A stretch of 41,690 nt of DNA. It comes from a virus (taxonomy: Duplodnaviria; Caudoviricetes). Under the pieces are notes generated by a model. The model searched no databases and was not told the origin of the DNA. It saw only the letters and a list, made by a program, of their open reading frames with translations. Each line of letters opens with the position of its first letter. The stretch's first letter is position 1. Below, one piece after another: positions 1 through 41,690 of the stretch. Where the stretch lies: positions 1 to 41,690 of the IMG/VR virus record IMGVR_UViG_3300047550_000958; one strand, 5' to 3'. Made by a program: the position numbers and the translations under genes.

Positions 1-127
1 CGGCGTGCGCTTCTTAGCTGTCACGCGGGATGAGATACCACTCAACACTTCACGCGCAACACTTTTCTGTAGGAATCTACGGCTTGAGCTGGTTGATGCG
101 TGTGATCTCCACCGCACCGTACTGCTC
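1..127 (+). repeat. Exact 127-bp direct repeat, copy 1
   Basis: Identical to 39333-39459; first mismatch at 128 (C) vs 39460 (T). Confidence 0.95.
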
Positions 128-673
128 CGGAATACCAGCAAAGTCCGTGGCGATACCCAAGCCATCACCAGACTGCTCACGCTCCACCTGATACCGAATC
201 TGATAGCTGGTCTCCTTCTTGGGCGTCACCAGTGCGTCGAGCGTGATGACACCCATGACGCCTCCAGAGAAGTGACCGTTGATGGACCAAGCCTCGGTGG
301 TCTGATCCGTGCCGTTCCACAGCGCCATCCTTGTGTTCAACGTGTGATGGAATACGAAGGTCGCCTTGATCTTGTACTTGCCCGGCTCGAGCGTGAACGT
401 GTTACCAGCCAGCCTCTCAACGGTCTCACCCTGATCGTAGGTGACATCGTTGATAGCCCGAGGGGTCCAATCCACCACCGTCTGATCTGCAGTGTACGAC
501 GTCTGGTCACCAGTGATGGTGGTCATGTCCGCCGTGATGGCCATTGTAGCCGACCCACCATCCTCGCCGGTGGGCAGCTCCATCGTAAGCACCGCATTAC
601 GCACCAGAAGCCCGTCAACGTCGGACCGCAGCTTGTTGATGAGCGCGTTGGATGTCTTGGGATCGTAGGCCAT
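77..673 (-). CDS. Putative virion protein, beta-rich C-terminus (allele A)
   Basis: 198 aa; TADxT-type repeats then a jelly-roll-like segment (NTFTLEPGKYKIKATF). About 86% identical (28 differences by hand count) to 39409-40005, with many synonymous changes, which supports coding. Confidence 0.8.
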   Translation of the reverse strand: MAYDPKTSNALINKLRSDVDGLLVRNAVLTMELPTGEDGGSATMAITADMTTITGDQTSYTADQTVVDWTPRAINDVTYDQGETVERLAGNTFTLEPGKYKIKATFVFHHTLNTRMALWNGTDQTTEAWSINGHFSGGVMGVITLDALVTPKKETSYQIRYQVEREQSGDGLGIATDFAGIPEQYGAVEITRINQLKP

Positions 674-675
674 GG

Positions 676-3600
676 CTACCTTAGCTTCTTCTCTATCATT
701 CGCTGCGCGTCATCCACAGAACCGACTACGCCAGCCAAGGAACCATCTGGGGAGTATACCCTGAACTTGCTCTTGGTCTTTCCCGGAAGGATGCGGTAGC
801 CCGACATTGAGTAGGCACCGGGGATGGATGGGTCTGGGACCAGTGCGGGCATGTACCGTATATCCGCGCTGCTCTGCTGAAACCGTTGGCTGAGAGGGAT
901 GATGTTGCCCGCATCGTCGCGGGTAATGGGGTCGGCGGATTTGATCTGGGATGGGTCGAATACGCTCATCTGAGCAGGGCTGTCTCCAAACTTTGTTTTC
1001 AATGTTCCGGATGCTATCACAGCATCAAACCCTGCATCTTTCGCCTTCTGTATGGTTTCCGCATCCGTTGCTCCGGGGAACATTTCAAACAACTTGTTTG
1101 CGGCATCAGTGGCATCTTTTCCAATGATTGGATTTTTTGCCATTGCATACGCTTTCAAAACCTTGTTTCCACCAATCCGTTTTGCGTATGAAGTCGCCGA
1201 ACCTTCATCAAACGCCACATAAATGCCGGGACCAAAGTTGCCAATACGGCTTGGCTTGAACTCCGTGAACTCTGCGTTGGTTCCATGATACACCGGCCCC
1301 ACGTTATACCCCGCCGCTTTCGCCGCCTGATCCACGAGTTCCTGTGCCTTAGCCGTATCCCCAGCTTCCACCGCTGATAGATACTCGGCATCCGAAGGCA
1401 TGAAGCGAGGCCCAGACGGTTGCGCCTGAGCCTCACCCGAGGTCACATCCCCCGCTTGTCGAACCGGCCCGAGTGCTTGCCTGCCTTCTTCTCGGCCTTG
1501 CGTGCGGTCGAGAGCGCGATTGCGATTGCCTGCTTCTGCGGTTTGCCCGACTTCATTTCGCGCCGGATATTGCTGCTGATCGTTTTCTGGCTGTAGCCTT
1601 GTTTGAGTGGCATTTGCTTTCCTTTGTGCTTGTTCTGCGGAGTCATAGATCCCGAGGAGCTTTCCTTCGGGACCATACAACCGAAACTTGTTGCCGCTGG
1701 TTAGGATCGTGAACCCTGCACCAGACTTCCACGCCTGCTCCTCGCCCACGGATCCCGCAGGCATGAAGCGATCCTTCATCTTCTTGTAGGCGCTCTCAGA
1801 GAACTTCGCCCTGAAGTCAGACGGATCCATCTGACCCATGCGGTCCAACCGGAAGCTGTGAATGAACTCGGAGCCACCCTTTTCGGCGGAGTTCATGAAG
1901 TTCCCGAAGAACTCAGCCTTGTCCGGACCAAACAGATTGCGGCTAGGAATGGCGTTTTCCTTGCGGTCGAGGTTGGTCAGGTAGGCGTTCAGTTCACCAA
2001 GGAACTCACCAACGTTGCCCCACAGGCCACCAACGGAGCCGTCAGGACGGATAGATCTTTGCAGAGATTTCCTAACCTGCGTCAGGTCGATTGCTCGGAC
2101 GTAGGAGTTGTTCTCCTTGGACAACAGCAGGTTATACGGCAGGACCTCGCGGAACGTCACTCGCCTCGATGCATACTTGGTGCGCCAACGCTTAGAGGTC
2201 GGATCCTGAACCTTCTCGGTGGCCGGGTAGTACTCAACAAACAGCGACCGTCCTTCGTTGATGCTGCGATTGGTCATCTCCAGCCGCTGCTTCATCTGAG
2301 ACGACACCGAAGAACCCTTGATGGCGTCCAACTGTTCCGGGCTGAGATCGCCGACCACCTCGCCGTTGATGTCGATCTTGGCTCCGGGCAGTCCGTCGAT
2401 GATCTGCTTGAGCGCCGTGACGTCTCGGGTCTCACGCTGCAACAGCTCGCCGTTGGTCAGCAGCCGCACCTCTCCGGTAGGCAAACGCTCCGCGAAGCCA
2501 CCACGGACCGCGTAATCAGCAGCCACTGGGTCCAGAATGGCCTTCTGGTCGATCTTGAAGGACTTCTGATAGTCCGCGTTCAGCAGGGCCTCGTCGATGT
2601 TCTCACGAGCCTTCAGAAGCCTTCGCAGGGCAGCGTCTAGTGCTGGGGAGGCGTTCTTGATCTCTGGGAACAGCACCGAGTCGGTAGGCGTGATTCCGAA
2701 CGTCCGCTCGATGAGTTGACCGATCTTTGACCCAACACGGCTGGCCTCCTGAAGAAGCAGCATGTCTGTGAAGTTCTGTCGCGTAGATCCAAACCCGCGC
2801 AGGAATGCGTCTGGCTTCTGAGACGACAGGATCCGTCCAACCTGCTCCGCTGCCAGCTCCTCGCCAACGTAAACCGCACGGTCCGATGCCGTCGGGTTGT
2901 CCGCAATGACCTTGGTCCGGGTCTCCTCCGGAAGCATCATCACGTACTGATTAAACAGCTCCTCGACCTTGGCTGGAGTATATTGCCCCTCGCTGACCAG
3001 CCTCACCGTCCCGTCTGGGTTGGGCACATAGGCTCCGGTCAGAATCTCGACGAAACCCGTTACGTCGCCTTGGAACTGCTTGGTCTTGGCCAGTGCGTGC
3101 AGCAGCTCGTGACCCAGCGTGTAGATCGGGCTGTCACCCTTCACCTTGGGCATCGCGTCGACGTTGATGAGGATGCGTGGAGTGGCCGCATTCTCGTCAG
3201 GGACAACGCCACGAGCAGTGACACCAGCACGCTTCTTGAACTCGTCACCGCGCAGGATCTCGACACCAATGTCTCCGCGAGTGCCTTTGATGAGGCTCTC
3301 CAGATCCATCAGGTTGGCCGCAGTGTCAGTTCCGAACCGCTCTTGGACAGACTGGTAGGCCGCCTTCTTCTCCGGTGCCAGCGTGTCAACGTAGGTGGTC
3401 AGGTCGTTGAGTCGTGCAGCCTTGGCCTCACTTCCAGTCAGTGTTTGCAGACCACGAGCGCCAAGAGAACCAAGAGCACCAGCCACACCTCCGGATCCAA
3501 TTCCGGAAGCAGCTCCTTCCTCTCCTCCAGATAGATAGCCAAGAGCACCACCAACAGCAGCGCCTTCCAGCGATCCAGCAGTTCCTGCAAGTGCAGTACG

Positions 3601-4605
3601 TAGTGCAGCATCTCCACCATAACGTCCAATGGTTCCGATGATCCTTTGCCGCATGTTGGCCTCTGGGATGGCACCAACAGCCTCCAAGGCACCGATACGG
3701 GTCGGCGCACGGCCCATCTGAGCACCGGCAGCTTCTAATGCTCTTCCAAAGTCTGTGGCCGTCTCGGCAATCAATGGGACAGCACCAACAAACCCGACAG
3801 CAGGACCAGCTCCAGTTGCAGCTAGAACCCCAGAAGTAGCCGCTGCACCCCGGAGAGCTTCCGGAGAAACACCGACCGCCTCGGTTACGAACTGAGAAGC
3901 TGCCTTGGAAGCCGCCTCGATTGGCCTAGACACGGCTTGGATACCTTTGCCAGTAGCTCTAACAGCCTTCCCAACAGCCTTTGCCGCAAGCGTCTCTGCA
4001 CCCAACATCTGACCAATACCCGGCATGACCATAGTTGGGTCAGCGATCATTGCCACGGCTTGGACAAAGTCGGGGTTCGTTAGCTCCTTTGGAAGGTACG
4101 ACAGCTCACCGCGCTCATATTTGGCCAAGTCGTTATTGAATCGACGAGCCTCGATGAATTGCTTTCTCTGGGAATCGACAGTTCCGCTGCCCGCCATCAG
4201 ATCCTTCAGCGCAAATAACGCACTGTTTGGATCCTGAGATTGAGCAAGCATCCCATAGAACTGGTTAAATCCTTGACCAATTCCCTCGATGTAGTTTGCA
4301 GGGTTAAGCGCAGCACCTTCAACCACGCCAGCAGCAGCCCCACGGCCAGCAAGCCCAAGCATGTAATCTACGCCTTGAGCTATAGAATCAACGAAATCAA
4401 CCTGCTTTGTCTTGGCGTAATCCTTGTAAAGTTTGAACTCGTCCGTGGTTGGCTCGTAGGTTGGATCAGCCGCAAGCCTTTCCGCAATCTCGGCACCGTT
4501 GACTGGGAACTGCTTTTCGATCTGTAGCCTAGCCTCCTCCAGAGGCACGTCATCAGCCACCTCGACTGTTCCACGACCTCCGGGGATCTCGACTGTGTAG
4601 GGCAT
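676..4605 (-). CDS. Large internal virion (ejection) protein, polyvalent: zincin-like metallopeptidase motif plus ART-PolyVal-like ADP-ribosyltransferase domain (allele A)
   Basis: 1309 aa, last of the ejection-gene block. Gly/Ala-rich membrane-like N-half; HELLH (3097-3111) with downstream EELAAE; YHGT...FGPGIY...FDPSQIKS module at 853-1401. Confidence 0.8.
1443..1613 (-). CDS. Nested +1-frame small basic phage protein (56 aa, [34 protein letters not shown]...)
   Basis: Matches, from recall, the widespread MPLKKGxSQKTISxNI...GKPQKQAxAIAL small phage family. Preceded by AAAGGAAAGCAA-ATG (SD-like). The host frame here reads as a low-complexity R/G/E/Q linker. Confidence 0.75.
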
Positions 4606-6389
4606 TACTGAACGGGTTTGATTTCTTTTCCACGAGTCAATGTGTACCGACCAGAAGAGGGACCAGATTCGGTAACTCCGGAAGAACCCGGCACCCTTCT
4701 TCCAGTGATCTGCTCGTAGACTGACGTTCTGCGTTCAATCTCAGCCAACTGGTTTTCAATTGCTGCCTTGGCAACAGAAGGACGCACGCCGACTCCAAGC
4801 GGTATGAGGTATTTCTTTGCAGCAGCAACTTCGCCTTCACGCGCAACTGACCCCGGATCAACAATCTTCGCATACATGATGGCAACCTTGTATGGGATTG
4901 AATCGAGAAGGACAGACCCCTTGGGATCAAGGAACTCGGATGTCCCGTATTTGTCGATGGCGTTGTTAAGCTCGGCGAGAGATGTCCTATACTCAGACAC
5001 GTTGGACATGAACGCCTTGTCTGCTTCTGTAAGAGGCTGGTTGGGTTGTTTGACAGGTGGAATGATGTCCACCTTCCCGTCAGCTCTAATCACTGTGATG
5101 CCTTCAGGAGTTACAGAAGACTCGACCTGTATTGGCCTCTTTGTTCCTGCCATCTCCAGCACCTTGTCAATGGAAGCAAAAGCCTCCGGAGCCATGCCCT
5201 TGGTGCGAGCAAAGTCTACAAGTTGCCTCCTCAAATCTTCGTAAGGCACCTGCTGCTGTGACTGCACTGTCCGTGTCCTAGTTTCAAAAGCAGGAGCAAC
5301 TGGTGCAGCTTTAGCCTGCTGACTAACAGCCGCAGGTTTCCCAACAGTTTCAATCTGTGCTCTGAGCTGTTGAGCCTTTGCTCGATCTTCTGATGCCTTT
5401 TGACGAAGTTGAGATGTGACTGAAAAAACCTCCTCTGACTGCCTTCTAAATTGTTCTTGAGCAACTTCCTGCTCCAAAGGAGTTGGAGTCCTTGTTTGTC
5501 CCTGTAGTGATGGAATCCTGATTCCAGTTCCAGAACCGGCCATCGAAGCGCCTAGCGCCGTCTGTGAATACGGAGCCTGAGTGGCATTGAGCGCAGCCTG
5601 TTGTTGCTTAAGCTGGTTTTCACGAGTTATTGCCTCACGCTCATTAAGGACTGCAAGATTTTCAAGAGAATCAGCTTCTTGCTTGAGGGCCAACCTTTGC
5701 TTTGCAACCTCCTCAATTGTTGGTTGAGGTGCTTGCGCCTTAGTTGTTGCTGGAACCTGTCCAACAGGAGGAGGAACAGGAACTTGATAAGCCTCTTGGA
5801 CATCGACTCTGCGCGTGGTCGGAAGCCCCATGGCTTGTTTCGTCAGTTCGTCGATTTGACCCCTTGTAGCAGCTTCGCGACGAGCCTTATCAAGTTCGAT
5901 TTGACCAAGCTCACGTTTCATCTCCTGCTCCCCGCGCTGCTGGTACTGCTGGAGCACCATTGCCATGTCGCCGATTGCGGCCTTCTTCTTGGCCACGCTC
6001 ATGTCCCCGAACTTCTCTCCTAGACCAACCATCCGGTTGAGCATGGAGCGATCCGTCTCAGCCTTCTTGCTGAACCTCTGAAGGTCAGCCTCGGTGACGC
6101 CTTGAGGCAACTGCCCCGTCTCGTAGTAGTTCTGGAGAGCCTGATAGCTAGGATCACTAGCCAGAGCCTGCTGCGCCATGCCACTCAACGTCTCAAAGGT
6201 CTGCGTAGCGGCCTCGTTTTCGGCCTTGTTTGTCTGATAGCGCTGGATCGCCTGACCAATCCCAGCGCCAAGCTGTGCAATGCCAGCGGCTAGATACCGT
6301 CCCGGTGCCGTGGCCGTCTCCATGTAGCCGGGTGGGAGCACCGGCTGACGCGTTCCAGTGTATTGCGTGGAGTATCCGTATTCGGCCAT
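4605..6389 (-). CDS. Internal virion / DNA-transfer (ejection) protein
   Basis: 594 aa, Q/A/E-rich coiled coil; N-terminal GIAQLGAGIGQAI; C-terminal KIVDPGSVAREGE motif typical of podophage ejection proteins; TAATG coupling to the next gene. Confidence 0.7.
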   Translation of the reverse strand: MAEYGYSTQYTGTRQPVLPPGYMETATAPGRYLAAGIAQLGAGIGQAIQRYQTNKAENEAATQTFETLSGMAQQALASDPSYQALQNYYETGQLPQGVTEADLQRFSKKAETDRSMLNRMVGLGEKFGDMSVAKKKAAIGDMAMVLQQYQQRGEQEMKRELGQIELDKARREAATRGQIDELTKQAMGLPTTRRVDVQEAYQVPVPPPVGQVPATTKAQAPQPTIEEVAKQRLALKQEADSLENLAVLNEREAITRENQLKQQQAALNATQAPYSQTALGASMAGSGTGIRIPSLQGQTRTPTPLEQEVAQEQFRRQSEEVFSVTSQLRQKASEDRAKAQQLRAQIETVGKPAAVSQQAKAAPVAPAFETRTRTVQSQQQVPYEDLRRQLVDFARTKGMAPEAFASIDKVLEMAGTKRPIQVESSVTPEGITVIRADGKVDIIPPVKQPNQPLTEADKAFMSNVSEYRTSLAELNNAIDKYGTSEFLDPKGSVLLDSIPYKVAIMYAKIVDPGSVAREGEVAAAKKYLIPLGVGVRPSVAKAAIENQLAEIERRTSVYEQITGRRVPGSSGVTESGPSSGRYTLTRGKEIKPVQ

Positions 6390-6392
6390 ATG

Positions 6393-6818
6393 TTAGTCCT
6401 CGTGCTGAGAATGGTACGCTGCTTCCCGCAGCTTCAATGAAATTGCCCTCATGTTGGCCCAGCCGCCGACAATCCAAGCCACGGCTAGGATCATGTCGTT
6501 GCCGCACTGCCGGATCACGTCAGCCACACGCTGCTTCCACGGCTCGTCCGATGTCTCCCAAGCCACGCTGTCCGCGTATGTGTTGGTGATTGAGGCTATC
6601 ACCGGCTGGAGACGCCAAGCGTTCTGGAGGTAAAACGGAGTCGAATACAAGGCGTTGGCGCACATGAGAACCCGCAACAGGTTCTCTGGGTTGTAGGCGG
6701 TGTCCCCGTCGATGAGATCGTCAATCTGGTGGCAGTAGCCGTGGAACGCGATGACAAATGCCAAGGCGTCTTGATTGCCCATGCAGGCGTCGCTGTAGAT
6801 GGAGACAATCTCCTTCAT
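6393..6818 (-). CDS. Helical DDxxD-motif protein (isoprenoid-synthase-like fold, putative)
   Basis: 141 aa; HQIDDLIDGD and TPFY...YADSVAWE motifs; ATGA overlap with the upstream gene. Confidence 0.55.
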   Translation of the reverse strand: MKEIVSIYSDACMGNQDALAFVIAFHGYCHQIDDLIDGDTAYNPENLLRVLMCANALYSTPFYLQNAWRLQPVIASITNTYADSVAWETSDEPWKQRVADVIRQCGNDMILAVAWIVGGWANMRAISLKLREAAYHSQHED

Positions 6819-7546
6819 GCGTGCTGCTCGTAAAACTCATTCTGCATTGCGCGAGAAGCCCTTAACAACTTCGGATCTGAGAGCAGCTTCCGATGCATGT
6901 CTTGGAACCCCGGCATCGACTTCTCAACGATGTCCGACCAAGTGCCAGCGTGAATGTGGCTATAAGTTAAAAGCGTATCTGAGCAGAATTGTTTTCCGCC
7001 GATGGAATTAAACAGCAACGAACAAGTATCGTAAAACCTAGTTCCATTGGCGGTTGGAATTACGACAGCTTTGAACAAATCAATATGCGGAGTGAATTGA
7101 GTCACCCCTATTTTAGACTTCCACTTGCTGATCTCACATCTAAGCAACAACGGGTGAATGCATAGCAAAGACGTGTGGAATCGAGGCTCTGTCTTGCATT
7201 TTGCCACCGGACATTTGAAAGCAGGAACATAGTCTCCAGCCAGCGCATCTTCCAGATACTGCTCATACGGAAACCTTGAGAAGAAAACCAAATCAGGATC
7301 GGCTATTACAAATGGATCCTCCTCGGACATCACTAGGTTCCTGATCCAATCACCATGCACCATTTGCTCGGATCGGAACTTAACATCCGCATCGAGACTA
7401 GATAGATAACTGTTGAAGTTGTGGTCACCCTGAACATCCACATGCACATCCGCATCTGGGAAACCAGTTCGGATGGAATCAAACGTCAGCGTGGACGTCT
7501 GATACGGCGCATTCTTGCGTATGGTGCAAAGTATGAAGACTTTCAT
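6815..7546 (-). CDS. Putative GT-A fold glycosyltransferase / nucleotide-diphospho-sugar transferase
   Basis: 243 aa; N-terminal beta strand KVFILCT, DxD motif FVIADPDLVFF, late HIHAGTW. Confidence 0.55.
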   Translation of the reverse strand: MKVFILCTIRKNAPYQTSTLTFDSIRTGFPDADVHVDVQGDHNFNSYLSSLDADVKFRSEQMVHGDWIRNLVMSEEDPFVIADPDLVFFSRFPYEQYLEDALAGDYVPAFKCPVAKCKTEPRFHTSLLCIHPLLLRCEISKWKSKIGVTQFTPHIDLFKAVVIPTANGTRFYDTCSLLFNSIGGKQFCSDTLLTYSHIHAGTWSDIVEKSMPGFQDMHRKLLSDPKLLRASRAMQNEFYEQHA

Positions 7547-7890
7547 GCTGGAACAAAGTCCACCGCAGCACTGCTAGGTTTACCACGCCAAATCTCTAGG
7601 TTGGAAAACACCGAGAAGCTGTGGATCTTGGCCCCATGCACGGATCCAGCAGGCACATGGCGCGTCCATCCTGCGTTTCTCGTGCAGAGCGTCCGGCGCT
7701 TAGATCCAAGCATCCACTCAACGTTTCCAAGCCAATGCGTTATCCGTGAATCGCACTTCTCGTGACTGTGGAGCGGGATCACCTCTCCTCTTGGGCAGCA
7801 CCAAACCTCAAGCTGCCAGTTGAACAACCGAAACAGCTTTATTCCTACGCATCTCTGAAACCTCACGATCACAATCCAGAACCAAGCCAC
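7543..7890 (-). CDS. Cupin-fold protein
   Basis: 115 aa; PLHSHEKCD (cupin motif 1) and HVPAGSVHG (motif 2). Confidence 0.65.
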   Translation of the reverse strand: MAWFWIVIVRFQRCVGIKLFRLFNWQLEVWCCPRGEVIPLHSHEKCDSRITHWLGNVEWMLGSKRRTLCTRNAGWTRHVPAGSVHGAKIHSFSVFSNLEIWRGKPSSAAVDFVPA

Positions 7891-8246
7891 TTAGCGCTTG
7901 TTGCGATTTTGGATCCAGTGTACTTCGATCCGCTTTCGACACCTGAAATCAATTCGTTACGAAGATCGCTTTTGAGTTGGTCTCGTTGATTGAGCAACCC
8001 ACCAAACTCACCAACGATTCCACGTCCCATTTCTGGATCCAGACCCAGCTTCCTGATGTCATCGTCGGTCATTCCTTGCTCCTTAAGGAATTGAACCTGA
8101 CCGTATTGCCGATCCAACCCCTGAGCGTACCTAGCAAAACCAGATGAACCTTTGCCACCATATATCATTGGTGGTTGATACTGCTGTTGTGGTGCAGCAT
8201 ATCTTGCCATCGCGTTTCCAATCGGCTGCGAATATCCGTAGTTCAT
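7869..8246 (-). CDS. Hypothetical protein, possibly virion-internal
   Basis: 125 aa; ATGA overlap with the pilot-protein gene; Q/G-rich. Confidence 0.6.
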   Translation of the reverse strand: MNYGYSQPIGNAMARYAAPQQQYQPPMIYGGKGSSGFARYAQGLDRQYGQVQFLKEQGMTDDDIRKLGLDPEMGRGIVGEFGGLLNQRDQLKSDLRNELISGVESGSKYTGSKIATSAKWLGSGL

Positions 8247-9037
8247 AGCGATCCAGCCGCTCCAATCCCGGCAGCGTACAAGGCGGTGGTGTTAGCGGCT
8301 GATGCAGTCTTCGCGGCAAGCTGCTGCTGCACGTTCCCGCCATAGATGTCGCCGGCATATTGTGACTCAGGATTGAAGAGCATTCCAGGCCCCATCTGCT
8401 GACCCTGACCGAATGCCGTCGGGAGCATCCCAAACGCCTGCGAGGGACGTCCAAGGACCTGCTGGAACACGTCACCGTAGACGCCACGTTCAGCCGCCAG
8501 AGCGCCCATTGCCTGTTGCTGTCGCTGTTGCTGGAGCCCGGCGCCCATCATCTGGGATCGGACGGCTTCCTCGACAACGCCACGAGGACTTTCGGCAAGA
8601 CCGCGAGCCGCCATGGCGGATCGAGACTGCTGTTGCGCCAGGCGTTGCTGTTCGGGCGTCAGACGCGTTCCGGCGGCCAGAGCCGACTGGGCCTGAGACG
8701 TCAGTGTGTCGGCCAATCGAGCCGCTTCCGGAGATGCCGCCTGGATGGCAGCACGAGCGCGTGGCCCGAGCTTCTCGATATCGGCGATGTCACCGGCCCT
8801 GGAGATGCCGCGGGTCTGGACCTCGGTCTGGGCAAGTTGCGGGGCGATCTCGCCATAGATCGACGCCAACTCCGGCGCCAACTGACGCGCAATCTGTGCA
8901 TTGAGCGCAGCGTATTTTGGAGCAAATTCAGCTTCTGCGGCATACTTTTGCGGCGCTAGATCAATCTGCGCCTGCAACGTGTCTTTTGTCTCTTTGGCGT
9001 AATCTCTCGGAGGTGGTGCGTTGATGTCAGTTGCCAT
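8243..9037 (-). CDS. Small internal virion / pilot protein (P22 gp7-like position)
   Basis: 264 aa, A/Q-rich, Gly-rich hydrophobic C-terminus; first of the ejection genes. Confidence 0.65.
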   Translation of the reverse strand: MATDINAPPPRDYAKETKDTLQAQIDLAPQKYAAEAEFAPKYAALNAQIARQLAPELASIYGEIAPQLAQTEVQTRGISRAGDIADIEKLGPRARAAIQAASPEAARLADTLTSQAQSALAAGTRLTPEQQRLAQQQSRSAMAARGLAESPRGVVEEAVRSQMMGAGLQQQRQQQAMGALAAERGVYGDVFQQVLGRPSQAFGMLPTAFGQGQQMGPGMLFNPESQYAGDIYGGNVQQQLAAKTASAANTTALYAAGIGAAGSL

Positions 9038-9437
9038 AAAGTTTCTCTCCCATCTTGTAGATGTCCAAGGCTTGTCGGAATCTTCTTATCTTACCATGAC
9101 GAACTCCAAAAGCTGGCAAAGTTGCCGCATCGGATCGTCTGGTGAACATTTCCGCGAATGCCGCCATGATCGCAGTAGGCGTATCGCCTGCGATCTGATC
9201 CCAGAACCAATAGCGACCATGTTTGGTTGGTTCCTGCCATTGGAATGCCTCCACCTGCATCTCCTCCGTAGGCCAACCGATCACGATAGCCTTAATTTTT
9301 CCGTGGTCGTCCACGGCGGCGACGAGCTGGTTCCTCTCGATCTGCCACATCACATAGTCCTCCAGAGCTTCCATGGTCCACCCCTTGAAGCTGTTGGGGA
9401 GCTTCTGCAATAGGTACTGGACTAGTTTCTGAAGCAT
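9027..9437 (-). CDS. Virion-assembly protein, possibly GNAT-like (T7 gp13 / P22 gp14 position)
   Basis: 136 aa with alpha/beta pattern, lying between the fibre and ejection genes; call is mainly syntenic. Confidence 0.45.
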   Translation of the reverse strand: MLQKLVQYLLQKLPNSFKGWTMEALEDYVMWQIERNQLVAAVDDHGKIKAIVIGWPTEEMQVEAFQWQEPTKHGRYWFWDQIAGDTPTAIMAAFAEMFTRRSDAATLPAFGVRHGKIRRFRQALDIYKMGEKLYGN

Positions 9438-9491
9438 TAGTGATTACTTGTGGCGAAGGTTTAAAGCGAAGGACGCGGATTCGCATACAAA

Positions 9492-10424
9492 TCACCAAAG
9501 AGACAAAACAAATCCTGTAAAAAACACGTTGTTATTGATGCCTGCATTTGGACTAACCGTTTGAAGCCTAAAATAAACCACAGAAGGCGATCCTGTGACA
9601 GAGATTGAACCAGTTGTTCTAATATGCGTGTTTATAGCTCCACGCATATCAAATCCAGAATCAACATCATACCAAGTTCCAGAAGTGCTTGTTGCCCATT
9701 GAAGTTTGAATCCAGAAAACGATGCAGCACTTAAAGCGGCAGAAAGAGTAAAACTTACAGAATAATTTGAAGGAATAAAATCAGTGCTAAAAATTGAGTA
9801 CGCTTCCTCAAACATGCACGGAAAACACCAAAGACCAATTCTGGAATCTGGTCTTCCGGTTCCAGTGTAATACAAAGTTGTGTATTTATAAAATCCACTT
9901 AAAGCCGCTGCGCCATCCAGCATAACGTCAAACCGTTTTCCGTTTGCTGTTAAAGTGGATCCGTTAAAAGCCAACCCAGCACCAATAGAAATAGCCGTCG
10001 GAGCCGCAGCAGATCCGGTAGCATTACCAATCAAAGACGTGGCAGCAACATTCTGGATCTTCGCATAGGTGACGCCGCCATTGGCGATCTGGACATTTGT
10101 TCCGCTGGTCTCCAATCCACCTGCCGGAGTCAGACCCAGCATGTTCTTCACCTCGGTCGTCGTCAGGTCAATCGGAGCCGCAGTGGATCCTGTGTTGTTG
10201 CCCTTGATCGTGTTGCTTGCCATCGTCGCCATCTTGGAATTGCTGACGGCAAAGTCCGCAAGCTGAGTGTTTCCGACTGAACCGGCACTTAGCGACAACG
10301 ATCCCCCATCCACGGTGCCAACCACATCTACCGATGGAGTACCAAGCAAGTTTAGCGTGTTGGCATCGATTGTCGTGCTGTTGGTTATGGTTGTACCCGG
10401 AGTAACTGTGACGAAGAGAGGCAT
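9492..10424 (-). CDS. Tail fibre / spike protein
   Basis: 310 aa; repeated shaft motifs ([17 protein letters not shown]; [17 protein letters not shown]) and an AT-rich beta-rich C-terminal head. Confidence 0.75.
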
Positions 10425-10427
10425 ATT

Positions 10428-13193
10428 TTATACGTCGTTTTTTCCGTAGAGTCTGAAAGGAATGCCAACCACTTTGACGTTGGCCACGATTAGTGAGCCT
10501 CGGTCTGTGGTGAGAATGGGTTGTGCTGCGCTTGCGTGGCCCTTTAAGCGGGCCTTGTGTGCGTATGACTGGTGCAGGCCAGCTCGAAATCCATTGGCCC
10601 CGGTACGAAGCACCGGAAGCGTCGAGTAGTCCTCACGATAGGCTAACAAGAAGTCGTCGTTTACGTTGGTCGTGTTGTATACGCTGTATCCGTACTTGTA
10701 ATAGACCGTGCGATCCTTGGTCGCACTTGTAGCGACATTGGAACCCTCAGATACACCATCGAAATCAATCGAAAGATCGTAGCGCGTGTTCCAGTTCCGA
10801 AGTTCAAGATGAAGATCTGTCCACTGCTTGTGCTCCACGGCATCTGCAGTATACCCGCGAAACTCAACTCGGGTCTCGATCTGATACGCCGTGCCGGTAT
10901 GAGTCTTGTCAAACAAGGCGTCCTTGTCGAAGTTGTGGATAAAACCGCTCTCGTCAGCAAACACAAGACGCTCAGTTCCAGAGACGATCACGCGCTCGAA
11001 GAACTTCGGGTTCAACAACTGACCCTCCCAAAAACCTTCCCAAGCCTGATTGATGAAGTTGTAGACCAGCACCCTGTCGTTGGTGCCGTCTCCGCCTTCT
11101 GTGGGGTGTGCGAGCAGGTATCTGTTGTCGAAGTACGCCGCGCACGCCTTCTCCCAATTGTTCTCGTCGATCTCATCGACTAGATTCTGAATCATGTCCG
11201 AAAGAGGCATGATTATGCTCTGAGCGATTCCAAACTCGGTCTGCTTCAGTGACACCACACCGCGCTGGCTGAGGAAGATCAGATCAGATCCAGTATTTAC
11301 AACGCTGTTTGGGGCAACACATCCGAACTCACGCGTTACCTCAGTCAAACGGACAGCACTCAGATCGCCGTAAAGATTCTCGACAGCAAGTACTGAACGT
11401 TGCTTCAGAATTACCAGAGTTGTGCTGTTAAAGGCACAAATTGACACCACGCGGTCATTGGTTCCGGTGTTTAACTTGAAGTCGTTTATAACTCGTGCGT
11501 AGTGCAACGGATCCAGCACATCGGAAACGGCCAAGAAGTCGTTTCCGTAGATCATCAGCAAACGGTTCTGGAAATAGATACCCTCACGGCCAGCAGGGAT
11601 GTTGGCTCCAGACGCAGAAGACTTTGCAATCGTCCCAGTTCCGCTGCTTGTGATGTCCACCAGTGTGGTAGGCATCGAGATCGTTACCGTAGGAGCCGAT
11701 GAATAGCTGCCCGGGTTGGCTACATTGACTTGAGTGACTTTACCTTCGCTGATCGTAGCCGTTGCGGTTGCAACACCACCAGAAAACGTAATGTCAGGAG
11801 CAGTCAGATATCCTTTGCCCTGATTGAGCACCGTGACCGTCGCTATGCCGGTCGGTGGCGTTCCAGATGCCAAATTAGCCTGAGCGGTTGCCCGCTGCGC
11901 GTCGTTGAGTGAGTCGGTTTCTTCGGTCGTGCCTTGGAACAGCCGAAGCGTGTTGGCGTCCACTGGGAAGACGTAATAGATGCCGTCCAAATGCACAGCA
12001 CTCGGACCATCTACGGTGCAGTTTGTGATGGTTACCTGATCCCCGGGGACAAAATTGTGGTTGGGAACGGTGACCGTATCTGTTACTGGATCAGCGGCCA
12101 CAATGGACTGAGAAGCTGGCACCCTTCCAAATCCATTATCCAACGCCAAAACCTCTTCTCCGCCAGAATATCCAGACTGCATGATGAGCGGCAGGCCGTC
12201 GTTCTGGTAGGATTCCAACCCCTGCGTTATGTCGTAGCTGGTGGTGTTGTTCTGAAGCTCTAAATAAAACCCGTTCGCGGAAGTAAGACCCGAAACAAGG
12301 TCAATCTTGTTGAGTCCAGCACGAGCACTTGGCTCGTTGAGGTGCAACGTGACGTTGGAACCTACAACATTGATCCAGACGCCAAATCCTTGGCCTGTAG
12401 AAACGGACCCAACCCAAAGCGGCTTCGGAGTTCCAACCTGACCGATGACGACCCGATCTCCGGTCTGAAGATCAGGTATGACGTTGAGCGTTATGGTGTC
12501 GGTCGTCCCATTTACGTCTGTCCCGTTAAAGTAATACCGAGCCGGTCCCGGCCTGAGCATCACCACAGAATCGCCGCACTGAATCAGCCGGACATCATCA
12601 TAGAAGTCGTGGCCATTCATCGGAACCTCTAGGTGCGACTGATTAGGCCGCAACAAGTAGACCCTGCCTCGTCCACCATCTGACCTAGCCACGTTGCTGG
12701 CCACCATCAGGGACTGTGTTCCGGTCGTCTTGTCCCGATACTTCAGAATCGCAACAATGTCCGAGATTGCTGTCGTCGATGAGTAGTACTGGAATGTCTG
12801 CGGATTCGGATTTGTGAACGAGTACGCAGTCGTGCTCATCACCGCGTTGCTGTTGTCGGCAGCCTTAGACAACACACGCGTTCCGTTCTTGAAAATCAAC
12901 TGATTAGCAGCTTGGTTGCAGCTAACCACAGTGTTTACCGGAACCTGACTTAGCCCACTTGCGGTATTAACGGTTGAGCTGTTCGGCACCACGTCGGCCG
13001 TGAACGAACTAGTGTTCCAGATCCCACCCCACTTTGGACGAACAATACCCCAGCGATTCTTGATGTTCTTGTCCTCGAACCTTCGATTGATCGCAAGAGA
13101 GACATAACCCGGAGGCAACAAGTCGGCATTGAGACGAGAGTTCATTCCAATGAACCCGTCATCCTGACCAACTAGTTGCGGGATGTCTGGCAT
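10428..13193 (-). CDS. Tail nozzle / tubular protein B-like (beta-propeller) with inserted beta domains
   Basis: 921 aa; N-terminal GFIGMNSR...NRRF; C-terminal propeller motifs (FGCVAPNSV, IFLSQRGV, YFDNRYLLA, VLVYNF). Confidence 0.75.
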   Translation of the reverse strand: MPDIPQLVGQDDGFIGMNSRLNADLLPPGYVSLAINRRFEDKNIKNRWGIVRPKWGGIWNTSSFTADVVPNSSTVNTASGLSQVPVNTVVSCNQAANQLIFKNGTRVLSKAADNSNAVMSTTAYSFTNPNPQTFQYYSSTTAISDIVAILKYRDKTTGTQSLMVASNVARSDGGRGRVYLLRPNQSHLEVPMNGHDFYDDVRLIQCGDSVVMLRPGPARYYFNGTDVNGTTDTITLNVIPDLQTGDRVVIGQVGTPKPLWVGSVSTGQGFGVWINVVGSNVTLHLNEPSARAGLNKIDLVSGLTSANGFYLELQNNTTSYDITQGLESYQNDGLPLIMQSGYSGGEEVLALDNGFGRVPASQSIVAADPVTDTVTVPNHNFVPGDQVTITNCTVDGPSAVHLDGIYYVFPVDANTLRLFQGTTEETDSLNDAQRATAQANLASGTPPTGIATVTVLNQGKGYLTAPDITFSGGVATATATISEGKVTQVNVANPGSYSSAPTVTISMPTTLVDITSSGTGTIAKSSASGANIPAGREGIYFQNRLLMIYGNDFLAVSDVLDPLHYARVINDFKLNTGTNDRVVSICAFNSTTLVILKQRSVLAVENLYGDLSAVRLTEVTREFGCVAPNSVVNTGSDLIFLSQRGVVSLKQTEFGIAQSIIMPLSDMIQNLVDEIDENNWEKACAAYFDNRYLLAHPTEGGDGTNDRVLVYNFINQAWEGFWEGQLLNPKFFERVIVSGTERLVFADESGFIHNFDKDALFDKTHTGTAYQIETRVEFRGYTADAVEHKQWTDLHLELRNWNTRYDLSIDFDGVSEGSNVATSATKDRTVYYKYGYSVYNTTNVNDDFLLAYREDYSTLPVLRTGANGFRAGLHQSYAHKARLKGHASAAQPILTTDRGSLIVANVKVVGIPFRLYGKNDV

Positions 13194-14116
13194 TAGCGTG
13201 TGGGAACAACGATCTGACGCGTCACCATCTCTTGTCGAGCCACCTTGTCGATCTCATCGCTCAACGCAGCCTCGCCCAACTGAAGGAACTCATTCCCTAG
13301 GTCAACCTTGCCGTCCACCCTAAGCATTTGACCAGCCGCTCGATAGGCACAGATCTCCGAGAACCGATACGGAATTGTCGTAGGATCAACCAGATATACC
13401 GGAGGCAGTAGTCGAGCCTCGATCCAAGCATATGCGATCTGATCCAATACGATCATTCCAGACTCACCAAAGTTGTAGCGGACGTTGCGCGTCTGTACCG
13501 GCTGCGCTCTGGGATCGTTCTGATAGACGGCAAAGATCTCGCCAAGTTCTTGGGAACGAGTGGTTCCATCTGGGTTGTTCTGCTGCGAAACGATGCGGAA
13601 GAATGGGTTCAAAACACCCCAGAATGAAGTGTTTGTTGGAACCGTGCCAACAGCAGGCACAGAAATGCACTGATAGTACTGCTGAGTGACTGGATACAGA
13701 ACAATCTGTCCGGTCGTGTAAGCCACGTTGGCATCCCAAGAGCCGCCGCTTGCGTTGCCATAGTCCGGCAATGCCTCAGCCCAATAGCCGCTGTTCAACG
13801 TGCCATTAGGGCCTCCAGTCGTTGGATCGTTTCCAGTGCTGCCAGCGACATTGACGCACTGATAGTATAGCTCCTCGGTCGGGAAATAGACGACATCACC
13901 AACCGAGTAGGCGGTGGCTGCGGAATAGTCAGGAGCGAAGAACTCCTGCTGCACAACGAGTTGTTCCGGCCAATCAAACGCTTCCCAAGCCTGCCTGATC
14001 GCCGTGCCGATAAAAGTGCGGAAGAAGTTGGCTTCCTCAGTGGTGGGCGGATACGTCCGGCCTGTCATTTCGCAGGCTTTTCTCAGGACGTAGGAGTAGG
14101 TAACGGTCTTGGCCAT
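13193..14116 (-). CDS. Tail adaptor / tubular protein A-like with two CBM5/12-like repeats
   Basis: 307 aa; helical termini (AWEAFDWP; IPYRFSEICAYRAAGQML) flank YSAATAYSVGDVV...YYQC...YW and WDANVAYTTGQIV...YYQC...FW. Confidence 0.65.
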   Translation of the reverse strand: MAKTVTYSYVLRKACEMTGRTYPPTTEEANFFRTFIGTAIRQAWEAFDWPEQLVVQQEFFAPDYSAATAYSVGDVVYFPTEELYYQCVNVAGSTGNDPTTGGPNGTLNSGYWAEALPDYGNASGGSWDANVAYTTGQIVLYPVTQQYYQCISVPAVGTVPTNTSFWGVLNPFFRIVSQQNNPDGTTRSQELGEIFAVYQNDPRAQPVQTRNVRYNFGESGMIVLDQIAYAWIEARLLPPVYLVDPTTIPYRFSEICAYRAAGQMLRVDGKVDLGNEFLQLGEAALSDEIDKVARQEMVTRQIVVPTR

Positions 14117-14119
14117 AGA

Positions 14120-14386
14120 TCACCACGCTTTGCATGCCCAATACTTAGCCGACAGCTTGGTTCCGGGATTGTCGCATCCATGACGAGCGCGGAAGGAGGC
14201 TCGACGCTCTGGGATGTGCTTCTTGATCGTCATGTTCGAATCCCCGAATCGCACCAGACGAACTTGATCTCCCTCCTTGGCCAAGACGGCAAACTTCTTG
14301 GACTCACCGGGAGTCCTCTTTGGCTTATTGTAGCCGGCGAAGCGTTGGCCTTTGTAGTTAATCACGTCAGTCCTTCGGGAGCGCAT
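14120..14386 (-). CDS. Conserved small basic phage protein
   Basis: 88 aa; KKFAVLAK...VRFGD.NM...RRASFRARHGC...SAKYWACKAW pattern recalled from many aquatic phages. Confidence 0.75.
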   Translation of the reverse strand: MRSRRTDVINYKGQRFAGYNKPKRTPGESKKFAVLAKEGDQVRLVRFGDSNMTIKKHIPERRASFRARHGCDNPGTKLSAKYWACKAW

Positions 14387-14582
14387 ACCACCCTGCAGGT
14401 AGCACCACGCGGTTGTAGGATCTGACGCTCTGACCCTTCGAGTCGAGCACCCAGACCCGAACTTTCACATCCTCGGCCAATCTTACCGGCTCACCGCTTG
14501 GGACCAGTATCACTCGCGTCGCGCATCCGCTGCTCATGCTGGCGAATACGATCCAGCAGCTTGTCACGCAGGCCCGGATCAC
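14367..14582 (-). CDS. Putative lipoprotein, o-spanin-like
   Basis: GTG start; hydrophobic leader ending in lipobox-like SSGC; overlaps the upstream gene in another frame (Rz/Rz1-like layout). Confidence 0.5.
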   Translation of the reverse strand: MIRACVTSCWIVFASMSSGCATRVILVPSGEPVRLAEDVKVRVWVLDSKGQSVRSYNRVVLPAGWYALPKD

Positions 14583-14664
14583 GCTTGGCGTCTTCACTGG
14601 TCTGGTCCTTTCGCAGTAGGTACTCAATGAACTTGAGCACCGCCAAGACCAACTGCTCAATCAC
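14491..14664 (-). CDS. Putative i-spanin-like membrane protein
   Basis: GTGA overlap with the holin stop; N-terminal hydrophobic stretch then charged helix (57 aa). Confidence 0.45.
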   Translation of the reverse strand: MIEQLVLAVLKFIEYLLRKDQTSEDAKRDPGLRDKLLDRIRQHEQRMRDASDTGPKR

Positions 14665-14843
14665 GGAGCCGGAGGAGTCGCGGCCTTCTTCTTGGACCAC
14701 ACGCCCCAAGCCGCAGCAACGAGCGTAATGACCGCGCCGACGACTTCAGGGAGCTGGTCAGCACTCACAAGACCCTTGGCGACTAGAAAGCCACCAGCAG
14801 CGCTTAGAACGTGACGGATGAGGGATTTGATCGAGTCATTCAT
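14661..14843 (-). CDS. Putative holin
   Basis: 60 aa with two hydrophobic segments: IRHVLSAAGGFLVAKG...VGAVITLVAAAWGVWSKKK. Confidence 0.7.
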   Translation of the reverse strand: MNDSIKSLIRHVLSAAGGFLVAKGLVSADQLPEVVGAVITLVAAAWGVWSKKKAATPPAP

Positions 14844-15030
14844 TGGAGTCCTTGTTCTCTTTGAGTTTCTTCCGCACCCACTTGTAGAAGGCCATCACCG
14901 CGAAGAACGCACCCACCGCAGCCGTGACAAACTGCAGTATCGTGGTGAGCGTCGGAAGCAGTGAAATGATGGTCATCACACCCGCAGCGGCCAATAGTCC
15001 ACCGGGGCCATTGTGAGCTGTGGCGTCCAT
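14836..15030 (-). CDS. Membrane protein, second holin/antiholin-like
   Basis: 64 aa from MDATAHNG; two TM segments and a basic C-terminus. Confidence 0.55.
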   Translation of the reverse strand: MDATAHNGPGGLLAAAGVMTIISLLPTLTTILQFVTAAVGAFFAVMAFYKWVRKKLKENKDSNE

Positions 15031-15031
15031 C

Positions 15032-15280
15032 TTAGTACTTGCGATTGTACGCAATGAAGGTGCCAGCGGAGGCAGCCACCGAGGTGAATACCCCGGGGAT
15101 CTCGGTACCAGCAGCGATGGACACGCCGGTCGGGAAGTTGGTGATGTTACCAGAGACCGCGCTGAACGTGCAGGCAGTCACGCACTGGATGCGCTGGAAG
15201 TTTCCGGTAACGGCTGCCGTGCTAGTATTTGCAACGCCGCCGTACTCACCGGCAAGCTGACGATTGGCTCCTACATTCAT
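15032..15280 (-). CDS. Small beta-rich virion protein (hypothetical)
   Basis: 82 aa, T/A/G/S-rich, in the structural block. Confidence 0.6.
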   Translation of the reverse strand: MNVGANRQLAGEYGGVANTSTAAVTGNFQRIQCVTACTFSAVSGNITNFPTGVSIAAGTEIPGVFTSVAASAGTFIAYNRKY

Positions 15281-15285
15281 GATGT

Positions 15286-15618
15286 TTAGCTGTTAGAGTT
15301 CCAAGGCAGAGGCGGAACGATGATCGGAGGATTGATCTGATTCTGGATCTGCTGATTCACGCTGGCCTCGGTAGCCGCCTTGTCGATACCAGAGTCCCAA
15401 ACCCACTGAAGCACCTCTGCCTGCGTCAGGTTGCTGTACGGGATGAACTGCGATGGATCCGGGGCAACGAAGCTGGCCGTGCCGTAGCAGGTGCCACTGT
15501 ACGTCTTGCCACCACTAACTTCCTCGCCATTGCAACGCCACGCAGCGGTGACGACAACGTCGGTGAGAGTTCCTTCGCTGGGTTTAACCCAGAGTTGTTC
15601 GATGATCCATGTAATCAT
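15286..15618 (-). CDS. Tail-fibre-associated protein
   Basis: 110 aa; TWIIEQL...DVV...WRC...FIPYSNLTQAEVLQWV...PLPW pattern common downstream of fibre genes. Confidence 0.7.
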   Translation of the reverse strand: MITWIIEQLWVKPSEGTLTDVVVTAAWRCNGEEVSGGKTYSGTCYGTASFVAPDPSQFIPYSNLTQAEVLQWVWDSGIDKAATEASVNQQIQNQINPPIIVPPLPWNSNS

Positions 15619-15788
15619 TGGACTTCTTTCTGTTCTTTGTTGAGTGACTCCTCCTTGGCAGCAGCCGCAGAGACAAGATCTGTGAAGAAGACGCCAGCAC
15701 GAGCTGCTTGGATACCGCCAGCTTTGACGGCCACGTCGATGAGGTTGATGAGGACTTGAGCTTGTTCCTTGGTGATTTCGATCGTCAT
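15615..15788 (-). CDS. Small helical protein, fibre chaperone-like (57 aa, below ORF-track cutoff)
   Basis: Hand translation MTIEITKEQAQVLINLIDVAVKAGGIQAARAG...; TGA overlaps the next ATG. Confidence 0.7.
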   Translation of the reverse strand: MTIEITKEQAQVLINLIDVAVKAGGIQAARAGVFFTDLVSAAAAKEESLNKEQKEVQ

Positions 15789-15797
15789 AGGAGCGCG

Positions 15798-15825
15798 ATG
15801 GTAGCTAGAGAGTGAGCGGGGGCAA
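15798..15825 (-). promoter_or_regulatory. Candidate sigma70-type promoter (TTGCCC-N16-TACCAT), 9 nt before ATG 15788
   Basis: Fills the intergenic gap; would give a near-leaderless mRNA. Confidence 0.35.
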
Positions 15826-15827
15826 GG

Positions 15828-16358
15828 TTAGTTCCAGAGTTCGAGGCTGATGTCTTTGACGGCAATTGTTTGATCGTATGCCGTGTTGTTGTAGAAAAGA
15901 AATCTGACGTAATATGGAGCTGATCCGCTGAGTGATATGGTTCCGAATCCAGTTCGCATCACGTCAGCACTTGCGTCATAAGACGAATATACAACATCTG
16001 TGTTGGTAACTGTTGTGAACGACGATGATGTTGAGAACTGAGCCCTTACTCCAGTGTTGTTCTGACATACTCCATACTGCCAGAATGATAGACGATACGC
16101 TGTCGGCTTTAGACCTATAACAAACCTCCTTACAGCACCAACTGGAACAGCAACACCCGGATTGTTTGAGTTCGCCGCAATGGTTTCGCTCCAACCTTCA
16201 GAGGCTGTGACGAACATGATCCTTCCAACATCAGTGGAAACACCAGCATCACTGATTATTTCTGACGTGGTCCTAGATTTCACTGTGTTCCCGTCTAAAA
16301 CGAGAACCTTGGTGTTCTTGGAGCTTGTTCCGTAAGTTGCTACGTTGAGGAAGTCCAT
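15828..16358 (-). CDS. Short fibre / receptor-binding-like protein
   Basis: 176 aa; AT-richer beta-sandwich C-terminus; TAATG coupling to the long fibre gene. Confidence 0.6.
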   Translation of the reverse strand: MDFLNVATYGTSSKNTKVLVLDGNTVKSRTTSEIISDAGVSTDVGRIMFVTASEGWSETIAANSNNPGVAVPVGAVRRFVIGLKPTAYRLSFWQYGVCQNNTGVRAQFSTSSSFTTVTNTDVVYSSYDASADVMRTGFGTISLSGSAPYYVRFLFYNNTAYDQTIAVKDISLELWN

Positions 16359-19300
16359 TAGCCGATGACGGTGACGACGTAATTCGCAGCAGTGATGGCC
16401 GCAGCGAATGTGACGGTTGCAGTGGTGGTACTAGGCATGGATACATCAGCGAACACAACAACGTCGTCGGTGGTGCGGCGGACGCTGACAGTGATATCCT
16501 TGCTGCCCATGTTGTGAGTGATCGTATAGGCGTTTCCAGAGACAGTCACGCTTCCATCGTTCAGCGCCACAGTGTACTTCCTGCTCAACTGCTGGAACGC
16601 GCTGTTGTTGTGGTACTGGAGGGTGTTGCTGGTGCTGTTGTAGTACAGGTCACCCACCGCACCTGTGGGAGCGGAGTTGAGGCCGGTGAGGTTGAGCTGG
16701 CCGGTGGTTTTGATTCGGAGACATTCACCTCCAGAGCCGGCGGTAAACTTGATTACAGAACCATCGGAAACAAGGTTCAGCGCCGCGTTGGCATAAAAAG
16801 CGACCTCGTTGGCCCCTATGCCGCGGTAGTTGTATGAGCTTCCTGTAGAACCAAAAATTGCAACCCTTGTTGAGTCCGTGATCCGAATGCCGTCTAGCTG
16901 TGTCGCCGTTGGTGCAATCTGAATCTGAGTCTTGTTGGCCGGAGTAGCAGTCCCAATCCCAACATTCCTGCTGCTATCAATGTAGATGGCATCACTCCCG
17001 CCCACCGCCAGCGCGAGGGTGTCGGAGTTGGTCGGCCAGTAGATTCCGGTATCAGTGTTTGCTCCGAGAGTGATGGCTGGAGCACTAGTGGTTCCGTTGA
17101 TACCAACTTGAATCTGTCCACCGTTCGCAATCGCCAGCCTCGTGGTGCTGTCCTCCCAAATCTCGAACGAGGTCGTGCCGCTGCGATAACCAGTTGCCCA
17201 GCTCTTAGCGCCGACCTCGGAGATGAACCTTGGGAATGTACCAGCAGTGCCTGCGGCCTTGATGTTTCCGGAGGCATGGATGCGCTCTCCGACAGTGGTG
17301 ACCCCCACGCCCAGATTCCCCGAGGCGTCGAGGGTCATCTTAGCCGTGTTGAAGTCGGTGACAGTGGCTCCAGCGGAACCGGAAGCAGCCGAGCACCAAG
17401 AGTGGACTCCCGCGTCCTGCCGATAAACCGTAGCGACTCCGGTGTTGGTGTATTTCCACCCACCGTTGTAGTACGCATTCGCCAGAGCGTTGAACTGATA
17501 GACACCAGCGATGTGACCGTAAGGCGTCTGAAGCGTCGGCGTGTTTGCGGTGGATGGCGTCACCCCTAGGCCGAGGTTGCCGGAGGAGTCCAGCGACATT
17601 TTCAACGATCCGCTGGTGTACCAATCTGTTGCTCCAGTTGATGCAACATTCAGTGCAATCTGGGATCCAGCCTCGTTGTAGAGTCTAAATCTGTCAGACA
17701 GGATCCGAACATCACCAACCGATGGACCACTACGAATCGTACCATATCCCAGATTGAGAATTGATGTATTGCCGGAAATCTTGACCGTCCTAGTTCCGGT
17801 TGAATCGCCAACTTCCAAGTCAACACTCGGCGACGCCGTCCCGATGCCGAGGCGGCCAGAGGAGTCGATGCGTAGGCGTTCAACGTTCGCAGTGCTGAAT
17901 GCAATCGTATTGTCGGCTGCGCGATACATTGCCGCATCTGCCGTTGGTGTTGCGACATTTGCGCGTCCGATCCACGCATTGCTTCCAATATCTCCAGCGA
18001 CAGACAAAGTTAAATTAGGCGACGCCGTCCCGATGCCAAGCCTGCTGTTTCCGTTGTCCCAGAACAGGTTCGAGGAGAAGCCGATCGCGCTAGTGCTTGA
18101 TGCAAACGGAATCTGACCAGCGGTGTAGGCACTCGACTGAGCGAAGTGGAAGACGCCACCCGACAGCACCATGCCGTTGCCGGCGGTGTACGAACCGGCT
18201 TGGCTGAACTTCGTCCAAGTAACCGCAGTAGTTCCAAGAGTGCCGCCAGCGTTGGCCGTGCAAACCCATCCAGAATCGGCGTTCGCAGTTCCTTCTTCGA
18301 CGAACGTAAACGCACCGACCAACTCTTCCCAAGTGTCCGCGTCCGATGCGCGAGTCATGGCAGACCCAGTGCCATTCCAGACATAGATGCCGTTCTCCGC
18401 CTGAGCAGACTGATCCTTCACTAGGATCCGAGTCGTTCCGCTGGTGAACGTCGCCGAACTCACCCCGTCGATTGTGATCGAGCCGGGAGCACTGAGCGTG
18501 ATGTTTACAGTGGAAGCAACTTTGCAGCTTCCCTTCACGTCCAACCCCTGAGCCACGGAATCAACATATCCCTTGGTGGCCAGCGTTGATCCAGCAGATC
18601 CAGAAGTGACGTTGCCGCTGTTGATGATGTTGAACCCAGCAATATCCAGATCCGCAGTAAGAGCGCCGAAACCGCTCAGTGGAATGGATGACTTAGCCGT
18701 GGCTACAGGGTTGTTGCTCGCATTTCCGACATAGAACTGACCATTGGCCAGCGCCAGACGAGCCAAAGGCAGCAGACCGCTAGTAATGTTCGCAGCGTTG
18801 GTCGTGTCAGTTGTCGCGGACGCGGCTAGACCCGAGACAGATCCGGAAGGAATCGAAGCAGACCACTTCGGCTTCGTGTTGGTGCCATCATAGGTGAGGA
18901 TGTATCCATCCGTTCCAACGCCCAGCTTTGCAGTCGTAGCAAGACCGCTCTGGTAAAGCAACTGACCAGCAGCACCACCACTGACATTGGTCGCCGTAGA
19001 TGCGTTTCCGGAGAGGCTGGCCGTGATGGTTCCTGCTGAGAAATTACCTGATCCATCACGCGCAACCACCTTGCTGGCCGTGTTCGCGTCAGTGGCATCT
19101 ACAGCAAATGTGCGAGCTGTAGAGCCGTCGAATGTGCCGCCAGAAGTAAGATAGGTGCCAGCAGTTAGAGCGTTGGCCACTTTGTCAGCGGTCGTGGCCG
19201 TTGTAGCCGATCCGACGGCGAGTGAAGACTGGTTAACCCAAGCAGGAACACCGGAAGCAACAGACAGTACCTGACCAGCAGTTCCAATTCCGAGGAAGGT

Positions 19301-19582
19301 CGTGTCACTAGCGCCCTGCTGATACGGCAGACTGCCAGCAGCGCCACCGGAAAGATCCGCAGCGACAACCGTCGTGGAGGAACTGTCGAGGAGGGTGCGG
19401 ACATTGGATCCATCCCACCACTTGAGAACTCGGGCAGAGGCTGAACCAGTCGTGTCGGTCCAGAAGTATCCGATGTCGCCACCAGATGACAGCGTCGGGT
19501 TCCCGGTGCCGATGTTATAGACCTTGAAGTCTTGAACCTCGTTCTTGTTGAGCGTGATGGAGTTTAGAAACGGAACTGCCAT
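16358..19582 (-). CDS. Long fibre protein
   Basis: 1074 aa, G/S/T/A-rich; ATKGYVDSVAQGLDVK...RILVKDQ...ENGIYV domain; repeated (R/N)LGIGTxxP and MxLDSSGNLG units. Confidence 0.85.
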   Translation of the reverse strand: MAVPFLNSITLNKNEVQDFKVYNIGTGNPTLSSGGDIGYFWTDTTGSASARVLKWWDGSNVRTLLDSSSTTVVAADLSGGAAGSLPYQQGASDTTFLGIGTAGQVLSVASGVPAWVNQSSLAVGSATTATTADKVANALTAGTYLTSGGTFDGSTARTFAVDATDANTASKVVARDGSGNFSAGTITASLSGNASTATNVSGGAAGQLLYQSGLATTAKLGVGTDGYILTYDGTNTKPKWSASIPSGSVSGLAASATTDTTNAANITSGLLPLARLALANGQFYVGNASNNPVATAKSSIPLSGFGALTADLDIAGFNIINSGNVTSGSAGSTLATKGYVDSVAQGLDVKGSCKVASTVNITLSAPGSITIDGVSSATFTSGTTRILVKDQSAQAENGIYVWNGTGSAMTRASDADTWEELVGAFTFVEEGTANADSGWVCTANAGGTLGTTAVTWTKFSQAGSYTAGNGMVLSGGVFHFAQSSAYTAGQIPFASSTSAIGFSSNLFWDNGNSRLGIGTASPNLTLSVAGDIGSNAWIGRANVATPTADAAMYRAADNTIAFSTANVERLRIDSSGRLGIGTASPSVDLEVGDSTGTRTVKISGNTSILNLGYGTIRSGPSVGDVRILSDRFRLYNEAGSQIALNVASTGATDWYTSGSLKMSLDSSGNLGLGVTPSTANTPTLQTPYGHIAGVYQFNALANAYYNGGWKYTNTGVATVYRQDAGVHSWCSAASGSAGATVTDFNTAKMTLDASGNLGVGVTTVGERIHASGNIKAAGTAGTFPRFISEVGAKSWATGYRSGTTSFEIWEDSTTRLAIANGGQIQVGINGTTSAPAITLGANTDTGIYWPTNSDTLALAVGGSDAIYIDSSRNVGIGTATPANKTQIQIAPTATQLDGIRITDSTRVAIFGSTGSSYNYRGIGANEVAFYANAALNLVSDGSVIKFTAGSGGECLRIKTTGQLNLTGLNSAPTGAVGDLYYNSTSNTLQYHNNSAFQQLSRKYTVALNDGSVTVSGNAYTITHNMGSKDITVSVRRTTDDVVVFADVSMPSTTTATVTFAAAITAANYVVTVIG

Positions 19583-19588
19583 AGTGTC

Positions 19589-20200
19589 TTAGAAGTTGAG
19601 GTAAGCGATTCCGGTACAAGCACCGGGGAAGTGGACGTTTACAGTGTTTGCGGACGGATATTCGACCTCAGCCCAACCAGCGCGGTTGAGGATCTGATCT
19701 ATTACCCAAACAGTCGGGTAAGCATTGAGGTTGTGGTTAATCACCCAAGGGTTGGCACTGACCGACTGCGTGTGCGTGTAGGTCGTCGCCCCGATGGTGC
19801 TGCGCTGCTGGGTAGCCGTGGCGTCGTCGAGGATGGCCTTGCCCTGCGGCGTGATGTCGCCACCCAGCTTGGTCGTGTTGACCACACCGGGCTGGATTGT
19901 GGTCGAGTTGCTGTTGGCTGAAGCCGCGACGTCACCGGTCAGAGCCGCACGCTCGAAGCTGACCTGACCAGCCGTTGCCCAGTTTGCGACTACCGTGGTC
20001 GAGTTCCCAACAACTCGCTCCAGCGTAAGAGTCCCATTGGCGGACTTGACCAGATACTCGGCATTGACCGGAGCGCCCGCCGCAGAAACGAGATTGTACA
20101 GATCATCGAAGTTGTCGTTGCACTTGATGAACGCATCCCGCAGCGGATCGCCTGTACCGTCATTCGGTACTATTCCGACATCAATGTCCTGCTGTGCCAT
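19589..20200 (-). CDS. Fibre/spike structural protein with T4 gp9/gp10-like N-terminus
   Basis: MAQQDIDVGIVPNDGTGDPLRDAFIKCNDNFDDLY; C-terminal WVINHNL..YP.V domain. Start trimmed from the ORF track. Confidence 0.75.
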   Translation of the reverse strand: MAQQDIDVGIVPNDGTGDPLRDAFIKCNDNFDDLYNLVSAAGAPVNAEYLVKSANGTLTLERVVGNSTTVVANWATAGQVSFERAALTGDVAASANSNSTTIQPGVVNTTKLGGDITPQGKAILDDATATQQRSTIGATTYTHTQSVSANPWVINHNLNAYPTVWVIDQILNRAGWAEVEYPSANTVNVHFPGACTGIAYLNF

Positions 20201-20564
20201 ACGTCTTGGTGAACCTCTTGTTGCCGGAGGAATAACCAACCTGCAACTTTGTTCCCCCACATTTCACACGCACCTCCGGGTTGTCGCGCTCCACCTCCCG
20301 CAAGAACTGCGAATCACGCCAGCATTCGTAGCCGAGTTTGGCTCCCCAATGATGGTAAAGCGTCGGGTCAATCCGCATGCGAAGGCGTCCGATGCCGTCG
20401 ATTGATCGCAGGTCTGTCTGGCTGTCCTTGGCGATGCGCTTCTGATGCACCTCCGCATCTACCAGCTCCTTGTGATAGCCGGTGGCCAATTCCTTCACCA
20501 CTTCCTGCCTGAGATTAGCCGGAAGTCCTTCGAGTACGTTGTCTAGTATAGGTTGTTGCTTCAT
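20181..20564 (-). CDS. Conserved phage protein downstream of the major capsid gene
   Basis: 127 aa; GRLRMRIDP...YHHW...W.D.QFL...NPE. Confidence 0.7.
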   Translation of the reverse strand: MKQQPILDNVLEGLPANLRQEVVKELATGYHKELVDAEVHQKRIAKDSQTDLRSIDGIGRLRMRIDPTLYHHWGAKLGYECWRDSQFLREVERDNPEVRVKCGGTKLQVGYSSGNKRFTKTYGTAGH

Positions 20565-20571
20565 AGGATAG

Positions 20572-20609
20572 AAAAAAGGGGAGCACCCACCCGTTGGCAG
20601 ATGCTCCCC
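20572..20609 (-). terminator. Rho-independent terminator after the major capsid gene
   Basis: Minus strand GGGGAGCA...TGCTCCCC followed by TTTTTT. Confidence 0.85.
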
Positions 20610-20623
20610 GTTGCGTTTAGCGA

Positions 20624-21682
20624 TTACGAGGCACCAGCGAACATGCCGAACCCAGCGGGGTTCTTCACAACCAGACCAGCGATGGCCTGAACCAAACGGA
20701 TCGGGCCGCCGCCAGCGTCAGGGAGATCCTTGACCTCGGGCAGCTTGGCATAGCGGATTTCCACCATGTCCATCGGGATGACGTATCCACGGTAGGCTTC
20801 AGCCGACAGAGCCGCGCTGTTCTTGCCACCGATGAAGGTGGTGGGGTGCAGCACGAGGCGACCGAAGTCACCCTCAAACACGTCGATGGACGAGGAAAAG
20901 GTGCTGCTGGACAGCTCCGAATTGAACGTGCGAACCGTGGAAGCCGCAATGGTGTTGGTGTTCGGGACCTCAGTGGTCTTGGACGCGGTGAGGTTGGTGA
21001 ACGCACGCTTCAGGGTCGTGCCGAGGATACAGTCATAGTCACGGAACACGCCCGTGTTGCTGTAGATGGCGGTGAGAACGTTCTGCACCGTGCTCTCAGC
21101 GAAGTTCGCGGAAGTCACGCTGGAGATGGCGTTCGTGGCAGCCGAACCCGGGGTCACGCCACCCGCAGGAGCGAATGCAGAACCGGAGGCAAGAGCGCCG
21201 ATGTTGGAGCTGTTGGTTCCGAGCAGCCAATTACCAAGCGAGCTAGTCTGGTAGGCATTGCTGGAACCGTTGTCCTGCTGCGCCAGTTGATTGGTGCAGA
21301 GGAAGGTGCTCTCCATGTCGCGCTTGATCTCGACGAGGAGCTTGGAAACCGCATAAGCAACCTCGCTGGCAGCACCGGCAACGTTGCTGGTCTCGGCGAT
21401 GAAGCCGGTCCGGCTGTTGCGGCGGAACGCCTGAGCGTAGTTCGTGAGACGAGTACGATTGGCCGACTCGTTGGTGTACGAGGACACGTCCGTGCCGTCG
21501 ATGACGCCACCAAGCTGAGGCGAGCTGTAGTTGTCCACCTGCCAGCTCATAATGACGTTTCCAAGATCCTTCCCCTTGGGAGCGAGGCTCACAAAGGGAC
21601 AACTTTTAGCGTCGACGTTAGCGATATAATCGGCCAATTCCTCGCGGACGCCGACCTGATTGTTGATACCAAGATATGCCAT
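20624..21682 (-). CDS. Major capsid protein (DUF5309/SU10-like)
   Basis: 352 aa; GVREELADYIANVD...PF...W.VD, EIKRDME, FEGDFG; follows the scaffold and precedes a terminator. Confidence 0.88.
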   Translation of the reverse strand: MAYLGINNQVGVREELADYIANVDAKSCPFVSLAPKGKDLGNVIMSWQVDNYSSPQLGGVIDGTDVSSYTNESANRTRLTNYAQAFRRNSRTGFIAETSNVAGAASEVAYAVSKLLVEIKRDMESTFLCTNQLAQQDNGSSNAYQTSSLGNWLLGTNSSNIGALASGSAFAPAGGVTPGSAATNAISSVTSANFAESTVQNVLTAIYSNTGVFRDYDCILGTTLKRAFTNLTASKTTEVPNTNTIAASTVRTFNSELSSSTFSSSIDVFEGDFGRLVLHPTTFIGGKNSAALSAEAYRGYVIPMDMVEIRYAKLPEVKDLPDAGGGPIRLVQAIAGLVVKNPAGFGMFAGAS

Positions 21683-21686
21683 GTTA

Positions 21687-22718
21687 TTAGCCCTTTCGGA
21701 TCAAAGTATGTTGAAGCAACCGTGCCAGCTCGGCAGGACTACCGCTTTGGTTGAAGCTCTTCCTCGCAGCTTTGACAGCCTCTGAATTCTTGTCGGCGGA
21801 CTTGGCAGGAGCCGCTTTAGGCGCTGCTGGTTGCTTTGGGGCCACCTTCACGGGTGCCTTCTGCACTTTTGCAGCCTTGTCGCGTTCCATTCTCATCTTT
21901 CGACCTTCTAGGAAGTCACCGATGGCAATCTGATAGTCCGGGAACGCTGCAAGCTGCGGCATTTGCCTCAGCACCTGCTGCGCTTCCGAGTACGTCGGGT
22001 TGCTACGGTCCTTCCACCAAGGATAGGTGGCTTCAGCAACTGGCCTGACCTGTTTGTAGGTGCTCAGAAACTGGTGACGCGTCGGGATGTGAACATCCAG
22101 TGCGTCCTCCACACGGCGTCGGATCGCTTTGATCTCGTCCGCCGAGTATTCCTTGCCTCCTACCTCGCAGCCGTCTGCGTTGTCCTCGCACCACCGCTTC
22201 AGATCCCGGGCCTTGCGATACTCCTCCGAGAGTTTCGCTTCATCCCAGACATCCGAAAAAGGGTTCTCGGCACTTACAACCGGCTGCGGAACAGATGCCT
22301 GTTGCTCAAGTTGTTCCAGCTTCGTCCGCGCATCGTTCAGCTCGCGCTCCAAGGCTTCGGCTTTGGCAGCCGCTTCCTTCTTCTGAGCAACCAGCTTGTT
22401 AATACGCTTCTGGACGCCTGCTGGCTCGTCCTCGGCTTCAGATTCTGTCTGCTGCTGGGAGTCTTCCTCCTCAGCGGTGGCCTCCACGGGTGACACCTCC
22501 CCGTCCTCAGATGTCTCGGATGTCTGAGCCTCCTCGGCGACCGGCTCATCTGCACTCACAGCGGCTGGTTCCGGTTCCTCGACTGGTTTGTTGTCATCCG
22601 ACTGGATCAGCCGGGATTCCAACAGTTTCGCCAACGCCGCCGAGTCGAAGGTCAGCGGATTGATTTGTGGTGCCGTGTTTTGGGAGGGTGTCGCTTCCCC
22701 GGTTTTTGTTGCTTCCAT
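21687..22718 (-). CDS. Capsid scaffolding protein
   Basis: Acidic N-terminus, GVQKRINKLVAQKK coiled coil, P/A/K-rich C-terminus; directly upstream of the capsid gene. Confidence 0.8.
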   Translation of the reverse strand: MEATKTGEATPSQNTAPQINPLTFDSAALAKLLESRLIQSDDNKPVEEPEPAAVSADEPVAEEAQTSETSEDGEVSPVEATAEEEDSQQQTESEAEDEPAGVQKRINKLVAQKKEAAAKAEALERELNDARTKLEQLEQQASVPQPVVSAENPFSDVWDEAKLSEEYRKARDLKRWCEDNADGCEVGGKEYSADEIKAIRRRVEDALDVHIPTRHQFLSTYKQVRPVAEATYPWWKDRSNPTYSEAQQVLRQMPQLAAFPDYQIAIGDFLEGRKMRMERDKAAKVQKAPVKVAPKQPAAPKAAPAKSADKNSEAVKAARKSFNQSGSPAELARLLQHTLIRKG

Positions 22719-22753
22719 GCTTTTTAGGCCCTGCAAGTCGGGCTACTGAGACA

Positions 22754-22771
22754 GCGTTTAACGTTAAACGC
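22754..22771. promoter_or_regulatory. Perfect 18-bp palindrome GCGTTTAACGTTAAACGC (candidate operator)
   Basis: In the intergenic gap upstream of the scaffold gene, downstream of a minus-strand TTGACG. Confidence 0.6.
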
Positions 22772-22821
22772 AGAAAGTAAAAAAAGAGATGGTCTCCTTT
22801 AACGGTAACGTCAACTAGTAA

Positions 22822-23058
22822 TTACTCGGTGGCTTCCAGCTTTAGGCCAAGATCTAGGAGCAGCTCCTTGAGATCATTGGCTCCGGCAGCCCTTCCGCAG
22901 TTGTAGGCCCTAGCCTCCGGGGAGAGGTTGGAATTAATTGCTGAAAGCATCTCGTCAGCAATGAATTCACCCATCACCTGACGCAAAGCACGCAGTATCG
23001 CCTCATGTTCTCCTACTCCAGAGAACGCCAACTCGATCTGTTCCTTGGTCAGTTTCAT
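22822..23058 (-). CDS. Small protein between portal and scaffold (Bbp19-like position)
   Basis: 78 aa; RAYNCGRAAG motif; ATGA overlap with the portal gene. Confidence 0.65.
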   Translation of the reverse strand: MKLTKEQIELAFSGVGEHEAILRALRQVMGEFIADEMLSAINSNLSPEARAYNCGRAAGANDLKELLLDLGLKLEATE

Positions 23059-25163
23059 TGAGGCTGATTTCCGGGCTGCACTCCGAGGCGTCCAGTCATC
23101 GCGTTTTGCTGCTGTTGGACACTGAATTGCAGGTTCTCAAGATACTTTTGCAGGTTTGCTTGGAACAACGGATCCGACTGGGCCTGCTGCTGATATTTCG
23201 GGTTCGCCTCCAAGATCTGCTGCGCGAAGTTAAGCCTCGCTTGAGCTGTGGCGTCGTTCTCACGCAGTTTGGGCGGATTCCCTAGGCTCATCAGACCCAA
23301 CTCATCGTTGGTCTCGTCGAACATCTTCTGGCTCGCAGGTCCAGCCTGCATAATAAGCTCATTCGCCAGCGTCGGATCAATCGCACGCAGCGCCAGACCC
23401 ACGAGCTTGGTGCGATCCACCACGCCTACGCTGTCCAGCGGCAACACGAGGCTAGAAAGCGCCTTGAGCTTCTCTGTCACAAGGTCGGTCTGCAGCTCGC
23501 GCACGTCGAACTTGAGGCTGACATCAAACTCTTGGACGTTGGTGCTCAGAGGAACGTTGCTGCCGGTGATACGAGCCACCTCTTCTGGTCCAGTGTACTG
23601 CAGCGTTAGGCTCAGGACCTGCCGGAACGCCTCGGTCCAGCCGTGCAGCCAGTTGTTCACAAGCCTCTGCTGCCGCATCTGAGTGAGCGCAGGAGGCACC
23701 TTCTCGGTGGGCCTGCCAAAGTACCTGTCCACCTGCGTCTCGATGGCTGCGATGAGGTTGAACGCCACCGACGGCTCCCGAGCGGGAGGCTGCATGAACG
23801 AGATCTCGCCCGGACGCAGCACCGGAATCTGCACCGCAGGCCCAAGACGCAGATTTCCGCCCCTCGTCTTAGGAACTTGGATGGGAGGAATCGTGTTGAG
23901 GCTCGTGTAATCGAATATCGAATCACGCTGGGCCTTGATCTCGTTCTGCCACGTCGCGCAGATCTCAGGAACGCCCCGGCTCTCGACGATCTTCCGGTGG
24001 ATCACCTCGCTACGCCACACAATGAACGGGTACTGGCCGTGCTCGTAGTCGATCAGCTCGAACTTGCCCCAAGAATCTCCTACTTGTGGACAGAATACTG
24101 TACAGTAAACGCCCGGGACACCGTCCTCATCGAGCGCCTTCTGGTACGCGTAGACCACCTCAATGAGGTTTGTACGATCCAGCAAGGCATTGTTTGTGAG
24201 ACCAATCGTATAGGTGTAGTCGCTGAAGTTGCTGAACCGTCCGCGAGTGGCAATCGCCTGCTTGGCCCATTCCTCATCCCACTCGTCCGTCTCCACATGC
24301 TGCATCACCTCAATCTCGGTCATGTAGCAGCGGCGGAAAACCACACGCGCGCTCTGGATGTCGGTGGTCTCCGGAGGGAACGCCAGCTCGTCGTATGGAG
24401 CCAATGCCGCCACGCTCGGAGCGTTCTTCACGAGCGTCGGGACATAGATCTCGCACTCTCCTTCATCACGCAGATCCTGAACGCATTTCAGAGCCTTGCG
24501 CTTCTTTAGATTCGGGAAAGCCGCCATGAGCAGCTCGGCCAACTGATCGGTGGCATCCGGATTGGCCAGAAGATTCGGAAGGTCCGCCAGCACGCTGCCT
24601 TGAGGGCTTTGCGCCGCGATCTGCATAAGCTGCTCAACCGTGACGTACTGCTCCTTTTGCCCGATCTCCTGCTGCCAGCTCACATGGCATCCGGCCCAGC
24701 CGTAGGTCCACAGGTACTGACTCAGCAGCTCCACCTCACGGGTCATGTCCGTGTAAAGCTTCTGGTTCATAACCCAGTCCATGAGGCTGTGCGCCGTCAC
24801 CGCGGTGTCCAGATTCCGCACGTTGGTCGGGGCCACTCGCAGCATGCTCCTCCAGAAGGCCGTGGAACACACATCCACCAGTCCGTTCACCACCTCGTCA
24901 GCCAGCGGGATCCGCGTATCGGACGCACCATCCCAAGGAAACGCTCCCTTGCCGTTCGGCTGGTTGTCGTTCCACTTCTTTCCATCCTCACTCTGGCCAG
25001 CCCAGCGGCAGTACCTCGTGTTCTCAACTCGGTCCACCCGGGATCCGATCCCGTAGTCGGTAGCCGCACGCCTCAGCTCCTCCAAAAGCGCAGACACATC
25101 CGGCTCATTGCCGACATGCGCCATCGTATCACCGGGAGTCTTGTAGCTAGTATCGCTCGTCAT
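23055..25163 (-). CDS. Portal protein
   Basis: About 702 aa after TerL; FPWDGASD, YPF, SRGVPE, Q-rich C-terminal barrel-like tail. Start chosen at MTSDT. Confidence 0.85.
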   Translation of the reverse strand: MTSDTSYKTPGDTMAHVGNEPDVSALLEELRRAATDYGIGSRVDRVENTRYCRWAGQSEDGKKWNDNQPNGKGAFPWDGASDTRIPLADEVVNGLVDVCSTAFWRSMLRVAPTNVRNLDTAVTAHSLMDWVMNQKLYTDMTREVELLSQYLWTYGWAGCHVSWQQEIGQKEQYVTVEQLMQIAAQSPQGSVLADLPNLLANPDATDQLAELLMAAFPNLKKRKALKCVQDLRDEGECEIYVPTLVKNAPSVAALAPYDELAFPPETTDIQSARVVFRRCYMTEIEVMQHVETDEWDEEWAKQAIATRGRFSNFSDYTYTIGLTNNALLDRTNLIEVVYAYQKALDEDGVPGVYCTVFCPQVGDSWGKFELIDYEHGQYPFIVWRSEVIHRKIVESRGVPEICATWQNEIKAQRDSIFDYTSLNTIPPIQVPKTRGGNLRLGPAVQIPVLRPGEISFMQPPAREPSVAFNLIAAIETQVDRYFGRPTEKVPPALTQMRQQRLVNNWLHGWTEAFRQVLSLTLQYTGPEEVARITGSNVPLSTNVQEFDVSLKFDVRELQTDLVTEKLKALSSLVLPLDSVGVVDRTKLVGLALRAIDPTLANELIMQAGPASQKMFDETNDELGLMSLGNPPKLRENDATAQARLNFAQQILEANPKYQQQAQSDPLFQANLQKYLENLQFSVQQQQNAMTGRLGVQPGNQPQ

Positions 25164-25171
25164 TTTGCCTT

Positions 25172-27019
25172 TCAGTAGGTTCCACCACCCCAAGATTGCA
25201 AGCCATTCGGCCCAATATGCTCAACCTTGGAAATCAACAACATCCCCAAGCAATCAATCGGGTCCTTAGAAGCACCCTTCTGCCCATCCCGTCCAGTATG
25301 CTCGCTCAGGCACCAGATCAGGTTGTGGCAGTCATCCACAATGTAGAGCTTTGGCTCGTTCAACGCCGTCAGCGGCTGGGTGCTGTCATAGCTCAGACTC
25401 GAGTTGATGGCAGCGATGCGCTGGTCTACCGGAACTCCGGGCGCAGGCACAAAGGCCATGCCCTCGTCATCCCCGGGTTCGGCTATTAGGTCGATCAATG
25501 TCGTCCCACCCTCGTTGCTCAAGGCCGGACTCCCACCAGCCCTCGGGTCAATCAGCCGCATCACAGGCTCACCTCGGCCAAGCTCCTCCTCGATGGAACG
25601 GAACAACTGCCGGTACTCGCCAACGCTCCGGCCAGCCTCTAGCGTCTGAGCAGGTCCAGCCTTGCCATCCGATTTCTCACTAGGAAGCGCCCATTCCCCA
25701 AAACCAGCGAAATCCGGGAACTCTTTAACGATAACTTTACGTCCATCCTCGTATACCAGCATCCAAAGGCAGAACCAGTTCCTAGATCCAGCCGGGTCGC
25801 AGACCATGTAGAGCGTCCCACCATCAGGGATCTTGCTTCGAGGAATGCAATGCGTCTCCGGCCTGAACCGCGCAAAGGCTTTCCCAATGTTATCAGACGC
25901 CCAGCCGTAGGCTCTGGTGAGCACCTGCCCCATAGGCGCACCCACCAGTTTGGACTTCATCTCGCTGAACGGGTTGTACGGGTTGTCCTCAGAGAAGAAG
26001 AACACAGTGCTCCTATTGTTCTTCTCCAGCCGCATCACCCTCGGAGCCTTACCCACCGGCCAGCCGGGTAGCCCCTGCTTACCATTCAGCAGATCACCTT
26101 CCTTCCACTCAGTAATCGCCGCACCCCCGGTGAACTCCCGGTACACACTGGCCACACCCTCCAGCGGCGTCTGAGTGACCAGCAACTTGCCCCTACGCGT
26201 AACCAAACGGTATCTCAGCGTATCTACCCAGCTCTGCGGGACCAGCTCATCACACCAGATCAGGTCCGCTTCCCGACCCTCGATGGTGTTCTCCGACTGC
26301 GTGTAGTTCAGAAAGTCACAGCGGGAGCCGTTAGGCAGGATGAAGCTACCGTCCGTGAAACCGTTCTTCCGGCTGTAGTTCAGATAGTGGATCTTGCCCT
26401 TCTTGGTCTGCCGTAGGGCTATCGGCAGGTAGTGGTAGATCGCTGGCTGCTGCACCGTCACAGACGTGGCATTGCTCGTATGGCAGCACAGCACGTTGCA
26501 GTTCTCCTTGGCCAGTAGCGTGTCCACCACTCGCCGCGCCGCCCACAACGTCTTGCCAGCACGGTTACCACCGGAGATCAGCAACTCACTACACTCGCCC
26601 CACACCCGATTCGCCAGCTCCCAATGGTCAGGTACGAATCCGTAGGTGTAGGGGTCAGCCTTCTCCAGAAGCACTAGCTGGGTACGCTTGTCCCTTAGCT
26701 CCAATGCCCTCGGATGCTGTGCGCTAACCTTCGGGATAACCGGATGCTCCGGCTGGCTGTTGGTCCACTCGATCTGGTGCTTCTCGCTACAGAACCGACC
26801 AGTCTCACGGTCCGGGGTAAACGACCGGGAGCAGATCAGGCAAGGGCGAGGGGAGAACTTGGACTGCTTCAGGAGCTGGGTTGGGGATATTTTTTCTTTC
26901 AGGGAATGCGTCACCGTTGACCGCCTGCCGGAACCCTCGACCCCCTCCCCCCCTGCCTCGGTTGCCGCTGGTATGACCGGATCGGAAACGTCACGATGAT
27001 ACTGGCTAATGCTTGGCAT
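25172..27019 (-). CDS. terL: Terminase large subunit
   Basis: Walker A GGNRAGKT, Walker B LIWCDE, motif III TQTP, nuclease VCDPAG...KDPID; N-terminal CxxC...C...H finger. Confidence 0.92.
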   Translation of the reverse strand: MPSISQYHRDVSDPVIPAATEAGGEGVEGSGRRSTVTHSLKEKISPTQLLKQSKFSPRPCLICSRSFTPDRETGRFCSEKHQIEWTNSQPEHPVIPKVSAQHPRALELRDKRTQLVLLEKADPYTYGFVPDHWELANRVWGECSELLISGGNRAGKTLWAARRVVDTLLAKENCNVLCCHTSNATSVTVQQPAIYHYLPIALRQTKKGKIHYLNYSRKNGFTDGSFILPNGSRCDFLNYTQSENTIEGREADLIWCDELVPQSWVDTLRYRLVTRRGKLLVTQTPLEGVASVYREFTGGAAITEWKEGDLLNGKQGLPGWPVGKAPRVMRLEKNNRSTVFFFSEDNPYNPFSEMKSKLVGAPMGQVLTRAYGWASDNIGKAFARFRPETHCIPRSKIPDGGTLYMVCDPAGSRNWFCLWMLVYEDGRKVIVKEFPDFAGFGEWALPSEKSDGKAGPAQTLEAGRSVGEYRQLFRSIEEELGRGEPVMRLIDPRAGGSPALSNEGGTTLIDLIAEPGDDEGMAFVPAPGVPVDQRIAAINSSLSYDSTQPLTALNEPKLYIVDDCHNLIWCLSEHTGRDGQKGASKDPIDCLGMLLISKVEHIGPNGLQSWGGGTY

Positions 27020-27061
27020 CAGATCCTTTCAACTAAATATAATACCTATTGTGCACTGCGC

Positions 27062-27703
27062 TTAGGAGGCGTCCGGCATGACCTCAGCGTTGGTTTCGAC
27101 GTCGACTGTCGGGCCACCTTGCTTGGTGCCCAGCTCCTTCATCAGGTCTCGGTGGGTCGTCGTTACCGTTAAAGATGCGTGAATACTGGTGGGTTGGCCC
27201 TTTGTGACCGCCAACTTGTCCGTGAGGATGGCAATAGACACGGGCACTGTCCTACTATCAATCTCATCCATCCCGTTCTCTGCCAAGCGTTTAGTGCCCT
27301 TCCAGATGGCTATTTCCATGAAGGAAATGACATCTGATCGCCAACCTTCCTCCGTGGTGGGGTAATCCTGTGGAACCTTAACGCCACGAATGAGTTTGAA
27401 CGCTGTGTGTTCTGTGAGCTGGGTATCGGCTGCTATGGTGGCCAGAGGCTTGTTCTCTAGGATACCTGCCACGATCAGGTCGGCCTTGTCTTGGGTTAGC
27501 TTGTCGTTGTGGTGCTGATCTGGGTGATGGGAGAAGGTATAGCCTCGCTCTTGGCAGAGCGCCTTGATGCGTTCCCGTTCCTCTTCAGGGACTCTTGGAT
27601 CGTCCTTGAGCGCCCAAGTGATGCGATTGCGGTGTGTACCAAGCTCCTTGGCTAGGGAGTTCAAGGAAACGTCTTTGCCGAGGTTCTTGGTGGGTTTAGC
27701 CAT
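27062..27703 (-). CDS. Putative terminase small subunit with LacI-like HTH
   Basis: Immediately upstream of terL; N-terminal SLNSLAKELG...ITWALKDDPRV.EE.RERI...GY; second HTH; C-terminal IAILTDK...GQPT. Confidence 0.6.
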   Translation of the reverse strand: MAKPTKNLGKDVSLNSLAKELGTHRNRITWALKDDPRVPEEERERIKALCQERGYTFSHHPDQHHNDKLTQDKADLIVAGILENKPLATIAADTQLTEHTAFKLIRGVKVPQDYPTTEEGWRSDVISFMEIAIWKGTKRLAENGMDEIDSRTVPVSIAILTDKLAVTKGQPTSIHASLTVTTTHRDLMKELGTKQGGPTVDVETNAEVMPDAS

Positions 27704-27706
27704 ACC

Positions 27707-28423
27707 CTACAGCTTGAAGTTAAAGTCTCCCCAGTGCCTGAGGGGTTCTTGTGGGGTATATATTAGTTGCGGCATACCGGCTAGGGTTAGCCTAGCCGAG
27801 GCGGCATAGTCCTCGGATAGGTATTCCTTGCCCTTGTCGCACTCCATGACGAAGGGCATCCAGAGTGTGGGGAAGTGACCGGCCATCTCATCGTTGCACC
27901 ATTGGATGCGGTAGGGTTCCGGCATCTCGGTGGTCTCAAGTAGCCGGATGGCCTTGATAAGGGCTTCTCTGGGTATGGCTACGGCACCAGAGGCGAAGAA
28001 CATGATGGGCTTGAGGCTGGGATCATCTTCTAGGGGCTGGATATCCCCGGGCTTTGGCCTGTGGGCTGGCCGTGGCGGTAGTGCTCGGCAGGAGTAGGGC
28101 ATGCACACCGCAGCTTGGTGCTTGTACGCATGGTCTGCCATTGCCATAAGATCCTTATGCTCAAATTGGATGTCATGGTCTAACTGAATCCAAACATCCT
28201 TGTCATCATCGAGGAAGAACTTGGTAGCTCTGCAACGTGACCTGCTAATTAGCGCATCCTCTCTGATTGTACGCAAAGCAGCATAACGCGTACGTTGCGC
28301 AAAGTAATTAGCCAGATCTATCCAAGAGGTTAATACCGCCGAATGCATATCACCATAGGCATAGCAGGTAACATGCACTGAGGGTGGTTTATCAATTATC
28401 TCCACTGATTTGATATTACTCAT
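27707..28423 (-). CDS. GT-A fold glycosyltransferase
   Basis: 238 aa; ALISRSR, IQLDHDIQF (DxD), YLSEDYA. Confidence 0.75.
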   Translation of the reverse strand: MSNIKSVEIIDKPPSVHVTCYAYGDMHSAVLTSWIDLANYFAQRTRYAALRTIREDALISRSRCRATKFFLDDDKDVWIQLDHDIQFEHKDLMAMADHAYKHQAAVCMPYSCRALPPRPAHRPKPGDIQPLEDDPSLKPIMFFASGAVAIPREALIKAIRLLETTEMPEPYRIQWCNDEMAGHFPTLWMPFVMECDKGKEYLSEDYAASARLTLAGMPQLIYTPQEPLRHWGDFNFKL

Positions 28424-28429
28424 AGTATA

Positions 28430-28648
28430 TCACCTAAGTATAGCGTCTAGTTGTGGTTTGGTCATGTGCTTGATCTCGGTGAACCCCTTGCGTAGGGAGT
28501 CAAAGATCGGGTCATTGTCCGAGGTGGAGAACTGTCTAGCCACTTGGTCCGGGGTGGAACTACCGGAACGCAGGGTTCGGATGATCCATTCCCTGTTGCT
28601 GGGCGGGATCATGGATGCTGCGTACTTGGCGTGCTCAAAGAATGCCAT
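28430..28648 (-). CDS. Hypothetical protein
   Basis: 72 aa ORF co-oriented in the operon. Confidence 0.55.
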   Translation of the reverse strand: MAFFEHAKYAASMIPPSNREWIIRTLRSGSSTPDQVARQFSTSDNDPIFDSLRKGFTEIKHMTKPQLDAILR

Positions 28649-28664
28649 TTGCTGGAGCGGAAAG

Positions 28665-28717
28665 GCCCCTTGGAGGCGTTTTGATACTCGGTTGGTATCT
28701 CGGCACCACCAAGGGGC
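28665..28717 (-). other. Long interrupted intergenic hairpin (RNase III-site-like)
   Basis: GCCCCTTGG/CCAAGGGGC, then GGTG/CGCC, a 4x4 internal loop and GATAC/GTATC; no U-tract. Confidence 0.55.
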
Positions 28718-28727
28718 TGTTGAGGGC

Positions 28728-29000
28728 TTAGAACAGGTCGTCCGGTACTCGGGTGTCCTGCTGGGGCTGGGTGGTCTTGGGCTGGGCAGACTTCAGGTAC
28801 TTCCATGACCCGATGATGGGTCCGCGTTCGCCACGATCACGGGCTTCCTTGGAGACCGATTGGGTAACGAAGCCATCGTTGCCGTATTTGTCCGGTCCGG
28901 ATTTGCTTTCGAGGATGGCAATCTCAAGGAACTTCCCGGTCTTGCCCTCGTAGAGATACTGCTTATCCACTTTGCTGACGTTAATATTACAACGGATCAT
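28728..29000 (-). CDS. Putative single-stranded DNA-binding protein
   Basis: 90 aa, beta-rich (INVSKVDK...DKYGNDG...PIIG) with an acidic-aromatic DDLF tail; follows dnaB. Confidence 0.55.
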   Translation of the reverse strand: MIRCNINVSKVDKQYLYEGKTGKFLEIAILESKSGPDKYGNDGFVTQSVSKEARDRGERGPIIGSWKYLKSAQPKTTQPQQDTRVPDDLF

Positions 29001-29024
29001 ATGTGTTACTGTTTGGTTTATGTT

Positions 29025-30368
29025 TTACTGCTCCTGCAATAGCGCAGGTTCAAATCTGCAATAGGCTCCATCATACCAAAGAGTGACAAATCCGCATTCG
29101 CCATCTCTTTGTTTTGCTATTGCTAAAGTAGCTTCTCCTTTTGCTTCTGTTCTCTCTCGGTCTAGGAGCATGACCGTGTCTGCGTCGCGTTCGATCTGTC
29201 CTGAGTCTGCTAGGTCACTGAGTTTGGGCTTACGTCCCTTCTCCTTTTCGGATTCCCGATTGAGCTGGGCAAGGCAGAGCATGGCAGTGTTTGTGGCCAC
29301 TGCACAAGCCTTCAGAGCACCGGAGACTTCGGCAACCTCGTAGGTGCGTTTCTCGTACTTGCCCGAAGGTCTGACCTTTTGCAGGTAATCCAAGATCACC
29401 AGCTTCACTCCGTGCTTGCGTGCTGCTCTGCGAATTGCCGCCACGATGACGCCTGTCTTGGCATTGGCGGATAGGTCGAGGAAGTGCAGAGGCTTTGAGG
29501 CAATGACCTTGATGGCCTCCGACATCCTGCCCATGTGCGTATCGGAGAGTTCCCCGGTCTTGATGGCCTGCATTGGTACGTTGGCTACGGCTGAGACCAA
29601 GCGGCGCATCAGGGCCTGCTCGGACATCTCACAGGAAACGAACAAGGTCGGTACATTGCCTTCGATGCAGGCGCTCTTGGCGATGCTGATGGCTATGGCT
29701 GTCTTGCCGATGCTTGGACGTGCTGCGATCAGGGTCATCTCGCCTAGTTGGATCCCATCGGTCATGGAGTCGAGCCTTGGGATCCCAGAGGTGACACCGG
29801 AGAGCTGACCCTTGCGTTTCCAGCGTTCCTCGGTGGCTGCTATGAACGAGGTGACAACGTCTTTTGAGGACGTGGACTGTGGCGTGTGCTCACGCTCAAA
29901 GGTGATGCCAGACTCAAGCTGTGCTATGGCCTGATCCAATGGAACCGCTGAGTCCGAGGTGTCGGACAAGAGCCGGTTGGCTGCATCTCGCAGCCTGCGG
30001 CGTTGGTAGGCTTCGACTATGCCTGTGACGTAGTACGGCAGGTTGGCTTCCGATGGACAGGCCGACATCGCCTCGGTCCACAGCATGATCGGCATGGCTT
30101 GGGAGCCTTTGGTTGCCTTCCAAGCTCTGGAAAGGTTCTCAATCGAAGCCGACTTGTTCTCTCGGACCAGCCCAGAGATGACGCCCAGCGTCTCCTTGAT
30201 GTCGTCGGTGATGACCATCTCCGATGTCACCTGCGCCACTGCTTCGGCAGCAGTGTCTAGGTTCCCCATCAGGCATGCGCCGATCAGTCCAAGCTCATCC
30301 TTCGACGCAAAATAGGCTTCGGAAGGTTCAGGCTGAACCGTATCCGAAAGGATTTCATCGAGGTTCAT
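29025..30368 (-). CDS. dnaB: Replicative DNA helicase (DnaB family)
   Basis: AARPSIGKT, SCEM, ILDYLQ, LAQLNR, DLADSGQIERDAD, KQRDG. Confidence 0.95.
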   Translation of the reverse strand: MNLDEILSDTVQPEPSEAYFASKDELGLIGACLMGNLDTAAEAVAQVTSEMVITDDIKETLGVISGLVRENKSASIENLSRAWKATKGSQAMPIMLWTEAMSACPSEANLPYYVTGIVEAYQRRRLRDAANRLLSDTSDSAVPLDQAIAQLESGITFEREHTPQSTSSKDVVTSFIAATEERWKRKGQLSGVTSGIPRLDSMTDGIQLGEMTLIAARPSIGKTAIAISIAKSACIEGNVPTLFVSCEMSEQALMRRLVSAVANVPMQAIKTGELSDTHMGRMSEAIKVIASKPLHFLDLSANAKTGVIVAAIRRAARKHGVKLVILDYLQKVRPSGKYEKRTYEVAEVSGALKACAVATNTAMLCLAQLNRESEKEKGRKPKLSDLADSGQIERDADTVMLLDRERTEAKGEATLAIAKQRDGECGFVTLWYDGAYCRFEPALLQEQ

Positions 30369-31138
30369 TAAATCCAATCCTTTAGGTCGAGCTTGGGTTT
30401 CTCACCGTTGGCAACAACAACCTTCGGCAGATCCTTTGGCGGGAAGATCCCAGACCAGCCGTTGGCCATCGAGGTTTCTACCGCAAGCGGGAAGGTCGCC
30501 GGGGTAAACTCACGAGACCACTTTGTTACGGCTGCTCGTAGCCCGGTGGCTTTGTAGCCCTCCTTGCGCTCCTTCTTGTACTCAAGCCAGAGCTTCACTG
30601 CCTCAAGGCAGTTCTGCGTCTGCATGCTCTCAGGCAACTCCACATCGAAGGCAACAAGCCAAGGCGACTTATCTTGTTCCTTTCCTTGTTCCCTTCCCTT
30701 CCCTTCCTTATGGCACGCGTCATCCACGCGTGGGTCACGCGTGAGGCACGCGTCGGTCACGCGTGAAATATCAGCAGAAACACCAATGATTTCAATGTTT
30801 TCACCTGTAGGTTCAGGGATGTCAGATGCCTTCTCCTTGTTGTTTATCACCTGATGCCGAAGGAACCCCGGAATGTGTCCAAAAACACGCGTGCCTGACG
30901 CGTACTTCACGAGAAAGCCACGCGTGGTCAACGCGTGAAGCACGCGTGAAAAGTCCACATCGTCGTAGGGTAGAATCTGGATCCCAAGCCTCCTTGGTTC
31001 CCACCTGAAACGACCCTCCCGATCTGCGGCGCACCAGAGTCCGGCGAACGCCACTCGCAACGGCATCCCTTCCTCGATCTCTGCTTGATAGAGTCCCTCG
31101 TGGAGGAAGAACTCAGGCTTTATGCTTCTGATTCTCAT
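30368..31138 (-). CDS. Phage replication initiator (lambda O-like role)
   Basis: MRIRSIKPEFF...GLWCAADREGR wHTH-like N-terminus; KEGKGREQGKE linker; internal iterons; directly upstream of dnaB. Start at the ATGA overlap. Confidence 0.8.
   Translation of the reverse strand: MRIRSIKPEFFLHEGLYQAEIEEGMPLRVAFAGLWCAADREGRFRWEPRRLGIQILPYDDVDFSRVLHALTTRGFLVKYASGTRVFGHIPGFLRHQVINNKEKASDIPEPTGENIEIIGVSADISRVTDACLTRDPRVDDACHKEGKGREQGKEQDKSPWLVAFDVELPESMQTQNCLEAVKLWLEYKKERKEGYKATGLRAAVTKWSREFTPATFPLAVETSMANGWSGIFPPKDLPKVVVANGEKPKLDLKDWI
30714..30764. repeat. Iteron cluster 1: five CACGCGT at 11-bp period (candidate origin)
   Basis: Units start at 30714, 30725, 30736, 30747 and 30758. Confidence 0.85.
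30886..30947. repeat. Iteron cluster 2: six NACGCGT-like units at 11-bp period
   Basis: Units start at 30886, 30897, 30908 (degenerate CACGAGA), 30919, 30930 and 30941. Confidence 0.8.
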
Positions 31139-31881
31139 TGGTTGTTCAGTGTTTGCCATGCCTTTCGAACCACTGCTGGAACTTGTCCGTTTCCAATGCA
31201 TTTAAGTCTGTCCACCCGATTGGCCACCCCATCAGCCACTCGACCCAGTTCGGGTTTAGAGCCGCTCGTTCGGTTTGCTGGGTCTCTGGTAAACCAAGCG
31301 ACGCCATCCTCCGCGCTATCCGGCCTCCCTTGTCCATTTTGGCCAGAGTCTTCCATTTGGTTCCATTGTCCCTTCCTTCCGTTGCAACAGGGGTAGGCCA
31401 TGATCCAGATCCTATCCCTTCGATGAGGCGCACCGACGTGATGCGCTCCCACAATTCCCCAGACCGCATCATACCCCAGCTTGGCAAGATCACCAAGGAC
31501 CACGGCAAGTCCTCTGGAAACAAGCAGAGGTGAGTTTTCCACCCAGACGTATCTGGGTCAAACCTCGCCGACAACCCTCGCCATCTGCTTCCAGAGACCC
31601 GATCTGTCGGATTCGATTCCAGCACCTTTTCCTGCGGAGCTGATGTCCTGACACGGGAATCCTCCAGAGACGATATCCACCCGTCCAGACCAAGGTCGCC
31701 CGTCGAATGTCGTGATGTCATCCCAGATTGGGAACGGCCTGAGTGATCGGTCGTTTTGTCGATTGATAAGGACGTATCTGGCGTACTTGTTGATCTCGAC
31801 GGCGCACACGCACCGCCATCCAAGCAAGTGACCGCCGAGAATTCCTCCTCCAGCGCCTGCGAAAAGTGCCAACTCATTCAT
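31135..31881 (-). pseudogene. C5-cytosine DNA methyltransferase alpha frame, interrupted by an in-frame TGA at 31558-31560
   Basis: Motif I LFAGAGG, IV GGFPCQDIS, then GEV*PRYVWVENS (VI), PHRRDRIWI (VIII) and LKCIGNGQVP (X), all in one frame. Confidence 0.8.
31146..31877 (-). CDS. Overlapping alternative-frame MTase beta polypeptide
   Basis: 243 aa open frame inside the alpha gene, carrying WPTP and LNPNWVEWLMGWPIGWTD (motif IX-like, absent from the alpha frame). Confidence 0.7.
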   Translation of the reverse strand: MSWHFSQALEEEFSAVTCLDGGACAPSRSTSTPDTSLSIDKTTDHSGRSQSGMTSRHSTGDLGLDGWISSLEDSRVRTSAPQEKVLESNPTDRVSGSRWRGLSARFDPDTSGWKTHLCLFPEDLPWSLVILPSWGMMRSGELWERITSVRLIEGIGSGSWPTPVATEGRDNGTKWKTLAKMDKGGRIARRMASLGLPETQQTERAALNPNWVEWLMGWPIGWTDLNALETDKFQQWFERHGKH

Positions 31882-31896
31882 TTACTCCAACAAAAA

Positions 31897-31980
31897 CCCC
31901 AGTCCAGCCAACAACGTTGACACAGGCGCACCGTGGAACCCATTGGGAACCACTTACCTTCGTTGCTGGCTGGACTGGGG
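31897..31980 (-). promoter_or_regulatory. 20-bp-stem hairpin followed by a U-rich run (attenuator/terminator-like)
   Basis: Arms 31897-31916 and 31961-31980, with one G-U pair in minus-strand RNA; then TTTTTGTT just before the MTase start. Confidence 0.6.
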
Positions 31981-32069
31981 GCTTTGGATGTCATTGTGCG
32001 CGGGGTGTCAAACCCGGTTCCTCAAGCGAGGAACGACTTACTGCTAAACCTTACCTCAAAGACTGTCCA

Positions 32070-32267
32070 CTACCTTCTCGCCAAACTAGCGATCTGTGCG
32101 GAGGTGAGCTGGAATTTGGGTGGCTTGATCCAGCCTCGGAGTATTCCGATCTGCACCAATTGCGGAGCCTGCATGAGCAGATCCTTTATCTCCTCATTGG
32201 ATAGCTGCTTAGGCTCCGGCAGACCCATCAGGAGCCTTCGCTTCTCTTCGTTTCTCGATAGTGCCAT
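32070..32267 (-). CDS. Hypothetical protein
   Basis: 65 aa co-oriented ORF. Confidence 0.55.
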   Translation of the reverse strand: MALSRNEEKRRLLMGLPEPKQLSNEEIKDLLMQAPQLVQIGILRGWIKPPKFQLTSAQIASLARR

Positions 32268-32482
32268 GTTGGGAAGACTCCTCTCTGATCGGTTTCTATG
32301 CGGAAGATTCTGCGTTCCAGAACACCAGCTTCCAATCCTGATTTGATTAGCTTGCCGGTGTGACTGGATGATTTTCTAAAGCTCTTGGACAATTCCACCG
32401 CAGTAAACCAGCCCGGTGGAACGTCCTCTGCCTTACCGGAGATGGCCTCCTTGAGCTTCCTCAGAAGCTCGGAAGATGCCAT
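32228..32482 (-). CDS. Small winged-helix-like protein
   Basis: 84 aa from MASSELL; VPPGWFTAVELSKSF...HY; overlaps the phosphoesterase 3' end. Confidence 0.6.
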   Translation of the reverse strand: MASSELLRKLKEAISGKAEDVPPGWFTAVELSKSFRKSSSHTGKLIKSGLEAGVLERRIFRIETDQRGVFPTWHYRETKRSEGS

Positions 32483-33210
32483 TTCGTTTCGTTTTGCGGC
32501 CATTGGTGTAGATATAGGTGTGCTGATGTATCGTTGTACTCCCCAAAGACTATGCCGTGGCTCCATGCCAACGTGGACCGTCGTCGGTGGGCATATTCCA
32601 TCGCGGGTAGATCCGCCAGCGTACCCGGGGAGAATGCCACCGGGTTGTCTCCGCGTCGTCCGTAAGCGATCCCGGCTCGGTGAGCATGTGCGACCACGCA
32701 GTTGCCCCATGTTTCTGCGCTATCTCTGAGGAAGTTTTCCCCGTAGAGCACCCCGTGGCCCCACTTGAATCCTCCAAGCGTGTACCAAGAGTCTGGAAGC
32801 ACTGAGTGGTGCTCGATGAAGGTGTGGCAGTGCTTTTTGATGGGTTGGAGCATTCGTTCCCAGACCGCCTCGGCGAATCCACGGATGACCGCGTTGTGGT
32901 GCCGCAGGTATTGCTTGGCTCGCTCATCGTGGTTGCCGATCGTGAAGACTGTTGGTCTGAGATCATTGAGGAACTTTGCGCCTTGCCCGATGTCGTCGAG
33001 GTAGTCGTCCGCAGCGTCAGCTTGGTTAGGGTTGCCTAACGACCCAGCGCGTAGAGCTGCCAGATCGTAGGCATCACCTAGGTGAATCACCTCATGCGGC
33101 TTGTAGGCATCCCTGAATTTAAGCACTGCTTCCAGTGCCTTTTTGTTGGCTCTGGACCCGTGCGAACAACCAATGGCCATGACACGTTTCCGGCCTCTGC
33201 TGACATGCAT
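32461..33210 (-). CDS. Calcineurin-like metallophosphoesterase
   Basis: GCSHG, HLGDAYD, GNHDER, HG, AHAHR. Confidence 0.85.
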   Translation of the reverse strand: MHVSRGRKRVMAIGCSHGSRANKKALEAVLKFRDAYKPHEVIHLGDAYDLAALRAGSLGNPNQADAADDYLDDIGQGAKFLNDLRPTVFTIGNHDERAKQYLRHHNAVIRGFAEAVWERMLQPIKKHCHTFIEHHSVLPDSWYTLGGFKWGHGVLYGENFLRDSAETWGNCVVAHAHRAGIAYGRRGDNPVAFSPGTLADLPAMEYAHRRRSTLAWSHGIVFGEYNDTSAHLYLHQWPQNETKWHLPSF

Positions 33211-33257
33211 GTGGCCATTACAACCACATCCAATGCCGTATTTGCTAGTGTTTTGGC

Positions 33258-33473
33258 CTATTCTCGCGAGTGACAGTCTGCAATTTCGGAGCAGACATAG
33301 CCGTAGATCTCACCCAGAGCGTCACCAACGCTCTCGTAGTTGTGACCGTACTTGTGCTTGGACCTGAGCATCTCGCGGATGTTCTCCAGAGCCGCTCGAT
33401 AATACGCTCCATGGATGGCGTTTTGGAACTCTTCGTTATCTTGGATGAGATTGAACTCTAGTGTAGCTTTCAT
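33258..33473 (-). CDS. Hypothetical phage protein
   Basis: 71 aa; MKATLEFNL...LRSKHKY. Confidence 0.65.
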   Translation of the reverse strand: MKATLEFNLIQDNEEFQNAIHGAYYRAALENIREMLRSKHKYGHNYESVGDALGEIYGYVCSEIADCHSRE

Positions 33474-33922
33474 GGTTCCTTCCTGTCGATGAACTGCGCC
33501 AGACGTGCTGGCTGATATGATGGTGACTTGATGACCTTCCCGGCCTTGTTACGCGCCACCCATCGGTCATCGCATGGGGTGAATGTTAATAGGTCAGAAT
33601 ACTTCTCGTGGCTTAGTTTTTCATCGTTGGTCCAGAACTTGGACATGTTGGAGTTGTGAACCTCAATGAACGCACCGTCGATTGTGATCCGAGTGAAGCC
33701 AGCCGCTAGTCCAGCGCCGTAGACCACATAGAGTAGGTCAACCACCGCATCTAGGTAGTCTGTGAGATTCTCAGAAGACCCAAGTTCCAGAGCTTCCTCA
33801 ATGACCAGCTCCATCCTGAGTTTGACAGTCTCAAAGTCCGGCAGCGTTTGCTGCTCTGGTATCTGTTGTCCGAACGCCTCCATGAAACGTCGGACCAAGT
33901 TGTGTTTGTTGATATGACTCAT
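33470..33922 (-). CDS. MazG-like / PRA-PH-like nucleotide pyrophosphohydrolase
   Basis: LVIEEALEL, DAVVDLLYVVYG, EVHNSNMSK, GKVIKSPSY. Confidence 0.85.
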   Translation of the reverse strand: MSHINKHNLVRRFMEAFGQQIPEQQTLPDFETVKLRMELVIEEALELGSSENLTDYLDAVVDLLYVVYGAGLAAGFTRITIDGAFIEVHNSNMSKFWTNDEKLSHEKYSDLLTFTPCDDRWVARNKAGKVIKSPSYQPARLAQFIDRKEP

Positions 33923-34416
33923 TGTTTTATAACCCTTACCGAATCTCCTTCTGGAATGATGATCGCCGCTCTGATGACGCAGTGATTGGTCAGCAGCACC
34001 GGCTTTTCGTAAAGCGCAGACGTGGCCAATGGCTCTTTGCCATCGAGCGTGTACCTAATCGGAACCGCACCGAGTGGCGATGACAGTCTCAGTGTTGCAG
34101 GCAGCCTCATGCTGATCCGATCACCGATCACGTCGCGGCCATTGATGCTGACCCTGACGTTGCGCTGGAACCGTACCTTGAACAGCGCAGAGCTTCCGCT
34201 GGTGCTGATGACTCGGTAGGTCCCAGCGTCACCCTCCTGAGCTTGTGGCACTTCATACAAGCGATTGGTGGCTCCGGGTATGGCGTTGGTTCCTAGGTAC
34301 CATTGGTAGTCCTCAGCGATCACCGGAGCCTCTAAGCGCAACGGCAGGTTCTCGATTGCGACCTGAGCCGATGCGGAGAACACAATCGAACTAACGAGTA
34401 AACCTCGGATGTTCAC
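33919..34416 (-). CDS. Secreted Ig-like plus Fn3-associated/chitobiase-C-like domain protein
   Basis: GTG start; signal peptide ...VFSASAQ; YQWYLGTNAIPGATN...DAGTYRV; IRYTLDGKEP...LYEKP...IRA. Confidence 0.75.
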   Translation of the reverse strand: MNIRGLLVSSIVFSASAQVAIENLPLRLEAPVIAEDYQWYLGTNAIPGATNRLYEVPQAQEGDAGTYRVISTSGSSALFKVRFQRNVRVSINGRDVIGDRISMRLPATLRLSSPLGAVPIRYTLDGKEPLATSALYEKPVLLTNHCVIRAAIIIPEGDSVRVIKQ

Positions 34417-34619
34417 GGCTTGGCCTCCTTGGCTTTGGTCCAAAACTCCTGACCAACACGTTCTGACCATGGAAACATTTGATCCCCAGCCTCCTCCAAC
34501 CGCTTGATGCGCTCATTCGCTGCGTTGAGTTCGCGTTCGAGTTGTTCAGCAAAACACGCTCGAACGATTCCAGTCTCTGCCCACGCTGTCTGTTCTTTCG
34601 TCCTCGGCGTGTCACTCAT
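34413..34619 (-). CDS. Small coiled-coil phage protein (MSDTPRT type)
   Basis: 68 aa; FAEQLERELNAANERIKRLEEAGD. Confidence 0.7.
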   Translation of the reverse strand: MSDTPRTKEQTAWAETGIVRACFAEQLERELNAANERIKRLEEAGDQMFPWSERVGQEFWTKAKEAKP

Positions 34620-34933
34620 GGCTTGGCCTCCACAATCCGCAGCATCTCGGCCGATGACTTGCCGTCTGGGGTGGACTCAAAGTCCAAAGACTTCAGGCGT
34701 TTTCTTAAGTCAATCAACTCGGTTTCTAAAAAACTCACATACAAGTGAATGTTCCCCATGTCCTCATGCAGTTGATTTAATTCACCTTTCAGAAGTTTGT
34801 TCTCATTTGAATAGCATTGCGTACCACGACCAAATGCATTGTTTGTTTCTCCGTAATAAGATCCACACTTGAACCAAATCATTTCGTCGTGTTTGCGTGC
34901 ATATCCAGCATCGCAGTATTTGCATTGTTCCAT
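34616..34933 (-). CDS. Hypothetical protein with Cys cluster and coiled coil
   Basis: 105 aa; CKYC...CGS...C; AT-rich. Confidence 0.65.
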   Translation of the reverse strand: MEQCKYCDAGYARKHDEMIWFKCGSYYGETNNAFGRGTQCYSNENKLLKGELNQLHEDMGNIHLYVSFLETELIDLRKRLKSLDFESTPDGKSSAEMLRIVEAKP

Positions 34934-34936
34934 AAT

Positions 34937-35167
34937 TTAATAGTCCTCCCGTTGTGAAAGTTTAATCCAGTTCTCTTTAATAGTGTGTGCTGGATCCGCG
35001 TAGCTTTCAGGATGTACCCACTGAGCCATTGCGTCTCCAGTTGATTGAAGCTCCTCGATGTAATCTTTCAGCTCTTGGATGCGATCTTCCAACTGCATCG
35101 CAAAGTCGGAGCTAACCATCCACTCGCCTTTGACGTTGATCTCTCGTGCTCTGATTCGTTCGCTCAT
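34937..35167 (-). CDS. Small coiled-coil protein, paralog-like to 34413-34619
   Basis: 76 aa; DFAMQLEDRIQEL...TGDAM. Confidence 0.65.
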   Translation of the reverse strand: MSERIRAREINVKGEWMVSSDFAMQLEDRIQELKDYIEELQSTGDAMAQWVHPESYADPAHTIKENWIKLSQREDY

Positions 35168-35418
35168 TTGGATTCCTTTGTAAGCAACAACTTCAGTTTC
35201 TTATTTTCCTTCTTCATCTTACCAAGCTCTCTTCCGAGCATTGACAGTTTACCGTGGTATTTACATATCTGTGCGTTAAAAGCCTTGTATTCGTTATTAA
35301 GTCTTCTGACCTCATCCTCTATGTGTGCAGCATGGTCAGTTTCAATCACCCACTTACCGTCAGCGGTTTGAAATTCGCGAAGAAACAGAGTTGATTGAGC
35401 GCGTTTCTCAAAAATCAT
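35164..35418 (-). CDS. Hypothetical protein
   Basis: 84 aa with ATGA overlaps on both sides. Confidence 0.6.
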   Translation of the reverse strand: MIFEKRAQSTLFLREFQTADGKWVIETDHAAHIEDEVRRLNNEYKAFNAQICKYHGKLSMLGRELGKMKKENKKLKLLLTKESK

Positions 35419-35681
35419 TTGGCCCTCCTGTATCTGTCGATGGTGGACGTTGACACGCCTGTAGCTTCTGCTGCTTCTTTCAGTGTCATCCCTTCGGTGC
35501 GCTTGATCTGCTCCGCAACGTAGCGCGGGATGCGTGGCCTGCCGGGCTTGCCACGGTTTGGTGGTGTCTTGATAGCCTCCAGCTCCTGCTCCATCAGGCG
35601 AGCCTCGTTGATAAGTGATGCCATCGGCAACTCGATGCCGAACAGGCGGAAGGTGTGGTGGTTTGTGCGAGGGGTACTCAT
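35415..35681 (-). CDS. HTH DNA-binding protein
   Basis: 88 aa from MSTPRT; GRPR...GMTLKEAAEATGVSTSTIDRY. Confidence 0.7.
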   Translation of the reverse strand: MSTPRTNHHTFRLFGIELPMASLINEARLMEQELEAIKTPPNRGKPGRPRIPRYVAEQIKRTEGMTLKEAAEATGVSTSTIDRYRRAK

Positions 35682-35764
35682 TGGTTGATTCCGATTAGGT
35701 ATCCTAGGGTCAGAAACGCGCAGGCTCCGAACAGAAGCAGCGCAAAGTGTAGGTAACGGTTCAT
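35678..35764 (-). CDS. 28-aa single-TM peptide
   Basis: MNRYLHFALLLFGACAFLTLGYLIGINQ; ATGA overlaps at both ends. Confidence 0.55.
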   Translation of the reverse strand: MNRYLHFALLLFGACAFLTLGYLIGINQ

Positions 35765-35970
35765 TTCTTCTTACCTTTCGGTGTAGCTCGGTTGCGCTTG
35801 AAGGACATCTTGGATCGCGCCTCAAAGGCTCGCAGCTCGTCCGCAAATGCTGGGTCGGTAAGGCCACGGCGTTGCAGCCATGCCTTGTACTTGGCGTTCA
35901 TATACTCCGCCGAGATCATGGTGTCCGGCGGCAGGGTGTCGGTGACTTGGATGCTTGGGATCTTTTTCAT
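35761..35970 (-). CDS. Hypothetical basic protein
   Basis: 69 aa from MKKIPSIQ. Confidence 0.55.
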   Translation of the reverse strand: MKKIPSIQVTDTLPPDTMISAEYMNAKYKAWLQRRGLTDPAFADELRAFEARSKMSFKRNRATPKGKKK

Positions 35971-36004
35971 GGTCTGTGCAAAAAATGTAGGTGATGTCCA
36001 CCCC

Positions 36005-36343
36005 TCAGAAGTCGAGGCCGCTGATAGACTTAACGTTTTTCTTCCAGTTGCGGTTGCCAACGGGATCCGCCGACTTGGGGCAGTAGCGGTCAGCGAGGAA
36101 GTCGAGGAACTTGCCGGGTTTGCCGGCGGCCTGCCAGCGACGGTGGTTGTTGCGGATCGTGTTCAAGCAGACCTTGCGAGCTTCGGTGGTGTTTTTGACT
36201 TTGACCGACAGGATGCCGTAGGGAGCTTTAGCCTTGGCACCACCCTCCACACGATAGATGACGTCAGCGATGCGGTTGGCGTCGAGAGCGAGAGCGTTTG
36301 AGGCGAGGACGACAAACAATACGAGATACTTGGTAAGATACAT
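36005..36343 (-). CDS. Signal-peptide-bearing lysozyme-like protein (putative)
   Basis: 112 aa; signal peptide ...ASNALA; IYRVEGG (candidate catalytic Glu), PYG, RYCP...NWKKNV. Confidence 0.55.
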   Translation of the reverse strand: MYLTKYLVLFVVLASNALALDANRIADVIYRVEGGAKAKAPYGILSVKVKNTTEARKVCLNTIRNNHRRWQAAGKPGKFLDFLADRYCPKSADPVGNRNWKKNVKSISGLDF

Positions 36344-36482
36344 GTGAGTTACTGGTTAAGTTACTTGGTTTGGTTACTTGCTACGGGGAACAGTTAACCA
36401 CAGGTCCATCATGTCGTCTACAGAAATCTACAGAAATCTTTGAGCACGATTCCGATCAATGTTTGCAGGCGTTTGCTGCGTG

Positions 36483-36662
36483 TCAGGCCCGGCGGAACTT
36501 GGCCTCGAACTCAGATGTTCTTCGGACGTACAGCTTTCCGTTTCGCTCGTAGACCGTGGCCTTCTCCCTGATCTCCCCTGCTCGGAATTCCGCGTTTCCC
36601 AGCCTTGTGACGCTGGTTTCCGGCTTCGCCTTGCACACCCATAGCTCTTGGTTCGCGTTCAT
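36483..36662 (-). CDS. 59-aa DUF1653-like protein (below ORF-track cutoff)
   Basis: Hand translation MNANQELWVCKAKPE...TVYERNGKLYVRRTSEFEAKFRRA. Confidence 0.6.
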   Translation of the reverse strand: MNANQELWVCKAKPETSVTRLGNAEFRAGEIREKATVYERNGKLYVRRTSEFEAKFRRA

Positions 36663-36768
36663 CTAGTCGGTCGAGTAAGAATCCAATCGTGTCTTTGAGC
36701 CTCTCGTTTTCAGAAGCCAACGTGTTGACCATCGAGGTCAGTTGGTCAATTCGAGCGGCAGTGTCCAC
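36511..36768 (-). CDS. Coiled-coil protein whose C-terminal part overlaps the next gene
   Basis: GTG start; IDQLTSMVNTLASENERLKDTI; the tail reads as the off-frame of 36483-36662. Confidence 0.5.
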   Translation of the reverse strand: MDTAARIDQLTSMVNTLASENERLKDTIGFLLDRLDEREPRAMGVQGEAGNQRHKAGKRGIPSRGDQGEGHGLRAKRKAVRPKNI

Positions 36769-36789
36769 CAGTGGACTCTAGAGGGAAAC

Positions 36790-36904
36790 ATCCCCGGCAC
36801 CAGCCCTATGCAAGCTGTTAGGTCTACCTAGGAGGGGGAGTACCATGCCGGGGATCGGCTGCCACTCAGCAGCCTAAAACGTACGCGTGGTCAGGTATGC
36901 GCGT
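36790..36904 (-). ncRNA. Candidate structured intergenic RNA (multi-stem)
   Basis: ATCCCCGGCA/TGCCGGGGAT (36790-36799 / 36846-36855) enclosing two small stems; GGCTGC/GCAGCC; ACGCG/CGCGT. No family recognised. Confidence 0.4.
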
Positions 36905-36920
36905 CCCACCGATCTACAAC

Positions 36921-37385
36921 CTATGCTACACATCGTCCCCCACCCAAACCAAAGCGGAGGACAAGAACTGCATCTGCCGTGGCAAGCGTCACGTCAAGCG
37001 TCGGATACAATTCTTCTGCCTTGGCCTTCAGCTTACGCTTCCATTCCGCTTGAGACTTACAGGACCGTCGACCACCCAGACCCAATGGTTCCTGCCACGC
37101 CTTTGGTTGCACTCTGTGCAGGCTGTAGCCCAGCGCCACGGCTGCGCCTTCGACCCTGCCAACGTTCTGGAACAGCACTGCGGTCGTGGAGCTTGGGATG
37201 TTCTTGCCTGTGAACTTGGGGACCTCCTCGATCCACAGCTCCGCATCAGCCACCTTATGCGTCCGCAGTATGCCTACGATCCCCGGCACGCTGTCAGGCA
37301 TGGACCAGAGCGTGATGACCCCACCAGCGTCACGGATAGCCAGACCACCAGAGACGCCGGGATCCACAGCAACGATGGTCCTCAT
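36921..37385 (-). CDS. RuvC-like Holliday junction resolvase
   Basis: VAVDPGVSGGLA, IEEV, VQPKAWQ, ADAVLV. Confidence 0.8.
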   Translation of the reverse strand: MRTIVAVDPGVSGGLAIRDAGGVITLWSMPDSVPGIVGILRTHKVADAELWIEEVPKFTGKNIPSSTTAVLFQNVGRVEGAAVALGYSLHRVQPKAWQEPLGLGGRRSCKSQAEWKRKLKAKAEELYPTLDVTLATADAVLVLRFGLGGGRCVA

Positions 37386-38380
37386 ACTTTGGCCAGATAG
37401 GTGGACGCAGGCTTGTGCCGGATCAGGCCAGACAGCCGCTCGGTGACACGATTCTCAGCCTCCTTTCGTGTCAGACCCAGCTTCTGGTACTCAGCGATCA
37501 AACTGGTGATCGAGAGTTTGCAGGCATTGATGAATGCCTCGGAAGCCAGCCCTGAGCGGCTGAACGCCTCGTTGATGTCCTCCGGCGCTATCTCTCGACT
37601 GCCAGCGCGTGTCTTGAGCGCGTAGCCGGGGATCTCCAACCCGTCCTTCGCGGCCTGAGCGCAGTATTGCTTCACCTCTGCCGCCCAGTCAGCGGCTAGA
37701 CTAGCTAGATTAAGTGCCTTTGCCAGCGACTCCGGGGAGGTGACAGACAAGTCCTCGACCCGGGCCAGCTCGTAGGCGTCAGCAACCTTGTTGACCTCCT
37801 TGAGCCTAACTTTGCAGTAGGCCGAGTGTTTGCACCAGCCGCAGTAGTCAGAGACACGGCAGACCGTGGTGGGATCCGCGATCTCATCGAGGATGGGCCA
37901 GAGCAACGCCTCGGCCTCAGCACGCGTGATCGTGTAGGACACCGCCTTGAGCCGCTCACCGAAGAGCAGGTGGACCGTGATCTCTGAGTAGGACTCACGC
38001 TGCATCAGGCCCAATGCATAGGCGGCCATCTGCTCGCGGTAGTTGCGCTCCACCCACTTCAGATCGAACAGATGAGAACCAGCAATGACATCGGCAGTAC
38101 CCCGAAGGACAACAGTGTTATCCCTAGCCACTTCAACCGTGGTCTCGGACAGAATCTGAATGCCAACGGGCACCACAGATCGGATATAGTCAAAGGCCCA
38201 TTGGACGGCCTGTTGTTCTTCAGAGGGAAGTAACGCATAGATGTCCTGCTTGCCTGCCAGCAGCTCGGAGAGAGCTAGGTGACGGTCTGTGCCTGCTTCG
38301 GTGGCCTTGGTTGGTCCGCCGGGTTCCCAGCGCGGTGACTTGGCCTGAGCCGGAAGTGCTGATGGTCTGGTGAGGATCAT
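37382..38380 (-). CDS. PD-(D/E)XK nuclease (DUF2800/Cas4-like recombination exonuclease)
   Basis: RPSAL, GTDRH, GTADV...DLKW, QMAAYA, YCGWC...C. Confidence 0.8.
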   Translation of the reverse strand: MILTRPSALPAQAKSPRWEPGGPTKATEAGTDRHLALSELLAGKQDIYALLPSEEQQAVQWAFDYIRSVVPVGIQILSETTVEVARDNTVVLRGTADVIAGSHLFDLKWVERNYREQMAAYALGLMQRESYSEITVHLLFGERLKAVSYTITRAEAEALLWPILDEIADPTTVCRVSDYCGWCKHSAYCKVRLKEVNKVADAYELARVEDLSVTSPESLAKALNLASLAADWAAEVKQYCAQAAKDGLEIPGYALKTRAGSREIAPEDINEAFSRSGLASEAFINACKLSITSLIAEYQKLGLTRKEAENRVTERLSGLIRHKPASTYLAKV

Positions 38381-39207
38381 GCGGCCTCCTCTGGCGTATG
38401 CTTACGGACCGCATCAAGGAAGGCGTCCGGCTTGCCCAAGATCTTGGAGCAACGCGCTTCGGACAGGTCACGGATCGTCTCACCAGCAGCGATCCACTTC
38501 TTGGCCACGAGGAAGTCTCGGCCTTGGCCCAGCACGTCATTCTCAGCAAGCAGTTTGACCACCTGAGCCTGCAACGTCAGCCCCGGCTCGGTGTCCTCCT
38601 GAGGAGGAGTGGACACGATCTCAACCTCGACCGGAGACGGTGCAGGCTGCGGAGCGATGACCTGCGCCGAAGGCTTCTGGTCGAAGTCCGCGATCTCCTC
38701 AGGCGTGTAGCTGCCAGTGCAGACCTCCGGGGCCAGCATACGAACCGCCTTGGAGATCAGCCTCGCACGCATCATCTCCGCCGGGAACTTGGCCCAGCCG
38801 GAACCGCTACGCGCAGGCAGGAACCCCGCAGCCTTCGCATCCTCGGCAGTGTAGGATAGCTCGATGTCGTTGCCGTCGTAGATGAACTGAGCCTTGGCAC
38901 CAAGCGCGTCGAACTGCTTCCAGATGACCTTGCCTCCCCTTTCCCTGTAGAGGGCCAGCATTGCGTCTGCACGCAGGCTTAGACGGCCTTGAATGACGTG
39001 GTAGTGCTTGGCCATCTCCAGCGGTGGCTTGCGTTCCACGAGGCACTGGAGGGCCAGTAGGTTGCCTTGCTCTGGCCGATCCGCTCCGAACATGCCAGAG
39101 CGACAAATCCACTCACCCAACTGGGTGGCAGCGGACATTGGGTCCGCGACCTTGTCGTAGGTATGCAGGGCGGATGACTGTGTGTGTAGTGTAGGTAGGT
39201 TACTCAT
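38377..39207 (-). CDS. RecT-like ssDNA annealing protein
   Basis: HVIQGRLSLRAD, WAKFPAEMMRARLISKAVR...PEV..GSYTPEE; paired with the exonuclease. Confidence 0.75.
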   Translation of the reverse strand: MSNLPTLHTQSSALHTYDKVADPMSAATQLGEWICRSGMFGADRPEQGNLLALQCLVERKPPLEMAKHYHVIQGRLSLRADAMLALYRERGGKVIWKQFDALGAKAQFIYDGNDIELSYTAEDAKAAGFLPARSGSGWAKFPAEMMRARLISKAVRMLAPEVCTGSYTPEEIADFDQKPSAQVIAPQPAPSPVEVEIVSTPPQEDTEPGLTLQAQVVKLLAENDVLGQGRDFLVAKKWIAAGETIRDLSEARCSKILGKPDAFLDAVRKHTPEEAA

Positions 39208-39356
39208 TGCAGGATGTAGGTTTGTTGGATTGCCTTCTCGACCAACGCCTTGAGCTTGAACCCGCCATCTCGCGCAAATCCCGCGAGCTTGGCGTGTAGC
39301 TTGGAGTCGATCTGCACGGTCTTTAGCGCGACCGGCGTGCGCTTCTTAGCTGTCAC
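39204..39356 (-). CDS. Ribbon-helix-helix-like regulator (50 aa)
   Basis: GTG start; KTVQIDSKLHAKLAGFA...LKALVEKAI; first gene of the early block. Confidence 0.65.
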   Translation of the reverse strand: MTAKKRTPVALKTVQIDSKLHAKLAGFARDGGFKLKALVEKAIQQTYILQ

Positions 39357-39459
39357 GCGGGATGAGATACCACTCAACACTTCACGCGCAACACTTTTCT
39401 GTAGGAATCTACGGCTTGAGCTGGTTGATGCGTGTGATCTCCACCGCACCGTACTGCTC
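39333..39459 (+). repeat. Exact 127-bp direct repeat, copy 2
   Basis: Identical to 1-127. Confidence 0.95.
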
Positions 39460-40005
39460 TGGAGCGCCTGCAAAGTCGGTGGCAATGCCTAGGCCATCAC
39501 CAGCCTGCGCTCGTTCCACCTGATAGCGGATCTGGTAGCTGGTCTTCTTCTTCGGACTGACCAGCGCATTGAGATCTGTGACACCCATGACGCCGCCGCT
39601 GAAGAAGCTGTTAAGGCCGAAGGCTACCGTGGTCTGGTCCGTGCCGTTCCACAAAGCCAGCCGCGTCGCAAGCGTGTGATGGAAGGTGAACACCGCCTTG
39701 ATCTTGTACTTGCCCGGCTCAAGCGTGAACGTGTTCCCAGCCAGCATCTCCACCGTCTCGCCCTCGTCCCAGGTGACCTCGTTGATCGGTCTCGGTGTCC
39801 AGTCCACGACCGTCTGATCCGCAGTGTACGACGTCTGGTCGGCGGTGATCGTCGTCATGTCCGCCGTAATCGCCATCGTGGCTGATCCGCCGTCCTCCCC
39901 TGTGGGGAGCTCCATGTTGAGGATGGCGTTGCGAACCAAGAGCCCATCGACGTCGGCCCTGAGTTTGTTGAGCAACGCGTTCGACGTCTTTGGATCGTAG
40001 GCCAT
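39409..40005 (-). CDS. Putative virion protein (allele B of 77-673)
   Basis: 198 aa, colinear, about 86% identical. Confidence 0.8.
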   Translation of the reverse strand: MAYDPKTSNALLNKLRADVDGLLVRNAILNMELPTGEDGGSATMAITADMTTITADQTSYTADQTVVDWTPRPINEVTWDEGETVEMLAGNTFTLEPGKYKIKAVFTFHHTLATRLALWNGTDQTTVAFGLNSFFSGGVMGVTDLNALVSPKKKTSYQIRYQVERAQAGDGLGIATDFAGAPEQYGAVEITRINQLKP

Positions 40006-40008
40006 TGG

Positions 40009-41688
40009 TCAGCGGAGTTTGCGTTGAATCATGCGCTGCGCCTCGTCGTTGCTCGAAGCGATGCCTAGCAGACCACCTGTCGGGCTGTATACGCGGACTC
40101 GTCCCTTGGTCTTCCCGGGCAGTATGCGATAGCCGCTCATGGAGTAGGCACCGGGGATGGAGGGGTCGGGAACCGGAGCGGGCATGTACTTTTGAGCCTC
40201 AATCATCGAGTATTTCCGGCCAACAGACTTCGGAGCAAACGGCTCGACCGCTACCACATCAGTGAGTTCGTAGCCATACTTCAAGCCTCCCTTTTTTATG
40301 TCGTAAGGTGACCCGGCAGAAACTTGATGACGGCCTTCATCTCTGCGGAACTCAGATTCGTTTTGGTAGACAATTGGCTGCTTTGCGACGGTGGCGTATC
40401 CGACAACTTTCGTGTCTCCAGTTCCTGTTCTGGTGATTCCGATGCGTTGGCCCAACACTCCTTGCAATGCGTTGTTCAACGTATCTCGCGTCTCAATTGT
40501 CTTTTCTCCACGCAGTATCTGACCAGTGAAGTCTTGAGATGAGTCGTTGATGTTTACCGACCGAGTGACTTCACGATCGGACGGCATGAGCCTGGCGCCT
40601 GCTATCTCTGCCGACTGGGGCTGAACGACCGCTGCTGAAACATCTCCGCCAGAAGCTGGAAGTCCTGGGGTCCCGGGCTCCATTCCTTCGTTGGGAGCTG
40701 GCCCACTAGGTACCTGTCTTGCTTCGAGGACAGCCCGCCTGCGGTCCAATTCATTGCGACGGCTAGTTCGGCCATTGTCCGAGGGCGTTGCGGAGCTGTA
40801 TTCTTCGATTCCATAGACAGTTGTGGATACCCACCCGGGTTGCTTGTAGCTGACGTTCTCAATCTGATCGAGCGAGAGAGCAGCGTTTCTCGTCTTGTTC
40901 ATCCATTCGGTCGCGAAGTCAATGGATTTGTCCGGATCAAGGTGCTCGATCGTGTCGAATCTGGCTGAAATCTCAGGGATGTACTGAGCTCTGATTCCGA
41001 TGACCTTGCCCCTGGTATCCTTGGCGATCGTGAATCCGTCGATGCCGTTGGAACGGAACGCTTGAACGACTGCCTGGACGTCTTCAGGTGAAGCTGCCTT
41101 CTTGAACCCGATCTCGACCATTGGCCTTGCGTTTGGATGGTTTTGGTCGACCACCTTCGAGACGAATACATCGTTCTGTTTGCGTCCCTGTTCCGATGCA
41201 ATCCGAATGATCTCTGCGACCTGGCTTGAGATGTCCTGTGAACTTCCGTCTGGCTTGCGTTGAACCGAGAACTCCACGTCAAACGAGGGCTCGATGTAGT
41301 CTCCGTACATGCCATCGGAGTGCGTGACTCTGGAGCTAGTCATCCCGGGGATCTTGGCAATCGAGTTCCTAAGTGCCATCCGCTCCTTCTCCTGGATTTC
41401 TGGGCTGTACTGTTCCGGAGTCGTGAAGGTGGTCACACCGGCCTGATAGCGATCCAGCGCCAGCTTACTTGCTTCCTTGTCGAAGCTGGATTTCTCAGCT
41501 CCGACCGTGGACGTCCATCCGTTCTTCTCCCAGACGTCCTTCTCCATGAACCACATCAGGGCCTGGAGATCGTCTGCGTTCATTCCCAGTCGTTTCGCGA
41601 CCGTGTCGTAGACGTCCTGGGCGAAGAAGAAGTCCGGATCAGTGACGCCAGATTCTTGTTCTGGAAGGATGCGCCATCGCTTTGCTTT
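40009..41688 (-). CDS. Large polyvalent ejection protein, allele B (5'-partial), with ASCH-like module
   Basis: Frame is open to the window end. C-terminal about 58 aa match allele A; QILRGEKTIETR (ASCH GxKxxExR) at 40186-40587; upstream domains differ from allele A. Confidence 0.8.
   Translation of the reverse strand, partial: KAKRWRILPEQESGVTDPDFFFAQDVYDTVAKRLGMNADDLQALMWFMEKDVWEKNGWTSTVGAEKSSFDKEASKLALDRYQAGVTTFTTPEQYSPEIQEKERMALRNSIAKIPGMTSSRVTHSDGMYGDYIEPSFDVEFSVQRKPDGSSQDISSQVAEIIRIASEQGRKQNDVFVSKVVDQNHPNARPMVEIGFKKAASPEDVQAVVQAFRSNGIDGFTIAKDTRGKVIGIRAQYIPEISARFDTIEHLDPDKSIDFATEWMNKTRNAALSLDQIENVSYKQPGWVSTTVYGIEEYSSATPSDNGRTSRRNELDRRRAVLEARQVPSGPAPNEGMEPGTPGLPASGGDVSAAVVQPQSAEIAGARLMPSDREVTRSVNINDSSQDFTGQILRGEKTIETRDTLNNALQGVLGQRIGITRTGTGDTKVVGYATVAKQPIVYQNESEFRRDEGRHQVSAGSPYDIKKGGLKYGYELTDVVAVEPFAPKSVGRKYSMIEAQKYMPAPVPDPSIPGAYSMSGYRILPGKTKGRVRVYSPTGGLLGIASSNDEAQRMIQRKLR
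40602..40814 (-). CDS. Candidate nested +1-frame ORF (70 aa, MESKNTAPQRPRTMAELAVAMNW...)
   Basis: Same relative frame and position as the nested gene in allele A; no SD seen and no family recognised. Confidence 0.4.
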   Translation of the reverse strand: MESKNTAPQRPRTMAELAVAMNWTAGGLSSKQDRYLVGQLPTKEWSPGPQDFQLLAEMFQQRSFSPSRQR

Positions 41689-41690
41689 GC

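Follow-up and report, generated by a model that had tools for sequence, protein, structure and literature searches.

The C-terminal part of a large protein encoded in this phage DNA is divided by short recurring junctions, and the question raised by the locus is whether these junctions are DNA sites at which protein modules are exchanged or signals that are read in the protein. Polyvalent proteins of phages and conjugative elements were defined by Iyer et al. (2017; PMC5512222), so the protein type itself is already known. A first-pass annotation had proposed that two alleles of such a protein carry an ART-like and an ASCH-like module in the same slot, and that the junction motif is a standard socket for the in-frame exchange of injected anti-host effectors. 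Here, the window refers to the whole stretch of DNA analyzed (41,690 nt; IMGVR_UViG_3300047550_000958). The cassette feature is real and well supported in a family of freshwater phages, but it had been misframed in the window.

The composition of the window is set by an exact repeat:
1..127, no strand: exact 127-nt repeat, which closes the circle of phage A.
39333..39459, no strand: second copy of the repeat, at which the contig switches from phage A to a rarer relative, B.

Between the two copies lies one phage genome of ~39.3 kb, with genes for the terminase, scaffold, SU10-type capsid, tail, DnaB and a RecT-like protein; past the repeat, the two window copies are only 65-84% identical per 100 nt. 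Read depth was taken from the two runs, both of one freshwater sample, that contained most of the window's end. It was 287 and 185 until position 39459 and 11-60 over most of the remainder (16-50 in the best-matching run, that with 287). Because of the exact repeat and the drop in depth, the window is the full circle of the dominant phage A with 2.2 kb of the rarer relative B appended, and the juxtaposition is most likely a chimeric join through the common 127-mer. The same two observations ruled out two alleles in one genome and a tandem prophage. In B, the 367 aa upstream of the ASCH module have no significant match to A, and the pair therefore reveals only the 3' breakpoint. The nearest relative of B (L003, 82% identical over 504 aa) has a core only ~51% identical to that of A. 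The supposed alleles therefore belong to two phage populations joined in one contig. Such a join might suggest that the whole modular picture is an assembly artefact, an explanation that hardly merits credence, since modules of unchanged length and borders turn up again in numerous independent assemblies, arranged in many orders.

A 355-nt branch at window positions 39430-39784, with a depth of 16-22 where most of B has ~50, connects the B-type end with A-type DNA; a minority of the source molecules may be recombinants of A and B.

The protein of phage A has the following parts:
676..4605, minus strand: polyvalent protein of phage A, 1309 aa, the last gene of the virion gene block.
2806..3288, minus strand: predicted zincin-like metallopeptidase domain, ~residues 440-600.
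3097-3111, minus strand: HExxH motif, residues 499-503, with the distal Glu at 2857-2859.
1786..2451, minus strand: core domain of WYL-like predicted fold, ~residues 719-940 (Z 8.3, rmsd 2.8, 89 aligned).
1759..1770, minus strand: junction tag 1, RFMP, residues 946-949, a fixed site where no module exchange was seen.
1402..1764, minus strand: fixed 121-aa segment, consisting of a paralogue of the C-terminal small domain, RLQP and a low-confidence linker.
1588-1599, minus strand: the conserved RLQP within this segment.
1396..1407, minus strand: junction tag 2, RFMP, residues 1067-1070.
853..1401, minus strand: ART-PolyVal module, 183 aa, with a Pfam match at 931-1293, a conserved leader and tail and a variable core.
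847..858, minus strand: junction tag 3, RYMP, residues 1250-1253.
676..852, minus strand: the fixed 58-aa domain at the C terminus of A, with its stop codon.

The corresponding features of B are as follows:
40009..41688, minus strand: truncated polyvalent protein of relative B, a 5'-truncated ORF of 559 aa.
40588..41688, minus strand: C-terminal part of an exchangeable module of class N18, full-length members of which match DUF7178.
40582..40593, minus strand: junction tag RLMP.
40186..40587, minus strand: ASCH-fold module, 134 aa, in a slot that also occurs empty.
40180..40191, minus strand: junction tag KYMP.
40009..40185, minus strand: the fixed 58-aa domain at the C terminus of B, with its stop codon.

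The gene of phage A lies in a same-strand block with the terminase, scaffold, SU10-type capsid and tail genes, and its product combines an HExxH domain, a WYL-like domain and ART-PolyVal in 1309 aa, that is, at least two biochemically disparate domains. Gene position and family suggest that the protein is packaged into the virion and delivered to the host. The His, Glu and His of the predicted peptidase and two distal Glu residues are invariant in 25 of 25 aligned rows. The domain has no Pfam match, and its best fold rows in Foldseek were a zincin toxin peptidase (a weak match, E 2.4e-3), a comparison also drawn for the polyvalent-protein domain in PMC5512222. In a wide structure search with a 681-aa model, WYL and helical matches took up the top 50 rows, and no zincin was among them. 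A complex prediction of residues 420-679 with a 33-aa peptide around tag 2 gave a score of 0.01, which is uninformative both ways. Both modelled tags fall in stretches with pLDDT <50. WYL domains sense single-stranded DNA, and the WYL-like domain of the model might gate the peptidase.

The motif [RK][FYL]MP occurs five times in the six frames of the window, and all five occurrences are in frame within the A and B ORFs. The two modules lie between these junctions as first described (183 codons at 853-1401 and 134 codons at 40186-40587), and the common C-terminal domain was borne out, with 75% identity over 60 aa. The DNA identities cited for a socket have a different bearing. The 12 nt common to the 3' junctions are present at 845 and 40178, but they are merely the start of the common C-terminal domain; the 13-nt repeat is present at 1396 and 1759, but it borders the fixed 121-aa segment rather than the ART module. 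For the ART and ASCH modules, the flanking identity amounts to just 6 nt.

The small end domain has no family match. It occurs twice in A (window 1600-1764 and 679-852; 46% over 37 aa), each copy directly behind a tag. At the other end of the protein, the N-terminal ~30 aa (window ~4500-4605; P0004-P0013) exist in three or four unrelated versions on cores that are 94-97% identical.

The module identities proposed in the annotation were upheld. Module A passes the PF18760 cut-off (68.4 vs 31.2 bits, E 1.5e-18), and motifs that may supply the His and Tyr of the H-Y-D active-site triad are visible in its sequence. The ART core is swapped between a conserved leader (~30 aa) and a conserved tail (~35 aa), with 28 cores in 61 modules, and the nearest relatives of A break inside the ART module, at ~950-960 and ~1250-1340. 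Judged from these alignments, exchange has a second tier, in which the ART core is replaced inside the module. T4 Alt, on which the idea of an injected ADP-ribosyltransferase is modelled (PMC5512222, section 9), is a stand-alone R-S-E enzyme, in contrast to the many cores set between one leader and tail in the phage A family.

Module B has no Pfam match, and ASCH is found on 16-18% of the members of its viral look-alike clusters. Its predicted structure (pLDDT 80) best matches AF2351 (2kku) and ZmASCH (5guq/5y6b), with E values of 4.9e-4 to 5.7e-3, a TM score of ~0.6 and 17-20% identity, and ASCH entries make up almost all of the ten best Foldseek rows. By this model, module B has the ASCH fold; it differs from AF2351 and ZmASCH in being an embedded cassette. 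The slot also occurs empty: in a 1408-nt contig from a different study, 40152 is connected to 40582 through 15 other letters, so that 138 codons are removed in frame and RLMP runs directly into the end domain. A similar joint in the source sample has depths of 35 and 33 vs 23 and 11 for the ASCH-filled form, and this is weaker evidence (likeness 90, with 30 letters on the short side).

Stand-alone ASCH genes also occur (L090:6959-7375, L092:5835-6251, L095:6950-7345), each with a ~10-aa leader ending in Glu. This leader presumably resembles the pattern of T4 internal proteins' capsid targeting sequence. The concept of that sequence is described in PMC3012670. The leader hints that this ASCH family may be virion cargo.

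To place A and B among their relatives, 119 distinct proteins were kept from protein and locus searches. Splitting at the tag produced 33 clusters, or 25 after 8 fixed domains or mis-split segments were left out. Comparison of these proteins establishes a fixed core and a fixed end domain, the C-terminal third being a variable series of modules, each set off by R-[FYLWN]-M-P. Sixty-two architectures were found in the 80 full-length proteins, built from ~25 variable module classes of nearly constant length (N7 262 aa in 12/12, N9 134 in 10/10, N3 71-72 in 45/45), and ASCH alone has seven upstream and seven downstream neighbour classes. Among the modules that can be named are ART-PolyVal, PBECR5, DUF7178, a ParB-C-like domain and, with a score under the cut-off, GNAT; most classes have no family match, and NCBIfam applied to 24 proteins gave nothing useful. 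Modules of N7 are 95% identical between cores that are 40-65% identical, and those of N11 and N12 are 83-88% identical, cores in these comparisons ranging over 39-68%; whole modules therefore move between clades. Fourteen relatives with cores 87-97% identical to that of A bear zero to three further modules.

If exchange takes place at the junctions, homology should break there, and this was the test suggested in the first-pass annotation. Breakpoints were called from alignments alone, without using the motif, in 85 proteins and, at the DNA level, in 52 genes; five short or motif-less proteins had been dropped before the first breakpoint test, of which L030 re-entered later. Protein alignment starts peak at the tag Arg (offset -2, 665 ends), and alignment ends peak at +2 and +1 (625 and 377), the Pro or the next residue. 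With a motif pattern that was widened after the data had been seen, a tag was no more than 10 aa away for 231 of 836 collapsed protein sites (82 ± 9 expected by chance; highest value 114 in 1000), and a breakpoint was present at 227 of 258 tags. At the DNA level, 723 of 1243 events had a tag no more than 30 nt away in each of the two partners, and 213 of 415 distinct sites lay within 45 nt (chance 62 ± 7); the sequences are related, so these sites are not independent events. The remaining 605 protein sites and 202 DNA sites, away from the tag, include swaps within ART, matches between small-domain paralogues and alignment drop-off. Clustering at the motif was thus confirmed at both levels, and RLQP and RYLP variants also act as junctions. 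Modules N11, N12 and N15 are exchanged 14-29 codons upstream of the tag and yet carry their own tag; because they bring their own 14-29 residues ahead of it, crossovers need not fall on the tag. As a description of cassettes with breakpoints on the motif, the idea of a standard socket holds among the relatives, but there is no fixed DNA socket, and some swaps lie upstream of the motif or inside ART.

The DNA of the tag is not constant. The 167 tags in 52 genes are spelled by 49 different 12-mers that use all six Arg and all four Pro codons, with no conserved flank, and no integron-like conserved recombination site was found at these borders. Nor was a dedicated site-specific recombinase found among the 30 larger window ORFs scanned. 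Integron cassettes and other site-specific shuffling systems form ordered arrays of self-contained exchangeable units; unlike integrons, the phage A family has neither a conserved DNA site nor a detected integrase, and its units are in-frame protein domains. A possible recombination function is encoded in the window:
38377..39207, minus strand: RecT-like single-strand annealing protein (phrog_561, E 1.8e-27), a candidate for the exchanges.

The presence of this gene fits an explanation by which the tag is DNA microhomology, copied to every junction by recombination, and the peptide is a by-product with no role in the protein. Lambda Red, for comparison, recombines diverged DNA (PMC2327257). 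Counted from the ATG, DNA alignments in the family begin at -6 or 0 and stop at +4 to +7. Tag codons are also somewhat more uniform than those of the genes as a whole (G or C at the third base of Arg in 154/161 vs 60%; TTC in 92/95 vs 74%), and flanking repeats of at least 11 nt were found in 17.6% of 142 segments, where 6.7 ± 2.0% was expected from codon usage. The excess of long repeats together with variable codons indicates mild homogenization and no fixed site. Against microhomology as the origin of the tag, silent positions vary freely, and the exact repeat between the two tags of a segment has a median of 7 nt, the 13-nt repeat of the window being among the eight longest of the 142 segments. 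Moreover, the peptide is kept where no exchange was seen, with F, L and W interchanging: the residue-946 tag is RWMP, RFMP or RLMP in 62 of 62 proteins in which the site was located, and in 24 of 25 aligned rows this tag stays R[FLW]MP amid varying neighbours. Given also the upstream exchanges of N11, N12 and N15, we consider the microhomology explanation improbable.

Related modules in other phages are joined by other tags. In 81 proteins of 240-850 aa (P0084-P0165) with related ASCH, ART and methyltransferase modules, the junctions are Asn-Pro, which occurs 391 times vs 83 expected and at which alignment ends peak; these proteins, many of which may be fragments, have no R-x-M-P and no HExxH (0/81). 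Behind the same ART tail stands R[YF]MP in the phage A family (63/63) and RNP in the Asn-Pro family (12/12). Among 147 diverse ART-bearing representatives, the tail was found in 130, of which 78 have HExxH and 109 have an R-aromatic tag behind the tail. The third residue of this tag is Ser in 65, Met in 17, Gln in 12, Ala in 4 and another residue in 11. The tag ahead of the leader is mostly of the same class as that behind the tail (S 57/58 assignable, with 38 unassignable; M 8/11, Q 7/9, A 3/3). With such varied tags around the same modules, the junction signature is a widespread one, of which R-[FY]-M-P represents one dialect. Since the tag DNA varies, the peptide is kept without exchange and other lineages use other tags, the tag is more likely a peptide signal than a DNA socket, as far as comparison of these sequences can tell.

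The second residue of the tag tracks the upstream module, and with N3 it is always Asn. N3 (72 aa, 45 copies; e.g., L054:9575-9790) always precedes RNMP, a form between the RNP and R-x-MP dialects.

The comparison between lineages also bears on the view that translation also starts internally, at the ATG of each tag, so that the modules are made as separate proteins as well. All modules begin with Met-Pro, like several genes of this phage, which would agree with such starts. However, the Met position is filled by Ser, Gln or Ala in sister lineages, the RLQP and RYLP junctions lack the Met too, the Arg and aromatic residue ahead of Met are kept as amino acids with variable codons, and no consistent ribosome-binding signal precedes the five window tags. 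Internal initiation is accordingly very unlikely.

The residues at position 2 of the tag (F, Y, W and L) would fit the P1' preference of zincins and the bacterial N-degron set, so that the exact bond cut would decide the lifetime of the released modules. Autoproteolytic release was proposed for polyvalent proteins in section 8 of PMC5512222. The chances are about even, on the sequences at hand, that the tag is where the modules would be released, through cutting by the HExxH zinc peptidase predicted in the protein itself. The polyvalent protein would probably be packaged in the virion and then injected, and its predicted peptidase would cut at the tags. The freed ART, ASCH, PBECR5, GNAT and other modules may then act as effectors on host targets; gene context and family are consistent with injection and with the anti-host action claimed for the modules. 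In the DNA, the RecT-like protein would recombine co-infecting relatives through common flanks and the 5-13 nt of identity supplied by the tag. Crossovers in or near the tag would preserve the frame, and each module would keep the signal at both ends. With in-frame products tagged at both ends, selection would therefore retain such recombinants, and the socket would then be a consequence of the peptide signal and not a site-specific DNA system.

The tag might instead be read by something else, namely a different protease, of the phage or of the host, or a binding partner such as the capsid wall, portal or ejection chaperone, with no cutting by the protein's own peptidase. Every peptide-level result fits such a reader equally, and the Asn-Pro family manages without HExxH in all of its 81 proteins. 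Section 8 of PMC5512222 also gives counter-cases to processing by such a domain: packaging of the N4 virion RNAP takes place without processing, and transfer leaves ArdC and TraC1 at full length although they have it. On the other side, the zinc ligands are invariant in the phage A family, and no other protease was found among the 30 larger window ORFs searched with Pfam or the 13 proteins compared with PHROGs. We regard a foreign reader as rather unlikely, though a serious alternative.

Cutting by the protein's own peptidase can be extended to a lineage-specific punctuation code. Polyvalent proteins would process themselves, the zinc peptidase of each lineage reading a tag of its own, R-[FY]-M-P in the phage A family and R-[FY]-S, R-[FY]-Q, R-F-A or Asn-Pro in others. 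Modules would be re-tagged on entry into another lineage, and the tag would double as a guide for recombination, giving a shared plug-and-play library of injected effectors. This extension is put forward tentatively, as a reading that may well fail. If it is true, the tags would show precisely where thousands of unknown effector domains begin and end, and they would define a new family of site-specific proteases.

With respect to known systems, the phage A protein resembles the polyvalent proteins of PMC5512222 in being a large late-region protein with a zincin-like HExxH domain, ART-PolyVal, PBECR5, GNAT and unknown domains in mosaic architectures. Unlike in that account, the borders, the tag and recent exchanges have been mapped for the phage A family. 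No junction tag or cut site was found named in the main text of PMC5512222 (the words 'linker' and 'ASCH' each occur 0 times), and no description of a junction tag in polyvalent proteins was found in the openly accessible literature, the FTP supplements of the 2017 study excepted. Podovirus ejection proteins are likewise large virion proteins with a metallopeptidase motif: the C1 domain of the N4 virion RNAP has HExxH (PMC13434306), and phi24B gp47 was detected in virions and proposed as an ejection protein (10.64898/2026.04.10.717836). The accessible accounts of these two proteins describe no repeated tag or release of modules. The proposal of 2017 that polyvalent proteins release domains by autoproteolysis gains a concrete, testable site from the tag. 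Near-identical modules on distant backbones and filled or empty slots give a population-level view of domain gain and loss. The ~25 module classes delimited by the tag, most without a family match, are candidate anti-defence effectors with exact borders.

As for the phage itself, tblastn of the polyvalent-protein core against 50,697 records found no named phage relative. A genome scan found no host: the two MAG contigs that it recovered, of differing taxa, resemble binned phage contigs. Elsewhere in the window, an intergenic 26-nt inverted repeat (31891-31986) has arms 88% complementary and 44 nt apart. Two inverted blocks of 11-nt tandem repeats lie at 30693-30951, inside an ORF (30368-31201) that resembles a replication initiator, and these blocks are probably the origin.

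Follow-up and report, generated by a model that had tools for sequence, protein, structure and literature searches.

In phage lambda, the embedded spanin genes Rz and Rz1 present a small functional gene that lies wholly inside another gene in the +1 frame. The locus reported here is similar in that a small phage gene is found inside another one in a shifted frame. The two frames of Rz/Rz1 encode interacting parts of one machine, whereas in our locus signs of amino-acid selection on the outer frame are lacking where the two overlap, and many free-standing homologues of the inner gene exist.

The ShiLan domain is an HNH endonuclease lying out of frame in a mycobacteriophage DNA methylase gene; the cited part of that paper proposes that the insert is read in the host frame as a tolerated loop (Arsenault et al. 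2025, PMC11855218). Both there and here a gene is present from start to stop out of frame in a phage gene, and the host frame is open. As far as the cited part goes, ShiLan is a selfish homing endonuclease of patchy occurrence; in contrast, our nested gene lacks nuclease features and occurs in almost every close relative, and its family is found beside head genes. A homing insertion of the ShiLan type was considered and rejected: the nested product has no match to HNH or other nuclease families in PHROG and Pfam, and its 56 aa are modelled as two helices.

The enclosing gene is similar to those of polyvalent proteins, which are described, in the part of the source cited here, as large late-region proteins with HExxH, ART-PolyVal and swappable domains (Iyer et al. 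2017, PMC5512222). It contains HExxH and ART-PolyVal, and PBECR5 and other swappable domains occur in its relatives. The words “overlap” and “linker” have no occurrence in the main text of that paper, which therefore gives no account of nested genes. For overlapping genes, Pavesi 2021 (PMC8227390) applies a phylogenetic criterion to separate the ancestral frame from the de novo one and, in the cited portion, places the de novo frame at +1 in 75% of overlaps, more so in internal ones. The present overlap likewise combines one ancestral and one de novo frame; unlike the majority in that portion of the study, its ancestral member is the internal +1 gene, and its new one the enclosing frame. Our literature search, in which few subscription papers were covered, found no description of this nested gene or of genes nested in the linkers of polyvalent proteins.

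We believe that the observation is best read as follows: judging from sequence comparison, this is very probably a real gene of an old family that lies out of frame in a virion gene and is likely translated and likely packed into the head, the long frame being probably a passive linker.

The window, i.e., the whole stretch of DNA analysed, is a complete-looking virus record of 41,690 bases. Genes for terminase, scaffold and SU10-type major capsid protein and tail genes lie on its minus strand upstream of the 1309-aa gene and co-oriented with it. The features of this gene are collected in Table 1.

Table 1. Features of the long virion gene and of the gene nested in it (positions in the window)
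Feature	Positions	Strand	Remarks
Polyvalent protein gene, host of the nested gene	676..4605	-	1309 aa, near the end of the virion module
HELLH (HExxH metallopeptidase-like motif)	3097..3111	-	invariant in 11 aligned relatives
T1, internal copy of a repeat domain of ~45 aa	1615..1746	-	ends right at the nested ATG
Shine-Dalgarno-like AAAGGA	1620..1625	-	6 nt ahead of the nested ATG
Linker, long-frame reading of the nested gene	1444..1614	-	57 aa, residues 998-1054
Nested gene, PHROG 2423	1443..1613	-	56 aa, family match and predicted two-helix hairpin
RFMP junction motif with which the cassette behind the nested gene begins	1396..1407	-	
ART-PolyVal domain (PF18760)	931..1293	-	63.4 bits, cut-off 31.2; sole cassette in the window
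T2, C-terminal copy of the T1 repeat domain	679..825	-	identity to T1 43% across the aligned part

The nested ORF runs from ATG (1613-1611) to TGA (1445-1443), and the whole of it lies within 4605..676 in the +1 frame, one base 3' of the long frame. The preliminary description, which left the strand unstated, reported a 56-aa +1-frame ORF wholly inside the 1309-aa one, AAAGGA shortly before its ATG (at 1625-1620), and a main frame that stays open and is rich in R, G, E and Q; all three observations hold. Among the 115 loci that contain the whole nested ORF (window included), AGGA precedes the ATG in 92 and an A-rich upstream stretch does so in the other 23. The linker, which ends in RQAGDV, consists of R, G, E and Q by 49%, and the long frame is open through the nested gene in 113 of the 115 loci. 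The nested product is basic (15 K+R vs 3 D+E), and its AlphaFold model is a hairpin of helices 9-21 and 26-44 (mean pLDDT 84). No further copy of the small gene is found elsewhere in the genome. A search of 1200-1900 against Rfam gave zero matches, and a scan of 600-2600 found no sigma-70 promoter or terminator. No RNA data set was listed as containing the sequence; two runs marked as possible RNA are flagged as probable DNA and yield nothing but short contigs. The protein collection includes the long protein of the window's contig and not the exact small protein; gene callers miss the nested gene.

When loci were fetched by the core of the long protein, the whole nested ORF was found in 68 of 70 viral loci (one is cut by the contig end and one lacks the ORF) and in 46 of 52 metagenome loci (the other six end before it), with the reservation that some contigs are present in both collections and the loci are related, so the counts overstate independence. 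The ORF is therefore considered to be beyond chance. As regards the host, three contigs from metagenome-assembled genomes are labelled differently, as Rubrivivax, Gammaproteobacteria and Verrucomicrobiota.

A sequencing or assembly error that fused separate genes, a danger named in the preliminary description, would find support in two identical loci (L182 and L185) with a long-frame stop. Against it stand exact unitigs of depth 211 (covering 748-4700) and 171 (covering 931-2400) with zero differences or gaps relative to the window, although the runs that gave them may be the window's source sample; moreover, independent loci are intact, the long frame is open in nearly all of them, and the linker is present in 116 of the 120 long homologues listed, the four without it sharing other domains only. 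The exact unitigs and the open long frame in relatives rule such a fusion out, and we assign it practically no weight.

All 115 loci begin the nested ORF with ATG, although the overlying codon of the long frame differs between them (GAT in 82, TAT in 23, AAT in 10); the change xAT to xAC, silent in the long frame, never occurs there. The stop codon is TAA in 52 loci, TGA in 32 and TAG in 31. Lengths of 56, 52, 49 and 45 aa are observed, so all indels preserve both frames; the 45-aa variants result from in-frame deletions in L166-L168. Stops in the +1 frame among relatives, which would have spoken against the gene, are found in none of the 115 loci.

These data bear on the possibility of a programmed frameshift where T1 ends, which would furnish a short virion protein with the basic peptide as a tag for the head. 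Larger proteins fused to this peptide (including L080) agree with it, as do the 23 loci without AGGA and the +1 frame, which in the window is open for 21 codons upstream of the nested ATG. However, a frameshift does not account for the invariant ATG and the missing silent change; M1-P2 of the nested product is invariant as in the free N-termini, and the fusions seen carry the peptide N-terminally. We regard a frameshift as quite improbable.

Over the first 38 codons (60 haplotypes), the small frame has a pairwise pN/pS of 0.20, whereas that of the long frame is 2.89; in the T1 domain immediately upstream, the long-frame value is 0.36. The changes were reconstructed by parsimony on a tree of 89 distinct haplotypes, with 5 loci dropped for other deletions or a missing anchor. 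In total, 373 changes in 38 codons were obtained, 245 of them at third positions of the small frame and none creating a small-frame stop; those silent solely in the small frame number 240, vs 39 solely in the long frame. With the small frame conserved and the long frame drifting, constraint lies on the small gene, and all that is required of the linker is to stay open. The linker is a sequence that drifts yet remains free of stops. The claim of a dual-coding segment is thus supported, both frames being open and purifying selection acting on the nested one. The direction implied by “overprinted” is reversed: on the sequence evidence, the nested frame is the old one, and the linker its new off-frame reading. 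A de novo origin of the nested frame failed the test of distribution, the nested family comprising 1325 protein clusters and the linker being present in 19 of the 150 long-family representatives.

Nested copies avoid stops in the long frame and so preserve it: the synonymous T that creates a long-frame stop is found at 0 of 553 risk sites there vs 171 of 611 in free copies, a contrast weakened because nested copies are richer in GC (0.62 vs 0.46) and seldom have T in third position, safe sites included (27 of 1097). At L182:1406-1564 and L185:7805-7963, which are identical there, the virion gene of one lineage is split by the long-frame stop that falls within the nested gene, and the small gene is intact.

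The nested ORF could also be a recently captured relic whose translation has been lost, and the deletions in L166-L168 would be natural for a relic. The excess of changes at small-frame third positions without a single stop is not; nor is the retention of the ORF on two long-protein cores just 21-24% identical, or in a genome that has no other copy. A relic is highly improbable in our opinion.

The preliminary description suggested a resemblance of the product to a widespread small basic phage family. The resemblance is real. Residues 1-45 match positions 1-45 of 52 of the PHROG 2423 profile at E 3e-20; 1325 protein clusters match the small protein at E<=0.001 (among 1350 candidates), and 459 GenBank phage records have a match to it. 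The match to Pfam DUF6496 (PF20106) is weak, 18.5 bits being below the gathering cut-off of 24, and DUF6496 members make up 11% of a look-alike protein cluster. The product is similar to members of PHROG 2423 (e.g., in the gp20 region of PB1; weakly DUF6496) in sequence, length, basic charge and predicted helical hairpin, and differs from the free-standing members in being nested. Free-standing homologues, whose absence would have been damaging, are plentiful: among the best 80 viral loci, 74 are free-standing and 6 nested.

The family is mostly free-standing and often adjoins head genes. Among 41 of the 140 ORFs neighbouring free copies, hand-picked and biased to long ones, there are 20 with head or packaging PHROGs, 3 with lysis, 1 with connector and 1 with DNA metabolism PHROGs, 1 of a polyvalent-type family and 15 without a match. 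In Pseudomonas phage PB1, the family member gp20 lies between head morphogenesis and protease genes; in MW202867, the small-family gene directly follows the coat gene. The small peptide also has a weaker match to the start of PHROG 3778, a head maturation (prohead) protease family. It is found inside larger proteins as well: at the N-terminus of a 184-aa ORF (L080:5001-5555), in a prohead protease and in a Nudix-domain protein. These occurrences are as expected of a portable head-targeting tag. No match to the small protein was found by sequence search of the PDB or, for its model, by Foldseek against the PDB at E<=0.001, and the BFVD matches of the model are uncharacterised family members and fusions. 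Since no solved structure matches, the role of the small protein rests on gene context.

The long protein consists of a core of ~950 aa, the T1 repeat, the nested gene, variable cassettes and the C-terminal T2. The E downstream of HExxH is invariant, together with the motif, in the 11 aligned relatives; no Pfam MPTase match was obtained. As in the polyvalent class, ART-PolyVal scores above its cut-off and the gene is located among late virion genes. The earlier label “ejection protein” is inferred from the size of the product and from its gene's position, last in the virion module; PHROG, Pfam and NCBIfam searches of the 1309-aa product gave no ejection-protein match.

Cassettes of relatives include PBECR5 and DUF7178 above the cut-off, and the long frame extends ~230-1430 codons past the nested gene in them. 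The ART-PolyVal cassette (931-1293) is 98%, 98% and 76% identical to that of P0111, P0112 and P0122, which are otherwise unrelated proteins of ~1700 aa; such identity may be taken to indicate that different host proteins have recently exchanged cassettes. The motif R[FY]MP occurs at every domain junction on the minus strand (1759-1770, 1396-1407 and, as RYMP, 847-858), with variants such as NFQP in relatives. An RFMP-like motif is found at most 12 codons after the nested stop in 82 of the 115 loci. Its use as an internal start codon is ruled out, relatives having NWQP, NFQP, NFSP and similar. It is tempting to guess that the motif might be a target of the HExxH peptidase in the protein itself.

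The origin of the nesting was considered on a core tree of 77 rows, the long family being sampled by the above 150 representatives. The linker carriers fall into two distant clades, each among relatives without the linker; therefore, the module has moved between cores. In L132, L210, L211 and P0133, T1 and cassettes, and mostly T2 too, are present without the nested gene. L211 also has a stretch rich in R, G, Q and E ahead of the terminal domain (~9100-9240).

According to the preliminary description, an ancestral gene end and its downstream neighbour were absorbed by read-through. In this scenario, a shorter virion gene ended at T1 with a coupled small gene downstream, cassettes joined behind, and the stops were lost. 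The required arrangement exists: in a related lineage, the small gene is free-standing right after the stop of the same virion gene in 15 of 19 loci, and likewise in L042. The gaps are 1-31 nt, the register is +1 in 11 of 16, and there are 0-5 stops in the overlapping frame. The short proteins P0216, P0205 and P0228 end in a T1-type domain, and nested T1 groups with these three and with the internal T1 of linker-less sisters (SH-aLRT 94) in a quick T-domain tree of about 50 columns. In L238, a further cassette comes after a terminal-type domain and precedes the small gene.

Direct descent is nevertheless disfavoured by the trees. In the small-gene tree, also of about 50 columns, the free copies of the related lineage make up a clade distinct from the nested copies (SH-aLRT 97). 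Their identity to nested copies is 65% vs 74% for other free copies, the latter having been picked for likeness to the query; those closest to the nested copies include some behind coat genes. Nested T1 is 37-43% identical to the internal T1 of the sisters and 30-35% to the terminal domain of the lineage. The one short-form locus fetched, L242 (from alignment A6), has a different gene downstream, and a DNA search for the short form P0157 found no locus. The lineage with the free downstream copy is thus unsupported as the direct ancestor, and we hold absorption by read-through to be possible, at rather less than even chances.

The separate clade of the lineage's free copies and the grouping of nested T1 with the internal T1 of relatives that lack the gene somewhat favour an insertion, i.e., recombination that dropped the gene in frame between T1 and the cassettes; we consider this slightly better than an even bet. 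It is also favoured by the direct joining of T1 to cassettes in L132, L210, L211 and P0133, and by an overlapping frame that is open already in 6 of the 74 free copies. In L222-L224 and L227, the gene after the free small gene starts with ATGAAGAGGTTCAT, which shares AGGTTCAT with the nested junction TAAGGTTCATG. A crossover at the shared AGGTTCAT is possible, albeit speculative.

We presume the following. Recombination would have inserted the gene in frame at the junction of T1 and the swappable effector cassettes. The small protein would be made from its own ATG by internal initiation on the late mRNA, and in the long frame this DNA would be read as a linker that is free of stops and probably passive. 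The small protein probably acts inside the head, binding capsid, scaffold or DNA; this role is suggested by the gene neighbours and by peptide fusions to prohead proteases. Cassettes may nowadays be exchanged with the conserved 170-nt block as the left crossover point, a proposal prompted by related contigs in four runs, which diverge at 1443-1445.

The preliminary description further suggested that the disordered linkers of polyvalent proteins are generally off-frame readings of hidden genes. A scan of 119 long ORFs for nested ATG ORFs of at least 30 aa yielded 1014 such ORFs in 180 clusters, 48 of which have at least 3 distinct members and were tested. Nested-frame pN/pS is the lower one in 3 of the 48: the focal gene, a cluster made up of families A and B, and the cluster of family C; the signature is absent in the other 45. 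The suggestion is therefore borne out in part: genes are hidden in some linkers, and most nested ORFs are by-products.

Family A (L106:4191-4349, L111:9597, L164:4666, L218:4001) is a nested +1 gene of 52-116 aa at a cassette end; in its 14 loci, AAGGAG precedes the ATG, and pN/pS is 0.28 vs 0.99. Its short forms have a stop just ahead of the next R[FY]MP motif. A search with family A returned 8 loci, none outside this phage family among those checked. Families B (L110:9687-9887; 14 loci, 0.18 vs 1.32) and C (L103:9792-10001; 3 loci, 0.40 vs 0.96) are candidate nested +1 genes. All three are located at cassette edges. Candidate D (L093:9699), which looks like B, was rejected, the long frame being the conserved one (1.12 vs 0.29). 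PHROG searches with families A-D gave nothing better than E 0.06.

Concerning the meaning of the observation, we believe that it presents a clean, phylogeny-dated case in which the newly made sequence is in the enclosing gene rather than in the nested one. What looks like a low-complexity linker in a large virion protein can be the off-frame reading of another gene, and the frame-specific selection test can be applied to any set of polyvalent proteins to examine the linker hypothesis. Cultured phages such as PB1 carry free-standing members, which makes the function of the family open to bench testing. Relative to the virion gene, the small gene is found free behind it, nested, absent or re-split from it by a stop, and at the cassette edges of the family there are up to three more hidden genes. 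It is a tentative thought, short of an even chance, that polyvalent proteins grow by swallowing neighbour genes, cassettes bringing along small +1-translated genes whose off-frame readings become “disordered linkers”. If true, the family would offer a natural series for the emergence of new protein sequence from old genes and for the anchoring of cassette shuffling.
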